64,000 nucleotides of DNA from Minisyncoccota bacterium (GCA_021734995.1 JAIPHX010000005.1:4099-68098), one strand, 5' to 3'. Counted from the first letter of the stretch, positions 1-64,000 are shown. Notes: a model not told the origin generated them from the letters alone. Numbers and translations: made by a program.

Positions 1-1
1 C

Positions 2-2041
2 ACAAAACTCATTACTTTGATAGAAAGTTATCGTTCTGCTCCTGTAATTCTTTCTTTAGCTGAAAATATATTAAAAAGCTCCATTGCTGAAGGCAAACTA
101 AAAAGCACTATTGATATTAAAGGAGAAATACATCTTAGTGGGTATGCATATCCTAGAGATGAGGTATTGGGTGCAGGATTATTTTTTAAACAGAAAATTG
201 ATGAAGGAGTAAAACCAGAAGAGTGCGCACTACTTGTGCCTAGGAAGTATCAGGTGCGTAATGCCATCAATTTACTAGAAAATATGGGAATTAAAACTTC
301 TTCTGGTAAAGAAATATCTTTATTTGAATTACCGGAGACAAAAAGTTTTTTGCGTATTTTAGGAATTATTATTGATCCAAATGATTTTATATTATTATCA
401 GAATCCATTCTAGATAAATTTAGCGAAGTACCATATCTGGAAGGACATAAATTTTTAAAAAGTTTAGCAAAGCTTGAAAAGATTACTTTGGAAGATATTA
501 AAAAAGGAGAGATAGAGCACAAGAATTCTTTATTTGGAGAAGGAAATGTCTCTAAATGGGGGATGAAACTTTCGGGGATTGTAGAAGAATTTAGTCATGA
601 AAGTGTGGTCAATATCGTGGCAGGAGTAGGCAAAAGACTCATGATTGATAATGTAAAAGATCATAATGAACTTTTGAGAAATGTAGAAGTGGTACGAACA
701 TTTACACATCTTGCAGAGCTTTTCCAAGAGAGAAGCAAAGCTCCGTCTTTGACAGAATTTATCACCTATATCAAAAGACTTGAATCTTATGGCAATCATA
801 TCCCACTAGCATCTTTCGGATCAAACAATGGTGTGCAAGTGATGACTTTGCATAAATCAAAAGGTTTGGAGTATCGTTTTGTCTGGGTTGCTCACATGAA
901 CGAAGAGGTTATTATGTCTGGTAAGAAAAATGCTTTCACCTTGCCTGAAAAAATAAAAGAACATTTAAAAGAAAGAGATGAGATGGATGCCAAAAGAGAA
1001 TTGTATGTGGCTGTGACTAGAGCCAAAGAACATTGTACTCTGTCATATTCTGACAATGATTATCGAGGAAGAGAATTGTCTCTTGCAAATATTATAAATG
1101 AATTAACTGAAGTGGACTTTGTAAAAAAGAATGTTGAAGATACAGAGAGTGAATTACTTGCCCTTGGTCCAGAAATATATATTCCTGAAAATCAAAAACC
1201 TTTGAGGGTGGGACTTGAAGAATTAAAAGAATTTGTGCGCGAAAATTATGCTGATGTAAAAGTAGCAGTTACTTTGCTCAATAACTTTTTTGATTGTCCT
1301 TGGAAATGGTATTTTAGAAGTTTTTTAAAGTTACCAGAATTGAAAAGTAAATCTTCAGCATTGGGATCTGCCGTACACTCTACTATTGATTTTATTTTAA
1401 AGAATAAAAAAGTATTAAAAGGAGATGAGCTTGAAGCCAAGCTAGAAGAATATATAAAAAAGGACAATATAGATTTATCAAAAAGAGAAATCCAAAAGCT
1501 TGTCAATGATGGAAAGGAGATAATGCAAGATTTTTTGAATGGATTTTATAAAAATATTTCTAAAGAATATCTCACAGAGAGACCTCTTTCTTTCCATGAT
1601 TCTAGGTTTGCACATCTTTTGATGTATGGAAGGATAGACTTATCAGAAGAATTAAATGGATCAGAAAAAAAACAATATATAGTGACTGATTTTAAGACGG
1701 GATCAGTAAAGACCAAAGGAGTGATAGAAAAGATAGATGAAGAAGGTAGACTTTCTCCACATATGCGACAGCTCACCATGTATTCATATTTGTTTGAAGG
1801 AGCCACTAGTGGAAAGGTGATGTTGTCTAGACTTCTGTATTTAGAAGCTTCTCAGAATGATAAGAATGCTACTTACGAAACCAATATTTCAAATGAACAA
1901 ATAGACTTGTTGGTCAGAGATATCACCGAATACGACAATTTATTAAAAACAGGTGAATGGGTGCATCGTCCATGCAACTTCACACCATTTGGGAAAGAGA
2001 AAGAATGTCAGTATTGCAAAATGGCTAAGATTTATGAATAA
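2..2041 (+). CDS. 5'-partial ORF entering from upstream: UvrD-family helicase C-terminal region fused to a RecB/Cas4-family PD-(D/E)XK nuclease with a putative Fe-S cluster (AddB/Cas4-like)
   Basis: The frame is open back to the window start. It carries a helicase motif V/VI-like stretch (VMTLHKSKGLEYRFVWVAHM...YVAVTRAKEHCTLSY). It also carries nuclease motifs (CPWKWYFRSF, IVTDFKTG, QLTMYSYL) and C-terminal cysteines (CNFTPFGKEKECQYC). Confidence 0.6.
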   Translation, partial: TKLITLIESYRSAPVILSLAENILKSSIAEGKLKSTIDIKGEIHLSGYAYPRDEVLGAGLFFKQKIDEGVKPEECALLVPRKYQVRNAINLLENMGIKTSSGKEISLFELPETKSFLRILGIIIDPNDFILLSESILDKFSEVPYLEGHKFLKSLAKLEKITLEDIKKGEIEHKNSLFGEGNVSKWGMKLSGIVEEFSHESVVNIVAGVGKRLMIDNVKDHNELLRNVEVVRTFTHLAELFQERSKAPSLTEFITYIKRLESYGNHIPLASFGSNNGVQVMTLHKSKGLEYRFVWVAHMNEEVIMSGKKNAFTLPEKIKEHLKERDEMDAKRELYVAVTRAKEHCTLSYSDNDYRGRELSLANIINELTEVDFVKKNVEDTESELLALGPEIYIPENQKPLRVGLEELKEFVRENYADVKVAVTLLNNFFDCPWKWYFRSFLKLPELKSKSSALGSAVHSTIDFILKNKKVLKGDELEAKLEEYIKKDNIDLSKREIQKLVNDGKEIMQDFLNGFYKNISKEYLTERPLSFHDSRFAHLLMYGRIDLSEELNGSEKKQYIVTDFKTGSVKTKGVIEKIDEEGRLSPHMRQLTMYSYLFEGATSGKVMLSRLLYLEASQNDKNATYETNISNEQIDLLVRDITEYDNLLKTGEWVHRPCNFTPFGKEKECQYCKMAKIYE

Positions 2042-2285
2042 TGGAAATATGTCTGATATAATAGTAAAGCACATTAAAATAACGTACGAGGAAGGAGATG
2101 AAAGAGTTAGATCTTTCGTGAAGTTTTTACAGAGTGACAGGTCTGATAATGTTTTAACAAAATATTATCAGCAAGCGATTTTAGAAAAAGATGGAATTTT
2201 AAATGTTTCTGATAAGGCAGGCAATGAATTCACTTTTGTGTGCAATAACGCCCATAGATGCAATTTACAATTAAGAGGAATGTAA
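2034..2285 (+). CDS. small hypothetical protein of about 83 aa; its start overlaps the stop of the upstream gene
   Basis: ORF in the compact gap before pheS with no recognisable motif. It does not resemble the PheS N-terminal helical arm. Confidence 0.3.
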   Translation: MNNGNMSDIIVKHIKITYEEGDERVRSFVKFLQSDRSDNVLTKYYQQAILEKDGILNVSDKAGNEFTFVCNNAHRCNLQLRGM

Positions 2286-2291
2286 AAAAAT

Positions 2292-3002
2292 ATGCAAAAC
2301 AAGAAAACAACAGAACATCCATTTTCAATACTTTCTAGACAGGCCTATGAAGTATTTGCTCAGCTTGGTTTTGAGATTGTGGTAGGTCCAGAGCTTGAGA
2401 CAGAATGGTATAATTTTGACGCATTAAATGTACCAAAAGATCATCCTGCCCGAGATATGCAAGATACTTTTTGGATTAAAGATTCTGTTGGAAAAGTTTT
2501 ACGAACACACACTACTTGTACTGCAGGTAGAGCAATAGAGAGGGCGTTAAAAGAAGATAGATTTCCTTCAGCATTTATCTCTGTTGGAAAGGTTTTTAGA
2601 AATGAGGCAACTGATGCGACACATGAAATGCAGTTTTTTCAAATAGATGGCATTATGGTTGGTGAAAAAAAAGACGGTATTTCTCTTGCCAACTTAAAAG
2701 GTGTATTGTCTCAGTTTTATAAAAAAATGTTAGGAGAAGAAATAGAAGTAGAATTCCGTCCTAGCTTTTTTCCATTTACAGAGCCATCTTTAGAAGTACA
2801 TACAAAATGGAAAGGCAAATGGCTTGAGATGATGGGGGCAGGAATGTTGCACCCAAAAGTTTTACAAAATCTTGGGCTTGATCCTGAAAAATATCAAGGA
2901 TTTGCTTTTGGTGGAGGTCTTGATCGTATCGCGATGATTAAATGGGGGGTGCCAGATGTCCGTATTTTTTATCAAGGAGATTTGCGTTTAAATCAATTTT
3001 AA
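2292..3002 (+). CDS. pheS: phenylalanyl-tRNA synthetase alpha subunit, minimal form (236 aa, lacks the N-terminal coiled-coil arm)
   Basis: Class II catalytic-core motifs: FNFDALNVPKDHPARDMQDTFWI and GAGMLHPKVL...FGGGLDRIAMIKWG. Confidence 0.85.
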   Translation: MQNKKTTEHPFSILSRQAYEVFAQLGFEIVVGPELETEWYNFDALNVPKDHPARDMQDTFWIKDSVGKVLRTHTTCTAGRAIERALKEDRFPSAFISVGKVFRNEATDATHEMQFFQIDGIMVGEKKDGISLANLKGVLSQFYKKMLGEEIEVEFRPSFFPFTEPSLEVHTKWKGKWLEMMGAGMLHPKVLQNLGLDPEKYQGFAFGGGLDRIAMIKWGVPDVRIFYQGDLRLNQF

Positions 3003-3004
3003 TT

Positions 3005-4846
3005 ATGAAAATATCATACAATTGGTTGAAGTGGTATATGCCAGAACTTCCTGCTCCAAGTAAATTGGCAGATGTTTTTACATATCATCTTTGTGAGGTA
3101 GAAGGGATAGAAGATTTTGGAGAAGGAGACTCTAAAGATACTATTTTTGATATAAATATTTTACCAAATAGGGCACATGATCTGCTTTCACATCAAGGAA
3201 TCGCACGAGAGCTCGCTTCTTTGTTAAATATTACTTTTGTTAGTCCTGAAGAAAAATATAAAATACCACAGACGAACCCTACTAATTTTAAAATAAATAT
3301 AGATACTCCAAATTGTAGAAGATACATGGGAAGGATTGTGCGAAACATAAAGATAGGCCCTTCTCCAGATTGGGTGAAACAACACTTAGAATCAATTGGA
3401 CAAAGATCAATCAACAACATAGTAGATGCGACAAATATTGTAATGTATGATTGTGGTCAGCCAGCACACGCTTTTGATTTGAAAAAAGTTGTGGGAGAAA
3501 ACATCAAGGTAAGACAGGCAAAAGAAAAAGAAACAATGACTACATTGGATAATAAAAATGTAGTATTTAAAGAAAGTGATATGGTCATTGCTGACGATAA
3601 AAATATTTTAGCTATTGCAGGTGTCAAAGGAGGAAAGTTGGCAGAAGTAGACAATACTACCACTGATATTATTTTAGAAATTGCTAATTTTAATCCTACT
3701 TCTGTCAGAAAGACAGCCCAATCTCTGGGGATATTTACTGACTCTCGTAAAAGATTTGAGAATGATTTACCTACAGAGCTTGCTCCTTATGCGATGCGAG
3801 AACTTTCAGCTTTGATTGCAGAGATGTGCCCAGAAGCTTCTTTTGAAGAGATTGTAGACGTGTATTTGGACAAGCAAAATATAAAGCGGGTATCTTTTTC
3901 TGTTCAAAATATTTCTAGGATTTTAGGGGTAGAAATTCAGAAAGAGGAAGTAAAAAATATTTTTGAAAGATATGGATTTGGTCTTGAAGAAGATTCTGAT
4001 AAGTTTGTTGTCCAAGCTCCATTTTGGAGATTAGATTTAGAAAACGAATCTGATATAGCAGAAGAAGTAGGAAGAATTTTGGGGTATGACAAAGTCCCAC
4101 CAGTCATCTCTAGTCTAAAATTAAATCCTAAAAAGAGTGATATTTACCAAAAAACATCGTGGGCAAAAAATAAATTAATTTCTGATGGATATAGTGAAGT
4201 AATGACTTATGTTTTTAAAAGTAGTGGTGAAGTAGAAGTGCTTGAAAGTGCTTCGGATAAAAAGTTTTTGCGGACAAATTTAACAGATGGACTAAAAGAG
4301 AGTATAAAATTGAATGCAGTCAACGCTCCATTTTTAGAATTGGAAAATGTAAAAGTGTTTGAAATAGGAAATATTTTTTTGAAAGACAAAGAAGAGACAA
4401 GAGTGGTTTATGGAGATAAAAAAAATGTTATAGAAGTATCCTTGGAGCAATTTTGCAAAGAAATGCAAAGTGATACAAACAAAAATGCTCCTGCTGATGT
4501 AGATGCAGATTCTTTAGAAAAACAATCCGCAGGACAAGATGATCTTTTGGTAAAAAAATTCAAAATGTGGTCTGTCTATCCATTTGTGTATAGAGATGTT
4601 GCAGTGTGGATACCAGATGATCAAAAAGCAGATGAACTCTATAATATTCTAAAGGAAAACGGTGGAGAATTACTTGTAAAAGATCCATATATGTTTGATT
4701 CTTTTAGCAAGGATGGACGTACCTCTTATGCTTATAGATTGATTTTTCAATCATATGAAAAGACTCTTACAGATGAGGAAGTGAATAGTATTATGGATAA
4801 AATAACAATTAAAATAAAGGGGAAAAATGGATGGGAGGTAAGGTAG
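3005..4846 (+). CDS. pheT: phenylalanyl-tRNA synthetase beta subunit, short form (about 614 aa, no N-terminal EMAP-type tRNA-binding domain)
   Basis: The conserved N-terminus MKISYNWLKWY begins at the ATG at 3005; the track ORF starts upstream at 2942. B3/B4 and C-terminal anticodon-binding regions are present. It immediately follows pheS. Confidence 0.8.
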   Translation: MKISYNWLKWYMPELPAPSKLADVFTYHLCEVEGIEDFGEGDSKDTIFDINILPNRAHDLLSHQGIARELASLLNITFVSPEEKYKIPQTNPTNFKINIDTPNCRRYMGRIVRNIKIGPSPDWVKQHLESIGQRSINNIVDATNIVMYDCGQPAHAFDLKKVVGENIKVRQAKEKETMTTLDNKNVVFKESDMVIADDKNILAIAGVKGGKLAEVDNTTTDIILEIANFNPTSVRKTAQSLGIFTDSRKRFENDLPTELAPYAMRELSALIAEMCPEASFEEIVDVYLDKQNIKRVSFSVQNISRILGVEIQKEEVKNIFERYGFGLEEDSDKFVVQAPFWRLDLENESDIAEEVGRILGYDKVPPVISSLKLNPKKSDIYQKTSWAKNKLISDGYSEVMTYVFKSSGEVEVLESASDKKFLRTNLTDGLKESIKLNAVNAPFLELENVKVFEIGNIFLKDKEETRVVYGDKKNVIEVSLEQFCKEMQSDTNKNAPADVDADSLEKQSAGQDDLLVKKFKMWSVYPFVYRDVAVWIPDDQKADELYNILKENGGELLVKDPYMFDSFSKDGRTSYAYRLIFQSYEKTLTDEEVNSIMDKITIKIKGKNGWEVR

Positions 4847-4878
4847 ACAATAATTAGTGTGTAGTTTATAATTGTGTT

Positions 4879-6507
4879 ATGAATGAAAATAACAACGAAC
4901 TAAGTGCAGCAGAAAAAATTCAATTAGCAAAAGAAAAGAAATTGAATAAAAAAACAGAAATTGAATCTCTTTATCAAGACGCTAAAAAAGAACTAGAAAA
5001 CACACTTAAAGAAATTAAGAGTGTAAAAGATTTACGAGAAAGTTTTAAACAAAAGAGGATTGATTTTACCAAACAACAAAGGGGAATAGTTGATGGTGTA
5101 AAAAAGGAAGATTTAGATATGTATAAAGATGAATTAACAGATAAATTTAGGGATACTTTTAAGCTTGAAATAGAACAATGGAAGGGGATGGGTGACGAAG
5201 TCGAAAATTTAAATAAAGAATTAAAAGAATTACAAACTTTAGCGAGTGTACAAGAAAAAAAATCTAAAGAATTATTTTACCAGACAGATGATGGTTTAAA
5301 AGTTCTAGAAAAAGAAAAAGATGAATTACTGGAGCAGGAAAAGATGAATTCATATATTGATGTTATAGATAAATTGTTTTCTCAAAATGGAGTAGATCAA
5401 CGTTATGGTAATTTTGGTCCATATAAAAAACATAACTTAGAAAATTTACTAGAAGATTTAATTCTTTGTGGTAACTTTTCTAAAGTTTTACCAGGATATT
5501 CATATGATAATTTTACTGGCCTAGATAAATCTATTTCTGAAGAAGAATATCAAAAGATATTTACAGAGTACATATTTACAAAAGTTTTGAAATCCGATTT
5601 CAAAAAACCATTTGAAGATAGGGGTTTAGAAAAAGGATTAAAAAATATTATTTCAGAACAAATTAAGTTTATGATTTATCTACATAAAAACAAAGGCAAA
5701 TTCACAGAGGTTCAAAACAAAACTTCACTTAATGATTTTATAGTAGAAAATGGTGAAAAAATTTCAACATTAAGAAATAAGATAGGAGATGTATTTGGAG
5801 AAGTTGTTAATGGATTCAGTAATATTTCCTCTGAAGATTATATAAAAGATTATATAAAAAATATTGATTATAGTTATTTAAAATTAAGTAAAAAAGAAAT
5901 TAGTAGTATTAATGATGAGATTTGGTCTGATATTAATCATTTATTACCTAAAAAAGTGGATGATATTACTTTTAATATTGATTCTGGTTACTATGCAGAT
6001 TCAAATTATTTTTCAGGTTTTTACAAAAAAGTAAGAGATATTCTTTTAAGTAAAAGAATGAACTTATTAAATACTGTTTTACCTCGTGTACAAAAACAAT
6101 TTAATGAGGAAGAAAATAAATTTATTAGCTTAAAGAAAAAGGACTTAGAAGAAACAATTAATTTATTAAGATTTAAAATTAATTATATAAACTATGTTGA
6201 AGATCAAATATTATCTTTGTTTAATAACTTTAATTCTAATAGTAGTCAAGGAATAGGAAAAGAAGTTGCTCAATATATAGGATATTTAAACAAAATTCAA
6301 AATTTTAAATTAAAACTAAATCAAAACTCTAATTATCCTACAAATTCTGTGAACTTAGAAACTCTAGATAGATATGTCCAACCAATAACCTTAGACGAAA
6401 AGGAGATTGTTATGTCTTCTGTTATTAAAGATTTTTATGAAAAAATAGAACGAATAATAAAACAATTGAATGTTGATTTGCAAGAAGATAAATCAAATAA
6501 TAACTAG
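4879..6507 (+). CDS. hypothetical K/E/N-rich coiled-coil protein
   Basis: Long ORF of low complexity with heptad-like K/E repeats and no catalytic motif. Confidence 0.5.
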   Translation: MNENNNELSAAEKIQLAKEKKLNKKTEIESLYQDAKKELENTLKEIKSVKDLRESFKQKRIDFTKQQRGIVDGVKKEDLDMYKDELTDKFRDTFKLEIEQWKGMGDEVENLNKELKELQTLASVQEKKSKELFYQTDDGLKVLEKEKDELLEQEKMNSYIDVIDKLFSQNGVDQRYGNFGPYKKHNLENLLEDLILCGNFSKVLPGYSYDNFTGLDKSISEEEYQKIFTEYIFTKVLKSDFKKPFEDRGLEKGLKNIISEQIKFMIYLHKNKGKFTEVQNKTSLNDFIVENGEKISTLRNKIGDVFGEVVNGFSNISSEDYIKDYIKNIDYSYLKLSKKEISSINDEIWSDINHLLPKKVDDITFNIDSGYYADSNYFSGFYKKVRDILLSKRMNLLNTVLPRVQKQFNEEENKFISLKKKDLEETINLLRFKINYINYVEDQILSLFNNFNSNSSQGIGKEVAQYIGYLNKIQNFKLKLNQNSNYPTNSVNLETLDRYVQPITLDEKEIVMSSVIKDFYEKIERIIKQLNVDLQEDKSNNN

Positions 6508-6541
6508 CATTTACCTATACATTTTGGTATAATAGGACTAT

Positions 6542-9500
6542 ATGGCAAAAGAAAATAGTGCAGACACAAAGAGTGGAAAAGGGCATCATTATGATGCTTC
6601 TGACATTTCGGTCCTTGAAGGGTTGGAACCTGTCCGTAAACGTCCTGGAATGTATATTGGGACTACTGGTCCTGAAGGTTTACACCATTTGATTTGGGAA
6701 ATATTTGACAACTCTCGTGATGAAGCGATGGGAGGTTTTTGTGATACCATTGAAGTAGTTATTCTTCCAGGTAATCGTATTAGAGTAACCGACAATGGTC
6801 GTGGTATTCCGATTGATGTTCACAAAAAAACAAAAGTATCTGCTTTAGAAACAGTGATGACTACTTTGCATGCCGGAGGGAAATTTGGAGGTGAAGGATA
6901 TAAAGTGTCTGGAGGGTTGCATGGAGTGGGTGCATCAGTCGTAAATGCTCTTTCTATATATTGTAGAGCAGAAGTCCATAAAGATGGAGGTATTTATGTA
7001 CAAGAATATTCAAAAGGGGTCAAAAAATCCGCAGTAAAAAAGATTGGTTCTACTAAACAAAATGGAACGATCATTACTTTTGAGCCAGATATAGAAATTT
7101 TTAAAGAAATAAAGTTTGATTGGAATGTGATAGTCAGTCATATTCGTCAGCAAGCATATCTTGTAAAAGGACTACGAGTATCTATTATAGACGCAAGAGA
7201 ATTTGACCCAACTCTTTTATTTGAATCAAAAAATTCAAAATTAGATCCAGATTCTGTATTCTATTTCAAAGAGCTTGGCTTAGAGCTTCCATCAGTTTCT
7301 TTTTATTTTGAAGGAGGACTTACATCTTTGATTAGATATTACAATAAGTTTCAAAAACCTGTTCAACAAAATATTTTTTATGTAGAAAAAGAACAAGACG
7401 GAGTGGGGGTGGAGATTGCCTTGCAATATGTAGATGACATTGTAGATCGCATTGTTCCTTTTGCCAACAATATCTACAACCCAGAAGGTGGTACACATGT
7501 TACAGGTTTTAAAACTGCTCTTACTAGAACTCTGAATACATATTGCAAAAAGAATGAAATGATCAAAGAATCTGAAGGAGGTTTTACAGGAGAAGATGTA
7601 TTAGAAGGTCTTACTGTTGTGATATCTGTAAAGCTTCGTGAAATACAATTTGAAGGTCAAACTAAAGCAAAGCTTGGTAGTGTAGAAGCTCAAGGTGCAG
7701 TAGCTACTGTCTTTGGTGAGGCTTTTTCGGGTTTTCTAGAGGAAAATCCAGATGAAGCTAAGTCAATCATAGGAAAAGCAGTACTTGCAATGAAAGCTCG
7801 TAAAGCGGCAAAAGCTGCAAAGGATTCTGTGCTACGTAAGGGAGCTCTTGAGGGGATGACTCTTCCAGGAAAGTTAGCAGATTGTCAAACAAAAGATGCG
7901 AGTGAATCTGAACTCTTTATTGTGGAAGGAGATTCTGCAGGAGGGTGTTTTTCAGGAGACACAAAAGTTGCTTTGGTTGACGGTAGAAATATATCTTTTA
8001 AAGAAATTATTGCTGAATATCAAAATAACAAAAAAAATTATTGTTACACAATACTTCATGATGGTAGTATTGGAATACAAGAAATAAAAAATCCAAGAAG
8101 AACAAAGACTAACGCAGAAGTTATAAAAATTATCTTGGATAATAATGAAGAAATAGTCTGCACTCCAGACCATTTGTTTATGTTGAGAGACGGTACTTAT
8201 AAACAAGCAAAAGATATTTTGATTACAGATTCTCTTATGCCCCTTAGAAAAAAGATTTCTGAAATTGGAGGGCGTATCACAATAAAGGGATATGAAATGG
8301 TCTATAATAACAATTCTAATAGATGGATCTTTACTCATATGTTGGCAGATGAATTTAATTTGCGTAAAGGTTTTGATACTATTGAAAATGGTGCATATAG
8401 GCATCACAAAGATTTTAATAAAACAAATAATAATCCGGACAATATAGTAAGACTCACAAAGGAAGAGCATATTTCTCTGCATTCTTTTTATTATGAAAAA
8501 AATTTAAAAAGACCAGATGTATTAGAAAAATTAAGTATTTTAAGAAAGACTCCGGAATATAGACAAAAAATAAGAGAAAAAATGCTCGCTATGAGAGAAG
8601 ATTTAAGTATTAGAGCTAAAGCACAATGGGAAAATGAAGAATATAAGAAATATATGGTAAATAAATTTTTAGATTTTTATGCTTCCAATAAAGATTATAG
8701 AGAAAAAAGTCAAAATATTTTACAAAAAGCACAGAAAGAATATTGGGCTAGTACTGAAAATAAAAAGAAGCAATCAAAAAAAGTGAAAGAGTTTTTTGCA
8801 ATGAATCCTTTAGCAAAAGTTAATTTGAGTGAAAAAGCTAAAAAACAATGGATGCAAGGTGATTTGTTGGATTGGAGAAGCAAAAAAACACAAGAACAAT
8901 GGACAGAAGAATTTAGGGAAAAGAGAAGAATTGCTTATAATAAAACTTATTACGAAAACACAATTAGAGTTCTAAAAAGAGTTTATGACCAAACCAAATC
9001 TATAGACATACAGTCTTTTGAAGATTTAAGAAAGATAGAAAATAATAAAAATGTACTATCGTTCAATACTTTTTTTAATAGGTTTTTCGATGAAGATTTT
9101 AATAGATTGAAAGATGCTGTTGAAAACTATAACCACAAAATAAAGAGTATTGTGCATCTTTCTGGGAAAATTGATGTGTATGATATTGAGGTTCCAGGTA
9201 CTCACAATTTTGCTCTTGCTTCTGGTGTTTTTGTTCACAATAGTGCAAAGCAAGGTAGAGATAGAAGGACTCAAGCGATTTTGCCTTTGCGCGGAAAAAT
9301 TTTGAATGTGGAGAGAGCTAGAATAGACAAAATGCTTGCATCCAAGGAAGTAAAAGCTCTCGTTATAGCATTAGGAACTTCTATTGGAGATACTTTTGAT
9401 ATAGAAAAGGCACGATATCACAAAATAATTATCGCTACTGATGCCGACGTGGACGGGTCTCACATTAGGACACTTTTGCTTACTTTGTTTTATAGATATT

Positions 9501-9952
9501 TCAAACAAATTATTGAGGCAGGGTATATCTATATTGCTCAACCTCCTTTGTTTAAGATAAAGAAAGGTAAAGAAGTTTTTTATGTTTATTCAGATGAAGA
9601 GAAAAATAAAATTATTGGTAAAGAAGAAAATCTTGATGATATTCAAAATGAAAATGATAGTTACAATCAAGAAGAAAATACGGAAAACACAGAAGACGCA
9701 GAAGAAAATACAGAAGAGGTAAAAAAGAAATCTGCAAAGCCTAGAGTGCAAAGATATAAGGGTCTCGGAGAAATGAATCCAGAGGAGTTGTGGGAGACTA
9801 CAATGGATCCAGAAAGAAGAGTGATCAAGCAAGTCACTATTGAAGATGCAGAGGAAGCAAATAAAATATTTGATATTTTAATGGGTTCAGATGTTGTCCC
9901 ACGTAAGTCTTTTATTCAATCCAATGCAAAGCTTGCGGAGATTGACTTGTAA
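6542..9952 (+). CDS. gyrB: DNA gyrase subunit B interrupted by a 432-aa intein
   Basis: N-terminal GHKL ATPase (RKRPGMYIGTTG, HHLIWEIFDNSRDEA). The Toprim motif EGDSAGG is split from SAKQGRDRRTQAILPLRGKILNVE by the insert. The C-terminal tail KRYKGLGEMNPEELWETTMDP is present. Confidence 0.9.
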   Translation: MAKENSADTKSGKGHHYDASDISVLEGLEPVRKRPGMYIGTTGPEGLHHLIWEIFDNSRDEAMGGFCDTIEVVILPGNRIRVTDNGRGIPIDVHKKTKVSALETVMTTLHAGGKFGGEGYKVSGGLHGVGASVVNALSIYCRAEVHKDGGIYVQEYSKGVKKSAVKKIGSTKQNGTIITFEPDIEIFKEIKFDWNVIVSHIRQQAYLVKGLRVSIIDAREFDPTLLFESKNSKLDPDSVFYFKELGLELPSVSFYFEGGLTSLIRYYNKFQKPVQQNIFYVEKEQDGVGVEIALQYVDDIVDRIVPFANNIYNPEGGTHVTGFKTALTRTLNTYCKKNEMIKESEGGFTGEDVLEGLTVVISVKLREIQFEGQTKAKLGSVEAQGAVATVFGEAFSGFLEENPDEAKSIIGKAVLAMKARKAAKAAKDSVLRKGALEGMTLPGKLADCQTKDASESELFIVEGDSAGGCFSGDTKVALVDGRNISFKEIIAEYQNNKKNYCYTILHDGSIGIQEIKNPRRTKTNAEVIKIILDNNEEIVCTPDHLFMLRDGTYKQAKDILITDSLMPLRKKISEIGGRITIKGYEMVYNNNSNRWIFTHMLADEFNLRKGFDTIENGAYRHHKDFNKTNNNPDNIVRLTKEEHISLHSFYYEKNLKRPDVLEKLSILRKTPEYRQKIREKMLAMREDLSIRAKAQWENEEYKKYMVNKFLDFYASNKDYREKSQNILQKAQKEYWASTENKKKQSKKVKEFFAMNPLAKVNLSEKAKKQWMQGDLLDWRSKKTQEQWTEEFREKRRIAYNKTYYENTIRVLKRVYDQTKSIDIQSFEDLRKIENNKNVLSFNTFFNRFFDEDFNRLKDAVENYNHKIKSIVHLSGKIDVYDIEVPGTHNFALASGVFVHNSAKQGRDRRTQAILPLRGKILNVERARIDKMLASKEVKALVIALGTSIGDTFDIEKARYHKIIIATDADVDGSHIRTLLLTLFYRYFKQIIEAGYIYIAQPPLFKIKKGKEVFYVYSDEEKNKIIGKEENLDDIQNENDSYNQEENTENTEDAEENTEEVKKKSAKPRVQRYKGLGEMNPEELWETTMDPERRVIKQVTIEDAEEANKIFDILMGSDVVPRKSFIQSNAKLAEIDL
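7946..9241 (+). mobile_element. intein with an HNH-type homing-endonuclease-like domain, inserted in gyrB between EGDSAGG and SAKQGRD
   Basis: It starts with Cys (CFSGDTKVALVDG, block A) and ends VFVHN followed by Ser as the +1 extein residue. An internal HNH-like motif (YRHHKDFNKTNNNPDNIVRLTKEEHISLH) lies around 8390-8485. Confidence 0.75.
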
Positions 9953-9970
9953 GTTTTAAGATTAGCTATA

Positions 9971-10002
9971 AAAAAACCTCAGAATGTTCTGAGGTTTTTT
10001 AG
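9971..10002. terminator. bidirectional intrinsic terminator between gyrB (+) and thrS (-)
   Basis: Hairpin aaaaaaCCTCAGAAtgtTCTGAGGtttttt flanked by A-runs and T-runs. Confidence 0.6.
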
Positions 10003-10008
10003 ATGAAA

Positions 10009-11760
10009 TTAAATAGTTTTGTTTCTAATCTCTTCTTGAAGTCTTTGTATAAAAGCATTGTTGTCCATACCTTCTAGTTTTTCTCCATTTCGTGTCTCTA
10101 TTGTAAGAGTTTCACTTTCCATTTCTTTGTCACCAATTACTATTAAGTAAGGGATTTTTTGCATTTTAGCTTCACGGATTTTCTTTCCAAGAGTTTCTGA
10201 GGATTCATCTATTTCTGCACGGATATTATTGTCCAGCATTTCTTGAAGTATTTTTTGAGCATACACAGAGTGTTTGTCTGTGGAGATAGGTAGAATTTTT
10301 ACTTGTACAGGAGACAGCCAAAGAGGGAAGTTTCCTGCGTAGTGTTCAATCATTACTCCTAAAAATCTTTCAGTTGAACCCAATATTGCTCTATGAATAA
10401 CTACCGGTCTTTCTTTTTTACTTTCATTTGAAATATATTCAAGTTCAAATTTTTCAGGCAAATTAAAATCAAGTTGGATAGTAGACAGTTGCCACTCTCT
10501 ACCAATGGCATCTTTAAACATAAAGTCTAATTTTGGTCCATAAAAAGCAGCTTCATTTTCTGCTTCTTCATATTTCCAGCCCGTACTTTTCACTATCTCT
10601 CGTAAAGCATTTTCAGCAGTATTCCAGACTTTGTCGTCTCCTAAATATTTAGATTTGTCTTGTGAATCACGAAGAGATATTCTTACATAGAAATCATTTA
10701 AGCCAAATGCTTTGTAAACATCCTTGATCATATCTAGAATCACTTCTATTTCTTTTTTGATTTGACTCTCTGCACAGAAAATATGACAATCATCTTGGGT
10801 AAGAGCTCTTACTCGAGTTAGGCCTGATAGTTCTCCTGATTTTTCATAACGATAATTAGTAGTAGTACAAGTGTATCTTAAAGGTAAATCTCTGTATGAG
10901 TGTGGAAGTGTTTTGTAAAGCATCATAAAATGAGGGCAGTTCATTGGTTTTAGATAATAGTCATTTTCATCTATCTTCATTGGGGAATACATCGCGTCAT
11001 ATTTATCTAGATGACCAGATACTTTGTATAGTTCTCCTTTAGTAATATGAGGAATCCAAATATCTTTATAACCTCTTTTTGTTTGCTCTTCGCTAATAAA
11101 ATTTTCTACCATCTTTCTTAAAATAGTTCCTTTGGGATAAAAAAGAGGTAGCCCTGGACCAATTTCATCAATAATAGTAAAGAGTCCCATTTCTTTTCCT
11201 ATCTTTCGATGGTCTCTTTTTAGAGCTTCTTCTTTTTGTATTAAATAAGCATCTAGTTCCTCTTTTGATTCAAAAGCAAGTCCATAAATACGAGTTAGCA
11301 TTTTGTTCTTCTCATCTCCACGCCAATATGCACCAGCTATCCGGTCTAGCTTGAAGATACCTGCTCGGATTTCTTTGTTTGGATTTTCCAAATGTCCACC
11401 TCTACATAAGTCAGTAAAATTTCCAGCGGTATAAAAAGTAATTTTTTCTCCCTTCTCGGCAATTTCTTCTATAAGCTCAATCTTGTATGGATTATTTTTA
11501 AAATAGTCTTTTGCTTCATTAACACTTTTTTCTTCATGTGCAAAAGTATTCCAATCTTTTAATAAAGCCAACATTTTTTTCTCAATAGTCTCTAAATCTT
11601 TATCTGATATTGGAGATTCAAAATCAAAGTCATAATAAAAGCCATTATCTATGGCTGGCCCAATACTATTTTTTGTATTTGGATAAATTTCTAAAACAGC
11701 ACTTGCTAAAAGGTGAGCAAGAGTGTGTCTTAGATTGTGTAATTTTTGTTCTTTCTCCAT
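10009..11760 (-). CDS. thrS: threonyl-tRNA synthetase lacking the N-terminal TGS domain but retaining the editing domain
   Basis: LRHTLAHLLASAVLEIYPNTKNSIGPAIDNGFYYDFDF matches the ThrRS N2 editing domain. The class II core (KPMNCPHFMMLY, RVRALTQDDCHIF) and C-terminal anticodon-binding domain are present. Confidence 0.85.
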   Translation of the reverse strand: MEKEQKLHNLRHTLAHLLASAVLEIYPNTKNSIGPAIDNGFYYDFDFESPISDKDLETIEKKMLALLKDWNTFAHEEKSVNEAKDYFKNNPYKIELIEEIAEKGEKITFYTAGNFTDLCRGGHLENPNKEIRAGIFKLDRIAGAYWRGDEKNKMLTRIYGLAFESKEELDAYLIQKEEALKRDHRKIGKEMGLFTIIDEIGPGLPLFYPKGTILRKMVENFISEEQTKRGYKDIWIPHITKGELYKVSGHLDKYDAMYSPMKIDENDYYLKPMNCPHFMMLYKTLPHSYRDLPLRYTCTTTNYRYEKSGELSGLTRVRALTQDDCHIFCAESQIKKEIEVILDMIKDVYKAFGLNDFYVRISLRDSQDKSKYLGDDKVWNTAENALREIVKSTGWKYEEAENEAAFYGPKLDFMFKDAIGREWQLSTIQLDFNLPEKFELEYISNESKKERPVVIHRAILGSTERFLGVMIEHYAGNFPLWLSPVQVKILPISTDKHSVYAQKILQEMLDNNIRAEIDESSETLGKKIREAKMQKIPYLIVIGDKEMESETLTIETRNGEKLEGMDNNAFIQRLQEEIRNKTI

Positions 11761-11995
11761 TTTGTTTTTTTTGTTTATTGATAATATAAAACATAAAATC
11801 GCCCCAACGAAAACGAATAAAATTCATTTCCATTGGGGCGATGTTAAAGTCGCGGTTCCACCCAAATTTGTTCTCTTTTTGTTTGTACGGGTTAGCCGAA
11901 TCAATCGGTCTTCTTTTTGTGTAAAAGATTATGGTTGGTAGCCACAACAATCTCCGTATGTCTTTATATAGTATCATTTTTTATAAAGGAAAACA
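11761..11995 (-). promoter_or_regulatory. T-box riboswitch leader upstream of thrS
   Basis: On the minus strand the leader reads ...AAAUUUGGGUGGAACCGCGACUUUAACAUCGCCCCAAUGGAAAUGAAUUUUAUUCGUUUUCGUUGGGGCGAUUUUAUGUUUUAU.... This contains a T-box consensus (GGGUGGNACCGCG) at plus coordinates about 11849-11869, overlapping a GC terminator hairpin (CGCCCCAA/UUGGGGCG, plus 11800-11840) plus a U-tract, immediately 5' of the thrS start. An ACC (Thr) triplet lies in the upstream region (GGCUACCAACC). Confidence 0.55.
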
Positions 11996-12048
11996 ATTAG
12001 GATACTACAAGTTGCTTTTTGTCTTATATATGCTAATATAAGCTTGTT

Positions 12049-12276
12049 ATGGTAGTACGAATGCGACATACAAAATCTCATACGAAAAACAGACGATCTC
12101 ATCATGGACTGAAGAGCGATACTTTGTTTGTTTGCGACAATTGTAAAGCCCCTAAAAAAGGCCACACTGTTTGCGCATCTTGTGGTGTTTATAGAGGTAA
12201 GAAAATATTAGACTTAGTAAAAAAGGCTGAAAAAAAACAAAAGAAACAAAAAGCCAAAAAGGCTGAAACAAAATAA
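12049..12276 (+). CDS. rpmF: 50S ribosomal protein L32 with a K-rich C-terminal tail
   Basis: RMRHTKSHTKNRRSHH...VCDNCKAPKKGHTVCASCGVYRGKKI, including the L32 zinc-ribbon cysteines. Confidence 0.8.
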   Translation: MVVRMRHTKSHTKNRRSHHGLKSDTLFVCDNCKAPKKGHTVCASCGVYRGKKILDLVKKAEKKQKKQKAKKAETK

Positions 12277-12310
12277 ACCTTCTTTGGCCTGAATAATATA
12301 GATTAGTATA

Positions 12311-13252
12311 ATGGCAAACAGGCACCTTTCTAGATCAATAGTTCTCCAAACTCTCTTTGAATGGGATTTTATGAATGAGAGTGATAATACCGAGGTACAA
12401 AACCCTCGTGAAATTCTTGTGCGCAATATTGATGAATTTGCTCCAGATCTTAAAAATGATCCTTTTGTTTTTGCCTTGATTGAAAATATATTAGTGAAGC
12501 AAAAAGTGATTGATGAGATAATAGAAAAAGCTGCACCTGAATGGCCAATCCAAAAAATCTCTGTAGTAGATAGAAATATTATTCGTATTGGTCTTACAGA
12601 ACTTTTGTTTGGTGATGATTTACAGGTGCCACCCAAAGTAGCTATCAATGAATCTATAGAATTAGCAAAAACTTTTGGAGGAGAAAATTCTAGTAAATTT
12701 GTAAACGGAGTGCTTGGAGCAGTGTACAAAGAAATGGGAGAACCTCGTAAAGAAGAAAAAAGCAAAAGCAGAGAAAAGGACAATAAAGAAGTAGACATAA
12801 CTACATTACCAGTAGAAAATTATGGAGGGGCTCTAATTTACACCAAAAATGCTCCTATTGATGAAGAATCAAATTCAAAAGAACAAATAATGTTTGCTTT
12901 GGTGCACGATGTGTTTGGTTATTGGACTCTTTCTAAAGGCTCTGTCAAAGCAGACGAAGATGTGCAGGCGGGTACTATTAGAGAGATAAAAGATGAAACT
13001 GGTCTTGATATTACTATTAAAGAAAAATTGGGAGAAAATCAATATGTTGCCAACCACCCAGAAAAAGGAAAGATTCTAAAAAAAGTTACTTATTTTTTGG
13101 CAGAGAGTGATTATAAAGAGCTTGAATTGCAAACCTCAGGAGGTCTTGATGAAGCTAGATGGTTTAGAATATCAGAAATTGCCAACTTGAGATTTTACAA
13201 TGATATTGTACCGTTGGTGACATCTGCTTTAGAAATTATTAGTAAAAAATAA
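12311..13252 (+). CDS. nusB: NusB antitermination factor fused to a C-terminal Nudix hydrolase domain
   Basis: N-terminal NusB (SRSIVLQTLFEWDF...PPKVAINESIELAKTFGGENSSKFVNGVLGAV). After a K/E linker comes a Nudix box, GSVKADEDVQAGTIREIKDETGL (Gx5Ex7REuxEExGu). Confidence 0.75.
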   Translation: MANRHLSRSIVLQTLFEWDFMNESDNTEVQNPREILVRNIDEFAPDLKNDPFVFALIENILVKQKVIDEIIEKAAPEWPIQKISVVDRNIIRIGLTELLFGDDLQVPPKVAINESIELAKTFGGENSSKFVNGVLGAVYKEMGEPRKEEKSKSREKDNKEVDITTLPVENYGGALIYTKNAPIDEESNSKEQIMFALVHDVFGYWTLSKGSVKADEDVQAGTIREIKDETGLDITIKEKLGENQYVANHPEKGKILKKVTYFLAESDYKELELQTSGGLDEARWFRISEIANLRFYNDIVPLVTSALEIISKK

Positions 13253-13258
13253 AAATAT

Positions 13259-13954
13259 ATGGTTAGTTTTACAGAATTTGAAAAAGCAACAGGAATAAAT
13301 TTTAAAGATAAAGATTTATTAAAACAATCTTTTATTCATCGTTCATACATAAATGAAAACCCTGGTTCCAAATTATCACACAATGAAAGGTTGGAGTTTT
13401 TGGGTGATGCTGTACTTGAGTTGGTGGTAACTGATTTTTTGTATAAAAAATATCCTACATATTCTGAAGGGGATTTGACTGCAGTAAGATCTGCCTTGGT
13501 AAATGCTGTGATTATTTCAAAAGTAGCCTCAGATTTGGGAATGAATGAATACTTACTTCTTTCAAAAGGAGAATCAAAAGATAAAGGGAAAGCACGCCAA
13601 TATATTTTGGCAAATACTTATGAGGCTTATGTAGGAGCAGTATATCTTGATCAAGGTTATAAAATTGCTGAGAAGTTTATCACAGAGAATCTTCTTTCAT
13701 ATACAGAAGAAATTATTTCAAAGAAACTTTGGCGTGATGCAAAGAGTTTAGCACAAGAAAAAGCCCAAGAAGAGCTAGGAGTAACTCCATCATATCGGGT
13801 ATTGCACGAATCTGGCCCAGATCATGATAAGCATTTTACTGTCGGAATATATTTTGGAAATACTTTAGCAGGGGAAGGAAAAGGAAAATCTAAACAAGAA
13901 GCAGAACAAAAATCAGCTGAATCAGCATTAAAAGCTAAAAATTGGCTTGAATAA
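13259..13954 (+). CDS. rnc: ribonuclease III
   Basis: RNase III signature ERLEFLGDAVLELVVTDFLY and a C-terminal dsRBD. Confidence 0.85.
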   Translation: MVSFTEFEKATGINFKDKDLLKQSFIHRSYINENPGSKLSHNERLEFLGDAVLELVVTDFLYKKYPTYSEGDLTAVRSALVNAVIISKVASDLGMNEYLLLSKGESKDKGKARQYILANTYEAYVGAVYLDQGYKIAEKFITENLLSYTEEIISKKLWRDAKSLAQEKAQEELGVTPSYRVLHESGPDHDKHFTVGIYFGNTLAGEGKGKSKQEAEQKSAESALKAKNWLE

Positions 13955-16187
13955 TATGCGATTACAAAGTCTAGTTATAAACGGATTTAAATCTTTTGCC
14001 AAGAAGACTAGTCTTGTGTTTGAAAGTCCCATTGTATGCGTAGTAGGCCCCAATGGTTCTGGAAAATCCAACGTGTTAGAGGCTATTCGTTTTGTGCTTG
14101 GAGAACAATCTATGAAATCTATGCGTGGACGATCTGGAAGTGATATGGTTTTTAAAGGTTCTAAAAATTTATCCAAAGGCTCAAAAGCAGAGGTTTCTAT
14201 CTATTTTGACAACAAAGACAATGTCTTCAAAATGCCAAACGAAGAGGGGGAAAGTATTTCTCTTGATTTTGATACGGTATCTATTTCCCGCGAAGTATAT
14301 ACCGACGGTATGAACAAGTATGTTTTAAATGATTCTGAAGTTAGACTTAAAGACATAAATGCACTTTTGGCTTCTGTAAATATTGGTTCTTCTGGTCATC
14401 ATATTATTTCTCAAGGTGAAGCAGACAGAATTTTGAATGCAAATTCGAGAGAGCGAAAAGAAATGATTGAAGATGCTCTTGGTCTCAAAATTTATCAATA
14501 CAAGATTAAAGATACTGAAAGAAAATTAGAAAAAACAGGTATAAACATGCAAGAAGTATCTATGCTTCGTAGAGAAAATGCTCCGCATCTAAATTTTCTA
14601 AAAAAACAAGTAGAAAAAATAGAAAAAGCAACAGAAATGTCAGAAGAGCTTTTTGGTCTGTATTTAGAATATCTAAAAAAAGAAAATATTTTGATTGGGA
14701 CTGAGTATTCAAAACTTTCAGCAGAAAAAAAAGAAATAGACACTGAGCTGAAAGATTTAGAAGGAAAAATACAAGAAGTAGAAGATATTGCAGAGGGGAA
14801 TGGAGAGGATATCCAAGCTCTTTCTGTTTTGGAAAATAAAGTGATGGATATTCGTCGCCTAAAGAGTGAAATGGAAAGAAAGCTTGGTAGGGTAGAAGGA
14901 ATGATGGAAGCTGAGATAGAAAGAAGTAAAAAAATAGATGAAAGAATAGCAGTGGATCCATTAGAAGCACAAAAAGCTTTATTTGACCTAGATAAAATAG
15001 TAGAAGAGGCGATTAGTACAGAAAGTATTGAGGATATTAAGATTATTTTGGAGAGAATAAAAAATATTTTAAAAAGTGTTTTACATAAGGAAATTTCTGT
15101 TTCGAATGATTACTCCAACCAGATTGCTACCCTAGAAGAAAGTAAAAAAAGTATTTTAGTAGAAATAGATAATCTAACTAAAGAAGAAAATAACCTATCT
15201 GCTACTGTTCTAAATATGCGTCAAGAAAATAGAGAAAAAATGGAAGCAATGCGAGAAAAAGAAAAAGAAAAGTTTGGATTAAAGGTGAGACATCAAGAGT
15301 TGGTCTCAGCTCTCGGAGTTATTAATCTAAAAGAAGAAAATTTATCTAAAAGAAAAGAAGATTTTGAAAATGAAATTAAAGAAGGAAGGCCTTTGGTAGG
15401 GGAAAGGATTCATTCTTTTGAAGACTTTGAAATAAATGTAGAAAATAATCTTTCTAATAATACACAAGAAGAGTTGAAAAGAAGAATTGAGAGAATAAAA
15501 ATAAAACTTGAAGATGCCGGATTGGCTGGGAGTGGGGATGTAATGAAGGAATACAAAGAAGCTACTGAAAGAGATGTTTTTCTTTTGAGAGAGATGGAAG
15601 ATTTGGCAAATAGTATTGAATCCTTAAAAAAATTAATGGTGGATTTAAAAGAAAAGATAGATACAGAGTTTAAAGAAGGAGTACGAAAGATTAATAAAGA
15701 ATTTCAAGAATTATTTGTCAAAATGTTTGGTGGAGGAACCGCTTCTTTGCAAGTAGTAATGCAAAGTAGAAATAAAACCATAGCTGATGTAGAAAATGAA
15801 GATAATACAGATGAAGAAGAGATTGTGTTTGAGCAAGGAGTAGATATCAATGTTTCTTTGCCACACAAAAAAGTAAAAGAACTTCATGCTTTGTCGGGGG
15901 GCGAAAGATCTCTTACTTCTATTGCACTACTTTTTGCGATGTCTCAAGTAAACCCACCACCATTTTTGGTATTAGATGAGACTGACGCCGCTTTAGATGA
16001 ATCAAATTCTCGTAAATATGGAGATATGCTTGAGATATTATCTAAGCATTCACAATTGATTGTGATTACTCACAACAGAGAGACAATGTCTCGTGCAGGA
16101 GTTCTTTATGGAGTTACTATTGGAGCTGATGGAGCTTCAAAGCTTCTTTCTGTTAGATTTGATGAAGCAGTAGCTATTGCGAAATAG
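13947..16187 (+). CDS. smc: SMC-family ATPase, unusually short (746 aa) with no obvious hinge
   Basis: N-terminal SMC head (INGFKSFAKKTSLVFESPIVCVVGPNGSGKSNVLEAIRFVLGEQS). C-terminal signature and Walker B (LSGGERSLTSIALLFAM...FLVLDETDAALDE). The middle is coiled-coil. Its start overlaps the rnc stop. Confidence 0.7.
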   Translation: MNNMRLQSLVINGFKSFAKKTSLVFESPIVCVVGPNGSGKSNVLEAIRFVLGEQSMKSMRGRSGSDMVFKGSKNLSKGSKAEVSIYFDNKDNVFKMPNEEGESISLDFDTVSISREVYTDGMNKYVLNDSEVRLKDINALLASVNIGSSGHHIISQGEADRILNANSRERKEMIEDALGLKIYQYKIKDTERKLEKTGINMQEVSMLRRENAPHLNFLKKQVEKIEKATEMSEELFGLYLEYLKKENILIGTEYSKLSAEKKEIDTELKDLEGKIQEVEDIAEGNGEDIQALSVLENKVMDIRRLKSEMERKLGRVEGMMEAEIERSKKIDERIAVDPLEAQKALFDLDKIVEEAISTESIEDIKIILERIKNILKSVLHKEISVSNDYSNQIATLEESKKSILVEIDNLTKEENNLSATVLNMRQENREKMEAMREKEKEKFGLKVRHQELVSALGVINLKEENLSKRKEDFENEIKEGRPLVGERIHSFEDFEINVENNLSNNTQEELKRRIERIKIKLEDAGLAGSGDVMKEYKEATERDVFLLREMEDLANSIESLKKLMVDLKEKIDTEFKEGVRKINKEFQELFVKMFGGGTASLQVVMQSRNKTIADVENEDNTDEEEIVFEQGVDINVSLPHKKVKELHALSGGERSLTSIALLFAMSQVNPPPFLVLDETDAALDESNSRKYGDMLEILSKHSQLIVITHNRETMSRAGVLYGVTIGADGASKLLSVRFDEAVAIAK

Positions 16188-16227
16188 TACATTTTAGGAA
16201 ATGTTTTTATAAACTATTTTTTTAGAT

Positions 16228-18138
16228 TTAATTACTTTTTTCCTTAGGAATTTCTATTTTTGTAGTCTTTAATATTTTAAATTTTATTTCTTCTTCTTTG
16301 CCGAGTATTACTTTATCTGGCTTGAAGGTCTTGTCTAACTTTACTACATTTTTTTGAGTACCAATATCACCGTTACGCCATAGTTTTATTTGAAGCAACA
16401 TTCCTTGCATTGTATTTTCTGAAAATCCTTGATCAAAAATAAAATTACCCATAGAATAAGCAATAAAACCATCTTTATATTTTTCAGTGTCCTGCATTAC
16501 ATGTGGGTGATGGCCTATTACCAACTTCGCTCCATTGTCTATTGCTTTATGAGCGAGGTATTCTTGCCTAGTATTGTGAATGATTTTATATTCATCCCCA
16601 AAATGGAAAGATACTATCAAATGATCCACTTTGGTAGAAGCATTTTTTATTATTTCACCAAATCTAGTGTCTTTCGCTAATAGTATTCCAGCATTTTCAT
16701 TTACCCCAAGCCAATCTGGTCCTACATCAGAAAAACCCAAGTAACCAATTTTCATACCATATTTTTCTATAATGACAGGTTCTTCTGCTTCTTGTCTATT
16801 TGTGCCACCACCTGTGTAATATATCTCATTTTCTTTTAGTCTCTTTAGAGTGTCCACAAAAGCATCTCTTCCCCAGTCTCCAGCATGATTGTTGGCTACG
16901 GATAAAACATCAATACCAGAACTTTTAATTGCAGGGATAGTTTCAGGATTCATTCTAAATGAATACAAATTTCTGCGGTCTATTCCTTGGTCTGAGGCTG
17001 GTCCTTCTAGGTTGGCAAATGTAATATCAGCTTCTTTTAAAATATTTAGATTTTCAAATAATTCTGCATAGTCTCCATTCATATTTTTGTTTACAGAATT
17101 TTTTACTCCTCTATCAAGCATCATATCTCCAGCAAATAAAAGAGTAACAAAATCTGGTTCTTTTATATGAGGAACACCAGCCCTTTCCATGACCCATATA
17201 GAGCTTGCATCTTTTTTACCACCATAGTAAATATTATTTTTTAAAAAGTTTAATATTCTCTCTACATCTTTATATCGGTCATTACTTTGTAGTAATGCTA
17301 TTGCGACATTTCTATTTCCATTTTCTGATAGGGGAATGGAAAACAAAGACACAACAGTCTCTTTCGCTGGATCAGTATAGCCACTTTTTCCTCCCAAATA
17401 ACCTTCTTTTGTTAAAAATTGATTATTGCTAAACCAACTATGTATTTTATTATTGAAATTTCTTTGAGTAGTTATTTTAAACAAATCAGATGCTTCGTTG
17501 TGTAAATATCCTACAAGTTTAAAAAGATCAAAAGCTGTAGATTGATTGTCTTTGGATAGTCCACTTGGATCTTTGAAATATGTGTCAGTTAGCTCTATTT
17601 TTTCGGCTACTTGATTCATTTTGCTTAAGAAATTTTCTCTATTGAAATGTTCTGCCAATATTTCTGATGCGTCGTTGCTAGATTCAAGTAATAAAGCATA
17701 CAATAAATCATTTGTTTTTATTTTCTCCCCAACTCTAAAATTTCCGTTTTTTCCATAAGTATCTAGTGCTCTTTTTGTGGCAGTAGCAACATCTTTTTCG
17801 TCTGATAGCTCTTTTGCTACATAAGCTGTCATTACTTTTGATACAGAAGCTATTGGGTGCCTATCTTTTTCATTTTTAGAGATTATTACCTCACCTGTGT
17901 CTAAATCTCCCACTAAATATGCTTTAGCCGATACTTTTAATTCATTACTAGGTTCTTTTACAAAATAGTATTTAGGAGTTTCTACTTTTGTGGCTTCTAC
18001 TACATTGGCTTCTACTGAAATATCTTTCTTATCTAAATTTTTGATGTACTCTATCCCATAAAAAGCTCCTGACATCAGACCTGCTCCAAATAAAAAGGAA
18101 AATAATATAAAAAATGTATATTTTAATTTTAATTTCAT
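16228..18138 (-). CDS. secreted fusion protein: S11 D-alanyl-D-alanine carboxypeptidase (PBP5-like) domain plus CapA-family metallophosphoesterase domain
   Basis: N-terminal signal or TM segment. S11 motifs SxxK (ASVSKVMT), SxN (SNDAS) and KTG (GKSGYT). C-terminal CapA/PGA_cap-like motifs (ANNHAGDWG, GHHPHVMQ, GNFIFDQ). Confidence 0.7.
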   Translation of the reverse strand: MKLKLKYTFFILFSFLFGAGLMSGAFYGIEYIKNLDKKDISVEANVVEATKVETPKYYFVKEPSNELKVSAKAYLVGDLDTGEVIISKNEKDRHPIASVSKVMTAYVAKELSDEKDVATATKRALDTYGKNGNFRVGEKIKTNDLLYALLLESSNDASEILAEHFNRENFLSKMNQVAEKIELTDTYFKDPSGLSKDNQSTAFDLFKLVGYLHNEASDLFKITTQRNFNNKIHSWFSNNQFLTKEGYLGGKSGYTDPAKETVVSLFSIPLSENGNRNVAIALLQSNDRYKDVERILNFLKNNIYYGGKKDASSIWVMERAGVPHIKEPDFVTLLFAGDMMLDRGVKNSVNKNMNGDYAELFENLNILKEADITFANLEGPASDQGIDRRNLYSFRMNPETIPAIKSSGIDVLSVANNHAGDWGRDAFVDTLKRLKENEIYYTGGGTNRQEAEEPVIIEKYGMKIGYLGFSDVGPDWLGVNENAGILLAKDTRFGEIIKNASTKVDHLIVSFHFGDEYKIIHNTRQEYLAHKAIDNGAKLVIGHHPHVMQDTEKYKDGFIAYSMGNFIFDQGFSENTMQGMLLQIKLWRNGDIGTQKNVVKLDKTFKPDKVILGKEEEIKFKILKTTKIEIPKEKSN

Positions 18139-18145
18139 AAAAAAT

Positions 18146-20152
18146 TTATGCCAACAAATAATCTATTGTTTTTCTTTCTAAATCCACCTTCCTTACTTTT
18201 ATCTTTATTGTATCACCAAGTCTGTAACTTTTCTTCTTTTTCTCTCCCACTAATTTCATTTTACGTTCATCAAATACATAAAAATCATCATGTAATTCTC
18301 GGACACTTATAAGTCCTTCGCATTTTGTTTCTTTTTCTTCTACATATATACCCCATTCTTTAATACCACTTATTATACCTTCAAATTTTTTACCAATTCT
18401 TTGAGACATATATTCTACTTGTTTATATTTTATAGAGGCTCTTTCTGCATCGGATGCTCTTTTTTCTTGCTCTGAAGATTTTCTAGAGATTTCTTCATAC
18501 TCTTTCATTTTTTCTGTTTTTATTTTTTCTCCAGATAAATAAGCTTCCAACATTCTGTGTACAATTATATCAGGATATCTCCTAATAGGAGATGTAAAAT
18601 GTGTATAATAGTTGAATGCCAAACCATAGTGCCCAATATTTTTTGTTGAATATACTGCTTTTGCCATAGAACGAATAACCGCTTTGTGTACAGCGTCCTT
18701 TTCATCTTTACCAGATAATTCTTCTAAAATAGTATTTATCTCTTTACTAGGAATTAATCCATTTTTTAGACTTACTTTGTATCCAATACTTGTCAAAAAA
18801 GAAAATAAATCTGCCATCTTTTCTTCGCTTGGTTTGTCGTGTATTCTATATACAAATACACCTTTTTCTCCATTTTTTTTGTTTGTAGAATTTGAGACTT
18901 TCTCAGCCACTTTTCTATTTGCTAATAGCATAAACTCTTCTATTAGTCGGTTGGAATCTCCTCGTGTTTTCTTGACTACCTTTAATGGAAAACCATTACT
19001 GTCTAGAACAAATTTTACTTCTTCTTGGTCTAGTGATATTGCTCCTTTTTCAAATCTTTCTTTGGTGAGTTTTTTTGCAATTTTATTTAAAAAAGAAAGC
19101 TCCGAATGTAAGTAAGCATTTTTGTTTTTTATAGAGACCTCTGCTTCCTCATAGGTAAATCTTTTTTGAGAATGGATGATTGTTTTTCCATACCATTCAT
19201 TTTTTACATTTCCATTTTGATTCATTACAAAGACAGCACTCATTGTAAGTCTATCTTTGTCAGGCATTAAGGAACATAAGTCATTGGATAGATTTTCTGG
19301 TAACATTGGAATTGTTCGATCCACTAAATACACTGAAGTTCCTCTGTTTCTAGCTTCAATATCAAGTTGGCTGTCTTTTTTTACATAGTGTGACACATCT
19401 GCAATATGAATACCTATTTCGTATTCATCTTCATTTATTTTTTTGAAAGATATAGCATCATCAAAATCTTTTGCATCGTTTGGGTCTATTGTGAAAGTTA
19501 GAGTTCCTCTAAAATCTTTTCTGCCAGCGAAATCGTTTTTTGTGATACCTGTGTTCTTTATTTTTTCAGCTTCTATCTCTGCTTCTTTTGAAAGATTGAA
19601 AGCAAAGCCTTTTTCTAAAGAGATTGCGTGCATTTCTGTCTCGTTTGTTCCAGGTTTTCCAATCACTTTATCTATCCTACCTTCCGGTAATTTTTTTGGA
19701 TCCTTCCAGTAAGTGATCGTCCCAAATACTTTCTCACCATTCTTTGCCCCATTTAAAGATTTTTCAGGAATGAGTATATCAATATACATTTTTGAATCAT
19801 CAGGGTGAAGATAAAAAAGATCTTTTTCTTTTTCTAATATCCCCACAAAACTATTTTTATATCTATTTAATATTTCAATAACTTCTCCTTTTGGTTTTTC
19901 GCCTTTCTTGGGAAAAATAACAAAAGACACAAGATCCCCATTTAGAGCAGTATTTAAATAAATAGACTCTATTTCAACATCATTTCCTGTTTCTGTTTTA
20001 ATAAAGCCGACACCTTTTGAATTTAGGTTTATTACACCTTCAGATTTGTTTGTAAATAAAGGCTTATCATGTAGCCCTTTTTTGTGCTTGTAAGAAGACT
20101 CTTTTTGATGCTTATTTTTTGTATTATTTTTCATGCAATTTAAATATACCAT
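18146..20152 (-). CDS. rnr: ribonuclease R (RNB family 3'-5' exoribonuclease)
   Basis: RNB-domain motifs (DPNDAKDFDDAISF, HYGLAFNYYTHFTSPIRRYPD), cold-shock/OB regions and a C-terminal S1 domain. Confidence 0.85.
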   Translation of the reverse strand: MVYLNCMKNNTKNKHQKESSYKHKKGLHDKPLFTNKSEGVINLNSKGVGFIKTETGNDVEIESIYLNTALNGDLVSFVIFPKKGEKPKGEVIEILNRYKNSFVGILEKEKDLFYLHPDDSKMYIDILIPEKSLNGAKNGEKVFGTITYWKDPKKLPEGRIDKVIGKPGTNETEMHAISLEKGFAFNLSKEAEIEAEKIKNTGITKNDFAGRKDFRGTLTFTIDPNDAKDFDDAISFKKINEDEYEIGIHIADVSHYVKKDSQLDIEARNRGTSVYLVDRTIPMLPENLSNDLCSLMPDKDRLTMSAVFVMNQNGNVKNEWYGKTIIHSQKRFTYEEAEVSIKNKNAYLHSELSFLNKIAKKLTKERFEKGAISLDQEEVKFVLDSNGFPLKVVKKTRGDSNRLIEEFMLLANRKVAEKVSNSTNKKNGEKGVFVYRIHDKPSEEKMADLFSFLTSIGYKVSLKNGLIPSKEINTILEELSGKDEKDAVHKAVIRSMAKAVYSTKNIGHYGLAFNYYTHFTSPIRRYPDIIVHRMLEAYLSGEKIKTEKMKEYEEISRKSSEQEKRASDAERASIKYKQVEYMSQRIGKKFEGIISGIKEWGIYVEEKETKCEGLISVRELHDDFYVFDERKMKLVGEKKKKSYRLGDTIKIKVRKVDLERKTIDYLLA

Positions 20153-20191
20153 AAAATTTGCCTTTTTATTGATTTATGTTAATATTGTCGT

Positions 20192-20500
20192 ATGTTGAAA
20201 ATTAGATTGCAAAGAATAGGAAGGAAGAACGACCCAGCCTTTAGAGCTGTTTTGACTGATTCTAAAAACGGCACAAAGAGCGGGAGATTTTTGGAAGTTG
20301 TAGGTTCATATAACCCAAAGAAAGGGGAGACTCTTTTCAAGACAGAAAGAATCCAATACTGGATTAGTAAGGGAGCAAAACTTTCAGATACGATGCACAA
20401 TTTCCTAGTAAGTCAAAAAGTAATTCCAGGTAAAAAAATAAATGTTTTGCCGAAGAAAAGTCCTACTAAGAAAAGAAAAGAAATTAAAACTGCAAAATAA
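20192..20500 (+). CDS. rpsP: 30S ribosomal protein S16
   Basis: MLKIRLQRIGRKNDPAFRAVLTDSKNGTKSGRFLEVVGSYNP. Confidence 0.85.
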   Translation: MLKIRLQRIGRKNDPAFRAVLTDSKNGTKSGRFLEVVGSYNPKKGETLFKTERIQYWISKGAKLSDTMHNFLVSQKVIPGKKINVLPKKSPTKKRKEIKTAK

Positions 20501-20518
20501 ATTGCAGTTTTAATTTTC
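20488..20518 (+). terminator. weak intrinsic terminator overlapping the rpsP stop
   Basis: Hairpin ACTGCAAaataaaTTGCAGT followed by tttaatttt. Confidence 0.35.
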
Positions 20519-20624
20519 TAACTTGCACATCTTTATATAAATAATATATAATACACTAACTGCAGTGATATGTAATTTTGGTCGTAACACTGCTTTTATA
20601 TTAGAAATTAAACCGCTTCACATT

Positions 20625-20951
20625 ATGCAAGAAACCGACAAGGAATTTCTAGAATATGTGGTGAAAGCTCTTGTAGACAATCCGAACGATGTAAAAATCG
20701 ATCGTAGTGTAGACGAGATGGGTGTACTTATCACTCTTTCTGTTAATCCTGCCGATATGGGTAAGATTATTGGAAGAATGGGTAACACTGCTAAAGCTAT
20801 CCGCACTCTTCTTAGAATCATTGGTATGAAGAATAATGCTCGCGTTAACTTAAAAATTAATGAACCAGAAGGGAGTTCAAGACCAGTTAGTACTACTTCT
20901 GACTCATTAAAAACAGTTGATCAAGCAATGGAAGATTTGAAGGGTATTTAA
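20625..20951 (+). CDS. KH-domain RNA-binding protein (YlqC/UPF0109-like) with a C-terminal extension
   Basis: GVLITLSVNPADMGKIIGRMGNTAKAIRTLLRIIG is a KH type II motif. Its position after rpsP is conserved. The start is probably the ATG at 20625 rather than 20565. Confidence 0.65.
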   Translation: MQETDKEFLEYVVKALVDNPNDVKIDRSVDEMGVLITLSVNPADMGKIIGRMGNTAKAIRTLLRIIGMKNNARVNLKINEPEGSSRPVSTTSDSLKTVDQAMEDLKGI

Positions 20952-20977
20952 TATCCAGAACGATCAGGCTAAACAAA

Positions 20978-21020
20978 AACAAAAGACTATGGTATAAATC
21001 CATAGTCTTTTGTTTTTTTT
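20978..21020 (+). terminator. intrinsic terminator after the KH-protein gene
   Basis: Hairpin AAAAGACTATGGtataaatcCATAGTCTTTTgtttttttt. Confidence 0.6.
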
Positions 21021-21057
21021 TGTGTAATACAGAACAAAAGAGTAGAATATTAAAAAG

Positions 21058-21717
21058 ATGAAATTTCATATAATTACAATTTTTCCGGAAACCTTTGATT
21101 CTTATTTAAAAGAATCTATCATTGGGCGGGCGATTACAAAAAAGCTGATATCTGTAAAATTTTACAATCCTAGAGATTTTGTTAAACCTTCCAGCAACAA
21201 CCTTCGTCCAATAGACGATCGTCCTTATGGAGGTGGTCCTGGAATGGTAATGAGAGCAGATCCGATGATCAAGGCAATAGAAAAAGCGAGTAAGTCTTGC
21301 AAAAAGAAACCAAAGATTATAATTTTTAGCCCATCTGGTAAAAACTTTGATACTGAATATGCAAAAAAGATGGGCAAAAAAGATTCACAAGATATTATTT
21401 TGATTTGTGGAAGGTATGAAGGGATTGATGCTCGTGTGCAGAAAATTTTTAAAGCAGAAAGTATTTCCGTAGGGGATTATGTTTTAACTGGAGGAGAACT
21501 TCCTGCAATGATTTTAATTGATAGTATTTCTAGACAGATCAAAGGAGTGCTTGGCAAATATGAATCTTTAGAAGAAGAGAGAGTATCTTCTAGTGAGGTA
21601 TATACTAGACCAGAAGTGTTGGAATACAAAGGAAAAAAGCACAGGGTCCCAAAAGTGCTTTTGTCTGGGGATCATAAAAAGATAGATGCTTGGAAAAGTA
21701 AAGGGAGGGGTTTATAA
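21058..21717 (+). CDS. trmD: tRNA (guanine37-N1)-methyltransferase
   Basis: MKFHIITIFPETF...DDRPYGGGPGMVM and the SPOUT knot motifs. No rimM or rplS flank it. Confidence 0.85.
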   Translation: MKFHIITIFPETFDSYLKESIIGRAITKKLISVKFYNPRDFVKPSSNNLRPIDDRPYGGGPGMVMRADPMIKAIEKASKSCKKKPKIIIFSPSGKNFDTEYAKKMGKKDSQDIILICGRYEGIDARVQKIFKAESISVGDYVLTGGELPAMILIDSISRQIKGVLGKYESLEEERVSSSEVYTRPEVLEYKGKKHRVPKVLLSGDHKKIDAWKSKGRGL

Positions 21718-21749
21718 TATGGGTATTGTAACTAACGTCTTATATTTAT

Positions 21750-23729
21750 ATGGTAAATAACAGAGAAAATATTCCAACAGCAAAGTCATTAGGGTATAAA
21801 GACTTAAATTCATTTAAAAAACCAAAAGGCAAGAATGGAAAAGAGAAAAAAGAACAAGAATATAGTCTTGCAGATAAGGTAGCTATTGTTGCTAAAATTT
21901 TTGTCACACTTTCTGTGTTAAATTTATTACATTTAGCCTATAAAAATGCGACAAAAGAAATTTTTGACTTAAATGGGTATAAATATACTTCTGAACAGAT
22001 GTTTAATATTGCCAAAACACAACCTAAAAGATTTTTGCAAAATATTGAATTTTTTAAAAATGTTCCTGAGCTGAATTTCATAGAAGAAATAATAGAATCT
22101 GCTCGAAAAGAACCTGATTACTTTATGTATAACAATGAATACATTAAAGAAATATTACCAGCAGATAAATGGAATAGTTTGGTAGAAAATTTATTGATTA
22201 CAAATTCATATAAAGCTGTTGAAAATCCTATATACAAAAGATTGTTGGATGAGATCAAAGAACCAAAATCAAAAGAAATTAAGGTTTTACAAAATATTGA
22301 TAATCCTAAAATTGCTCTTTTTTTAAAAAAAATAACCAAAGATGGTTGGACTAAAGAAATGGTAGAAAAAATAATAACAGATGACAAACTTTTTTTTAAA
22401 GCTTTGGTTCAGGCTAGATCAGATATTGATGTTTTAAGTGAAGAGTATTTGGAAATATATTTAAGAGATCTTTCTTTAAGAAACATATTGACGGTCAATG
22501 AATTGCACGATCAAAACGATCAGATAAGGTTTGCTTCCCTCGATGGTATATCGGCAAAAGAATTATATACTCTCCTTGTGTATGGAGAAGAAGAAATATT
22601 CACATCTTCTTTTAATGAAATATTTTCTCGCTTATTAGAAAATATGAAAAAGGAAAACATAAATGGCAAAGACTTACTTAAGCAAGTAGGGATGAACAAA
22701 TTTAGGATTTTCATTAAAGAATGCGCTAGTTTTAATAGGTTAAATGAATATTTAGCAACTCTAAACAAAAAAGATAGTGAAGAATTGATGACTAGTATTG
22801 TAAAAGATATTTCTCCAATTGCACAGAATTTAGATCAAGCCATTGCGGTAGCTGATATTTTTAGTGTAGTTACTGATACTAGAATTTTAGGAATATTACA
22901 AAAACAAATTAAGTTAGAATATGAAAAAATTAAAGTCTCAGAAGATGCAAGAATAGAAGATGAGGTAGCGTATAGAATCCTAGCTGGTATGTTTGGTAAT
23001 AAAATAGTGGTTGAGAAAGATTGGTTTGAAGATATGGTAAAAAATTTTGGGGTGGAAGATATTTCTAAAGTAGAATCTAAAGATCTTGTGAATAAAGATA
23101 ATATTAACATCCAACAATATTATTTTTATAATGATGAAGATGGTATTGCATCTTTTTATAATTTTTTGAATCAATATAAAAATAGAAAGGAGTGGGAAGT
23201 GATCTTGGAAAAGGGGTTTGTTTTGATTAAATCAAAAAAAGAAAGCAAAATAAAAATAGAAATATATGCTAACTATCCAAGTTCGGGAGAGGAGGGGTCT
23301 AGTGTCATAGAAAAATATTTTCATGAAAATAAAATAGAGCCCTTGATAGCAGTTCATCGGGGGCATAGTTACTATGTGCATAACACATTAAATAGAATAA
23401 ATGATAAGGTTAAAATTGTGCATTTAGGATCTTGTGGTGGATATAATACAATGGGAGAAATTTTAGAAAGAATACCAGATGCTCAAGTTATCTCTACCAA
23501 AGGTACAGGAAAAATGTCTATTAATGATTTTTTGTTAAAAGCCTTAAATGAAGAAATATTGACCGGAGAAAAGATTGTATGGCAAAAATTTTGGGATAAA
23601 ATCCATTCTAAATTAAAAGACGATTCTCAATTTAAAAATTATATACCACCTCATAAAAATTTAGGATTAATCTTCCTAAAAACATACAATCAAGAGTTAG
23701 ATAAAGCATATACAAATTATTGGGAGTGA
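21750..23729 (+). CDS. large hypothetical protein (659 aa), K/E/N-rich, possibly with an N-terminal membrane segment
   Basis: Long ORF with lineage-typical composition and no recognisable catalytic motif. Confidence 0.5.
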   Translation: MVNNRENIPTAKSLGYKDLNSFKKPKGKNGKEKKEQEYSLADKVAIVAKIFVTLSVLNLLHLAYKNATKEIFDLNGYKYTSEQMFNIAKTQPKRFLQNIEFFKNVPELNFIEEIIESARKEPDYFMYNNEYIKEILPADKWNSLVENLLITNSYKAVENPIYKRLLDEIKEPKSKEIKVLQNIDNPKIALFLKKITKDGWTKEMVEKIITDDKLFFKALVQARSDIDVLSEEYLEIYLRDLSLRNILTVNELHDQNDQIRFASLDGISAKELYTLLVYGEEEIFTSSFNEIFSRLLENMKKENINGKDLLKQVGMNKFRIFIKECASFNRLNEYLATLNKKDSEELMTSIVKDISPIAQNLDQAIAVADIFSVVTDTRILGILQKQIKLEYEKIKVSEDARIEDEVAYRILAGMFGNKIVVEKDWFEDMVKNFGVEDISKVESKDLVNKDNINIQQYYFYNDEDGIASFYNFLNQYKNRKEWEVILEKGFVLIKSKKESKIKIEIYANYPSSGEEGSSVIEKYFHENKIEPLIAVHRGHSYYVHNTLNRINDKVKIVHLGSCGGYNTMGEILERIPDAQVISTKGTGKMSINDFLLKALNEEILTGEKIVWQKFWDKIHSKLKDDSQFKNYIPPHKNLGLIFLKTYNQELDKAYTNYWE

Positions 23730-23789
23730 TTTGATTTACTTTCTGTATATTGTATAATTAATGCATTATAAGTTAGTCATTTTAATTAT

Positions 23790-24950
23790 ATGGGAATAGA
23801 AAATATAGAAGGGATGAGAGGGCCAGAGGGAAGTAAGGCTCCTTTGGTGAAAAAAGAAGGACCAACTGATGACCCTATAAATAAAGATTTTAGTTTAAAA
23901 GAACTACTTGACCGAAAAAGAGGGATTGAATTAATGTACCATAATTTTATGGGTCCATTTTCTCAATTTAATGAGTTGGTTAAAAAAATTAAAAATAAAG
24001 AAGATTTTAAGAATGTTGTAGTAAAAATTAAAGAACACTTAAAAAAGTATTCCACTGAAGTGCTTTTGAATAATCTTGAAAATGAAGAACAAAAAGTACA
24101 AGCTAAAGTGGATGAAAAAGATGAAGATTACAAAATAAATCCTGCAAACTACATGTCTTCTTGGATAGCTTCTTTGCAACAATTGATGGCCAAAGGGGTA
24201 AATGAATATACAGAGAGAGTATTTGTGCCCTTGCAAAATCAATTATTAAGAGATATGGAAGAGCATTATGGTGAAAGAATTTCTGAGATTGAAAAAAAAG
24301 AATCAAAAGATGCATTAAAATTAGAATCATTAGATCGTGTTTTGTCTAGTATTAATTACTTTGCTGTGCCTAAAGGAGCTTTTTTTAGTATGCAAAATGA
24401 AACATACAATGAAGATATTTTAGAGATAGTGTATAAAAATGATAGCTTTACAGTAGAAGATAAAACCTTTTCTAAAAAAATAGAAGAGTTGGAGAATTTT
24501 AATAAACTTTTAAAAGACAATTTTGATAAAAAGATGCAAAAACTTAAAGAAGAGAAAAAACCTCTTTGGAAAATTTGGCAGTCAAAAGAGTCTTTTGAAA
24601 ATAGAAAAAAAGAAAAGATAGAGTTACAAAGAGAATCTTTCGAAGAAAACGAGGGGTATACAGCTAAAGTTGATCTTCAAGAAGCAAAAGATATGAAAAA
24701 GATAATAGAAAATAAAATTTTGAATACTTTTATTGAAATTAAATCTAAATTTGCTTCACCTGATGATTTTAAAATATTCTTAGGAAGAATAAAAAATTAT
24801 AAAGATTTTATCGTACAAACCAAGAGCTTTTTAGAAAAATCTATTACAGATATTTCTTTAACAAAAGATGAAAGCGAATTACTAGGCTTGTATAGAGATA
24901 TTCAAGGTTTTAGTTCCACCCCTAATTCTATGACTACTACTTTTGAGTAA
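23790..24950 (+). CDS. hypothetical K/E-rich protein (386 aa)
   Basis: ORF of low-complexity charged sequence. Confidence 0.45.
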   Translation: MGIENIEGMRGPEGSKAPLVKKEGPTDDPINKDFSLKELLDRKRGIELMYHNFMGPFSQFNELVKKIKNKEDFKNVVVKIKEHLKKYSTEVLLNNLENEEQKVQAKVDEKDEDYKINPANYMSSWIASLQQLMAKGVNEYTERVFVPLQNQLLRDMEEHYGERISEIEKKESKDALKLESLDRVLSSINYFAVPKGAFFSMQNETYNEDILEIVYKNDSFTVEDKTFSKKIEELENFNKLLKDNFDKKMQKLKEEKKPLWKIWQSKESFENRKKEKIELQRESFEENEGYTAKVDLQEAKDMKKIIENKILNTFIEIKSKFASPDDFKIFLGRIKNYKDFIVQTKSFLEKSITDISLTKDESELLGLYRDIQGFSSTPNSMTTTFE

Positions 24951-25085
24951 GTTTTAATAAAAAAGTTTGGTAAGTATATTTATTAAAAGTTTTTTAGAAG
25001 TTTTGTGATTTTAAATATGTTGATTGTAATTTCAAAAAAAATAACTATCACCTCTCTGTCACATATATTAAATGTATACAAAAGT

Positions 25086-25113
25086 TTGACAAAACATATT
25101 TTATAAGTATACT
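25086..25113 (+). promoter_or_regulatory. candidate sigma-70-type promoter upstream of rpoB
   Basis: TTGACA, a 16-nt spacer, then TATACT. A short hairpin and T-run (AGGGTttaagACCCTtttttt, about 25168-25188) lies between it and the start codon. Confidence 0.35.
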
Positions 25114-25203
25114 TATAAATAACGATTGAGTTTTGGATGTCTCCTTTATTATTAATTTAACTTAAATAGGGTTTAAGACCCTTTTTTGTCTTTATTTCTA
25201 TAT

Positions 25204-28200
25204 ATGCAAAAAGAAACACAGCGTCCAAAAAAGTATTTCTCAAGGTATAAAAAACCCCTTGTAAAGTTTCCTAATTTAATAGAATCCCAAGTAGAATCTT
25301 TCAAATGGCTTGTGGAAAAAGGTATTGGTGAAGTTTTTAAAGAATTTTCTCCAATCTCCGATTATTCAGGCAAAAAATTTCAATTAGAATTTTTGTCTTT
25401 TTCTTTGTCTGAGCCAAAAAATGATGAGACTTATTCCAAGGTGAATAAGCTTTCTTATCAAGGTTTACTTAAAGCAAGAGTAAAATTGATAAATAAGATT
25501 CATGGTTCTGAAAAAGAACAAGAGATATTTATGTCTGAATTTCCTCTTATGACTTCTCATGGAACATTCATCATAAATGGAGTAGAAAGGACTATCGTCC
25601 CTCAGCTTGCTAGATCTTTTGGTGTATTCTTTACACAATCCGAAAACAAAGGCAAGTCTTTCTTTGGAGCAAAAATTATTCCTGCAAGAGGTGTGTGGAT
25701 TGAGATAGAGTCTGAAGCAGATGGTGGTGCATATGTAAGAATTGATAAAAAAAGAAAATTCCCAGCTTCAATGCTTTTGAAAGCAGTAGGATATACCGAT
25801 GAGGCACAGATTTTAAATGTATTCCCTAAGAATCCTATTTGGGAAGAAGGTATAAAAAATTGTTTGCAAAAAGATTCTTCTAAAACATTAGAAGACTCAT
25901 ATATTGAAATATATAAAAGATTAAGAGATGGAGATATGGCTGCCGCTGAGAATGCCAAAGAGTTTATAGATTCTTTGTTTACCCCAGAAAGATACGACCT
26001 TTCTCCTGTGGGAAGATATAGATTCAACAAAAGATTTGAAAAAGAAATGACTCCAAAAGATTTGGAGCGTCGCACTCTTTCAAAAGAAGATTTGGCTTTA
26101 GTTTTGCTCAATATTTTTACTTTGAATGCTACCCCAAATGCAAAACCAGATGATATAGATCACTTGGGGCAAAGAAGGGTGCGTTTTGTGGGTGAAATGC
26201 TTCAACAAAAAGTTCGTACTGGTATGATGCAGATTAAAAGAAATATTCAAGACAGAATGTCTATTATTGATGCAGATACTGCAGTACCTATCAATATCAT
26301 CAACCAAAGACCACTTCAAGCTCGTGTAAAAGAATTTTTTACTACAAACCAATTGTCTCAATTTATGAACCAAGAAAATATTCTTGCGGAAATGGAGCAT
26401 ATTCGTTTGCTTTCTGCTTTAGGTCCAGGTGGACTTACTCGTGAAAGAGCAGGATTGGAAGTGCGTGACGTGCACCCTTCTCACTATGGTAGAGTTTGTC
26501 CTATTCACACTCCTGAAGGTCCAAACATTGGTCTTATCCTCCACTTAGCTACCTATGCAAAAGTAAATGAATTTGGAATAATTGAGACCCCTTATATAAA
26601 AGTAAAAAATGGAAAGATTACTGATGAGATTGTGTATTTGAATGCTCTTGAAGAAGAAAAAGTAAATATTGCACATGCTGGAGTAAATTATGACGAAAGT
26701 GGAAAATTAACTGACGAATTTGTAGCATCTAGAGTAAAAACTCAACCAAGTATGATTTCTCCTGAGGAAGTAGAATATATAGATGTTGCTCCAAATCAAG
26801 CATTTTCTATTGCTACTTCTATGATTCCATTTTTGGAACATGATGATGCCAACAGAGCATTGATGGGATCAAACATGCAGAAACAAGCAGTGCCTTGTAT
26901 TTCTCCAGAAGCTCCTTTAGTTTCTACGGGAATAGAGGATCTTGCTTCTAGGGATTCTGGTAGGTTGATTTTGTCAGAAGAAGAAGGAACTGTTACTTAT
27001 GTAGATGCAAGAAAAATAACAGTACAAGGTAAGACTGAAAAAACATATACCCTTGTAAATTATCTTAGAAATAATAATTTCTCTGCTTTCCATCAACGCC
27101 CATCAGTAGATGTTGGAGATAAAGTAAAAAAAGGAAGTGTTTTGGCTGATACTACAAGTACCGTAAATGGTCAGATTTCTATTGGACAAAATATTTTTGT
27201 TGCATTTCTTTCTTGGTTTGGATCCAATTATGAGGATGCGATTATCCTTTCTGAAAAATTGGTAAAAAAGAGCAAATTTACTTCTGTATATGTAGAAGAA
27301 TTTATTTGTGTTGTACGTGATACAAAACTTGGGCCAGAAGTCACCACGAGAGATATTCCAAATGTGGGTGAATTAAAATTAAAAGATCTTGATGAAGATG
27401 GAGTGGTCAGAGTGGGAGCTGAAGTAAGAGAAAATGATATTTTGGTAGGTAAAATTACACCAAAAGGAGAAACAGAACTTACTCCAGAGGAAAGACTCTT
27501 GAGATCTATTTTTGCTGAGAAGGCTAGAGATGTAAAAGATACTTCTTTGAGAATGGAACACGGAAAGAAAGGTAGAATCATCGGAGTAAAAATCTTTTCT
27601 AGAGATTTGGGACATACACTAGAAGCAGGTATTATAAAGAAAATAGTAATTGAAGTTGCTCAAGTAAGAAATATTTCTGTTGGAGATAAACTTTCTGGAA
27701 GACATGGAAACAAAGGAGTTATTTCTATAATACTTCCAGAAGAAGATATGCCATATATGGCAGACGGTACACCTGTAGATATCATTCTTTCGCCTCTTGG
27801 TGTGCCTTCTCGTATGAACTTGGGACAAATTTTGGAAATGCATTTGGGAATGGCTGCAAATTCTTTGGGTTACCAAGCTGTAGTTCCTCCTTTCTTGGGA
27901 GTTAAACATGATGAAATTAAAAATGAATTAAAAGAAGCAGGTTTCCCTGAAAATGGAAGAGTGACTTTGTATGATGGACGTACCGGAGATGCTTTTAATC
28001 AAGATGTAGCAGTAGGATATATGTATATGCTCAAATTGCACCATATGGTAGAAGATAAAATACATATGCGTTCTATTGGACCTTACTCACTTATTACCCA
28101 ACAACCACTTGGTGGAAAAGCTCAAGGTGGAGGACAAAGATTTGGAGAAATGGAAGTATGGGCATTGGAGGGTTATGGAGCAGCTTATACTTTGCGTGAA

Positions 28201-28398
28201 ATGCTTACAATAAAATCTGATGATATATCTGGTCGTTCTCAGGCATTTGATTCCATTATCAAAAACGAAGTTATTAGACCTCCATCATCACCAGCATCTT
28301 TCAATGTGCTTTTGAATTATTTAAGAGGTTTGGCTTTGGATGTAAATTTAAAAAAATCTAACCCTTCAATTAAAAACGAAGAGAATGATAATAATTAA
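25204..28398 (+). CDS. rpoB: DNA-directed RNA polymerase beta subunit, compact (about 1064 aa)
   Basis: Conserved blocks GPGGLTRERAGLEVRDVHPSHYGRVCPI and GDKLSGRHGNKGVIS. The probable start is the ATG at 25204. Confidence 0.9.
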   Translation: MQKETQRPKKYFSRYKKPLVKFPNLIESQVESFKWLVEKGIGEVFKEFSPISDYSGKKFQLEFLSFSLSEPKNDETYSKVNKLSYQGLLKARVKLINKIHGSEKEQEIFMSEFPLMTSHGTFIINGVERTIVPQLARSFGVFFTQSENKGKSFFGAKIIPARGVWIEIESEADGGAYVRIDKKRKFPASMLLKAVGYTDEAQILNVFPKNPIWEEGIKNCLQKDSSKTLEDSYIEIYKRLRDGDMAAAENAKEFIDSLFTPERYDLSPVGRYRFNKRFEKEMTPKDLERRTLSKEDLALVLLNIFTLNATPNAKPDDIDHLGQRRVRFVGEMLQQKVRTGMMQIKRNIQDRMSIIDADTAVPINIINQRPLQARVKEFFTTNQLSQFMNQENILAEMEHIRLLSALGPGGLTRERAGLEVRDVHPSHYGRVCPIHTPEGPNIGLILHLATYAKVNEFGIIETPYIKVKNGKITDEIVYLNALEEEKVNIAHAGVNYDESGKLTDEFVASRVKTQPSMISPEEVEYIDVAPNQAFSIATSMIPFLEHDDANRALMGSNMQKQAVPCISPEAPLVSTGIEDLASRDSGRLILSEEEGTVTYVDARKITVQGKTEKTYTLVNYLRNNNFSAFHQRPSVDVGDKVKKGSVLADTTSTVNGQISIGQNIFVAFLSWFGSNYEDAIILSEKLVKKSKFTSVYVEEFICVVRDTKLGPEVTTRDIPNVGELKLKDLDEDGVVRVGAEVRENDILVGKITPKGETELTPEERLLRSIFAEKARDVKDTSLRMEHGKKGRIIGVKIFSRDLGHTLEAGIIKKIVIEVAQVRNISVGDKLSGRHGNKGVISIILPEEDMPYMADGTPVDIILSPLGVPSRMNLGQILEMHLGMAANSLGYQAVVPPFLGVKHDEIKNELKEAGFPENGRVTLYDGRTGDAFNQDVAVGYMYMLKLHHMVEDKIHMRSIGPYSLITQQPLGGKAQGGGQRFGEMEVWALEGYGAAYTLREMLTIKSDDISGRSQAFDSIIKNEVIRPPSSPASFNVLLNYLRGLALDVNLKKSNPSIKNEENDNN

Positions 28399-28403
28399 AA
28401 AAT

Positions 28404-31400
28404 ATGAAAACACTAAACATAACTGATTTTGATTCAATAATTCTAAAGTTGGCCTCTCCAGAACAAATAAAAGAATGGTCTTATGGAGAAGTGACCAAAC
28501 CAGAAACTATCAACTATAGAACTGGTAGAAGTGAACGTGGTGGGCTTTTTGATGAAAAGATATTCGGTCCAGAAAAGGATTATGAATGTTATTGTGGAAA
28601 ATATCGTCGCATAAGATATAAAGATATTATCTGTGAAAAATGTGGAGTTGAAGTTACTCGTTCTATTGTTAGAAGAGAAAGAATGGGACACATAGAGTTG
28701 GCTACACCCGTAGCACATATCTGGTTTTTAAGAGGAGTACCTTCTAGAATGAGTATTCTTTTAAATATTTCTGTTTCTGATCTTGAAAAAGTTGTTTATT
28801 TTGCTGGTTACATTGTGACCAAAGTACACGAAGAAGAAAAAGAATCAATGATTCAAAATTTAGAGAAAGAATATAAAGCTAAATTAAAAAATACTTCTGA
28901 TGAAGAAACTAAAGAAAAATTAAAAGAACTTTTCACTACTGCGAAGAAAGAGGTGGGAGAGATTTACGAAGGAAAGGTTTTATCAGAGATTTCTTTCCAT
29001 CATTTTTCTTTGAAATATGGAACTTGTTTTGAGGCAAATATCGGAGCTGAGGCTATTTATTATATCTTTAAAAATTTGGATTTAAATAAATTAAAAGTTC
29101 ATACAGAGACTATGCTTGAAAAAGCAAGTTCAGTTGATAAAGAAAAATTACAAAAAAGACTATCTCTCATCAGAGCAATGATTCATGCAAATATTCGTCC
29201 AGAATGGATGTTTTTGACTATAATACCTGTAATCCCTCCTGTCTTACGACCAATGGTCGCTCTTGATGGCGGAAGACATGCTACCTCTGATTTGAATGAC
29301 TTGTATAGAAGAGTAATCAACAGAAATAATCGTCTAAAGAAATTAAAAGAGATAAGCGCTCCTGATGTTATTTTGCGTAATGAAAAAAGAATTATTCAAG
29401 AAGCAGTAGATGCACTTATTGATAACTCTATTGCCAAACAAGGAGATAGCGCAATGAGTCAATCTCAAAAAAGACCACTAAAATCTCTTTCTGATAATTT
29501 GAAAGCTAAACAAGGATTGTTTAGACAAAATTTGCTAGGAAAGCGTGTGGACTACTCTGGTAGAAGTGTGATTGTGGTTGGTCCAAATCTAAACTTAAAT
29601 CAATGTGGATTGCCAAAACACATGGCACTAGAACTTTTCCGTCCGTTTATTATTTCTAAAATTTTACAAGCAGAATTAGCTTTCAATATTCGTGGAGCAA
29701 ACAAACTTATAGAAGAAAGAACTCCAGAAGTTTGGGCAATGCTTGAAGAAGTAATCAAAGGTAAGTATGTATTACTAAACCGTGCTCCAACTCTTCACCG
29801 TTTGGGTATTCAAGCATTTAATCCTATATTGATCGAAGGTAATGCTATACAGGTACATCCTTTAGTTTGTGCTGCTTTTAACGCAGACTTCGACGGAGAC
29901 CAAATGGCTGTGTATGTACCATTGCTTGAAGAAGCTCAAATGGAAGCAAAAGAATTAATGGCCGCAAATAAAAACCTATTGAAGCCACAAGATGGAAATC
30001 CTATAGTACACCCATCAAAAGATGTTGTGCTTGGATCTTATTGGATGACAAAATCAGTAGATGGAGAAAAAGGAGAAGGAAAAGATTTTCCAAATCCAAA
30101 TATTGCTATTACTGCATTTGAATATGGTGTAGTCTCTTTGAGAGCAAAAATAAAAGTGTTAGGTACAAATACAGATAAATACAAACAATTCAATGGTAAG
30201 CTATTTGATACATCTGTGGGACGTTTGTTGTTTAATAGTATTTTGCCAAATGACTTTCCTTATGTAAATGATGAAATGAATCAAAAAAGATTGTCTGCTT
30301 TGGTAGATGAACTGATAATGCATTATGGAGTAGACAATACACCACCATTACTTGATAAGATAAAACAGTTTGGTTTCAAATATTCTACTTATTCAGGTAC
30401 CACTTGGGGTATTGATAATATAAAATTACCAAAAGAAAAAGAAGCTATTGTAGCTGAAGGGAGAGAGCAAGAAAGAAAAATAGTAAATGAATGGCAAGAC
30501 GGTCTTTTGTCTGAAGATGAAAAACACCAAAAGATTATAGAAATTTGGACCCATGCAAAAAAGGAGTTAGAAAAAGTTTTGTCAGATACTCTTGATAAAA
30601 ATGGATCTACTTTTGATTTGTTTACTTCTGGGGCAAGAGGAACTATGACTTCTTTGATTCAGATGGTGGGAATGAAAGGTTTGATTCAAAATAACCAAGG
30701 TAAAACTTTGGAATTTCCAATTATACCTTCATTCCATGAAGGGCTTTCTCCAATTGAATATTTCGTTACTACTCACGGAGCAAGAAAAGGTGCTTCAGAT
30801 ACAGCTCTTAACACAGCAAAAGCTGGATACCTAACAAGAAGACTTGTAGATGTTGCCCAAGATATTGTGATTACAGAAGAGGATTGTGGAACAAAAGAAG
30901 GGAAAATTCTACATAAAGAAAATGTCTCTGGAATTGAAATACCATTATCAAAAAATATTAGAGGTAGAGTTTTAGCATCTGATTTGAAAGATAAAGATGG
31001 GAATGTAATACATAAAAGAGGATTCCTTATCACAAAAGAAGAAGCTGTAAATATTGAAAAAATGGGAGTTGAAGAAGTTAATGTTCGTTCACCCTTTACT
31101 TGTAAAACTGCTCACGGTCTATGCCAGCAATGTTATGGATTAGATTTGGGAAGAAATCATTTGGTAAAGTTGGGAGAAGCAATTGGAATTGTAGCAGCTC
31201 AAGCTATTGGAGAACCAGGTACTCAGCTTACATTGAGAACTTTCCATGCTGGAGGAGTGGCAGGAACAGATATCACTACAGGTCTTCCTCGTGTTGAAGA
31301 AATTTTTGAACGTAGAATTCCTAAAAACCCTGCTTTAATTTCAGAAGTAGATGGAGAAGTTATTGAAATAAGTGATAAAGGAACAAAAGAAAAATTAATT

Positions 31401-32024
31401 AAAATATTGGCTGATCAAAACGAAAAAGCAGTTGACGGTAAAAAAGAAGTAGAATACACTGTACCATTTCGTCGTGTTCCTATTGTAAAAAAGGGAGACA
31501 AAGTAAAAAAAGGACAATTGATCACAGACGGTTCTGCAGATATCTCTGAAATATTTAAATTGGCTGGTAAAGAAGTAGTAGAAGAATATATTATTCAAGA
31601 AATAAACAAAGTGTATGAGTTGCAAAGTGCTTCTATTTCTCGTAAACACACAGAGATTATCGTACGTCAAATGTTTTCTAGAAGAAAAATAAAAGATGCA
31701 GGAGAGACTAATTTTTCATCTGGAGATATTGTTGAAAACGTAGCTTTAATTGAAGAAAACGAAAGAGTAGAAAAATCAGGAGGTAAAACAGCAAAAGCGG
31801 AGATTATCGTTCTTGGTATAACAGAAGTTTCTCTACGCACAAAGAGTTGGTTGTCTGCTGCTTCTTTCCAAAATACTAATCGTGTGTTGATAGAAAATGC
31901 AATCAAAGGAGGGGTAGATAATCTTCGTGGATTAAAAGAAAATGTAATTATCGGAAGATTGATACCAGCTGGTACAGGTTTTAAACAAAAAATTCCTAGT
32001 ACACAAGAAAGTTCTGACAACTAG
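28404..32024 (+). CDS. rpoC: DNA-directed RNA polymerase beta' subunit
   Basis: Zn finger CYCGKYRRIRYKDIICEKCGVEV, catalytic NADFDGDQMAV and trigger-loop regions. Confidence 0.9.
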   Translation: MKTLNITDFDSIILKLASPEQIKEWSYGEVTKPETINYRTGRSERGGLFDEKIFGPEKDYECYCGKYRRIRYKDIICEKCGVEVTRSIVRRERMGHIELATPVAHIWFLRGVPSRMSILLNISVSDLEKVVYFAGYIVTKVHEEEKESMIQNLEKEYKAKLKNTSDEETKEKLKELFTTAKKEVGEIYEGKVLSEISFHHFSLKYGTCFEANIGAEAIYYIFKNLDLNKLKVHTETMLEKASSVDKEKLQKRLSLIRAMIHANIRPEWMFLTIIPVIPPVLRPMVALDGGRHATSDLNDLYRRVINRNNRLKKLKEISAPDVILRNEKRIIQEAVDALIDNSIAKQGDSAMSQSQKRPLKSLSDNLKAKQGLFRQNLLGKRVDYSGRSVIVVGPNLNLNQCGLPKHMALELFRPFIISKILQAELAFNIRGANKLIEERTPEVWAMLEEVIKGKYVLLNRAPTLHRLGIQAFNPILIEGNAIQVHPLVCAAFNADFDGDQMAVYVPLLEEAQMEAKELMAANKNLLKPQDGNPIVHPSKDVVLGSYWMTKSVDGEKGEGKDFPNPNIAITAFEYGVVSLRAKIKVLGTNTDKYKQFNGKLFDTSVGRLLFNSILPNDFPYVNDEMNQKRLSALVDELIMHYGVDNTPPLLDKIKQFGFKYSTYSGTTWGIDNIKLPKEKEAIVAEGREQERKIVNEWQDGLLSEDEKHQKIIEIWTHAKKELEKVLSDTLDKNGSTFDLFTSGARGTMTSLIQMVGMKGLIQNNQGKTLEFPIIPSFHEGLSPIEYFVTTHGARKGASDTALNTAKAGYLTRRLVDVAQDIVITEEDCGTKEGKILHKENVSGIEIPLSKNIRGRVLASDLKDKDGNVIHKRGFLITKEEAVNIEKMGVEEVNVRSPFTCKTAHGLCQQCYGLDLGRNHLVKLGEAIGIVAAQAIGEPGTQLTLRTFHAGGVAGTDITTGLPRVEEIFERRIPKNPALISEVDGEVIEISDKGTKEKLIKILADQNEKAVDGKKEVEYTVPFRRVPIVKKGDKVKKGQLITDGSADISEIFKLAGKEVVEEYIIQEINKVYELQSASISRKHTEIIVRQMFSRRKIKDAGETNFSSGDIVENVALIEENERVEKSGGKTAKAEIIVLGITEVSLRTKSWLSAASFQNTNRVLIENAIKGGVDNLRGLKENVIIGRLIPAGTGFKQKIPSTQESSDN

Positions 32025-32059
32025 TTCTTTTTAAAAGTTTTCTTTTTTAAATTTGCCTT

Positions 32060-33862
32060 ATGAATATTCAAAGCGGGGCAAGTACCCCTGTGCAAAAAAT
32101 TAAGGAGAGGCTTAGCATTGAAGAAGTTATTTCTTCATATATTAAGCTTGAACAGATTGGAGCAAATCTGAAAGCCAGATGTCCTTTTCATAACGAGAAG
32201 TCTCCTTCTTTTTTTGTTTCTCCTGACAGAAATAGCTATTATTGTTTTGGTTGTGGTGCAAAAGGAGATATTTTTACTTTTGTGGAAGAATTTGAAGGTT
32301 TGGATTTCAAAGGGGCTCTGAAGCTTTTGGCAGAAAAAGCTGGAGTTTCTCTATCTGAATTTAAAAAAGAGAATGTGGCTGAGATTTCTGAGAAAGAAAA
32401 ATTGTACTCTATCATGGAGAAAGCAGAAGAATATTTTGTTGCTAATTTGAAAAATGAAAATGAAGCTTTAGAATATTTAAAACAAAGGGGGGTAAGCGAA
32501 AAAACTGTTACTGATTTTAGAATTGGTTTTGCAAAATCTGAATGGAGAGGTATTGATGAAAATTTAGGAAAGTTTTTTTCTAAAATAGATTTAGAAAAAG
32601 CTGGTCTGATTAAAAAAACTGAAAAAGGATACTACGACAGATTTAGAAGTAGAATAATGTTTCCTATTAAAGATTCTAGCGGTAGAACTATAGCTTTCTC
32701 GGGTAGATTGTTTGTAAATGAAAAAGATAAAAATGAAGGAAACAAACTTGCCGAAGGAGCAAAATATATAAATAGTCCAGAAACTCCTATTTTCAAAAAA
32801 TCATCAGTTTTGTTTGGGATAGATAGAGCCAAGGATTCTATTAGAAAAAATGATTTTTCTATTATTGTGGAAGGTCAGTTTGATTTGATAATGTCTCATC
32901 AAGCTGGATTTAGAAATACAGTAGCTACTTCTGGAACAGCTCTTAGCGAAAAAGATCAATCCGAGGATTATAAAGTAAATAGTTTGGGTTTGATTAAACG
33001 CTTGTCACAAAATGTAGTTTTTGTTTTTGACCCAGACAAAGCAGGCTTCGCGGCTTCTATGCGTGCTGCCTCTATTGCTCTAGCTTTAGATATGAATGTG
33101 AAAGCATCAGATATTGGAGAAGGTATTGACCCAGCAGATTTAATCGCTCAAAAAGGAGTAGATGCATGGAAAGAAGTAATAAGAAACGCCAAGCATATTA
33201 TAGAATTTCTGTTAGATAAATTTATAAGTAATATTTCGAAAGACCAATTGAAAATGAAATTGGAGGTAGAATCCAAGATTCTTCCATACCTTGTATATAT
33301 CCAAAATCCAGTTAAAAAATCTCATTTTATTTCAGTTATTTCTCACAAGACCGGCATTCGAGAAGAAGACATAAGAGAAATATTAAAAAGTAAATTTACA
33401 GATGAAAAACAATATGAAAATAATGAAGATAAGATTTTAGACAAAAAGACAGATAGTATTTTGTTTAAAAAAGACTATATTTTGCGAAGGTTGTTGGGAA
33501 TAATTTTATGGCAAAAGAGTTTGGCGCAAAATACACTTCCTTTGGAAGATATTGTGCAAAAACTTCAAGTAATTTTAAATAAAAAAATAGAAGATGTTTT
33601 GTTAGATTTTGAAAATGATACTTCAGATTTGATTTTTGAAGCAGAAAACTTTTATAACATAGGTACAGACTTAAATCAGGATGTAAAAGAAATGTTGGCT
33701 AATCTAGAAGAAGAAAATTTAAAAATTATGTTATCACAAAAAATGTTGGATTTACAATTTGCTGAAAAAAAGAGTGATAAAGATAAAATAAATATTTTAT
33801 TAAAAGAGATTGGAGATTTGAATAATCAGGTCCAAAATATTAAAAGCGGTCGTGTGAAATAA
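32060..33862 (+). CDS. dnaG: DNA primase
   Basis: CHC2 zinc finger (CPFHNEKSPSFFVSPDRNSYYCFGCGAKGD) and a TOPRIM domain (EGQFDLIMSHQAG). Confidence 0.85.
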   Translation: MNIQSGASTPVQKIKERLSIEEVISSYIKLEQIGANLKARCPFHNEKSPSFFVSPDRNSYYCFGCGAKGDIFTFVEEFEGLDFKGALKLLAEKAGVSLSEFKKENVAEISEKEKLYSIMEKAEEYFVANLKNENEALEYLKQRGVSEKTVTDFRIGFAKSEWRGIDENLGKFFSKIDLEKAGLIKKTEKGYYDRFRSRIMFPIKDSSGRTIAFSGRLFVNEKDKNEGNKLAEGAKYINSPETPIFKKSSVLFGIDRAKDSIRKNDFSIIVEGQFDLIMSHQAGFRNTVATSGTALSEKDQSEDYKVNSLGLIKRLSQNVVFVFDPDKAGFAASMRAASIALALDMNVKASDIGEGIDPADLIAQKGVDAWKEVIRNAKHIIEFLLDKFISNISKDQLKMKLEVESKILPYLVYIQNPVKKSHFISVISHKTGIREEDIREILKSKFTDEKQYENNEDKILDKKTDSILFKKDYILRRLLGIILWQKSLAQNTLPLEDIVQKLQVILNKKIEDVLLDFENDTSDLIFEAENFYNIGTDLNQDVKEMLANLEEENLKIMLSQKMLDLQFAEKKSDKDKINILLKEIGDLNNQVQNIKSGRVK

Positions 33863-33885
33863 CATTAGAAAATAATTAAAAATTT

Positions 33886-35160
33886 ATGGCAAAAAAAACA
33901 TCTAGGAAAGTTTCCAAAAAGAATGTTAAGAAAGTAAAAAAAGTAGTGGCTTTAAAAAAGCCAGTTAAAAAAGTGACAAAAAAAATAAAAAGTAAGACAA
34001 TAGCCAAAAAAAAGGTAATCAAAAAAACTGCTAAGACGAAAAAAGTAGTATCAAAAAAGGTATCGAATTTAAAGAAAAAAACATCTGCCGAAAAAAAGAT
34101 TGAAGAGTTGAATCGCTTAGCAGATGAAATCATAGAGAAGGGTAGAAAGAGAGGATTTATTACTTATGATGAAATTTTGAAGTCATTTCCTGATATTGAA
34201 AATAATATTCTATTCTTAGATGAATTGTATGAAAGATTCTCCTCAGCTGGAATAGATGTGTTGGAGGGAGGTAATCTTCTTGACTTGGATAATGATGGAC
34301 TTGAAAAAGGCTTAGGGAAATCAGCAATGCATGACTCTATCCAAATGTATCTAAAAGAAATAGGACAATATTCACTTATCTATGCTAGTGATGAAAAAGA
34401 CTTAGCTAAAAGAATAGAGCAGGGAGATCCAGAAGCAAAAAATCTTTTAGCTAGAGCAAACTTGCGTCTTGTTGTTTCTATTGCCAAAAAATATGTCGGG
34501 AGAAGTGCAAACTTATCTTTACTTGATTTGATTCAAGAAGGTAATTTGGGTTTATTTAAAGCAGTAGAAAAATTTGATTGGACAAAAGGATATAAGTTTT
34601 CTACTTATGCTACTTGGTGGATTCGTCAATCCATTACAAGAGCACTAGCAGATCAATCAAGAACTATACGTATACCTGTGCACATGGTGGAGACTATTTC
34701 TAAATATAAACAGGTGCACCGTAGGCTTTCTCAGGATCTTGGTAGGGAACCAATGGCAGAAGAGATTGCTACTGAAATGGGTATTCCCGTAGAAAAAATT
34801 CATGTAATTGAAAATATTTCTCAAGAAACAATATCTTTGGAACAGCCAGTAGGAGATGATGAGGACAAATCTACTTTAGAAAATTTTATTCCAGATGATA
34901 AGATTTTAAGGCCAGATCAAGAGTCTTCTAGAAGAATTTTGTCTGATCAAATAAAAGAAGTATTGGAAGAATTAAATGACAAAGAACGCAAAATATTGGA
35001 AATGCGTTATGGATTGAAAGATGGAATTCAGCATACTCTAGAAAAAGTAGGTGAAGAGTTTGGTGTTACTAGAGAGCGTATTAGACAGATAGAAGCAAAA
35101 GTACATGAAAAACTTCGTCAAAATGAAAAGATTGCCCGTCTTAAAAATTATTTTGATTAA
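33886..35160 (+). CDS. rpoD: primary sigma-70 factor with an N-terminal tail of about 75 aa that is lysine-rich and histone-H1-like
   Basis: Region 2 ([39 protein letters not shown]) and region 4 ([11 protein letters not shown]). The N-terminus reads [33 protein letters not shown].... Confidence 0.85.
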
Positions 35161-35175
35161 CAATAGCAAGTAATT

Positions 35176-35213
35176 TAAAAACCTCTGATTTTTTCAATCA
35201 GAGGTTTTTAAAT
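35176..35213. terminator. bidirectional intrinsic terminator between rpoD (+) and the dsbA-like gene (-)
   Basis: Hairpin aaaAACCTCTGATTttttcAATCAGAGGTTttta. Confidence 0.6.
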
Positions 35214-35217
35214 GTGT

Positions 35218-35967
35218 TTATTTTAAGTATTTATCTAAAGTAGCAGTAACCATTTCATAGGGTTGAGCTCCCATTATAACATCTACAAGTTTCCCGTTTT
35301 TTATTATAAAACTCACAGGAGTGCCGAGACCTCTATCAAATATTTTTGTCCCAAGAGTATTTCCATCAGTGATGGATTGTTCTATTTTGTTTTTTGGTTC
35401 TTCATTTTCCAAACAACTAGTAAACTTTGCTTTATCTAATCCTAGACTTTGAGCGATATCTGGAAGAGTGCTTGTGTCTAATCCATCGTTTGAAGTAGTG
35501 TTTTCAAATGTCTTATTGATATACAGCCAAAACATTGTATTCCCACCTTGTAGCCAAGCACACTCTGTGGCTATAGCTTCTATATATGCATTTTGGTGTA
35601 ATTGAGCAACTGGGTAGTGTCTATATACCCAAGCTATATCTTCTCCTTTTTCAGAAATTATTCTATTCATTGTCTGATGAAAAACTTTACAAAAAGGACA
35701 CTCAATATCTGAGTACTCTACTACCACTAAGCTTGCATTTTGGTTTCCTAAGATATGGTCTTCATTTGTGACTACAGGAAAATCCACCTCTGAAAGAGAG
35801 CTGGCCACATCCTTTTCTGTATTTTGAGGGGGAGGGGTTCCTTTAAGTAGAATTGCTCCTGCTATAATAACAGCTCCGACTATAAGTGCTTGGGCGATAA
35901 GCTTTGAATTAAGGGCTGATTCTTTTTTTAATTCTTTTATTTCTTCTTGTTTGGTTTCTGTTTCCAT
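35218..35967 (-). CDS. membrane-anchored DsbA-family thiol:disulfide oxidoreductase
   Basis: N-terminal TM segment. The CxxC motif sits in a thioredoxin-fold context (VVVEYSDIECPFCKVFH). A cis-Pro-like region is present. Confidence 0.65.
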   Translation of the reverse strand: METETKQEEIKELKKESALNSKLIAQALIVGAVIIAGAILLKGTPPPQNTEKDVASSLSEVDFPVVTNEDHILGNQNASLVVVEYSDIECPFCKVFHQTMNRIISEKGEDIAWVYRHYPVAQLHQNAYIEAIATECAWLQGGNTMFWLYINKTFENTTSNDGLDTSTLPDIAQSLGLDKAKFTSCLENEEPKNKIEQSITDGNTLGTKIFDRGLGTPVSFIIKNGKLVDVIMGAQPYEMVTATLDKYLK

Positions 35968-36127
35968 TATTTTTTTAAATTATTATTAACATCTGTATTA
36001 TAGCATTTGTTGAAAAAATGGTATAATTGATATATAGAATAAATCCTTGTTCAAACTGGTCTTTTGATAAGGATGAATTATAAATTAATAATAAAAATAT
36101 AAAATTATGTGTTGTAAAAACAGTTCA

Positions 36128-36391
36128 ATGGGTTGGTTACATATGTTAGTAAAAATCCTAGTTGTAGTTGGAGGAATCAACTGGGGATTGGTAGGAGTAA
36201 GTATGCTTATGGGTTCTGCTACACAGTGGAATGTGGTAAACATGCTTTTGGGAGGTATGCCAGTATTAGAAGGTGTTGTGTATCTTCTAGTAGGGGTATC
36301 TGCTATTATGATGCTTTGTGGATGCAAATGTTCAAAGACTTGTGCTTCAGAATGTTCTGCAAATCCTTCAACTCCAACTCAATCAATGTAA
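36128..36391 (+). CDS. DUF378-family small membrane protein with a Cys-rich C-terminal tail
   Basis: DUF378-like core (GGINWGLVGVSMLMG...VYLLVGVSAIMML). The C-terminus reads CGCKCSKTCASECSANP. The exact start is ambiguous (36107, 36128 or 36143). Confidence 0.6.
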   Translation: MGWLHMLVKILVVVGGINWGLVGVSMLMGSATQWNVVNMLLGGMPVLEGVVYLLVGVSAIMMLCGCKCSKTCASECSANPSTPTQSM

Positions 36392-36486
36392 ATTATCGGG
36401 GTTATATAGGTACTAAAAGAAAGGGGCTAAAAAGCCCTTTTCTTTGTTTTTTAAGGGTTTTGTGGTATAATTAGAGATATTTTATA

Positions 36487-37731
36487 ATGAGCACGATTTC
36501 TGAAGTTATATTCTATGTTCTGACCTTCTTGGCAGTATATGTCCAGGTTTTTTTCTTTGTTACTTTTTTTGAAAACAATAAAAAAATTCAGAACAGAAAA
36601 GGTTCAACCAAGTTAAAAAAATATAAAGGAGTAACAATCATAGTTCCTGCTTTTAATGAAGAAGCTACTCTCTGTAAGACAGTAAGGTCTATTTTAAATT
36701 TAAATTATCAAAAAGATAAGATAAAAATTATTTTAGTAAATGATGGCTCTAAAGATAATACTTTAAAAATGATGAATCGTTTTGCAAAGTATCCAAATAT
36801 TAGAGTTTTCAACAAAGAGAATGGTGGAAAACATACTGCTTTAAATCTAGGATTGGAAAATTTAGAAACTGAATATGTGGGATGTTTGGACGCAGACTCC
36901 ATTGCTGACCCTGATTCTTTAAATCGTATTATGAATGTATTTGAGAATGATCCAACCATAATGGCAGTTACTCCATCAATCGTAGTAACAGAGCCTAAAA
37001 ACCTCTTACAGCACGCGCAGAGAGCTGAATATTTCATGATGGTTTTCATAAAGAAAATGTTTGGTTTTATGGGTGGAATTCATGTGACCCCTGGACCGCT
37101 TACTATTTTTAATAGAAAAGTTTTTGATAATCTTGGCCATTACAAAGAAGCTCACAAAACAGAAGATATGGAGATTGCATTTAGAATGCAAAAAAACAAC
37201 TACCCTATAGAGCAATGCAACGATGCTTATGTTTATACCAATACTCCTCCAACCGTAAAAAAGCTTTTTAAGCAAAGATTACGATGGACTTATGGGGGTA
37301 TAAATATAATGTTGGATTACAAAGATATGTTGTTTAAAAAGAAATATGGGAATTTTTCTTACTTTACTATCCCTACTAGCGTTATCTCTGTCTTCTCTAT
37401 TGTCTTTTTTGTGTTAAAAATTATATATGATTTTGGTAAGTTTGTAGCAGATCAGGTTTTACAAATTAAAACAGTTGGTTTTAGTATGAGCTACACTTTG
37501 CCCAAAATTGACCTATTTTTTGTGGATACAGGGACATTTCTGTTTCTTTCTATATTGATATATATATTCGTGATTGCTTCTATTATGATTGGGTACAAGA
37601 TGGTTACAGGAAGATATAGAATAACAAAAGAATTTTTTTATTATTTTATATTTTTTGTTACTATTTCCCCATTTTGGCTTAGTAAAGCACTTTATAACAC
37701 ATTAACATCTAGAGCTCCTGATTGGAGATAA
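36487..37731 (+). CDS. processive family-2 glycosyltransferase (PgaC/IcaA/NodC/cellulose-synthase-like polysaccharide synthase), integral membrane
   Basis: GT-A motifs (IIVPAFNEE, LVNDGSKDNT, DXD in CLDADS). The hallmark QRLRW motif and several C-terminal TM helices are present. Its size (414 aa) is like PgaC/IcaA. Confidence 0.75.
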   Translation: MSTISEVIFYVLTFLAVYVQVFFFVTFFENNKKIQNRKGSTKLKKYKGVTIIVPAFNEEATLCKTVRSILNLNYQKDKIKIILVNDGSKDNTLKMMNRFAKYPNIRVFNKENGGKHTALNLGLENLETEYVGCLDADSIADPDSLNRIMNVFENDPTIMAVTPSIVVTEPKNLLQHAQRAEYFMMVFIKKMFGFMGGIHVTPGPLTIFNRKVFDNLGHYKEAHKTEDMEIAFRMQKNNYPIEQCNDAYVYTNTPPTVKKLFKQRLRWTYGGINIMLDYKDMLFKKKYGNFSYFTIPTSVISVFSIVFFVLKIIYDFGKFVADQVLQIKTVGFSMSYTLPKIDLFFVDTGTFLFLSILIYIFVIASIMIGYKMVTGRYRITKEFFYYFIFFVTISPFWLSKALYNTLTSRAPDWR

Positions 37732-37735
37732 ATAT

Positions 37736-38416
37736 ATGGAAAATAATAAAATTGATTGGAAAAAATATGTGATTGTTTTTTTTATAACATCCTTGCTTTT
37801 TATTTTAGCGTGGTACCTGAGTAATTATTTTAGTGAAAAAAAGTTATCTCAAATAAAAACTATTCAAAATGATATTGCTCTAGACATTTTGTCTTCAGAG
37901 ACTCAGTTTTCTCTTTTATCTGAACTTTCTTGTAAAAATATCACAGCAGAATCTTCTCTTTCTAAAGAGTTAAATGAAATGGGGCAAAAGCTTGAATGGG
38001 GAGAAGATAATATTGATGATAGTAGTGAGCTACTGTATCTTCGCAGATATTATTCTTTGTTACAAATAAAGGACTACCTTCTTTTAAAAAATATTTCTGA
38101 GCGTTGCGGGAATAAATATGCTTTCATTTTGTATTTTTATACAGATGTAGATAATTGTACAGAATGTAAAAGGCAGGGGATAGTATTGTCCTCTCTTCGA
38201 GAGAAATTTCCTAGTTTAAGAGTATATTCTTTTGATTACAGCACCAATCTTTCAGCTATAAAATCTATGCTTCAAATATACAAAGTAGAAGATACCAAGC
38301 TACCCGCATTGGTGCTTGACGATGAGCTTTTGACTGGCTTTCGGTCTATAGAGGAGCTTGAGACTAAGATAGAGAAGTCCTTTGCGTTGAAGGACGAGAG
38401 TAAGAGTAAGGAGTAG
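37736..38416 (+). CDS. membrane-anchored thioredoxin-like protein (CTEC active site)
   Basis: N-terminal TM segment. AFILYFYTDVDNCTECKRQG resembles the thioredoxin beta1-CxxC segment, and LPALVLDDELLTGF resembles the cis-Pro region. Confidence 0.5.
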   Translation: MENNKIDWKKYVIVFFITSLLFILAWYLSNYFSEKKLSQIKTIQNDIALDILSSETQFSLLSELSCKNITAESSLSKELNEMGQKLEWGEDNIDDSSELLYLRRYYSLLQIKDYLLLKNISERCGNKYAFILYFYTDVDNCTECKRQGIVLSSLREKFPSLRVYSFDYSTNLSAIKSMLQIYKVEDTKLPALVLDDELLTGFRSIEELETKIEKSFALKDESKSKE

Positions 38417-38625
38417 ACCTAATTTGTTTGTATAAAATTGAAGAGTGCTTTGATTACTTTTTAAAGTGTTTGAATTTCGGTATACTATTGACTCACAGGT
38501 ACTAATTTGGTACCATTTTAATATGGTTAAAAAGTTATCAACAAAGGCATACACATATCATTGGTTCCACAAATTGGAGCTAGTGGTTTTTGCGTAAGTA
38601 TCTAACTTTAGATAAACACTCAAAA

Positions 38626-38660
38626 AAACAGGCTCCGAGTAATTCGGAGCCTGTTTTCAT
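38626..38660 (+). terminator. strong intrinsic terminator hairpin that ends 3 nt before the start codon of the HAD-like gene
   Basis: aaaaaaACAGGCTCCGAgtaattTCGGAGCCTGTtttcatttt. Confidence 0.55.
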
Positions 38661-38663
38661 TTT

Positions 38664-39095
38664 ATGAAAATAATTTTTGATTACAACCGAACAATTTTTA
38701 ACCCAGATACAGATAATTTGTATTTTGGTGTCTTGAATTTACTTAAAAAGTTATCCAAGAAATATGAATTATTTTTGGTTAGCAGGAATGAGCCAAATAG
38801 GAAATATATGTTAGAAAAATTAAATATAAAAAATTATTTTCAAGAGATATTTTTTTTAGAAAAAAAATCAAAAAAAAACTTTCAACTAATTGCAAAAGGC
38901 ACAAAAAATGTGGTTGTTGTTGGAGACAGTATTTCCGATGAAATACAAATAGGGAATCAGCTTGGTTTTATAACTGTTCGTTTAAAAAAAGGAAAATTTG
39001 CTACACAAATTCCAAAAAATAAAAAAGAGTTTGCAAAATTTGAAATCATGGATATTAGAGAATTAGAAAATATAATTTTAAATCATGAAAAATAA
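38664..39095 (+). CDS. HAD-superfamily hydrolase-like protein (degenerate motif I)
   Basis: IIFDYNRTIF resembles motif I with N replacing the second Asp. VVVGDSISDE matches motif IV. Confidence 0.5.
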   Translation: MKIIFDYNRTIFNPDTDNLYFGVLNLLKKLSKKYELFLVSRNEPNRKYMLEKLNIKNYFQEIFFLEKKSKKNFQLIAKGTKNVVVVGDSISDEIQIGNQLGFITVRLKKGKFATQIPKNKKEFAKFEIMDIRELENIILNHEK

Positions 39096-39251
39096 TATAC
39101 AAAAAAATAAATATTGGCACTGGTATCACTCAAATAAAATAATTTTGGGTTGTTGTATGTGCTTCTCGATTTAATCAAGGAACTCATTCAGTAGCCCAAA
39201 TGGTTTGAGGCTACAAGAAATGGTTCTTTTACAATTAAAAAGGAGTTACAA

Positions 39252-40514
39252 ATGTACAACAAACTGACTAATGTCATTTCTGAATCAGGTATTTGGAGTG
39301 GCACAAGAAAGGAATCACACGCATTCCTGCTTTCACCAAGCGTGTATCAAATTACTGAGGTACAACGTCAAGAACTTCAAACTCTTGGGGTTGCAATCTA
39401 TGACTGCCTGTTGGGTTTGTCCCATATTGCAGTAATCGCATATGACTCAAGTTTGAATTATGGTGGGGCATGGTTACTTGCTCGCCGAGTATTCTCAACA
39501 GGGGTACCGAAAGCCTACCAAGAGCTTCAAGGGATAAATATTAGACATATTCCCAAATTGCTTAAAGTAGATTTAATGGTTGACCAAGATGGTAATTTTA
39601 AGATTGCCGAAATTGACGGTCATAATAAGCATGGGCTTGGATACTCTACTCTAGGTTTAAGATTTCGTGAAGCGTTGTATCCTGAGGCGAAAGCACTTCC
39701 GGGGACTGTCCAAGTTCTTTCTGGGGAGATGAAACGCCTAGGTCATAACGAGATTAAACTTCTCTATGCTGATCAAGAAAGATTCTATGTTCCAGAATTT
39801 GAAGTCGCAAGACAGGAATTTACAAAACATGGAATAAATTGCTCTATTATTTCAGAAATGGAAATCGATGATACATTCCTTGGAAGTGGGATGTTCCTCG
39901 ATTTGCCATTTTTGTATCACAAAAAGGAGTTATATGACACAATCGTTTCTTCTTATAAAAATAGACAGGTGGATTTTATTATTCCACCCAAACCATTTTT
40001 GGGAGCAAAGGGAGTTTTGGCGTTAATTCGAAATGATGGGAGGAATGAGCATCTAGAAAGCTTACTCTCTTCTTTCATTAAGAAGTCTTCGCTTGAACTG
40101 CTGAGAAAATACATCCCGGAAACTTTTCTTGTTGGGAAACAAGCAGAAACAATTGATTCAATAAAAGAAAGATTGTCTCACAAAAGGTTTGTTCTTAAAG
40201 AGTCAATTTCGAGTGGGATGAAAGGTACTGTCTTTTCAGACGAAGAGTGCTTTGATTCTGTACTCACTCGTGCTTGTACAACAAACATGAATTGGATTCT
40301 ACAAGAGGAGGTGGTTAATCAACCGCAGACTTTCTCTTGGTTTGAAAATGAGGGTATAAATAAACCTAAAATTCAAACAACAGATGATTGGTTCATGAGG
40401 GTAACTACTCAGTATATAAATCGTCAACTTGGAGATGTAATAGTAACTGCGTGTCGTGGGAAAGCAGTACATGGTGGGAAAAAATGTCTTCAACTTGGAA
40501 CGATTGTTCTTTGA
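39252..40514 (+). CDS. circularly permuted ATP-grasp-like protein (putative amidoligase); GC-rich, probably horizontally acquired
   Basis: It is visibly more GC-rich than its neighbours, with a canonical AAAGGAG RBS. ATP-grasp-like elements appear in permuted order: a C-terminal-type Mg motif near the N-terminus (VDLMVDQDGNFKIAEIDG), then a P-loop-like KPFLGAKGV, then a hinge-like WILQEEV. It lies adjacent to tRNA-Thr. Confidence 0.45.
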   Translation: MYNKLTNVISESGIWSGTRKESHAFLLSPSVYQITEVQRQELQTLGVAIYDCLLGLSHIAVIAYDSSLNYGGAWLLARRVFSTGVPKAYQELQGINIRHIPKLLKVDLMVDQDGNFKIAEIDGHNKHGLGYSTLGLRFREALYPEAKALPGTVQVLSGEMKRLGHNEIKLLYADQERFYVPEFEVARQEFTKHGINCSIISEMEIDDTFLGSGMFLDLPFLYHKKELYDTIVSSYKNRQVDFIIPPKPFLGAKGVLALIRNDGRNEHLESLLSSFIKKSSLELLRKYIPETFLVGKQAETIDSIKERLSHKRFVLKESISSGMKGTVFSDEECFDSVLTRACTTNMNWILQEEVVNQPQTFSWFENEGINKPKIQTTDDWFMRVTTQYINRQLGDVIVTACRGKAVHGGKKCLQLGTIVL

Positions 40515-40596
40515 TTTATACAAGGAGCTAACATAAACGTTAGCTCCTTTTTTTTATAAAGTATTTTTATATTTCCGACAAAAATCGGATTAAGGG

Positions 40597-40669
40597 AGCC
40601 GGCACGAGGATTCGAACCCCGGACCTTCGCTTTACAAAAGCGTTGCTCTACCAACTGAGCTATGCCGGC
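40597..40669 (-). tRNA. trnT: tRNA-Thr (anticodon TGT)
   Basis: The reverse complement GCCGGCATAGCTCAGTTGGTAGAGCAACGCTTTTGTAAAGCGAAGGTCCGGGGTTCGAATCCTCGTGCCGGCT folds as a cloverleaf: 7-bp acceptor stem, anticodon loop TTTGTAA, T-loop TTCGAAT. CCA is not encoded. Confidence 0.85.
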
Positions 40670-40748
40670 ATATTTATTTCTATACAAAACTTCTAATATT
40701 CTAGCACAAAATTTATTTTTTGCGAGCCCATACTATTCCACCAAATTC

Positions 40749-41156
40749 TTACTCTTCTTTTGTTTTTCTACCTGCTCCTCGGATCTTTTTCTGATAATCT
40801 GAAATCATTTTTAAATATTTATTTACTTCTTGAGATTCATTTGTGTCTTTAGAAATATTTCCTTGAGATTTTAACAATTTCTCTTCTATCTTTTTAGCAA
40901 GTTCTAAACTTTTCTTTTTTAACAATTTAGAAAAATGAATATAGAAATGTAAAATTGTGAAAAGAGAAAGGTAGATGTATTTGCGGATATTTTGCTTGAT
41001 AGTTTTTTTAAAATTCTGAATATCATCAGTAAAAGGATTTTCAAAAATTTCCTCTTCTTTTAGGGAAGAATGTTTTCTTAGAAGGAATAGTTTTTGTCCC
41101 AACATTCCCATAATCCCCAATAAAGATATTATAAGTGTTGTTAAGGCGATATACAT
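40749..41156 (-). CDS. hypothetical membrane protein with a K-rich coiled-coil tail
   Basis: N-terminal hydrophobic helix. It sits downstream of tsf, where pyrH or frr would usually be. Confidence 0.45.
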   Translation of the reverse strand: MYIALTTLIISLLGIMGMLGQKLFLLRKHSSLKEEEIFENPFTDDIQNFKKTIKQNIRKYIYLSLFTILHFYIHFSKLLKKKSLELAKKIEEKLLKSQGNISKDTNESQEVNKYLKMISDYQKKIRGAGRKTKEE

Positions 41157-41158
41157 TG

Positions 41159-41929
41159 TTAGATTGTGGAACGTCTGATCTCTTTGATAGAAGCTTTATT
41201 TTTTTCTAAAAGAGATTTGATAGTTTCATCAGCGTTTTTTATAAAAGATTGGTCAAGTAATGTCTTTTCTTTAAAGTAAGTAGACATTTTACCTTGAAGC
41301 ATTTTTTGTTTGATATCTTCTGGTTTGTCTATATCTGCAACTTCTTTTTCAAAGATTTCTTTCATTTGTTTTTTGACCTCTTCGGTAATATCAGCTTCTG
41401 AAATGTATTCTGGACGCATTGCAGCTATGTGCATTGCTATATCTTTAGCTAGATCAGTATTTCCTCCATTTAAAGATACTACTACAGCGGATTTGTTGTT
41501 GTGAACATAGTTCCCAATAGTTTCGCCTGTTGTTTCAGAAATTTCGCCTAATTCTATCTTTTCGCCAGTTTTTTGGATAACAGGATCTATCATTGCTTTT
41601 GAAGATTCTTTCATTTTCTCAACACCTTCAGAAAGAGCTAAGTCTGCGAGCTTAGAAATTAAATTTGTGAAATCTTCATTTTTTGCTACGAAATCAGTTT
41701 CGCAATGTAAAGTAACTAATATTGTTTTATTCCCAGATGTTTTTACTACTACTGCTCCATCTTTTGCATCTCTATCAGCTTTTTTTGATGCTATATCAGA
41801 ACTATTCTTTTTAAGAATAGCAATAGCTTTTTCCATATCACCATCTGCCTCTTCTAATGCTTTTTTACATTGCATCACAGAGATGCCTGTCTTGTCTCTA
41901 AGTTCTTTTACTTGTTCTCCTGTAATCAT
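41159..41929 (-). CDS. tsf: elongation factor Ts
   Basis: UBA-like N-terminus ITGEQVKELRDKTGISVMQCKKALEEADGDMEKAIAILKK. It follows rpsB. Confidence 0.85.
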   Translation of the reverse strand: MITGEQVKELRDKTGISVMQCKKALEEADGDMEKAIAILKKNSSDIASKKADRDAKDGAVVVKTSGNKTILVTLHCETDFVAKNEDFTNLISKLADLALSEGVEKMKESSKAMIDPVIQKTGEKIELGEISETTGETIGNYVHNNKSAVVVSLNGGNTDLAKDIAMHIAAMRPEYISEADITEEVKKQMKEIFEKEVADIDKPEDIKQKMLQGKMSTYFKEKTLLDQSFIKNADETIKSLLEKNKASIKEIRRSTI

Positions 41930-41986
41930 AATTTTAAATATAAATTATCGATAAAAATCGATAATTAAGGTTATTTATTAAATTTG

Positions 41987-42691
41987 TTATTTGGCTGAAG
42001 GAGAGGAGACACCTCTTTTGTATGCTTCAGACAATTCTTTGGTGAAAAATTTGATTGAAGGCACAGTAGCGTCATTTGCCAATACTGGATATGTTACATC
42101 CTTTATGTTTGAATCTGAATTTAGTAGAGCTACTATAGGTAAGCTAAAGCTATTTGCTTCAGTGGTAGCAATGTGTTCTTTTTTTGAATCAATAATGAAA
42201 AGTATATCTGGAATCTTTTTTACACCTACTAGACCGCTGTAATATCTAGAAAGTCTTTCCATTTTCTTTGCCATAACTGTCCTTTCTTTTTTTGTATATT
42301 TTTCTAAGTTACCTTCAGTAATGTCCTTGCGATAGTCTTCTAACTCAGTAATCCTTTTTTTGATTTCAGGGAAATTAGAGATTGTACCACCGATCCATCT
42401 TTCTATAACATAAGGCATTTCTAGAGATTCTGCTGTATTTTTTATCATTTCTCTAGCTTCTGGCTTGGTACCTACAAACAAGATGGTTTTTCCTTCTTGT
42501 CCTGCTTTCTCCATAAAATCTATTGCTTTTTGTAATAGAGTAGCTGTCTTCTCAAGATTGATAATATCTCCACTTTGTTTTGTAGTATATATATATGTAG
42601 ATGTGGAAGGGTGTCTACGAGACTTAGAATACCCATAATGAGCTCCAACTGCGAACATTTCTTCTATTGTTTTTGTTATATCTTTTTGCAT
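41987..42691 (-). CDS. rpsB: 30S ribosomal protein S2
   Basis: EMFAVGAHYGYSKSRRHPSTSTYIYTTKQSGDIINLEKT and the conserved rpsB-tsf order. Confidence 0.85.
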   Translation of the reverse strand: MQKDITKTIEEMFAVGAHYGYSKSRRHPSTSTYIYTTKQSGDIINLEKTATLLQKAIDFMEKAGQEGKTILFVGTKPEAREMIKNTAESLEMPYVIERWIGGTISNFPEIKKRITELEDYRKDITEGNLEKYTKKERTVMAKKMERLSRYYSGLVGVKKIPDILFIIDSKKEHIATTEANSFSLPIVALLNSDSNIKDVTYPVLANDATVPSIKFFTKELSEAYKRGVSSPSAK

Positions 42692-42856
42692 ATTGTTTTA
42701 ATTTGATACCGAATTATTCTAGCAGAAAAAGCTTATATACGCAATAGTAGGGGTTTTGATTCTATTTTTGCTTTTGTGGTTTTTAAAAATTGGGAGATAT
42801 TGGTATAAATTGATACATCTTTGACCAAAGACCTTTTTTCAGTTAATATGAATGAT

Positions 42857-44104
42857 ATGAGACAATCTAAACTTTTTACTAAAACAAGGAAAGAAGCTCC
42901 TGCTGACGAAATTGCAAAAAACGCTGAGCTTCTTACTCGTGCTGGTTTTATCAACAAGCAAATGGCGGGAGTGTATGCTTTGTTACCACTTGGTTTGAGA
43001 GTTATGAAAAAAATAGAAAACATTATAAGGGAAGAAATGAATACTATTGGAAGTCAGGAAATTTCTATGACTACATTACAAGATCCAGAAGTGTGGAAAA
43101 AAACAGACAGGTGGAGTGATGAAGCAGTAGATGTGTGGTTTAAAACGAAATTAAAAAATGACACAGAGCTTGGACTTGGTTGTACTCACGAAGAGCCGAT
43201 TACAAAAATGCTTACAGAACATTTGAGTTCTTACAGAGATTTACCTTTTTCTGTTTATCAGATACAGACAAAATTTCGCAATGAGCCAAGAGCAAAAAGT
43301 GGTATATTGCGAGGTAGAGAATTTTTAATGAAAGATATGTATTCTTTTTGTTCAGATGAAGATAGTCATAATGAATTTTATGAAAAATCAAAAATTGCTT
43401 ATAAAAATGTCTTTCAAAGATTGGGAATAGGGCACCTTACTTATATTACTTTTGCTTCAGGTGGAATGTTTTCAAAATATTCTCATGAATTTCAGACTAT
43501 TTGTCCTGTGGGAGAAGATACTATTTATCTAGATGAAGAAAAAGGAATAGCGGTAAACAAAGAAGTTTTTGATGATGAGGTTTTAAGTTCTCTTGGTTTA
43601 GATAAATCAAAAATGGTAGAGCATAAAGCTATAGAAGTAGGAAATATCTTTACTTTGGGTAAAAAGTATTCTGAGCCATTGGGCTTAACATTTAAAAATG
43701 AAAGTAGCGAAGATTTGTCTGTATTTATGGGGTGTTATGGTATTGGTATTGGTCGTCTTATGGGAACCGTAGTAGAAGCTCTTTCAGATGATAAAGGTAT
43801 CATATGGCCAGAATCCATTGCTCCATTTAAGTTTCATTTACTCGCTTTAGGAGAATCAGAAAATGTAAAAAAAGAAGCCAATTCTCTGTATGATTTGTTA
43901 CTTAGCAAAGGAGTTGAAGTTTTTTTTGATGACAGAGAAGCGATGTCTGCTGGGGAAAAATTTGCAGATTCAGATTTGATCGGTATTCCTTATAGGATAG
44001 TCGTGTCAGAGAGAAGCTTGAAAGAAGGAGGTTTTGAACTTAAAAAACGAACAGAAGAAAAAGGAAAAATTGTATCACAAGAAGAGTTATTAAAAATTAT
44101 TTAA
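42857..44104 (+). CDS. proS: prolyl-tRNA synthetase, short bacterial type without the INS editing domain (about 415 aa)
   Basis: MRQSKLFTKTRKEAPADEIAKNAELLTRAGFINKQMAGVYALLPLGLRVMKKIENIIREEMN matches the ProRS N-terminus. Class II motifs and a C-terminal anticodon-binding domain are present. Confidence 0.8.
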   Translation: MRQSKLFTKTRKEAPADEIAKNAELLTRAGFINKQMAGVYALLPLGLRVMKKIENIIREEMNTIGSQEISMTTLQDPEVWKKTDRWSDEAVDVWFKTKLKNDTELGLGCTHEEPITKMLTEHLSSYRDLPFSVYQIQTKFRNEPRAKSGILRGREFLMKDMYSFCSDEDSHNEFYEKSKIAYKNVFQRLGIGHLTYITFASGGMFSKYSHEFQTICPVGEDTIYLDEEKGIAVNKEVFDDEVLSSLGLDKSKMVEHKAIEVGNIFTLGKKYSEPLGLTFKNESSEDLSVFMGCYGIGIGRLMGTVVEALSDDKGIIWPESIAPFKFHLLALGESENVKKEANSLYDLLLSKGVEVFFDDREAMSAGEKFADSDLIGIPYRIVVSERSLKEGGFELKKRTEEKGKIVSQEELLKII

Positions 44105-44105
44105 A

Positions 44106-45152
44106 ATGTTAGAAAAATTTTACAGATATATTTCAAATGATATTGGGATAGACCTAGGGACTTCAAATACTCTAGTCTATTTAAAAGGTCATGGTATCGT
44201 AATCAACGAACCTTCTGTAGTGGCGGTAAACATTAAGACCAATCAAATACTTGCAGTGGGGGAAAAAGCAAAAGAAATGCTTGGGCGCACTCCAGGACAT
44301 ATCAAAGCTGTCCGTCCACTTGTGGATGGGGTTATCTCTGATTTTGAAGTTACTGAAGAGATGCTTTCATATTTGATCAATAAAGCAGACAAGATGTATA
44401 AAAAATTAGGTAGACCAAGAGTAGTAGTAGGGGTACCTTCTGGTATTACCAATGTAGAGACGAGAGCAGTGTACGATGCTTCTCGTTCCGCCGGAGCTCG
44501 TGAAGTATATTTGGTAGAAGAACCAATGGCAGCAGCGATTGGTATTCGTCTTCCTATCAAAGATCCTGTTGGTTCTATGATTATTGATATTGGTGGGGGG
44601 ACTACTGATATTGCTGTTATTAGCTTGGGTGGAATTGTAAAATCAAAAAACTTAAAAATTGCAGGGGATAGATTGAATAACGATATTATCAGTTTTATGC
44701 GAGATGAATTTAAGATCTTAATAGGAGAGACTACAGCAGAATATGTAAAAATGTCTATTGGTTCGGTTGTGCCTGGAAATTATATGGAAACAGAAGTTAG
44801 GGGAAGAGATTTGCTTACTGGGTTACCTAGAGAAGTAGCGGTGACTGATTCTGATATTAGAGAAGCTATTTTGCCAGCTGTTAGGGAATTGATTGATGGA
44901 GTAAAAGATGTTTTAGAAAATACTCCACCAGAAGTGCTTTCAGATATTATGCGTGATGGTATTACATTGTCTGGAGGAGGAGCATTGCTCGTGGGACTCT
45001 CTGAACTTTTGGAAAGAGTATTAAGAATTCCAATCTACGTAGTAGAAGATCCTCTTTCTGCAGTAGCTCGTGGGGCAGGTATCATATTGGATGATTTAGA
45101 TACTTATAAAGAGGTTTTAATTAGTACTCAAAATGACTTACCACCTAGATAA
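44106..45152 (+). CDS. mreB: rod-shape-determining actin-like protein MreB
   Basis: IGIDLGTSNTLVYLKGHGIVINEPSVVAV, DIGGGTTDIAVISLGG. Confidence 0.85.
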   Translation: MLEKFYRYISNDIGIDLGTSNTLVYLKGHGIVINEPSVVAVNIKTNQILAVGEKAKEMLGRTPGHIKAVRPLVDGVISDFEVTEEMLSYLINKADKMYKKLGRPRVVVGVPSGITNVETRAVYDASRSAGAREVYLVEEPMAAAIGIRLPIKDPVGSMIIDIGGGTTDIAVISLGGIVKSKNLKIAGDRLNNDIISFMRDEFKILIGETTAEYVKMSIGSVVPGNYMETEVRGRDLLTGLPREVAVTDSDIREAILPAVRELIDGVKDVLENTPPEVLSDIMRDGITLSGGGALLVGLSELLERVLRIPIYVVEDPLSAVARGAGIILDDLDTYKEVLISTQNDLPPR

Positions 45153-45987
45153 AAAAAATAAAACAAAAAAAATAAAAATAATTTCTACTGTTTTGATTGG
45201 GACCGCATTTTTTGTATATTTTAGAAGCCCAATTTTTAACTTTTTTTCTTCTACCTTTGAATTTATTTTTGTACCAGTAGTGAATACTGTAAATTTTATA
45301 GGAGCAAAAGTGTATCATATGGGAACAGGTTTTCGTTTTAAGGACTCTTTGCTTAAAGAAAATACAAATTTAAAAAATACTATTTTTGAGTTTGAATCAA
45401 GAATGCAAAATTATGCTGTTTTGGAAAAAGAAAATGAAGAATTGAAAAGTATTTTCAGTAGAAAAAATGAAAAATTAAACTTGATTTTAGCTTCAGTTCT
45501 TGCTAAGCCTAGACAATCTATCTATGGCACATTGATTATTGATGTTGGAGAAGATGAGCATATAAAAGAAGGAGCAATGGTTTTTGCTAATGGAAATATC
45601 CCAATTGGTAAAATTTCAAATGTTGGACCTAAAATGTCAAAAGTTGTTTTATTTTCAAATAATGGAGAAACTAACGAAGTTGTTGTTTCTGTAAACAAAA
45701 GTCCCAAAACAATAGAAATTGAAAGTGAAGAAACAGAAAAAGATATTTCTGCTAGTATTCATTTCAATCTAGTAGGAAGAGGTGGTGGTAATTTTCAAAT
45801 AGAAGCTCCTAGGGATTTGAAATTTGAAAAAGGACAAATAGCTATTCTTCCAGGGATTTATCCTTTTGCTGTAGCAAAAGTCGAAGCTGTTATTTCTGAT
45901 CAAAAAGATATTGTTCAAAAAGTTTTATTGGTCTCTCCAATCAATATTCAAGAAATACGATTTGTGCAAGTATCTTCTAGTTTTTGA
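45133..45987 (+). CDS. mreC: rod-shape-determining protein MreC
   Basis: N-terminal TM and coiled coil, then an MreC beta-barrel region (SVLAKPRQSIYGTLIIDVGEDEHIKEGAMVF). It overlaps the mreB stop. Confidence 0.7.
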   Translation: MTYHLDKKNKTKKIKIISTVLIGTAFFVYFRSPIFNFFSSTFEFIFVPVVNTVNFIGAKVYHMGTGFRFKDSLLKENTNLKNTIFEFESRMQNYAVLEKENEELKSIFSRKNEKLNLILASVLAKPRQSIYGTLIIDVGEDEHIKEGAMVFANGNIPIGKISNVGPKMSKVVLFSNNGETNEVVVSVNKSPKTIEIESEETEKDISASIHFNLVGRGGGNFQIEAPRDLKFEKGQIAILPGIYPFAVAKVEAVISDQKDIVQKVLLVSPINIQEIRFVQVSSSF

Positions 45988-46018
45988 TTTTTAAAATAAG
46001 ATTGTGTAATCTAAAAAA

Positions 46019-47221
46019 GTGAGTTTTAAAATAGAAAAAAAAATAAAAAATAGTTTGGGAAGAGCTGGACTTTTAGAGACTGCTCATGGAGTTATTAGAA
46101 CCCCAGCTTTTTCGCCTGTGGGAACAAAGGCAACTGTAAAATCTTTAACACCAGAGGCAGTGCAGTCTCTTGGATCAAAGGTTGTGCTTGCAAATACTTA
46201 CCATTTATATCTTCAGCCGGGGTCTGATTTAATAAAAAAAGCAGGCGGACTACATAATTTTATGAATTGGCATGGACCGATTATTACTGATTCGGGAGGT
46301 TTCCAAGTATTTTCTCTGGGTGTCGCCTATGGAAAAGATTTATCAAAAGTTGTAAAAATCACCGACCCCTCTCTTATGATTCCAGAGAGATTTGATGATG
46401 ACAATGCTCCACGTTTAGCAAAAATAGGACAAGATGGGGTTTCTTTTAAATCACATCTTGATGGGTCAGTGCATTATATTACTCCAGAAAAATCAGTTGA
46501 GATACAGCATGATCTTGGAGCTGACATAATTTTTGCTTTTGATGAGTGCACTTCTCCTTCTGAAGATTTAAAATACCAAGAAGAGGCGTTGGAACGAACA
46601 CATAGTTGGGCAAAGAGATCTTTGGAAGAGCATTTAAAAAGAAGAAATACAGAACAAAAATTCCCTTTGTTATTTGGTATTGTTCAAGGAGGGAGAGATG
46701 AGAGATTACGTAAAAAATCTGCCGAATTTATCGGTGGTCTTGATTTTGATGGTTTTGGAATTGGAGGATCTTTTGCCAAAGAAGATATGTCTAGCGCTGT
46801 AAAATGGGTAAATGAAGTATTGCCAGAAGAAAAACCAAGGCATTTGCTAGGGATAGGAGAGCCAGAAGATATTTTGGAGGGAATAGAAAATGGAGTGGAT
46901 TTATTTGATTGTGTTGCTCCTACTAGAAATGCTAGAAATGGCACTTTGTATACCAAGAAAGGAAAAATAAATATTACAAATACGGGTTATCGCGAAAAGT
47001 TTAGTCCGATAGAAGAAGATTGTCTTTGCTATACTTGTCGGCATTATTCTTCTGCTTATGTGTGCCACTTGTTTAAAAGTAAAGAAATGCTTGCAGGGAC
47101 TTTGGCAACAATCCATAATCTGTATTTTATTATAAATCTAGTAGCAGGAGCTAGAGAAGCAATCTTGGCAGACAATTTTTTTGAGTTTAAAGAAGGATTT
47201 TTGGCTAAATGGGGAAAATAA
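46019..47221 (+). CDS. tgt: queuine tRNA-ribosyltransferase
   Basis: GTG start. LETAHGVIRTPAFSPVGT, ITDSGGFQVFSL, and the zinc site CLCYTCRHYSSAYVCHL. Confidence 0.85.
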   Translation: MSFKIEKKIKNSLGRAGLLETAHGVIRTPAFSPVGTKATVKSLTPEAVQSLGSKVVLANTYHLYLQPGSDLIKKAGGLHNFMNWHGPIITDSGGFQVFSLGVAYGKDLSKVVKITDPSLMIPERFDDDNAPRLAKIGQDGVSFKSHLDGSVHYITPEKSVEIQHDLGADIIFAFDECTSPSEDLKYQEEALERTHSWAKRSLEEHLKRRNTEQKFPLLFGIVQGGRDERLRKKSAEFIGGLDFDGFGIGGSFAKEDMSSAVKWVNEVLPEEKPRHLLGIGEPEDILEGIENGVDLFDCVAPTRNARNGTLYTKKGKINITNTGYREKFSPIEEDCLCYTCRHYSSAYVCHLFKSKEMLAGTLATIHNLYFIINLVAGAREAILADNFFEFKEGFLAKWGK

Positions 47222-47270
47222 TTATTTGATTTTTGAATTATATTAAATAAACTCTTTTGTATTAAAACCC

Positions 47271-47298
47271 TTTACATTTCACTTCAAGTTGCTATACT
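47271..47298 (+). promoter_or_regulatory. candidate promoter upstream of the decarboxylase gene
   Basis: TTTACA, a 16-nt spacer, then TATACT. Confidence 0.35.
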
Positions 47299-47331
47299 TT
47301 TCTTCGTTACTCTAAATTAGAAAAAATAAAA

Positions 47332-48711
47332 ATGCACAAGAACGCGAGGGTTTCCAAGAAACTTTGGAAGCTCGGAATGAAAGAATATAATACTCAATAT
47401 TTTGACTTCAATAAAGATGGCGATTTGATTGCGAAAGAGGGTAATAATGTATATAACATTCGTTACTTAGCTGAAAAATTTGGTACTTCACTTGAAATTC
47501 TTTTTCCGTATATTTTAGAAGAAAGAGTGGAGGATTTGATTGACCTAGCTTCTTCTTTGATCAAAAAACTTAAATATCAAGGGAAATTTTATTATCATTT
47601 TCCTATGAAATCCAACCAGACCAAAGAAGTGGTAATGGCAATGGTGGGAGAAGGGGCCAACATTGAGACCGCTTCTTACAATGAACTTTCTTTGGTGCGT
47701 AAAATGCTAGAGCAAGAATCTTTTAATCAAAAAATGCGTATTTTGTGTAATGGACCAAAAACTGATAAATATATAAACTTGATTGATGAACTTCAGCACA
47801 GAGGACTTAAAGTAATCCCTATTATAGAGGGGCCAAACGAACTTAAAAATTTTCAGTATTCTCGTTATGATGTTGGTATTCGTCTTGATATGCCTGTAAA
47901 GACTAATTCTAGTTGGAATAAAAAGATAGACAGGTTTGGCTTTACTAAAGAAGAAATATTAAAAATGCCTCCATTTAAGAATTTAAAAGTTTTGCATTAT
48001 CGTATGGGGGCAAAGTTTGATAAACCAGCAGATGTTCTAGCTACCACCAAATATGCTTTAAATGTATATTTTGAATTAAAAGCAAAAAACCCTTCTTTGG
48101 ACAGTATCGACATTGGCGGGGGTATGCCTATTCCATATGAAAGAGACAAAAAATATCAAGCTGATAAAATATTGGAAAGAATTTTTGAACTTTTAAAAAA
48201 AGAATCTGAGAAGAGAGGTGTTCCACACCCAAATCTTGTTTGTGAATGGGGTAGATATATAGTAGCACCTGCGCAGGTTACGATTTATAAGGTAATAGAT
48301 ACAAAAAATATTACTCATAAAAATATTCCTGCTAAAAAATGGTACGTAGTGGATGGTAGTTTTATGAATGATTTGATAGATACATGGTCTATTGACCAAA
48401 AGTGGGCAGTGGCTCCTGTAAATAATAAATATGATGAAAAAATTACAGATGTATGGTTGTCTGGCTCTAGTTGTGACTCTGATGATATTTATACAGGGGT
48501 AGAGAGCTCTGTATCACTACCTGATTATAATTTTAATGAAAATGAACCTTTTTATATTGTATTTTTTGACACAGGAGCATATCAAGACGCTCTAGCTTCT
48601 AGTCACTGTCTATTGTCTTCTCCATTAAAGATTGTAGTAGAAAATGGACACATAGTAGTAGCTCGCAAAAGAGCATCTCCTGATGATATGGGAAAAGAGT
48701 TTGGGTGGTAG
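47332..48711 (+). CDS. PLP-dependent fold-III decarboxylase (Orn/DAP/Arg decarboxylase family; arginine-decarboxylase-like)
   Basis: PLP-Lys context YHFPMKSNQTKEV, a DIGGGMPIPYE glycine loop, and EWGRYIVAPA. Confidence 0.65.
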   Translation: MHKNARVSKKLWKLGMKEYNTQYFDFNKDGDLIAKEGNNVYNIRYLAEKFGTSLEILFPYILEERVEDLIDLASSLIKKLKYQGKFYYHFPMKSNQTKEVVMAMVGEGANIETASYNELSLVRKMLEQESFNQKMRILCNGPKTDKYINLIDELQHRGLKVIPIIEGPNELKNFQYSRYDVGIRLDMPVKTNSSWNKKIDRFGFTKEEILKMPPFKNLKVLHYRMGAKFDKPADVLATTKYALNVYFELKAKNPSLDSIDIGGGMPIPYERDKKYQADKILERIFELLKKESEKRGVPHPNLVCEWGRYIVAPAQVTIYKVIDTKNITHKNIPAKKWYVVDGSFMNDLIDTWSIDQKWAVAPVNNKYDEKITDVWLSGSSCDSDDIYTGVESSVSLPDYNFNENEPFYIVFFDTGAYQDALASSHCLLSSPLKIVVENGHIVVARKRASPDDMGKEFGW

Positions 48712-48800
48712 TTTAATTAAAAACTATAAATCTAAAATAGTTTATTGAAAGCTATAAAATATTAAAAGAAATTAGGAAGGATTTTGTCTTCTAAAATGTT

Positions 48801-48828
48801 TTGGCTTCTAAAACAAAAGATGTATAAT
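48801..48828 (+). promoter_or_regulatory. candidate sigma-70 promoter upstream of the DUF192 gene
   Basis: TTGGCT, a 16-nt spacer, then TATAAT. Confidence 0.4.
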
Positions 48829-48854
48829 ATATATGTAATTTTATTTTAATTTAT

Positions 48855-49433
48855 ATGCACTATTCAAAAGGTTCAATTGGAAATATTATAGTTTTAATAA
48901 TGGGTTTTCTAGTCGTAGCAGCTATTTGGGATTCTTTTGAAGGGAAAAATTCGCCAACCAATGAAGATCCATTAAAAAATGAATATTTAGCAGAAAAAAA
49001 CAAAGAATTTCCTCAGAAAAGTGGGGATAATGTTACAGAAAAAACTACTTTTGTAAATCAAAGAGGGTTTTTTCATTCAGCTAATATTAAGCTTAAAAAC
49101 AAAGTATTAAATGTTAAAATTGCTGATACTTATGAAAAAAGAGCCCAAGGCCTTTCAGGTGTTTCTAGAATGTCTGAATCCATTGGTATGCTTTTTATAT
49201 TTGATACACTAGATAAACATGGTTTTTGGATGAAAGATATGAATATTTCGATAGATATTATATGGTTTGATGAGTACTTTAGGATTGTGCATATAAAAGA
49301 AAGAGCTTCACCACATTCTTTTCCAGAAGTTTTTTCTCCAAATACAAGTGCAAAGTATGTTTTAGAGACAGTATCTGGTTTTTCTCAAAAAAACAATTTA
49401 AAACTTGGAGATAAATTTCAATTTGTACCTTAA
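48855..49433 (+). CDS. DUF192 (COG1430) family protein with an N-terminal TM anchor
   Basis: VKIADTYEKRAQGLSGVSRMSESIGMLFIFDTLDKHGFWMKDMNISIDIIWFDE matches the DUF192 core. Confidence 0.65.
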   Translation: MHYSKGSIGNIIVLIMGFLVVAAIWDSFEGKNSPTNEDPLKNEYLAEKNKEFPQKSGDNVTEKTTFVNQRGFFHSANIKLKNKVLNVKIADTYEKRAQGLSGVSRMSESIGMLFIFDTLDKHGFWMKDMNISIDIIWFDEYFRIVHIKERASPHSFPEVFSPNTSAKYVLETVSGFSQKNNLKLGDKFQFVP

Positions 49434-49554
49434 AATGTCCTTTAAAGAAAGGATGTTAGACGGTCACTATTTACAGCTTGCTTTAATTGTTTTCTGCTTT
49501 GAAAAAAGTGTTTTCCACTAGGCGAAAATATTTTTTTTGGTGTAAAATGTATCT

Positions 49555-51930
49555 ATGAGTAAAAATAAATCAAGAGCAAAGAAGTCAGTGGTCGGAATAA
49601 AAAACATTCGTAACAGAGAAGGCAATATTATATCTTTTGACCTTAGTAAAATAGTAGATGCTATTTCTAAAGCATTCAATAATACTAAAGAAGGTACCAT
49701 CAAAGAGGCACAATCTGTCGCTGATAAGGTTTACAAAGAAGTTTTGCGTCTAATTAAAGACTCTAATGATAAAAATTATGTTCCCACAGTTGAGATGATG
49801 CAGGATTTAGTTGAAGCTGAGCTTATGGAGCTTGGTTATCATCTTACAGCTAAAGCTTATATTTTATATAGGTCAAAAAGGGCAGAATTACGTAGAGAGG
49901 TTGGGATTGTCCCAGCTGAAGATAAAAAGATTTTTGATACTTCTAGCTCTTATTTTTATAGTTCATACGAAGAATTTATTTTTTATCGTACATATTCTAA
50001 ATGGCAAGAATCTTTAGGCAGGAGAGAAACTTGGATTGAAACAACAGATCGTTTTATGGCCTATATGAAAGAAAATTTAGGCAATAAATTTTCTACGAAA
50101 GATTATGATGAGGTAAGAGAAGCTATTTTAAAACAAGATGTTTGTCCTTCTATGCGTTTACTTTGGTCTGCTGGTCCAGCTTGTGACAAGACTAATGTGT
50201 GGGCATACAATTGTTCTTATATTGCACCTACTTGTTGGCAAGATTTTGGTGAGATTATGTATATTTTGATGTGTGGAGCTGGACTTGGTTTTTCTGTAGA
50301 GTCAGAGACTGTTCAAAAATTTCCTCAAATAAAAAGACAGACAGGGAAAAAATTAGCTACGCATATTGTTGAAGATAGCAAAGAAGGATGGGCAGATGCT
50401 TTTGTGCTGGCTTGTAAAACATGGGCAGATGGTCTTGATATAAGTTTTGATTATTCCAAAGTTAGACCTTCTGGTGCTAGATTACACACCGCGGGAGGAC
50501 GTGCATCTGGGCCACAGCCACTTATTGATTTAATAAATTTTACCAAAGTAAGAATGCTTGCTAGACAAGGAAAGCGTCTAAGCAATCTAGACTTGCACGA
50601 CATTATTTGTCAGATTGGTTTGATTGTAGTTGCAGGAGGCGTTAGAAGAAGTGCCTTGATTTCTCTTTCAGATATTGATGATGAATCTATGAGAAAGTCC
50701 AAGCAAGGTCAATTTTGGCTAGAAAATGGTCAAAGATCTATGGCAAACAATTCCGCTGTGTACAATCAAAAACCTTCAGCTTCAGAATTTTTAAATGAAT
50801 GGATTGAGTTAATAAAGTCCGGCACAGGGGAAAGAGGTATTTTTAATAGAGGTGGTTTACTTACTCAATTACCAAAAAGAAGAATAGACAATTGGAAAAA
50901 AGCAGGCATTATAGATGAACAAAATACTATCGTTGAACTTCCTGGATCTAATCCTTGTGGAGAGATTACTCTTAGGTCAAAACAATTCTGCAACCTTACT
51001 TCCATTGTGGTGCGTCCAAAAGATGATTTAGTTGAGCTAAAAAGAAAAGTTAGACTTTCTACTATTTTAGGTACATATCAGGCTACCTTAACTCACTTTG
51101 GTTATCTTTCTAAAGAATGGAAACAAAATTGTGACGAGGAGGCCTTACTAGGAGTATCTATTACAGGATACTATGACAATACTCTTATCAGAAATGATGA
51201 AGTATTGAGAGATTTAAAAAATGAATCTATAAAAGTGAACAAAGAATATGCTAAAAAATTTGGTATAAATCAATCTACTTGTGTCACCACAGTGAAGCCA
51301 CATGGCAATTCTGGTCAGCTTATGTATGTTGGCTCAGGTATGCATCCTTGGTTTGCAAAGTATTTTATTAGAAGAGTTCGTATTGGTGTAAATGATCCAT
51401 TGTTTACATTAATGAAAGATCAAGGAGTCCCTTTTAAACCAGAAGTTGGGTACTCAACAGCAAACTCTACTGTAGCAGTATTAGAGTTTCCCATCAAAGC
51501 ACCAGAAGGAGCAGTGACAAAAGATAAAGTTTCAGCTATTGATTTGCTTCAAGAATGGAAGAGATTAAAAGTAAATTATATTGAACACAACCCATCTGTG
51601 ACTATTTATGTAGGAAATGATGAATGGATTAAAGTTGCCAATTTTGTCTACGAAAACTGGGATATCGTAGGAGGGCTTTCTTTTTTGCCTCGTTCAGAAC
51701 ACGTGTATCAACTTGCTCCTTATGAAGAGATAAGTAAAGAAGAGTATGAAAAAAGAATGAAAGAGATAAAACAAATAGATTTCTCAAAGCTTGTATATTA
51801 TGAGCAAGAAGACAATACCATTGGTGCTAAAGAATTTGCTTGTGTTTCAGGGGTCTGTTCTATTGATGACGTTATGGCAGAAGAAGCACAAAAAGAAAAC
51901 GCTCAAAGTTCTTCCTCTGAAGAAGCTTAG
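49555..51930 (+). CDS. nrdJ: class II (adenosylcobalamin-dependent, monomeric RTPR-like) ribonucleotide reductase with an N-terminal ATP-cone
   Basis: ATP-cone (VVGIKNIRNREGNIISFDLSKIVDAI). Class II active-site NPCGEITL and a C-terminal Cys pair (CVSGVCSIDD). Confidence 0.75.
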   Translation: MSKNKSRAKKSVVGIKNIRNREGNIISFDLSKIVDAISKAFNNTKEGTIKEAQSVADKVYKEVLRLIKDSNDKNYVPTVEMMQDLVEAELMELGYHLTAKAYILYRSKRAELRREVGIVPAEDKKIFDTSSSYFYSSYEEFIFYRTYSKWQESLGRRETWIETTDRFMAYMKENLGNKFSTKDYDEVREAILKQDVCPSMRLLWSAGPACDKTNVWAYNCSYIAPTCWQDFGEIMYILMCGAGLGFSVESETVQKFPQIKRQTGKKLATHIVEDSKEGWADAFVLACKTWADGLDISFDYSKVRPSGARLHTAGGRASGPQPLIDLINFTKVRMLARQGKRLSNLDLHDIICQIGLIVVAGGVRRSALISLSDIDDESMRKSKQGQFWLENGQRSMANNSAVYNQKPSASEFLNEWIELIKSGTGERGIFNRGGLLTQLPKRRIDNWKKAGIIDEQNTIVELPGSNPCGEITLRSKQFCNLTSIVVRPKDDLVELKRKVRLSTILGTYQATLTHFGYLSKEWKQNCDEEALLGVSITGYYDNTLIRNDEVLRDLKNESIKVNKEYAKKFGINQSTCVTTVKPHGNSGQLMYVGSGMHPWFAKYFIRRVRIGVNDPLFTLMKDQGVPFKPEVGYSTANSTVAVLEFPIKAPEGAVTKDKVSAIDLLQEWKRLKVNYIEHNPSVTIYVGNDEWIKVANFVYENWDIVGGLSFLPRSEHVYQLAPYEEISKEEYEKRMKEIKQIDFSKLVYYEQEDNTIGAKEFACVSGVCSIDDVMAEEAQKENAQSSSSEEA

Positions 51931-52049
51931 ATTCTAATCGAAGTATATTTCTATACCAAACAAGATCTGATAGTTACTTTATAATATTGATGTTTAAGTA
52001 ATAGATATTTCTACTTGTTTTTTGGATACTTTTCACATATACTGTCAAA

Positions 52050-52348
52050 GACTTATATCAGATGATTGCTCTTGTTTTTTAACAAGAGAGGAAAGTCCGA
52101 ACACGCAGTCGGCCTAGCCGATTAAACGTAGTGGGTAATACCCATCTTCCAAGGAGTTGGAAAGAGGTGCGAACAGAGACGAGTCTTTAGCTTCGGCTAA
52201 AGAGTGAAACGGCAAAATCCTTACGCGCGTGCAAGATCGTGTCCGTTTTTACGGAAGAATCGCTTGACTCTATTGGTAACAATAGAGCTAGATAAATAAT
52301 CATCGACTCTTTTAAAGAGTTACAGAATTCGGCTTATAGGTATAAGAC
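52050..52348 (+). ncRNA. rnpB: RNase P RNA, bacterial type A, compact (about 300 nt)
   Basis: P3 hairpin CTCTTGTTttttAACAAGAG followed by the P4 5' strand GAGGAAAGTCCGAAC. The 3' side carries ACAGAATTCGGCTTAT. P1 is the CTTATA/TATAAG pairing at the ends. Confidence 0.65.
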
Positions 52349-52354
52349 TCATAT

Positions 52355-52392
52355 ATGAAAAATCCCTTCGCAAGAGGGGATTTTTCTATATT
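52355..52392 (+). terminator. intrinsic terminator after rnpB
   Basis: aaaAATCCCttcgcaagagGGGATTtttc. Confidence 0.45.
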
Positions 52393-52648
52393 AAGCAAAT
52401 AATGCTCTAAAAACAGTACATATTAAGCTAGTATTTGTAAATACTATATTTACAATAAACCCTTGCTTTATAAGACTTTTTTACTTCCTTTTTCTCTGTT
52501 TTGTAAGTAAAAATACTTGACTTTTGTTTTCCTTTATGCTATCATATACCCATACCTTTATTATAGGACTTAAGTCTTATGAATAAAGGTTTTTTAAGTT
52601 AGAGCTGAAAAACAGAAACGAAGTTGACGGAGCTCATACCGTCACAAT

Positions 52649-53257
52649 ATGAAAAAAAATAATATAATACGTTTCGTTCACTCCTTGGTGCTTTTGCCTA
52701 TATTAACAGGAGGCATGCCTGCACCGTCTAGTATTGGAGATATGTTATTAGTTAAGAACGAAATTGTATTATCCCAAAAACAAAATATCGAAGCTTTAGG
52801 TTTGATTTCTTCTAACCAAGATTCAAATATTAAAGTTAAAACATTAGAAGCACAAGCACAAGCTATAGACGATTACTTCAAATCTTATGATTTACCATTT
52901 CACGGTATAGGTAAGTCAATGGTAGAATCTTCTGAAAAATATGGTCTTGATTGGCGTCTATTACCAGCTATTGCAATGCGTGAGTCTACTGGAGGTAAGT
53001 TTGCTTGTAAAAAAGCTACCTTTAATGCTTTTGGATGGGGTTCATGTAAAATAAACTTTGACTCCCACGAAGAAGCAGTAGAAACAGTGGCAAAAAATTT
53101 AGGTGGTCAAAATCCTAGGACAGCAATGCACTATGCGGGTAAAGACACTAAAGAAATATTGCTTGCTTACAATCCTCCTTCTATTATCCCAAATTACGTA
53201 CCTCAAGTTATGAAGATTATGGAAAAAATAGGAGAAAAAGATTTTGGAAATATTTAA
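52649..53257 (+). CDS. secreted lysozyme-like / lytic-transglycosylase-like protein (tentative)
   Basis: Signal peptide or TM segment. LLPAIAMRESTGGKF...NAFGWG resembles the SLT catalytic-Glu region. A candidate promoter TTGACT-17-TATCAT lies at about 52518-52546. Confidence 0.4.
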   Translation: MKKNNIIRFVHSLVLLPILTGGMPAPSSIGDMLLVKNEIVLSQKQNIEALGLISSNQDSNIKVKTLEAQAQAIDDYFKSYDLPFHGIGKSMVESSEKYGLDWRLLPAIAMRESTGGKFACKKATFNAFGWGSCKINFDSHEEAVETVAKNLGGQNPRTAMHYAGKDTKEILLAYNPPSIIPNYVPQVMKIMEKIGEKDFGNI

Positions 53258-53264
53258 TCTAAAT

Positions 53265-53303
53265 AAAAAACACCTCTTTAAAAGAGGTGTTTTTTATTGA
53301 TAG
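53265..53303. terminator. bidirectional terminator between the lysozyme-like gene (+) and rpsA (-)
   Basis: aaaaaaCACCTCTTTaaaAGAGGTGtttttt. Confidence 0.55.
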
Positions 53304-53319
53304 TATAGATTTGTGTTGT

Positions 53320-54408
53320 TTATTTAGTATCTTCTAAATAAATTAAAGTCATTTTGTGTTCTTTTGGTTCAAAGAGGGTTATTTGGAAATTATAGTTTTT
53401 TCCAAGTTCTAGTTTTTCTCTTAATTTAGATTCCAATCCAAAAGTAGAATTATGTACCAAACCAGCAACTCCTTCTTTGATGGACACTAGAGCTCCGTGT
53501 TTGTTGTATTTAATTACTACTCCCTTGATTATATCTCCCTTTTTAAGTTTTCCTTCAAATTCTTTCCAAGGGTTTTCTTTCAATGCTTTAATAGAAAGAG
53601 ATATTTTACCTTCTTTTATTTCTATTACTTTAGCTTTGATTTTATCTCCAATTTTAAACATAGTGCGAGGATCTTCTACTAACCCCCAGTCTAATTCTGA
53701 GATGTGTACCAATCCTTCTAATCCATTTTCTAATTTTAGAAATACTCCAAAGTCTACAATACCAGCTATTGTACAATCAACATCATCGCCGATATTATAT
53801 TTTGATAAGATCTCTTTCTTTTCTTCAGTGTTGTTGTCTTTTTCAGAAAAGATAAGTTTGCCTTCTTTTGGTAGAGTAGAGATAATCATAGCTGAAATAC
53901 TCTCACCAACAAGCTTTTTTAATTCTTTTAAGATTTTATCTTTATCAGAATCTAGAACTCTAGGATAGTGTTCTGCTTTAAGCTGGGAAGCAGGTAAGAA
54001 ACCTTGTATTCCTTGCCATTCTAAAATCAAACCACCTTTGTTTGCATCTTTCACTTCCAAACTAAAAATAGTCTTACTTTTGATAGCTTTCTCAGCTTCG
54101 CTCCAGATAAGGGCTTGTTTTGCTTCTTTCAAAGAAAGCTCTATATAGCCATTCTCATTTTCTGATTCGACAACCTTTGCTTTTATAGAATCTCCAATGC
54201 TAATTTTTTTGATAATGTCTTTAGCATTTATAAACTCTCTTCCATATATGATACCTGTGCCAAAAGGGGACAAATCTACATATACAGATGATTTTTTTAC
54301 TAAAATAACAGGTCCTTCTACCAACTGATCTACCTTTGGCTTTTCAAGACTTTTTTCTGCTATTGTTTTGAGCATCAAATTTTCAGATGCGTTTTCGTCT
54401 TTTTTCAT
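53320..54408 (-). CDS. rpsA: 30S ribosomal protein S1, four S1 domains (362 aa)
   Basis: Repeated S1 OB-fold motifs (e.g. GDIIKGVVIKYNKHGALVSI, VDFGVFLKLENGLEGLVHISEL). A GC-rich hairpin CCCGCttgtgcGCGGG lies in its 5' leader at about 54432-54448. Confidence 0.8.
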   Translation of the reverse strand: MKKDENASENLMLKTIAEKSLEKPKVDQLVEGPVILVKKSSVYVDLSPFGTGIIYGREFINAKDIIKKISIGDSIKAKVVESENENGYIELSLKEAKQALIWSEAEKAIKSKTIFSLEVKDANKGGLILEWQGIQGFLPASQLKAEHYPRVLDSDKDKILKELKKLVGESISAMIISTLPKEGKLIFSEKDNNTEEKKEILSKYNIGDDVDCTIAGIVDFGVFLKLENGLEGLVHISELDWGLVEDPRTMFKIGDKIKAKVIEIKEGKISLSIKALKENPWKEFEGKLKKGDIIKGVVIKYNKHGALVSIKEGVAGLVHNSTFGLESKLREKLELGKNYNFQITLFEPKEHKMTLIYLEDTK

Positions 54409-54668
54409 TTTTAAATTAAAATACCCGCTTGTGCGCGGGATAAAGGCTTAGGTTCTTTTTAATTTACACCAAAAAGGGTTATCCTAAATCCAGCTTTTAA
54501 TATATTGAACTTCATTTAATATACTACATTCTCTAGATTTTGCAAGTTACTAGGGTAATGTGCACACACATATGGCGGTTTCTGGATAAAATTTAAGAAG
54601 GGGCAGTAGATGTGTAAATTCTCTTAAAGTCTTTATTAAAATAAAATAGAATGATATAATATGATGTA

Positions 54669-55295
54669 ATGATTATTACATATTTCGGAAAGCAGTTTTT
54701 TAAGATAAACCAAGGAGAAATGGTATTGGCTTTTAATCCTGTAAGCAAGGATTCAAAATCTGGTATTAGTGCTAAGTTTGGCGCTGATATTGCGTTAGTT
54801 ACAACAAACCATCCAGATTACAATGGAGTTGATCAGCTTTCTTATGGAGAAAGAATGCCTTTTATTGTGAGTGGTCCAGGAGATTATGAAGTAAAAAGCA
54901 TTTTTATAAACGGAGGAATGTCTGAGTTTCAGTTGAATGATAAAAAATATATCAATACTGTATATTCTTTGACCATAGATGGTATAAATATTGTATTTTT
55001 AGGAGCATTGTCTAATGCCAATTTGTCAAAAGAAGCACGAGGATTGGCAGAATCTCCAGATATTCTTTTTGTACCAATAGGCGGGGAGAGTTTACTTTCT
55101 GCAAAAGATGCCGCCAAGTTTTCTGCTTCTCTTGAAGCAAAGCTTGTAATCCCAATGGACTATGACAAAAATTCTTTACAGATTTTTCTTAAAGAGATGG
55201 GAGAAGAGAATGCAGAGGTGGTAGACAAAATAACATTAAAAAGAAAAGATTTAGATGGGAGTGAGGGTAAGGTCGTTGTTTTAAAAGCAGTTTAA
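54669..55295 (+). CDS. MBL-fold (UPF0173-like) hydrolase-like protein with a degenerate HxHxDH motif
   Basis: Metallo-beta-lactamase-fold architecture (MIITYFGKQFF..., IALVTTNHPDYNG in place of THGHGDH, ...IPMDYD). Confidence 0.55.
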   Translation: MIITYFGKQFFKINQGEMVLAFNPVSKDSKSGISAKFGADIALVTTNHPDYNGVDQLSYGERMPFIVSGPGDYEVKSIFINGGMSEFQLNDKKYINTVYSLTIDGINIVFLGALSNANLSKEARGLAESPDILFVPIGGESLLSAKDAAKFSASLEAKLVIPMDYDKNSLQIFLKEMGEENAEVVDKITLKRKDLDGSEGKVVVLKAV

Positions 55296-55308
55296 TTTTT
55301 TTATAAAT

Positions 55309-55524
55309 ATGAAAAAAGTTATTCATCATTTAAGGAATCAACCAGAGGATGTTCGCAGACATGTTTTGCATCTTATCACTTTTTCGTGTGCAGTTATTTT
55401 GTTATTGTTTTGGGTGTATAGTTTGGGTACTGATTTAGCTAAACCAGAAACAAAAGAATCTATTAAGGAAGATTTAGCTCCGTTCAAATTATTAAAAGAA
55501 AATGTAATTTCAACTACAAAATAA
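55309..55524 (+). CDS. small hypothetical membrane protein (71 aa)
   Basis: Basic N-terminus followed by one hydrophobic helix. Confidence 0.35.
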   Translation: MKKVIHHLRNQPEDVRRHVLHLITFSCAVILLLFWVYSLGTDLAKPETKESIKEDLAPFKLLKENVISTTK

Positions 55525-55569
55525 TCAGTAATTAAAATAATTCTACAAAAATAGATAAAAGAAATTTTT

Positions 55570-58026
55570 ATGCCAAAAAGTAAAGAAGAAGAAAAACCAA
55601 TAGAGAGACAAGGTATTATACCTGTGGATGTCGTTGCTGAAATGAAAGAGTCTTATTTGGCTTATGCCATGTCTGTTATTACAGCAAGAGCATTACCAGA
55701 CGTAAGAGATGGGTTAAAGCCAGTTCATAGAAGAATACTTTTTGCGATGAGTGAAATGGGACTTACTTTCTCTTCTAGATTTAGAAAATCCGCTGCTATT
55801 GTCGGAGATGTTCTTGGAAAATACCATCCACATGGAGATGTGGCTGTGTATGATTCTATGGTAGGTATGGCACAAGAATTCTCTTTTCGTTATCCGTTGA
55901 TTATAGGACAAGGGAACTTTGGTTCTATTGATGGAGATTCTGCTGCTGCTATGAGGTATACCGAAGCGAAAATGGCCAAATTATCTTCTGAGCTTTTAAG
56001 GGATTTAGATAAAGAAACAGTAGATTTTCGTCCCAACTATGACCAGACAAGAAAAGAACCTATTGTCTTACCATCTGCTGTACCATCTCTTTTGTTGAAT
56101 GGAACACTAGGTATTGCTGTTGGTATGGCTACCAACATCCCACCACACAATCTTTATGAAGTTGTCTCAGCGACGAAGCATCTAATTGAAAATGAGAATG
56201 CTACCACTGAAGATTTAATGCAATTTGTAAAAGGACCGGATTTTCCTACAGGAGGTATTGCTTATGGATATAAAGACATGCTTCATGCATATTCTAGCGG
56301 AAGAGGTGGTGTAGTATGTAGGGGAGAAGCTGAGATTATAGAACAAAAAGGTGGTAATTTTCAGATAATCATCACTTCCTTACCTTTTAGAGTAAACAAA
56401 GCAAATCTTATTATGGCTATTGCTGAGTTGGTGCAAGAAAAAAAATTAGACGGCATTAAGGGTTTGAGAGATGAGTCTACCAAAGATATAAGAGTAGTGA
56501 TTGATTTAAAATCTAGCGCTCATCCAGAAAAGGTTTTGAATTATATATATAGGAATACTCAGCTTGAGTCTAATTTCAATTTCAATTTAGTTGCTTTGGT
56601 AGATGGAGTACCTCAGACTTTGTCGCTCAAATCTATCCTTGCACAATTTATATTACACAGACAAGAGGTAGTCAGAAGAAGGACTACTTATGATTTAAGA
56701 AAAGCAGAAGAGAGAGAACATATTTTACTTGGATTAAAAAAAGCACTAGATAAGATTGATAGAGTTATTACAATCATTAGAAGCTCAAAAAATGCTTCTG
56801 TTGCGAAAGAAAATTTGATTAAAGAATTTAAGTTCTCAGATTTACAAGCAACAGCTATTTTGGAAATGAAGCTTGCCAAGCTTGCTGGCCTAGAAAGAAA
56901 AGCAGTACTTGACGAGCTCGAAGAAAAACAAAAATTCATAAAAGAAATGAAAGAGATTTTGGCTAACCCAAAAAGAATGTTGAAAATTATTTCTACTGAG
57001 TTAGATGAAATAGCTGAAAGATATAAAGATGAAAGAAGAACAAAGATAATGAAGGGTGGAGTAAAAGAAATCTCAGACGAGGATTTAATTCCAGACAAAG
57101 AGACTGTCCTTGTGCTTACAGCAGGGGGATATGTAAAGCGTACTGATCCTTCAGAATATAGGTCACAAAAAAGAGGAGGGGTGGGAGTTGTTGATTTAGA
57201 AACAAAAGAAGAAGATTTTGTAACTATGCTTGTGTCTGGATCTACTCATAGTGATTTACTTTTCTTTACAAATATGGGGAAAGTGTATCAAATGAAAATG
57301 TATGATATTCCAGAAGGACGCAGAGCCACCAAAGGTAAGTCTATGATGAATTTTATTTCATTAGCAGGTGAAGAAAAAGTCACTTCTATTTTGGCAATGC
57401 CAAAAAATCTGGATAAGACTGACTCATCTCTAATGCTTTTCACAAAAGAAGGAACAGTCAAAAAAATGTCTGCAGGAAGTTTTAAAGATGTTCGTCGTAG
57501 TGGTATTATTGCTATCAAATTAGACAAAAATGATAGCTTGATAAGTGCATTCCTTACAGACAAAGGAGATGATGTAATGGTGGCGACTAATCTTGGTCAA
57601 TCAATTCGTTTTAAAGAATCTGACATTCGTCAAATGGGTAGGACTGCAGGAGGAGTACGAGGAATGAAACTTGGGAAAGGAGATGAAGTAATCGCAGTTG
57701 ACGTTGTAAAAAAAGAAAATAAAGATGGGTTTTTCTTGGTAATGAGTGAAAATGGTCTAGGTAAAAAGACTCCTTTAAAAGAATATAAAGTACAAAAAAG
57801 AGGTGGAAGTGGAATCAAGACAGCAAAAGTAACTCCTAAAACAGGAAAACTAATTGTAGGTAAGGTATTGAACGGTGAAGAAGAAAAGTTGATTGCAATG
57901 TCTAAGAAAGGGCAAGTGATCCGCACAGATTTAAAGGATATTTCTAGTTTGGGGAGACAAACACAAGGAGTGACAATAATGAGGTTACGAGCAGGGGATT
58001 ATATTGCTTCTTTGGTGTGTGCTTAA
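55570..58026 (+). CDS. gyrA: DNA gyrase subunit A
   Basis: [19 protein letters not shown], the active-site Tyr region and C-terminal beta-pinwheel repeats. No intein. Confidence 0.9.
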
Positions 58027-58129
58027 AAATTACAATTATTTTCTGATAAAGGTTTTCCCACTGCTTTTGTTTTCAGGAATTATAAAATTAATGTATAATA
58101 TAGAAAGGAATAAATTGATTTCTTAAATT

Positions 58130-58648
58130 ATGTTCAACGATCCTGAAAAAAATTTACAAACATTCTCAATAGATGAAAATATGGTCATAGCTGATTTCGG
58201 AGCGGGAACAGGTTTTTATACCATTGCTTCAGCTAGAATGGTTCCAAAAGGAAAAGTGTATGCTTTAGAAGTACAAAAAGACTTAATTGAGACTATAAAA
58301 TTGAAAGCAAGATATGAACATCTTTCCAACATAGAATGTATTTGGTCTAATGTAGAGAAAATTGGAGGGACCAAACTCGCAGATAGTATAATAGACAGAG
58401 CTATTGTTTCCAATGTGTTGTTTCAGATAGAAGATAAGAAAAATTTCGTAGAAGAAATTAAAAGAGTATTGAAGCCAGGAGGAAAGCTTTTATTGATAGA
58501 TCACTGTCCAGACAAATCACATTTAAAAATAGAAATGGTATCAAAAGAAAAAGCCAGAGAGATGTTTGAAGCCAGGGGTTTTGTTTTTGAAAAAAATATT
58601 GATGCAGGAACACACAATTATGGTATAATTTTCTCTATAAAGAAGTGA
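58130..58648 (+). CDS. class I SAM-dependent methyltransferase
   Basis: Motif I VIADFGAGTGFYT and the post-I acidic residue (YALEV). Its stop overlaps the next start (ATGA). Confidence 0.7.
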   Translation: MFNDPEKNLQTFSIDENMVIADFGAGTGFYTIASARMVPKGKVYALEVQKDLIETIKLKARYEHLSNIECIWSNVEKIGGTKLADSIIDRAIVSNVLFQIEDKKNFVEEIKRVLKPGGKLLLIDHCPDKSHLKIEMVSKEKAREMFEARGFVFEKNIDAGTHNYGIIFSIKK

Positions 58649-59943
58649 AAAATTTTCAAATCATTCTAATTACTGTTTTCATTGTCCTAGCGGTGGTAGG
58701 AGTTTTGGTTTTTTCTGGGATGATTCCTCTTGGTGAAAAAAAGAATGAAGAAGGGTCTGGTGGAACTGTTGTATTGTGGGGAACAGTTAGTTCTAGTAGT
58801 TTGTCAAAAGCTATTGAAAATTTCAATCATGACAATAATGTATATGTTTTACAGTATGTTCAAAAAAGAGAGGATTCTTTTGATAAAGACCTGTTGGAAG
58901 CTTTGGCTAGTGGAAAAGGACCTGATATATTTATTGTGCCTGAAAACTTAATTTATAAATACAGTAATAAGATTTTACCTATCCCTTATGAAAGTTTTCC
59001 TTTAGCATCTTTTCAACAGATTTTTATTTCACCAAGTGAAGTATTTCTTACATCTAAAGGAGCTCTCGCCTTTCCTCTATCTGTAGATCCTTTAATGATG
59101 TATTATAATAGAGCATTTTTGAATTCTAGTAATATAATAAACCCGCCATCTACTTGGAAAGAACTTTCGGAGATGGTTCCAGTATTAAATTTTAAAGATG
59201 AAAGTGGGAAATTAATTAAGACTACAGTAGCACTTGGGCATTTTTCAAACATAGAAAATGCTAAATATATACTAACAGGAATGTTTATGCAGGTCGGTAC
59301 CCCTATTGTTGTAGAAAATAATGGAGTATTTTTACCCAATCTAGTGAGCTCACTAAATTCTTCTAATAATGAAAATGTTTTGAATACATATACAAGCTTT
59401 GCCGACCCATTTAAAGAAAATTATTCTTGGAACAAATCAATGCCTAATTCCAAAGATGCTTTTACTTCTGGGAGTACGGCATTTTATTTTGGTTTTGCGA
59501 GTGAGTTGAAGTCTTTGATTGAACGTAACCCAAATTTGAATTTAATGGTAGCGCCGATGCCACAGATGGATAATTTACAAAATAAAATTACATCTGGAGA
59601 GATTAATGGTCTTGCAGTATCTGTTTTTTCCCAAAATAGAGATAGTGCTTTTTTGGTAGCTAATCTTTTGTCTAAGAGTGATTTTGCTAAAGAATTTGCA
59701 TCCGCCACAGGAACTATCCCGATTAGAAAAGATTTACTTATAAGCGACAAGAGTAATCAGTTTGAAACAGCATTCTATACTTCTGCTCTTTTCACTAGAG
59801 GTTGGATAGATCCTTCTCCAAAAGAATCTTATGCAATTTTCAAAGACGTAATAGAAGGTATTTTGTCAAATACTTTAAATCTATCAAGTGTAATAAGAGA
59901 GATAGATTCCAAATTAAATTTATTGTTTGATAAAAATATATGA
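58645..59943 (+). CDS. membrane-anchored extracellular solute-binding protein (ABC sugar-binding, SBP_bac_1-like), orphan
   Basis: N-terminal TM anchor, then KGPDIFIVPENLI...DPLMMYYNRAFL...PPSTWKELSEM, typical of family-1 SBPs. No permease or ATPase gene is adjacent. Confidence 0.6.
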   Translation: MKNFQIILITVFIVLAVVGVLVFSGMIPLGEKKNEEGSGGTVVLWGTVSSSSLSKAIENFNHDNNVYVLQYVQKREDSFDKDLLEALASGKGPDIFIVPENLIYKYSNKILPIPYESFPLASFQQIFISPSEVFLTSKGALAFPLSVDPLMMYYNRAFLNSSNIINPPSTWKELSEMVPVLNFKDESGKLIKTTVALGHFSNIENAKYILTGMFMQVGTPIVVENNGVFLPNLVSSLNSSNNENVLNTYTSFADPFKENYSWNKSMPNSKDAFTSGSTAFYFGFASELKSLIERNPNLNLMVAPMPQMDNLQNKITSGEINGLAVSVFSQNRDSAFLVANLLSKSDFAKEFASATGTIPIRKDLLISDKSNQFETAFYTSALFTRGWIDPSPKESYAIFKDVIEGILSNTLNLSSVIREIDSKLNLLFDKNI

Positions 59944-60371
59944 ATAAATTAAATAAATTTTTAGGTTTTGTGGTAGTGGGATACATACTTTTTTCCCCTA
60001 TGTTTTCTATGTTTTTATTTGCACAAAGTCCGCCACCTGCAGATACTGGATTGGTTGTATGTGGTACGAGAGATGATAGTGGTAATATTACCAAAAAATG
60101 TGGTTTTGATAGTTTTATTGAAACAATCAATAAAATTATGTTTTTTGCGATATACAATATAATGCTCCCAATTTCAGCTCTTTCTTTTGCATATGCTGGC
60201 GGTTTAATTTTATTTTCTGGGGGCGAAACAGCTAAAATACAAAAAGCAAAAGGTATCTTTACAAGTGTTTTGTGGGGTGTTGGTTGGATGATAGGTGCGT
60301 GGTTGGCAATATATTCAGTTGTTAATATTTTAGGTTATGAAGGGGACATCTTTAAATTTAATTCATTTTAA
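59940..60371 (+). CDS. small secreted two-helix membrane protein, pilin-like (TrbC/VirB2-like candidate), paralog 1
   Basis: Signal peptide, two Cys (CGTRDDSGNITKKCG), then helix-loop-helix (LPISALSFAYAGGLILFSGGETAKIQKAKGIFTSVLWGVGWMIGAWLAI). Its start overlaps the SBP stop. Confidence 0.5.
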   Translation: MNKLNKFLGFVVVGYILFSPMFSMFLFAQSPPPADTGLVVCGTRDDSGNITKKCGFDSFIETINKIMFFAIYNIMLPISALSFAYAGGLILFSGGETAKIQKAKGIFTSVLWGVGWMIGAWLAIYSVVNILGYEGDIFKFNSF

Positions 60372-60386
60372 TGTTATAATATTCTT

Positions 60387-60749
60387 ATGAAATTTAATTT
60401 TAATTCTTTGTTTAGTTTTGTATTAGTTGTATTAATGTTTGTAGTATTTCCATTAGTAGGAATAGCTCAAGATAATTGTGACGGGACCAAAGAAATATGT
60501 AATCCAATCCAGTCCAATAACATTACAGAGTTAATTAAAAACGTTTTAGAGCAAGCTTTAAGATTGGGTATGCCGTTGCTTGTGGTTGCTATTATCTACT
60601 CAGGTTTTCTTTTTGTAGCTGCACAAGGGAATGCTACAAAATTAGAAACCGCTCGAAAATCTTTTATGTATACAATGATCGGTGCCGCTATTTTGCTTGG
60701 ATCGTGGGCATTAGCACAATTATTAGCTGAAACAATACGGGCTTTATAA
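60387..60749 (+). CDS. pilin-like small membrane protein, paralog 2
   Basis: Signal peptide, CDGTKEIC, hydrophobic helix 1 (MPLLVVAIIYSGFLFVAAQG), basic loop (NATKLETARKS), helix 2 (FMYTMIGAAILLGSWALAQLL). Confidence 0.5.
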   Translation: MKFNFNSLFSFVLVVLMFVVFPLVGIAQDNCDGTKEICNPIQSNNITELIKNVLEQALRLGMPLLVVAIIYSGFLFVAAQGNATKLETARKSFMYTMIGAAILLGSWALAQLLAETIRAL

Positions 60750-60764
60750 ATTTAAAATTTAAAA

Positions 60765-61775
60765 ATGCAAAATTTAAAAAAAATATTTTCGTTGGTATTA
60801 ACAATAGGAATGTTATTTATTCCTATTGTTTCTTTTGCTCAGACTCCTCGTTCATGTAGTGATGGCGGAATGATTGGGTTGATTTGTAAAATAGGGGAAT
60901 TGCTTAATTATGCAATGCCTGTACTTATAAGTCTTGGAGTTGTCTTGTTCATTTGGGGAGTTGTATTATATGTAATAGGTGGTGGAGATGAAGCCAAAAC
61001 AAAAGGGCGTGATAGGATTTTATGGGGTCTTGGAGGTCTTACTATAATGTCTGCACTTTGGGGATTGGTAAATATGATGCTTAAGACTTTTGGTCTTAAT
61101 GGAAATCAAAACAGTATTCCAGATGGGTTGAATAGTTTAATTCCTACAGGCACAATTGAGGCTTGCAGTAGTAATGGAGGAATTACTTTAATTATTTGTA
61201 ATGTTAGTACAATTTTAAGTAAGTTAATTCCACTATTAATAAGTGTTGGTGTAATAATATTTATCTGGGGAGTTGTATTGTATGTGATAGGTGGTGGAGA
61301 TGAAGCCAAGACAAAAGGAAGAGATAGAATGCTTTGGGGGCTTGTGGGGTTGGCTGTAATCGCAGGAATGTGGGGACTAGTTGCGATGATTAATACTACT
61401 TTTGGGATTACTGATGGTTCTGATGTGGCTAATACATTTATACAAAGCAATAAAGGGTTCGGAGGGCAGACAGCTGGTGGAGGTTGTGAAATAGGGAATG
61501 ATAAAAAACTGCAAGGTCTTTTAAATTTTGCTACTTGCGTTCTTACGAAATCTATGGTGCCTTTGCTTGTTGCTATGGCTACTGTTGCATTTGTATGGGG
61601 AATTATTATGTATGTTATTTCTGGGGGTGATGAAAACAAAAAAGACAAAGGGAGGGAGTATATTATGTGGGGGCTTATTGGTCTGACTGTGATGGTTTCT
61701 GTTTGGGGATTGGTAAAAATATTGGGGACTACTTTTGGTATTGATCATGCTATACCTCAAGTACAAAAAAGTTAA
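60765..61775 (+). CDS. triple tandem fusion of the same pilin-like module (three repeats of about 110 aa)
   Basis: Three copies of a Cys-x-Cys module with the pattern ...P.L..GVV.FIWGVVLYVIGGGDEAKTKGRDR.LWGL.GL....WGLV.... Copies 1 and 2 are near-identical even at nucleotide level. Confidence 0.5.
   Translation: MQNLKKIFSLVLTIGMLFIPIVSFAQTPRSCSDGGMIGLICKIGELLNYAMPVLISLGVVLFIWGVVLYVIGGGDEAKTKGRDRILWGLGGLTIMSALWGLVNMMLKTFGLNGNQNSIPDGLNSLIPTGTIEACSSNGGITLIICNVSTILSKLIPLLISVGVIIFIWGVVLYVIGGGDEAKTKGRDRMLWGLVGLAVIAGMWGLVAMINTTFGITDGSDVANTFIQSNKGFGGQTAGGGCEIGNDKKLQGLLNFATCVLTKSMVPLLVAMATVAFVWGIIMYVISGGDENKKDKGREYIMWGLIGLTVMVSVWGLVKILGTTFGIDHAIPQVQKS
60951..61033 (+). repeat. intragenic nucleotide repeat, copy A (about 85% identical to copy B)
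   Basis: atttggggagttgtattatatgtaataggtggtggagatgaagccaaaacaaaagggcgtgataggatt... aligns with 61263-61345. Confidence 0.7.
61263..61345 (+). repeat. intragenic nucleotide repeat, copy B
   Basis: atctggggagttgtattgtatgtgataggtggtggagatgaagccaagacaaaaggaagagatagaatg.... Confidence 0.7.
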
Positions 61776-61931
61776 TAATTAAGAGTTACATGGAATATAA
61801 TTAGAGTTGAATATGTGAGTAACCATTATTTTGTATCCACAGTTCTTTATAAATAGTATACTTGCACTTATATAATTATGGTATAATAGAATTAACCTAT
61901 TTTTAGGAAAAAATTATTATTTTAAGGTCGC

Positions 61932-61957
61932 TTTCACAAATTTATTATTTTGTGAAA
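61932..61957. promoter_or_regulatory. 9-bp perfect inverted repeat (candidate operator) upstream of pilin-like paralog 4
   Basis: TTTCACAAA, an 8-nt spacer, then TTTGTGAAA, about 30 nt before the ATG. A TATAAT lies at about 61882. Confidence 0.3.
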
Positions 61958-61988
61958 ATATTATTATTAAACCCTAAAAGGGAAAAAT

Positions 61989-62369
61989 ATGAAACAAAAA
62001 TTAATTTTATTATCAATGTCGTTGTTTAGCTTTAGTTTGCCGATGTTGTCTTTTGCTGCTCAAAATAGTCCTATATGTGATAGGGTAGACAATAATACTC
62101 TACAAGCTATTATTTGTAAAGTTGGTGAGTTGTTGAATTTTGTTGTACCAGTTTTGGTTGGGCTTGGAGTTGTTATTTTTGTATGGGGAGTCATTATGTA
62201 TGTGATGTCAAGTGAAGAAGACGCAAAGACTAAAGGTAGAGACAGAATGATTTTTGGTATTGTTGGTTTGGCTGTGATTGTAGCAATGTGGGGGTTAGTA
62301 AGGATATTAATCAATACTTTTGATGTAGGAACTGGAGGAGTAATGAGTACCCCAGCTCTTCCTATTTAG
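61989..62369 (+). CDS. pilin-like small membrane protein, paralog 4
   Basis: Signal peptide, CDRVDNNTLQAIICKVGELLNF, then PVLVGLGVVIFVWGVIMYVMSSEEDAKTKGRDRMIFGIVGLAVIVAMWGLV. Confidence 0.5.
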   Translation: MKQKLILLSMSLFSFSLPMLSFAAQNSPICDRVDNNTLQAIICKVGELLNFVVPVLVGLGVVIFVWGVIMYVMSSEEDAKTKGRDRMIFGIVGLAVIVAMWGLVRILINTFDVGTGGVMSTPALPI

Positions 62370-62377
62370 TCTAAAAA

Positions 62378-62677
62378 ATGCCTAGCACCACTTATGAAGG
62401 TTTTTTAAATAATTTAATTACGCAAATTATAAATCCAGCTATTGTACTTATGTTTGCTTTAGCTACGGTTATATTTCTTTTTGGAGTATTTAAATTTATT
62501 TCAAAAGCAGATCAAGAGGAGGGTAGGACAGATGGGAAAAATAGTATGCTTTGGGGTGTGCTTGGTATGACAATAATGATTGGCGTCTGGTTTTTATTAG
62601 GTGTTATTATTGAGACTTTTGGAATAGAAGATATAAAACCTGAGACAAACACTGTTCATTTAAAACCATTTCAATAA
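62378..62677 (+). CDS. divergent pilin-like small membrane protein, paralog 5 (no signal peptide or Cys pair)
   Basis: AIVLMFALATVIFLFGVFKFISKADQEEGRTDGKNSMLWGVLGMTIMIGVWFLLGVI has the same helix-loop-helix pattern. It starts 8 nt after the preceding gene. Confidence 0.4.
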   Translation: MPSTTYEGFLNNLITQIINPAIVLMFALATVIFLFGVFKFISKADQEEGRTDGKNSMLWGVLGMTIMIGVWFLLGVIIETFGIEDIKPETNTVHLKPFQ

Positions 62678-62689
62678 TTGAATTATTAA

Positions 62690-62732
62690 AGTTAAAAAAC
62701 AAAAAGCCCGTTATGGGCTTTTTGTTTTTTAA
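62690..62732. terminator. bidirectional intrinsic terminator
   Basis: aaaaaacaaaaAGCCCgttatGGGCTttttgtttttt. Confidence 0.6.
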
Positions 62733-62743
62733 CTGAAGAAAGT

Positions 62744-63571
62744 TTAAGCGTGTTTTAATGGAATGGAGCGATAATACTTTTCAGCACCGAAGAATTTTCT
62801 CCATATAAAGATTATAGCAATAACTAATACTATAAAGATAAACCATTGTAATATTCCTGAAGGTAAAAAACTATTTGATCCAAACACAGCGTTAGATGTC
62901 AAACCTTTATAACTTGAGTTGTCTGTGTTTCTACTGTTGTAAAAAGATGATAAGGCATTAGCTGATAGATTGGAGTCGTTTCTGCTTGTGGTAGAATCAT
63001 AGCTTGTTGAGTTAAAATTACTATTACTATTTTGGCTTGTACTAGTATTAGTGTTGCTTGTATTGTTATTTGAATTTGGATTTATAGAACCAGAAAAGTT
63101 TTGATTTGCATTTGTTGCTGGGGTTATATACAAGATAGCACTATTGGATATCCCTCCTCCTGGAGTTCCATTCAATACACTAATGGTATGATTTTTTACA
63201 TTCTTGATATCTTTTTCTTCTAATTGAATTATCATTCTAGTAGAATTTACATAAGAAGCTGTACGAGGTGCGTTATTGATTCTTACTACAGAAGTTGAAG
63301 TGAATCCATTTCCAGTGATAGTCACATTGTACACATCTGCTCCTTTTGGAATGTTGTTTGGAGTAATAAAGGAAATGTAAGGAGTAGGATTAAGAGGTAT
63401 GTTGTATTCGTCTTCGTAATTATTATCACTCTCAAAAATTGGTGGTTGGTAGAAAGTTACATAACCAGCAGATACATTTTGAGCTTTAAAAAACAAGACT
63501 GAAAAGATAATTATCAATCCAAAAGCAAAGTATTTTGCACTTATTTGATTGTTTTTAATTGTTTTAAACAT
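62744..63571 (-). CDS. cell-surface protein: signal peptide, Ig-like (IPT/TIG-like) domain, S/N/T-rich low-complexity stalk, C-terminal TM anchor
   Basis: N-terminal hydrophobic signal, VTITGNGFTSTSVVRINN beta-rich domain, then a long N/S/T repeat tract, then FIFIVLVIAIIFIW... Confidence 0.5.
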   Translation of the reverse strand: MFKTIKNNQISAKYFAFGLIIIFSVLFFKAQNVSAGYVTFYQPPIFESDNNYEDEYNIPLNPTPYISFITPNNIPKGADVYNVTITGNGFTSTSVVRINNAPRTASYVNSTRMIIQLEEKDIKNVKNHTISVLNGTPGGGISNSAILYITPATNANQNFSGSINPNSNNNTSNTNTSTSQNSNSNFNSTSYDSTTSRNDSNLSANALSSFYNSRNTDNSSYKGLTSNAVFGSNSFLPSGILQWFIFIVLVIAIIFIWRKFFGAEKYYRSIPLKHA

Positions 63572-63627
63572 GCATATAGTATAGCACCTTTTAGCAGAAA
63601 AGTCAAGGGGGTAGGGGATACAAACAG

Positions 63628-63672
63628 AAAAAGCATAAAAGACTTATAAATAAAGCTTTTATGTGGTTTTTG
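63628..63672 (-). terminator. intrinsic terminator downstream of tRNA-Leu (minus strand)
   Basis: On the minus strand: CATAAAAGctttatttataagtCTTTTATG then cttttt. Confidence 0.4.
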
Positions 63673-63677
63673 TAAGG

Positions 63678-63759
63678 TGCCGGAGGGGAGACTTGAACTC
63701 CCATGAGTCACCTCGCTTGCTCCTAAGGCAAGTGCGTCTACCAATTTCGCCACCCCGGC
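63678..63759 (-). tRNA. trnL: tRNA-Leu (anticodon TAG), class II with a long variable arm
   Basis: The reverse complement GCCGGGGTGGCGAAATTGGTAGACGCACTTGCCTTAGGAGCAAGCGAGGTGACTCATGGGAGTTCAAGTCTCCCCTCCGGCA folds with a 3-bp D stem, anticodon loop CTTAGGA and a long variable arm. Confidence 0.85.
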
Positions 63760-63791
63760 ATGTAATATAGCGCTCATAAGTATTAAATATA

Positions 63792-64000
63792 GGCGCTGTG
63801 CGCCCAGAGGGAATCTCGCTTTACAAGCGCTGGTGCTTTTCCACTCGCTTCGCTCGTAAGGAAAAGCCTTTCGATTCCCCCACGCAAGCAAATAAATTTG
63901 CCTGCTTGGGCGCTGTGCGCCCAGAGGGAATCTCGCTTTACAAGCGCTGGTGCTTTTCCACTCGCTTCGCTCGTAAGGAAAAGCCTTTCGATTCCCCCAC
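63792..64000. repeat. GC-rich 117-bp tandem direct repeat, at least 1.8 copies, truncated by the window end
   Basis: ggcgctgtgcgcccagagggaatctcgctttacaagcgctggtgcttttccactcgcttcgctcgtaaggaaaagcctttcgattcccccacgcaagcaaataaatttgcctgcttg restarts at 63909 with identical sequence. It contains several internal hairpins (GGCGCtgtGCGCC, CGCTTtacaAGCG, CTTTTCC...GGAAAAG). Confidence 0.7.

Follow-up and report, generated by a model that had tools for sequence, protein, structure and literature searches.

The GC-rich repeat at the end of a 64,000-nt stretch of DNA from a Minisyncoccota bacterium (hereafter, the window) is probably a tandem array, at least two copies long, of a 117-nt non-autonomous cassette that inserts site-specifically behind tRNA-Lys(CTT). 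It belongs to a family of units that occupies the 3' flanks of tRNA and tmRNA genes (collectively, t(m)RNA genes), whose presence varies among close relatives and whose core types are exchangeable between sites. Insertion at these flanks is site-specific, and its modules are common to several sites.

A tandem array at the edge of the window

An earlier note on this DNA had described an exact, head-to-tail 117-bp repeat. The repeat is real: self-comparison of the sequence revealed an identical 92-nt direct repeat at positions 63792–63883 and 63909–64000, spaced 117 nt apart. However, because 1.79 periods (~1.8) are visible and the 25-nt stretch between the copies (63884–63908) occurs once in view, the exact 117-bp unit is an extrapolation, which exact two-copy sister tandems in independent assemblies (157 nt twice in locus L010 and 132 nt twice in locus L005, by our numbering of loci) make credible. 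A 34-mer from the repeat occurs twice in the window, versus 0 occurrences expected (100 shuffles); Tandem Repeats Finder, run on the window, did not list the repeat. The GC content of the unit is 54% (58% in the 92-nt block) and that of the window 32.6%, in agreement with the contrast of about 55% against about 30% reported earlier. The unit lacks a start codon, as had been stated, but is open in four reading frames rather than two. A spurious-ORF search with the four translated frames found no homolog among 5.8 billion proteins. The earlier judgement that the unit is probably non-coding holds. Arrays of this kind give rise to spurious ORFs, such as that at 63541–63891.

The window genes belong to the core genome and have housekeeping functions (PheST, GyrB/A, RpoB/C, DnaG and similar), and ARAGORN and Rfam call tRNA-Leu and tRNA-Thr as its only tRNAs. 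The repeat does lie near tRNA-Leu(TAG), as had been noted, at a distance of 32 nt and on its 5' (upstream) side, counted on the tRNA strand. The 32-nt spacer is not conserved, being unlike the 30–48-nt spacers of relatives. The Logan assembly L045, obtained independently from the same organism (GyrA 100% identical), ends within tRNA-Leu, short of the array, which suggests that the array breaks assemblies. Five contigs of Patescibacteria MAG assemblies likewise end within such arrays.

The cassette can be divided into four: O', which repeats the last ~22 nt of the tRNA in inverted form and is split by a small conserved hairpin (Pa); a GC-rich core; O, a direct copy of the gene end; and the joint that leads from O to the next O'. 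The features of the region are the following (copy 2 and its parts being assigned by identity to copy 1):

63676–63759, minus strand: tRNA-Leu(TAG), called by ARAGORN and by Rfam (tRNA, 56 bits)
63760–63791, minus strand: AT-rich spacer of 32 nt between the array and tRNA-Leu
63792–63796, minus strand: GCGCC, the initial 5 nt of another inverted acceptor copy, from the sequence
63797–63815, minus strand: O of copy 1, the direct copy GATTCCCTCTGGGCGCACA, with 18/19 nt identical to the 3' end of the L046 tRNA-Lys(ctt), GGTTCGATTCCCTCTGGGCGCACCA
63816–63869, minus strand: type-B core of copy 1, a predicted three-way junction, from folds and from homologous cores in L001, L005, L014 and L010
63870–63881, minus strand: complement of the T-loop and the T-stem 3' strand, GGGGGAATCGAA, from folds
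63884–63905, minus strand: Pa hairpin, GCAGGCAAA-UUUA-UUUGCUUGC, an inverted repeat supported by folds
63907–63913, minus strand: GCGCCCA, inverted copy of the acceptor 3' strand, able to pair with TGGGCGC on both sides (7/7 Watson–Crick)
63914–64000, minus strand: copy 2, truncated at the window end, 100% identical to copy 1 across 87 nt
63914–63932, minus strand: O of copy 2
63933–63986, minus strand: core of copy 2
63987–63998, minus strand: T-loop/T-stem complement of copy 2
63999–64000, minus strand: GT of copy 2

The copied ends match tRNA-Lys(CTT)

The earlier note had considered the repeat a possible att or end region of an integrated element that targets tRNA-Leu. An insertion-like phenomenon at a tRNA gene is borne out, but the target is tRNA-Lys(CTT), and the end region of a large element gives way to inserted elements that are the 117-nt units themselves, with no integrase found. 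What the earlier note observed is partly confirmed and its interpretation partly supported. The 3' end of tRNA-Leu(TAG), TCTCCCCTCCGGCACC, has no copy in the unit; comparison with syntenic relatives, reached via GyrA homologs, revealed that GATTCCCTCTGGGCGCACA and the inverted GCGCCCA...GGGGGAATCGAA match tRNA-Lys(CTT) instead. L046 (GyrA identity 86%) has, on its minus strand, tRNA-Cys, tRNA-Leu(taa), tRNA-Lys(ctt) and tRNA-Leu(tag) and then a homolog of the 275-aa gene of the window. Its tRNA-Lys(ctt) reads GCGCCCA...GGGGGTTCGATTCCCTCTGGGCGCACCA, and it is this end that the window unit copies in both orientations.

The spacer between tRNA-Lys(ctt) and tRNA-Leu(tag) is 30 nt in L046 and 48 nt in L053, L054 and L055, all without a unit, and L058 has 181 nt at that site, including a different, type-A-like unit. 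Hence, three related lineages have no unit at this site, a fourth has a unit of another type, and the window has a type-B array. Given the synteny with L046, L053 and L058, the window array would be an insertion downstream of tRNA-Lys(CTT). We infer that this parent gene lies just beyond base 64000 and ends in ...GATTCCCTCTGGGCGCAC, and that the array is located inside a Cys-Leu-Lys-Leu tRNA operon on the minus strand, immediately 3' of tRNA-Lys(CTT). Judged by the copied sequences, tRNA-Leu(TAG) is merely the next downstream gene, not the target.

Anatomy and folding of the unit

Read along the minus strand, one period consists of GCGCCCA, A, Pa, GU, GGGGGAAUCGAA, AGGC with the two-hairpin core, and GAUUCCCUC-UGGGCGC-ACA. 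Since GCGCCCA can pair with UGGGCGC, and GGGGGAAUC with GAUUCCCUC, the unit is predicted to form a long stem that bears a side hairpin and has a three-way junction at its tip. O corresponds to the 3' part of the T-loop, the 3' strands of T-stem and acceptor, and the discriminator of tRNA-Lys(CTT); in helix P1, GGGGGAATCGAA is paired with GATTCCCTC of O. Pa, with a stem of 9 bp flanked by A (63906) and GU (63883–63882), interrupts the inverted copy precisely at the boundary between acceptor and T-stem, and a Pa-like hairpin in the same A...GU frame is found in L001, L019, L038, L024, L014, L020 and L010. After the GAA that closes the T-loop complement, the type-B core comprises J1/2 (AGGC), P2 (GCUUUUCC/GGAAAAGC, with a 17-nt loop), J2/3 (ACCA) and P3 (CGCUU-GUA-AAGCG), the junction being closed by GA. 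Five helices were found in total, consistent with the four or more internal inverted repeats reported earlier.

The joint is 3 nt (ACA) in the window and a terminator hairpin or a cargo gene at other loci. It appears to be shaped by position, with a terminator after an operon-final tRNA and almost nothing before another tRNA. At the end of the array, the preceding O and GCGCC (63792–63796) make up the hairpin TGGGCGC-ACA-GCGCC, and the T-rich tail of a terminator-like scan match at 63806–63790 is weak. As there is no terminator between the window units, these should be transcribed together with tRNA-Leu.

Folding showed the unit to be strongly structured. Fold energies are –49 to –55 kcal/mol for the minus strand versus –39 to –44 kcal/mol for the plus strand; for one period, the values are –49 kcal/mol (z = –4.3) and –39 kcal/mol (z = –2.6), respectively. 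Across the family, the tRNA-sense strand folds more stably in 13/15 units. RNAalifold, applied to nine type-A units, predicted 30 pairs, 18 of them with pair-preserving changes on both sides. The base of type-A P3 (GGUCG...UGACC) includes a G.U pair in 8/9 sequences, and the type-A alignment holds 19 G.U pairs versus 4 A.C pairs. Likewise, the type-B Pa, P2 and P3 helices are retained despite differing sequence in the window, L001, L014 and L010; both P2 and P3 show compensatory changes among the cores of L001, L005, L014 and L010. The strand bias and the compensatory changes together indicate that one particular strand folds, as RNA or as single-stranded DNA. Furthermore, the tmRNA units of L006, L019 and L024 have kept the core and the inverted copy intact beside a badly decayed distal direct repeat, which hints that the core is selected in place, that is, functional rather than a purely selfish scar.

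Related units in other genomes

For the family search, a 22-mer followed by an 18-mer, both taken from the unit's 5' part, were searched in metagenomes and in contigs representing one genome per species. About 10 of the 23 genome matches of the 18-mer were chance or coding matches (L007–L009, L011, L013, L015, L017, L018, L021 and L025). The units have a common order: the t(m)RNA gene, usually a terminator-like hairpin (L), the inverted copy of the acceptor 3' strand, Pa within A...GU, the complement of the T-stem 3' strand and T-loop, the GC-rich core, and a direct copy of the gene end that starts in the T-loop. Unit lengths range from 105 to 175 nt. Genes with units downstream are those for tRNA-Lys, -Ile, -Arg, -Ala and -Leu and tmRNA, and the position 3' of a t(m)RNA gene was observed directly in L001, L005, L006, L010, L014, L019, L020, L022, L024, L038 and L058. 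In the 501 kb screened, all true units are downstream of t(m)RNA genes or cargo, and unit matches outside arrays are recognised chance or coding matches. The hosts are Paceibacterota, Saccharibacteria, Yonathbacteria and other Patescibacteria, all of them ultra-small bacteria, together with one MAG from the Pseudomonadota (L020), in which the unit follows tRNA-Leu(caa); a Burkholderiales MAG (L023) is possibly also a host.

Core types are shared among target genes. Type B, that of the window, also occurs after tRNA-Lys(ttt) in L001 and L005, tRNA-Ala(cgc) in L014 and tmRNA in L010, and type A occurs after tmRNA at many loci as well as after tRNA-Lys(ttt), tRNA-Arg and tRNA-Leu. Additional core types are present in unit 3 of L001 and after the tRNA-Ile of L010. 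Arrays may be of mixed type (B, A, C, A' in L001; A, A, B in L005), and their composition and order vary among the near-identical tRNA-Lys(ttt) loci L001, L003, L004 and L005. Two genomes have two occupied sites each, namely tmRNA and tRNA-Ile (L010), and tmRNA and tRNA-Arg (L019). Degenerate units are found in L028, in L058 and at the tRNA-Ile of L024.

Unit flanks follow the neighbouring gene

The direct repeats are formed by the 19-nt O in the window (63797–63815 and 63914–63932) and are 14–19 nt long in L001 and L005. As SmpB is encoded directly upstream of tmRNA in these bacteria, we used its homologs as bait for tmRNA loci that had not been selected by motif. Of the loci fetched in this way, L041 has no unit and L028 has a degenerate one. 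At L038, where the T-arm of the tmRNA is GCGAG/CTCGC, the unit sequence TGTGGAAGTG...CGAGAATCGAA is a perfect complement of the last 22 nt. Screening the 501 kb for units behind any of its 54 t(m)RNA genes provided two more cases. The tRNA-Ile(tat) of L010 has the T-arm CCAGG/CCTGG, and the inverted copy behind it, CCAGGACTCGAA, matches this T-arm; the locus holds its two exact 157-nt units and three occurrences of a 24-nt direct repeat, one of which is the tRNA end. In L019, tRNA-Arg(cct) is followed by a type-A unit whose flanks match tRNA-Arg; by BLAST, this unit and the tmRNA unit of the same genome are 96% identical over 50 nt around P2, and their flanks are different.

What the inverted copy matches is the tail as encoded in the genome (ACA or ACCA), not the mature CCA end. 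It is the Watson–Crick complement of the 3' strand rather than a duplicate of the 5' acceptor strand, and both properties make it a palindrome partner of the gene end at the level of DNA. Derivation from the tRNA 5' acceptor strand was rejected, as position 3 complements U70 and not the G of the G.U pair, and so was a primer-binding site for the mature tRNA, as the copy fits the genomic ACA tail and not CCA.

Cargo genes and the search for recombinases

Some loci carry genes in or beside the units. An LD-carboxypeptidase gene in L005 is followed by a terminator hairpin, O', Pa, a type-B core and O; an IrrE/XRE and DUF4411 pair in L012 precedes the same module of terminator hairpin, O', Pa, core and O; and L022 has a small nucleoside-deoxyribosyltransferase-like gene within a unit. 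A 1.8-kb island lies at the 3' end of the tmRNA in L030, and in L028 and L030 the terminator after the tmRNA seems to stem from the host and not from an element. Upstream of the arrays are genes for SmpB, FtsH, DNA polymerase I or other tRNAs.

No integrase, transposase, reverse transcriptase or other recombinase was found in the ORFs beside the arrays (~8–22 kb per locus), and inspection of the window ORFs revealed no recombinase. Near the arrays, L001 and L005 have a small HNH-like ORF, which was set aside, being without Pfam support and explained by synteny of two related genomes.

Comparison with known elements and RNAs

Database searches gave no identity for the repeat. Covering positions 63500–64000 of the window, a cmscan against Rfam 15 at E ≤ 10 had no match on the repeat, and a scan of 12 related loci at the gathering threshold left the units uncovered and found only tRNA, tmRNA and LOOT elsewhere. 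Exact scans of viral and genome contigs with the unit 34-mer had no match, a 16-mer scan of viral contigs had only two chance matches in GC-rich coding DNA, and neither the window array nor the proteobacterial unit had a BLAST match among phages or plasmids. In the literature searched, whose coverage is incomplete, there is no description of such elements, and the unit family is apparently undescribed.

Several identities were rejected. CRISPR arrays alternate short repeats of about 23–50 nt with unique spacers of comparable size. The earlier statement that the repeat is no CRISPR array agrees with the 92-nt exact block and with the 25-nt interval, which is the conserved Pa hairpin shared with other loci and no unique spacer; the sister periods of 132 and 157 nt are, moreover, identical throughout. 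A tRNA gene or pseudogene does not fit either, as neither ARAGORN nor Rfam calls a cloverleaf on the repeat, as only the acceptor 3' strand, T-stem and T-loop are copied, and as the 5' strand of the unit perfectly complements the tRNA end, 3' tail included. The size would suit 5S rRNA, without an Rfam match; a hammerhead or other self-cleaving ribozyme also has no Rfam match, and its junction sequences do not fit. Units have no similarity to the tmRNA 5' end.

Casposons insert at tRNA 3' ends with a 14–15-bp target duplication, terminal inverted repeats and Cas1. A casposon-type insertion was rejected, since the direct repeat is 19–24 nt in intact copies, there are no Cas1 or polymerase genes, and the elements are ~0.1 kb long. 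MITEs, which derive from DDE transposons, have terminal inverted repeats, target-site duplications of 2–10 bp and dispersed genomic copies. The units do have inverted termini (P1 and the acceptor stem), but the sequences just outside these are again inverted and not direct, the 19–24-nt direct repeat overlaps with the terminus, and the copies are found at t(m)RNA 3' flanks without exception; tRNA is not mentioned anywhere in a review on prokaryotic MITEs.

Genes for tRNA and tmRNA are classic landing sites of islands and prophages, and the nearest documented case is that of the tandem ssrA islands of Dehalococcoides. These islands have 20-bp direct repeats of the ssrA end, insert at the T-loop and occur in tandem; members without an integrase are thought to move by accretion, and array content is strain-variable (PMC3146451). 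Like them, our units are located directly 3' of a t(m)RNA gene, have direct repeats of ~20 bp that start in the T-loop, and form head-to-tail arrays whose content varies between strains. However, the units are 105–175 nt rather than kilobases long, are usually gene-free and have no integrase found nearby; they carry an inverted, Pa-split target copy and a conserved structured core, and one core type serves many t(m)RNA targets. Of the traits of t(m)RNA-targeting integrative elements, whether islands, IMEs or cis-mobilizable elements (CIMEs), we found the 3' location (inferred from synteny for the window), direct repeats, and presence or absence with an empty site, but, within the ~8–22 kb covered per locus, no integrase in the element or in a tandem partner.

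Integron attC sites are structure-conserved imperfect palindromes with an extrahelical feature and a variable, at times branched, terminal structure, and integrons have intI, attI and RYYYAAC/GTTRRRY boxes. Like integron cassettes, the units form arrays beside a fixed site and contain a structured palindrome of which one strand folds better, and some consist of a gene followed by a hairpin. With its O':O stem, Pa bulge-hairpin and variable three-way-junction core, the unit may be likened to this description of attC, as a resemblance only. Unlike integrons, they have no intI or attI, the stem is the end of the neighbouring t(m)RNA, and most cassettes are empty; no RYYYAAC/GTTRRRY boxes were recognised by eye in the units.

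The REP, BIME and REPIN elements of proteobacteria are based on imperfect palindromes of 20–40 nt with a conserved 5' tetranucleotide (the GTAG head), in hundreds of dispersed copies, and are associated with a RAYT gene. The units are similarly short, GC-rich, extragenic and hairpin-forming, occur in tandem clusters and often follow gene ends. As in BIMEs and REPINs, a sequence of ~20 nt alternates in orientation, with two alternating linkers (joint and core). In the units, however, the repeated sequence is a copy of a tRNA end and itself no palindrome, the sites are limited to t(m)RNA 3' flanks, and neither a GTAG head nor a RAYT gene was seen. Finally, the attP of CTX phage, one of several Xer-exploiting elements, contains inverted copies of the dif target that fold so that the stem mimics the duplex target, and it is recombined by Xer. 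In the units, too, two inverted copies of the chromosomal target ~50–100 nt apart can fold into a stem that mimics a duplex target, but this target is a t(m)RNA gene end rather than dif, no phage genome is attached, and no evidence connects the units with Xer.

Discussion

For the preferred reading, site-specific insertion of a cassette, we propose the following mechanism. Cassettes would enter by recombination within O, the segment from the T-loop to the 3' end, through an enzyme supplied in trans that acts on a small circular or folded single-stranded form, and in the folded form O':O would mimic the duplex end of the tRNA gene. Recombination through O of an element consisting of O, joint, O' and core would yield the order gene, joint, O', core, O. 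With every insertion, a further O would become available as a target, which in this proposal accounts for the head-to-tail arrays, and identical copies may arise by unequal exchange between the 19–24-nt direct repeats. Recognition of a folded single strand is suggested by the O':O mimicry, by the protrusion of Pa at the T-stem/acceptor boundary and by the strand bias. One core with flanks for many tRNAs is hard to explain, since a T-loop crossover of the classical att kind would exchange the acceptor strand; new flanks for the same core may result from palindrome correction by template switching, from exchange at conserved P1 sequences or from guide-based targeting. To our knowledge, an inverted target copy is no feature of known tRNA-targeting integrative elements. 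Further points against the cassette are that no recombinase is found beside any array, that the tmRNA terminator of L028 and L030 looks like a host feature, and that the parent tRNA-Lys(CTT) is placed by synteny. A purely selfish element is at odds with the retention of core and O' next to a decayed distal repeat, and with the expected transcription of the window array within the tRNA operon.

Transcription is central to a rather unlikely alternative, in which the repeat is a functional structured sRNA, tandemly repeated, co-transcribed with the tRNA operon and excised by tRNA-processing enzymes. Its shape would be an acceptor-like stem with one side hairpin and a T-stem extended into a three-way junction, so that the helix layout (acceptor strand, A, hairpin, GU, T-stem) parallels that of tRNA, and it could serve as a decoy or antisense partner for the 3' half of the neighbouring tRNA or tmRNA. 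The folding preference for the tRNA-sense strand (z = –4.3 in the window; 13/15 units), the compensatory changes with the near-invariant G.U pair (8/9), the absence of a terminator between the window units and the position of the array inside a tRNA operon would all suit such an RNA, as would the perfect complementarity of the inverted copy to the t(m)RNA end, which persists at loci with a decayed distal direct repeat. This reading has more difficulty with presence and absence, and with differing core types, at one site among close relatives, with the strain-variable copy number and order of the units, and with cargo genes within or beside them. Moreover, most units after operon-final genes are located behind a terminator-like hairpin, there is no Rfam family match, and an inverted copy that fits the genomic ACA tail, not CCA, and pairs with the 3' tail argues against tRNA-like activity.

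The ends of IS200/IS605 use internal guide bases, and integron attC sites and CTX-phage hairpins recombine as folded single strands. A single-strand (DNA or RNA) mobile element in which O', lying on both sides of a protein-bound Pa, guides the element to the t(m)RNA end by base pairing is quite improbable; its likeness to IS200/IS605, attC and CTX is an analogy. It would agree with strand-specific folding, with an O' that follows the T-stem and acceptor sequence of every target, with a Pa that marks the T-stem/acceptor boundary precisely and is always framed by A...GU, and with the existence of cassette-like layouts of gene, hairpin and O'-core-O; every unit terminates in a new target copy, and recreation of the target by this 3' direct copy would explain the head-to-tail arrays. 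O', however, pairs with O in the folded unit and hence is not free as a guide, no locus was found to have a HUH protein, a reverse transcriptase or a recombinase of the tyrosine or serine type linked to it, and no circular or excised form was seen. We consider it very improbable that the units are functionless remnants of the ends of larger islands, left by repeated integration and deletion, with the window copies due to slippage. Cargo islands exist at the same sites (1.8 kb in L030; L028, L012 and L022), some units are degenerate (L028, L058 and the tRNA-Ile unit of L024), and direct repeats of t(m)RNA ends are classic att scars (PMC3146451). Inert leftovers would not be expected, however, to keep core helices by compensatory changes over phylum-level distances, to have the same core types at different genes with intact and matched flanks, or to be 100% identical within arrays, and no full-length parent element with these ends was found.

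Returning to the insertion cassette, there is a substantial chance that a new kind of mechanism is involved. It is possible, though doubtful, that a so far unrecognised cassette system exists, with the units as its recombination ends and t(m)RNA genes in the role of attI. Small circular or single-stranded cassettes, mostly empty and some with a gene, would then be captured at the segment from the T-loop to the 3' end, by way of a folded hairpin whose stem is set by base complementarity to the target and not by a fixed sequence that a protein recognises. We know of no earlier description of a 0.1-kb element that bears both orientations of its landing site and is re-tailored for each tRNA.

In practical terms, the arrays break Patescibacteria MAG assemblies and create spurious ORFs. 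If the units are RNAs, they would constitute a new class of tRNA mimics in organisms with minimal genomes. If O' guides insertion, or if the hairpin recombines as a single strand, the units would represent a compact and naturally reprogrammable system for site-specific insertion; and the cassette system, if true, would be a new class of nucleic-acid-guided mobile element that is common in Patescibacteria and reaches into the Proteobacteria.

Acceptor ends of tmRNA and tRNA genes

SmpB is identical in the two populations represented by the tmRNA loci L028 and L030; their tmRNA 3' ends differ, from about position 3915 onward. In one population, the tmRNA ends in CCACA; downstream of it come a terminator, then a degenerate unit, then a gene encoding 231 amino acids. 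In the other, it ends in CCACCA and is followed by a 1.8-kb island with two genes, one of them weakly PLD-like, beyond which lie a remnant, CTTCCACA, and the same terminator as in the CCACA population.

A further tmRNA locus, L019, has a mismatched acceptor stem:

L019 2219-2635, minus strand: tmRNA, acceptor 3' strand CTTCTCC opposite the 5' strand GGGGATG

Pairing of these strands leaves a U.U mismatch at pair 6, and the inverted copy in the L019 unit corresponds to CGTCTCC, the version found in the tmRNA locus L006, rather than to L019's own CTTCTCC.

The Yonathbacteria contig L012 carries the following RNA features:

L012 2221-2307: tRNA-like gene with a broken acceptor 3' strand (TCCTTAG)
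L012 2318-2432, minus strand: tRNA-Leu-like gene, 115 nt
L012 4916-5036, minus strand: LOOT RNA (Rfam RF03000, 92 bits), a few kb from the unit array

The Rfam tRNA model aligns over its full length with the 115-nt tRNA-Leu-like gene, which therefore seems to contain an insertion of about 30 nt. An IrrE/XRE and DUF4411 gene pair directly follows the broken acceptor strand of the next tRNA-like gene, and the two together look like an island junction.

Neighboring reading frames

Within 0.1–2.5 kb downstream of the tRNA-Lys(ttt) arrays are two small ORFs, homologous to each other, that share an HNH-like motif (CHHLKPCQRGG...N...H..WHLFF):

L001 5146-5667, minus strand: HNH-like ORF
L005 7241-7660, minus strand: HNH-like ORF

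Neither had a significant match in a Pfam search, and their proximity to the arrays may be plain synteny.

In the window, the following were noted:

60765-61775: protein with a three-fold domain repeat
63541-63891, minus strand: 116-aa ORF with a TTG start, spanning tRNA-Leu and entering the repeat

The 116-aa ORF is spurious, of the type that these GC-rich arrays produce in AT-rich genomes. The three-fold repeat protein is one of five clustered small membrane proteins (59940-62677) that have the motif GGGDEAKTKGRDR in common; Pfam T4SS_pilin (PF18895) is assigned to the identical genes in L045, the Logan assembly of the same organism, and the syntenic relatives L046, L053 and L058 keep the cluster adjoining gyrA. 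The window's GyrA lacks an intein; P0139, a close relative (1213 aa), has the intein domain PF14890.

Arrays and assembly

In independent assemblies, the contigs of L003, L004, L012, L024, L045 and the window stop inside the arrays or at their edges. Unit arrays are a recurring source of assembly breaks in Patescibacteria MAGs.
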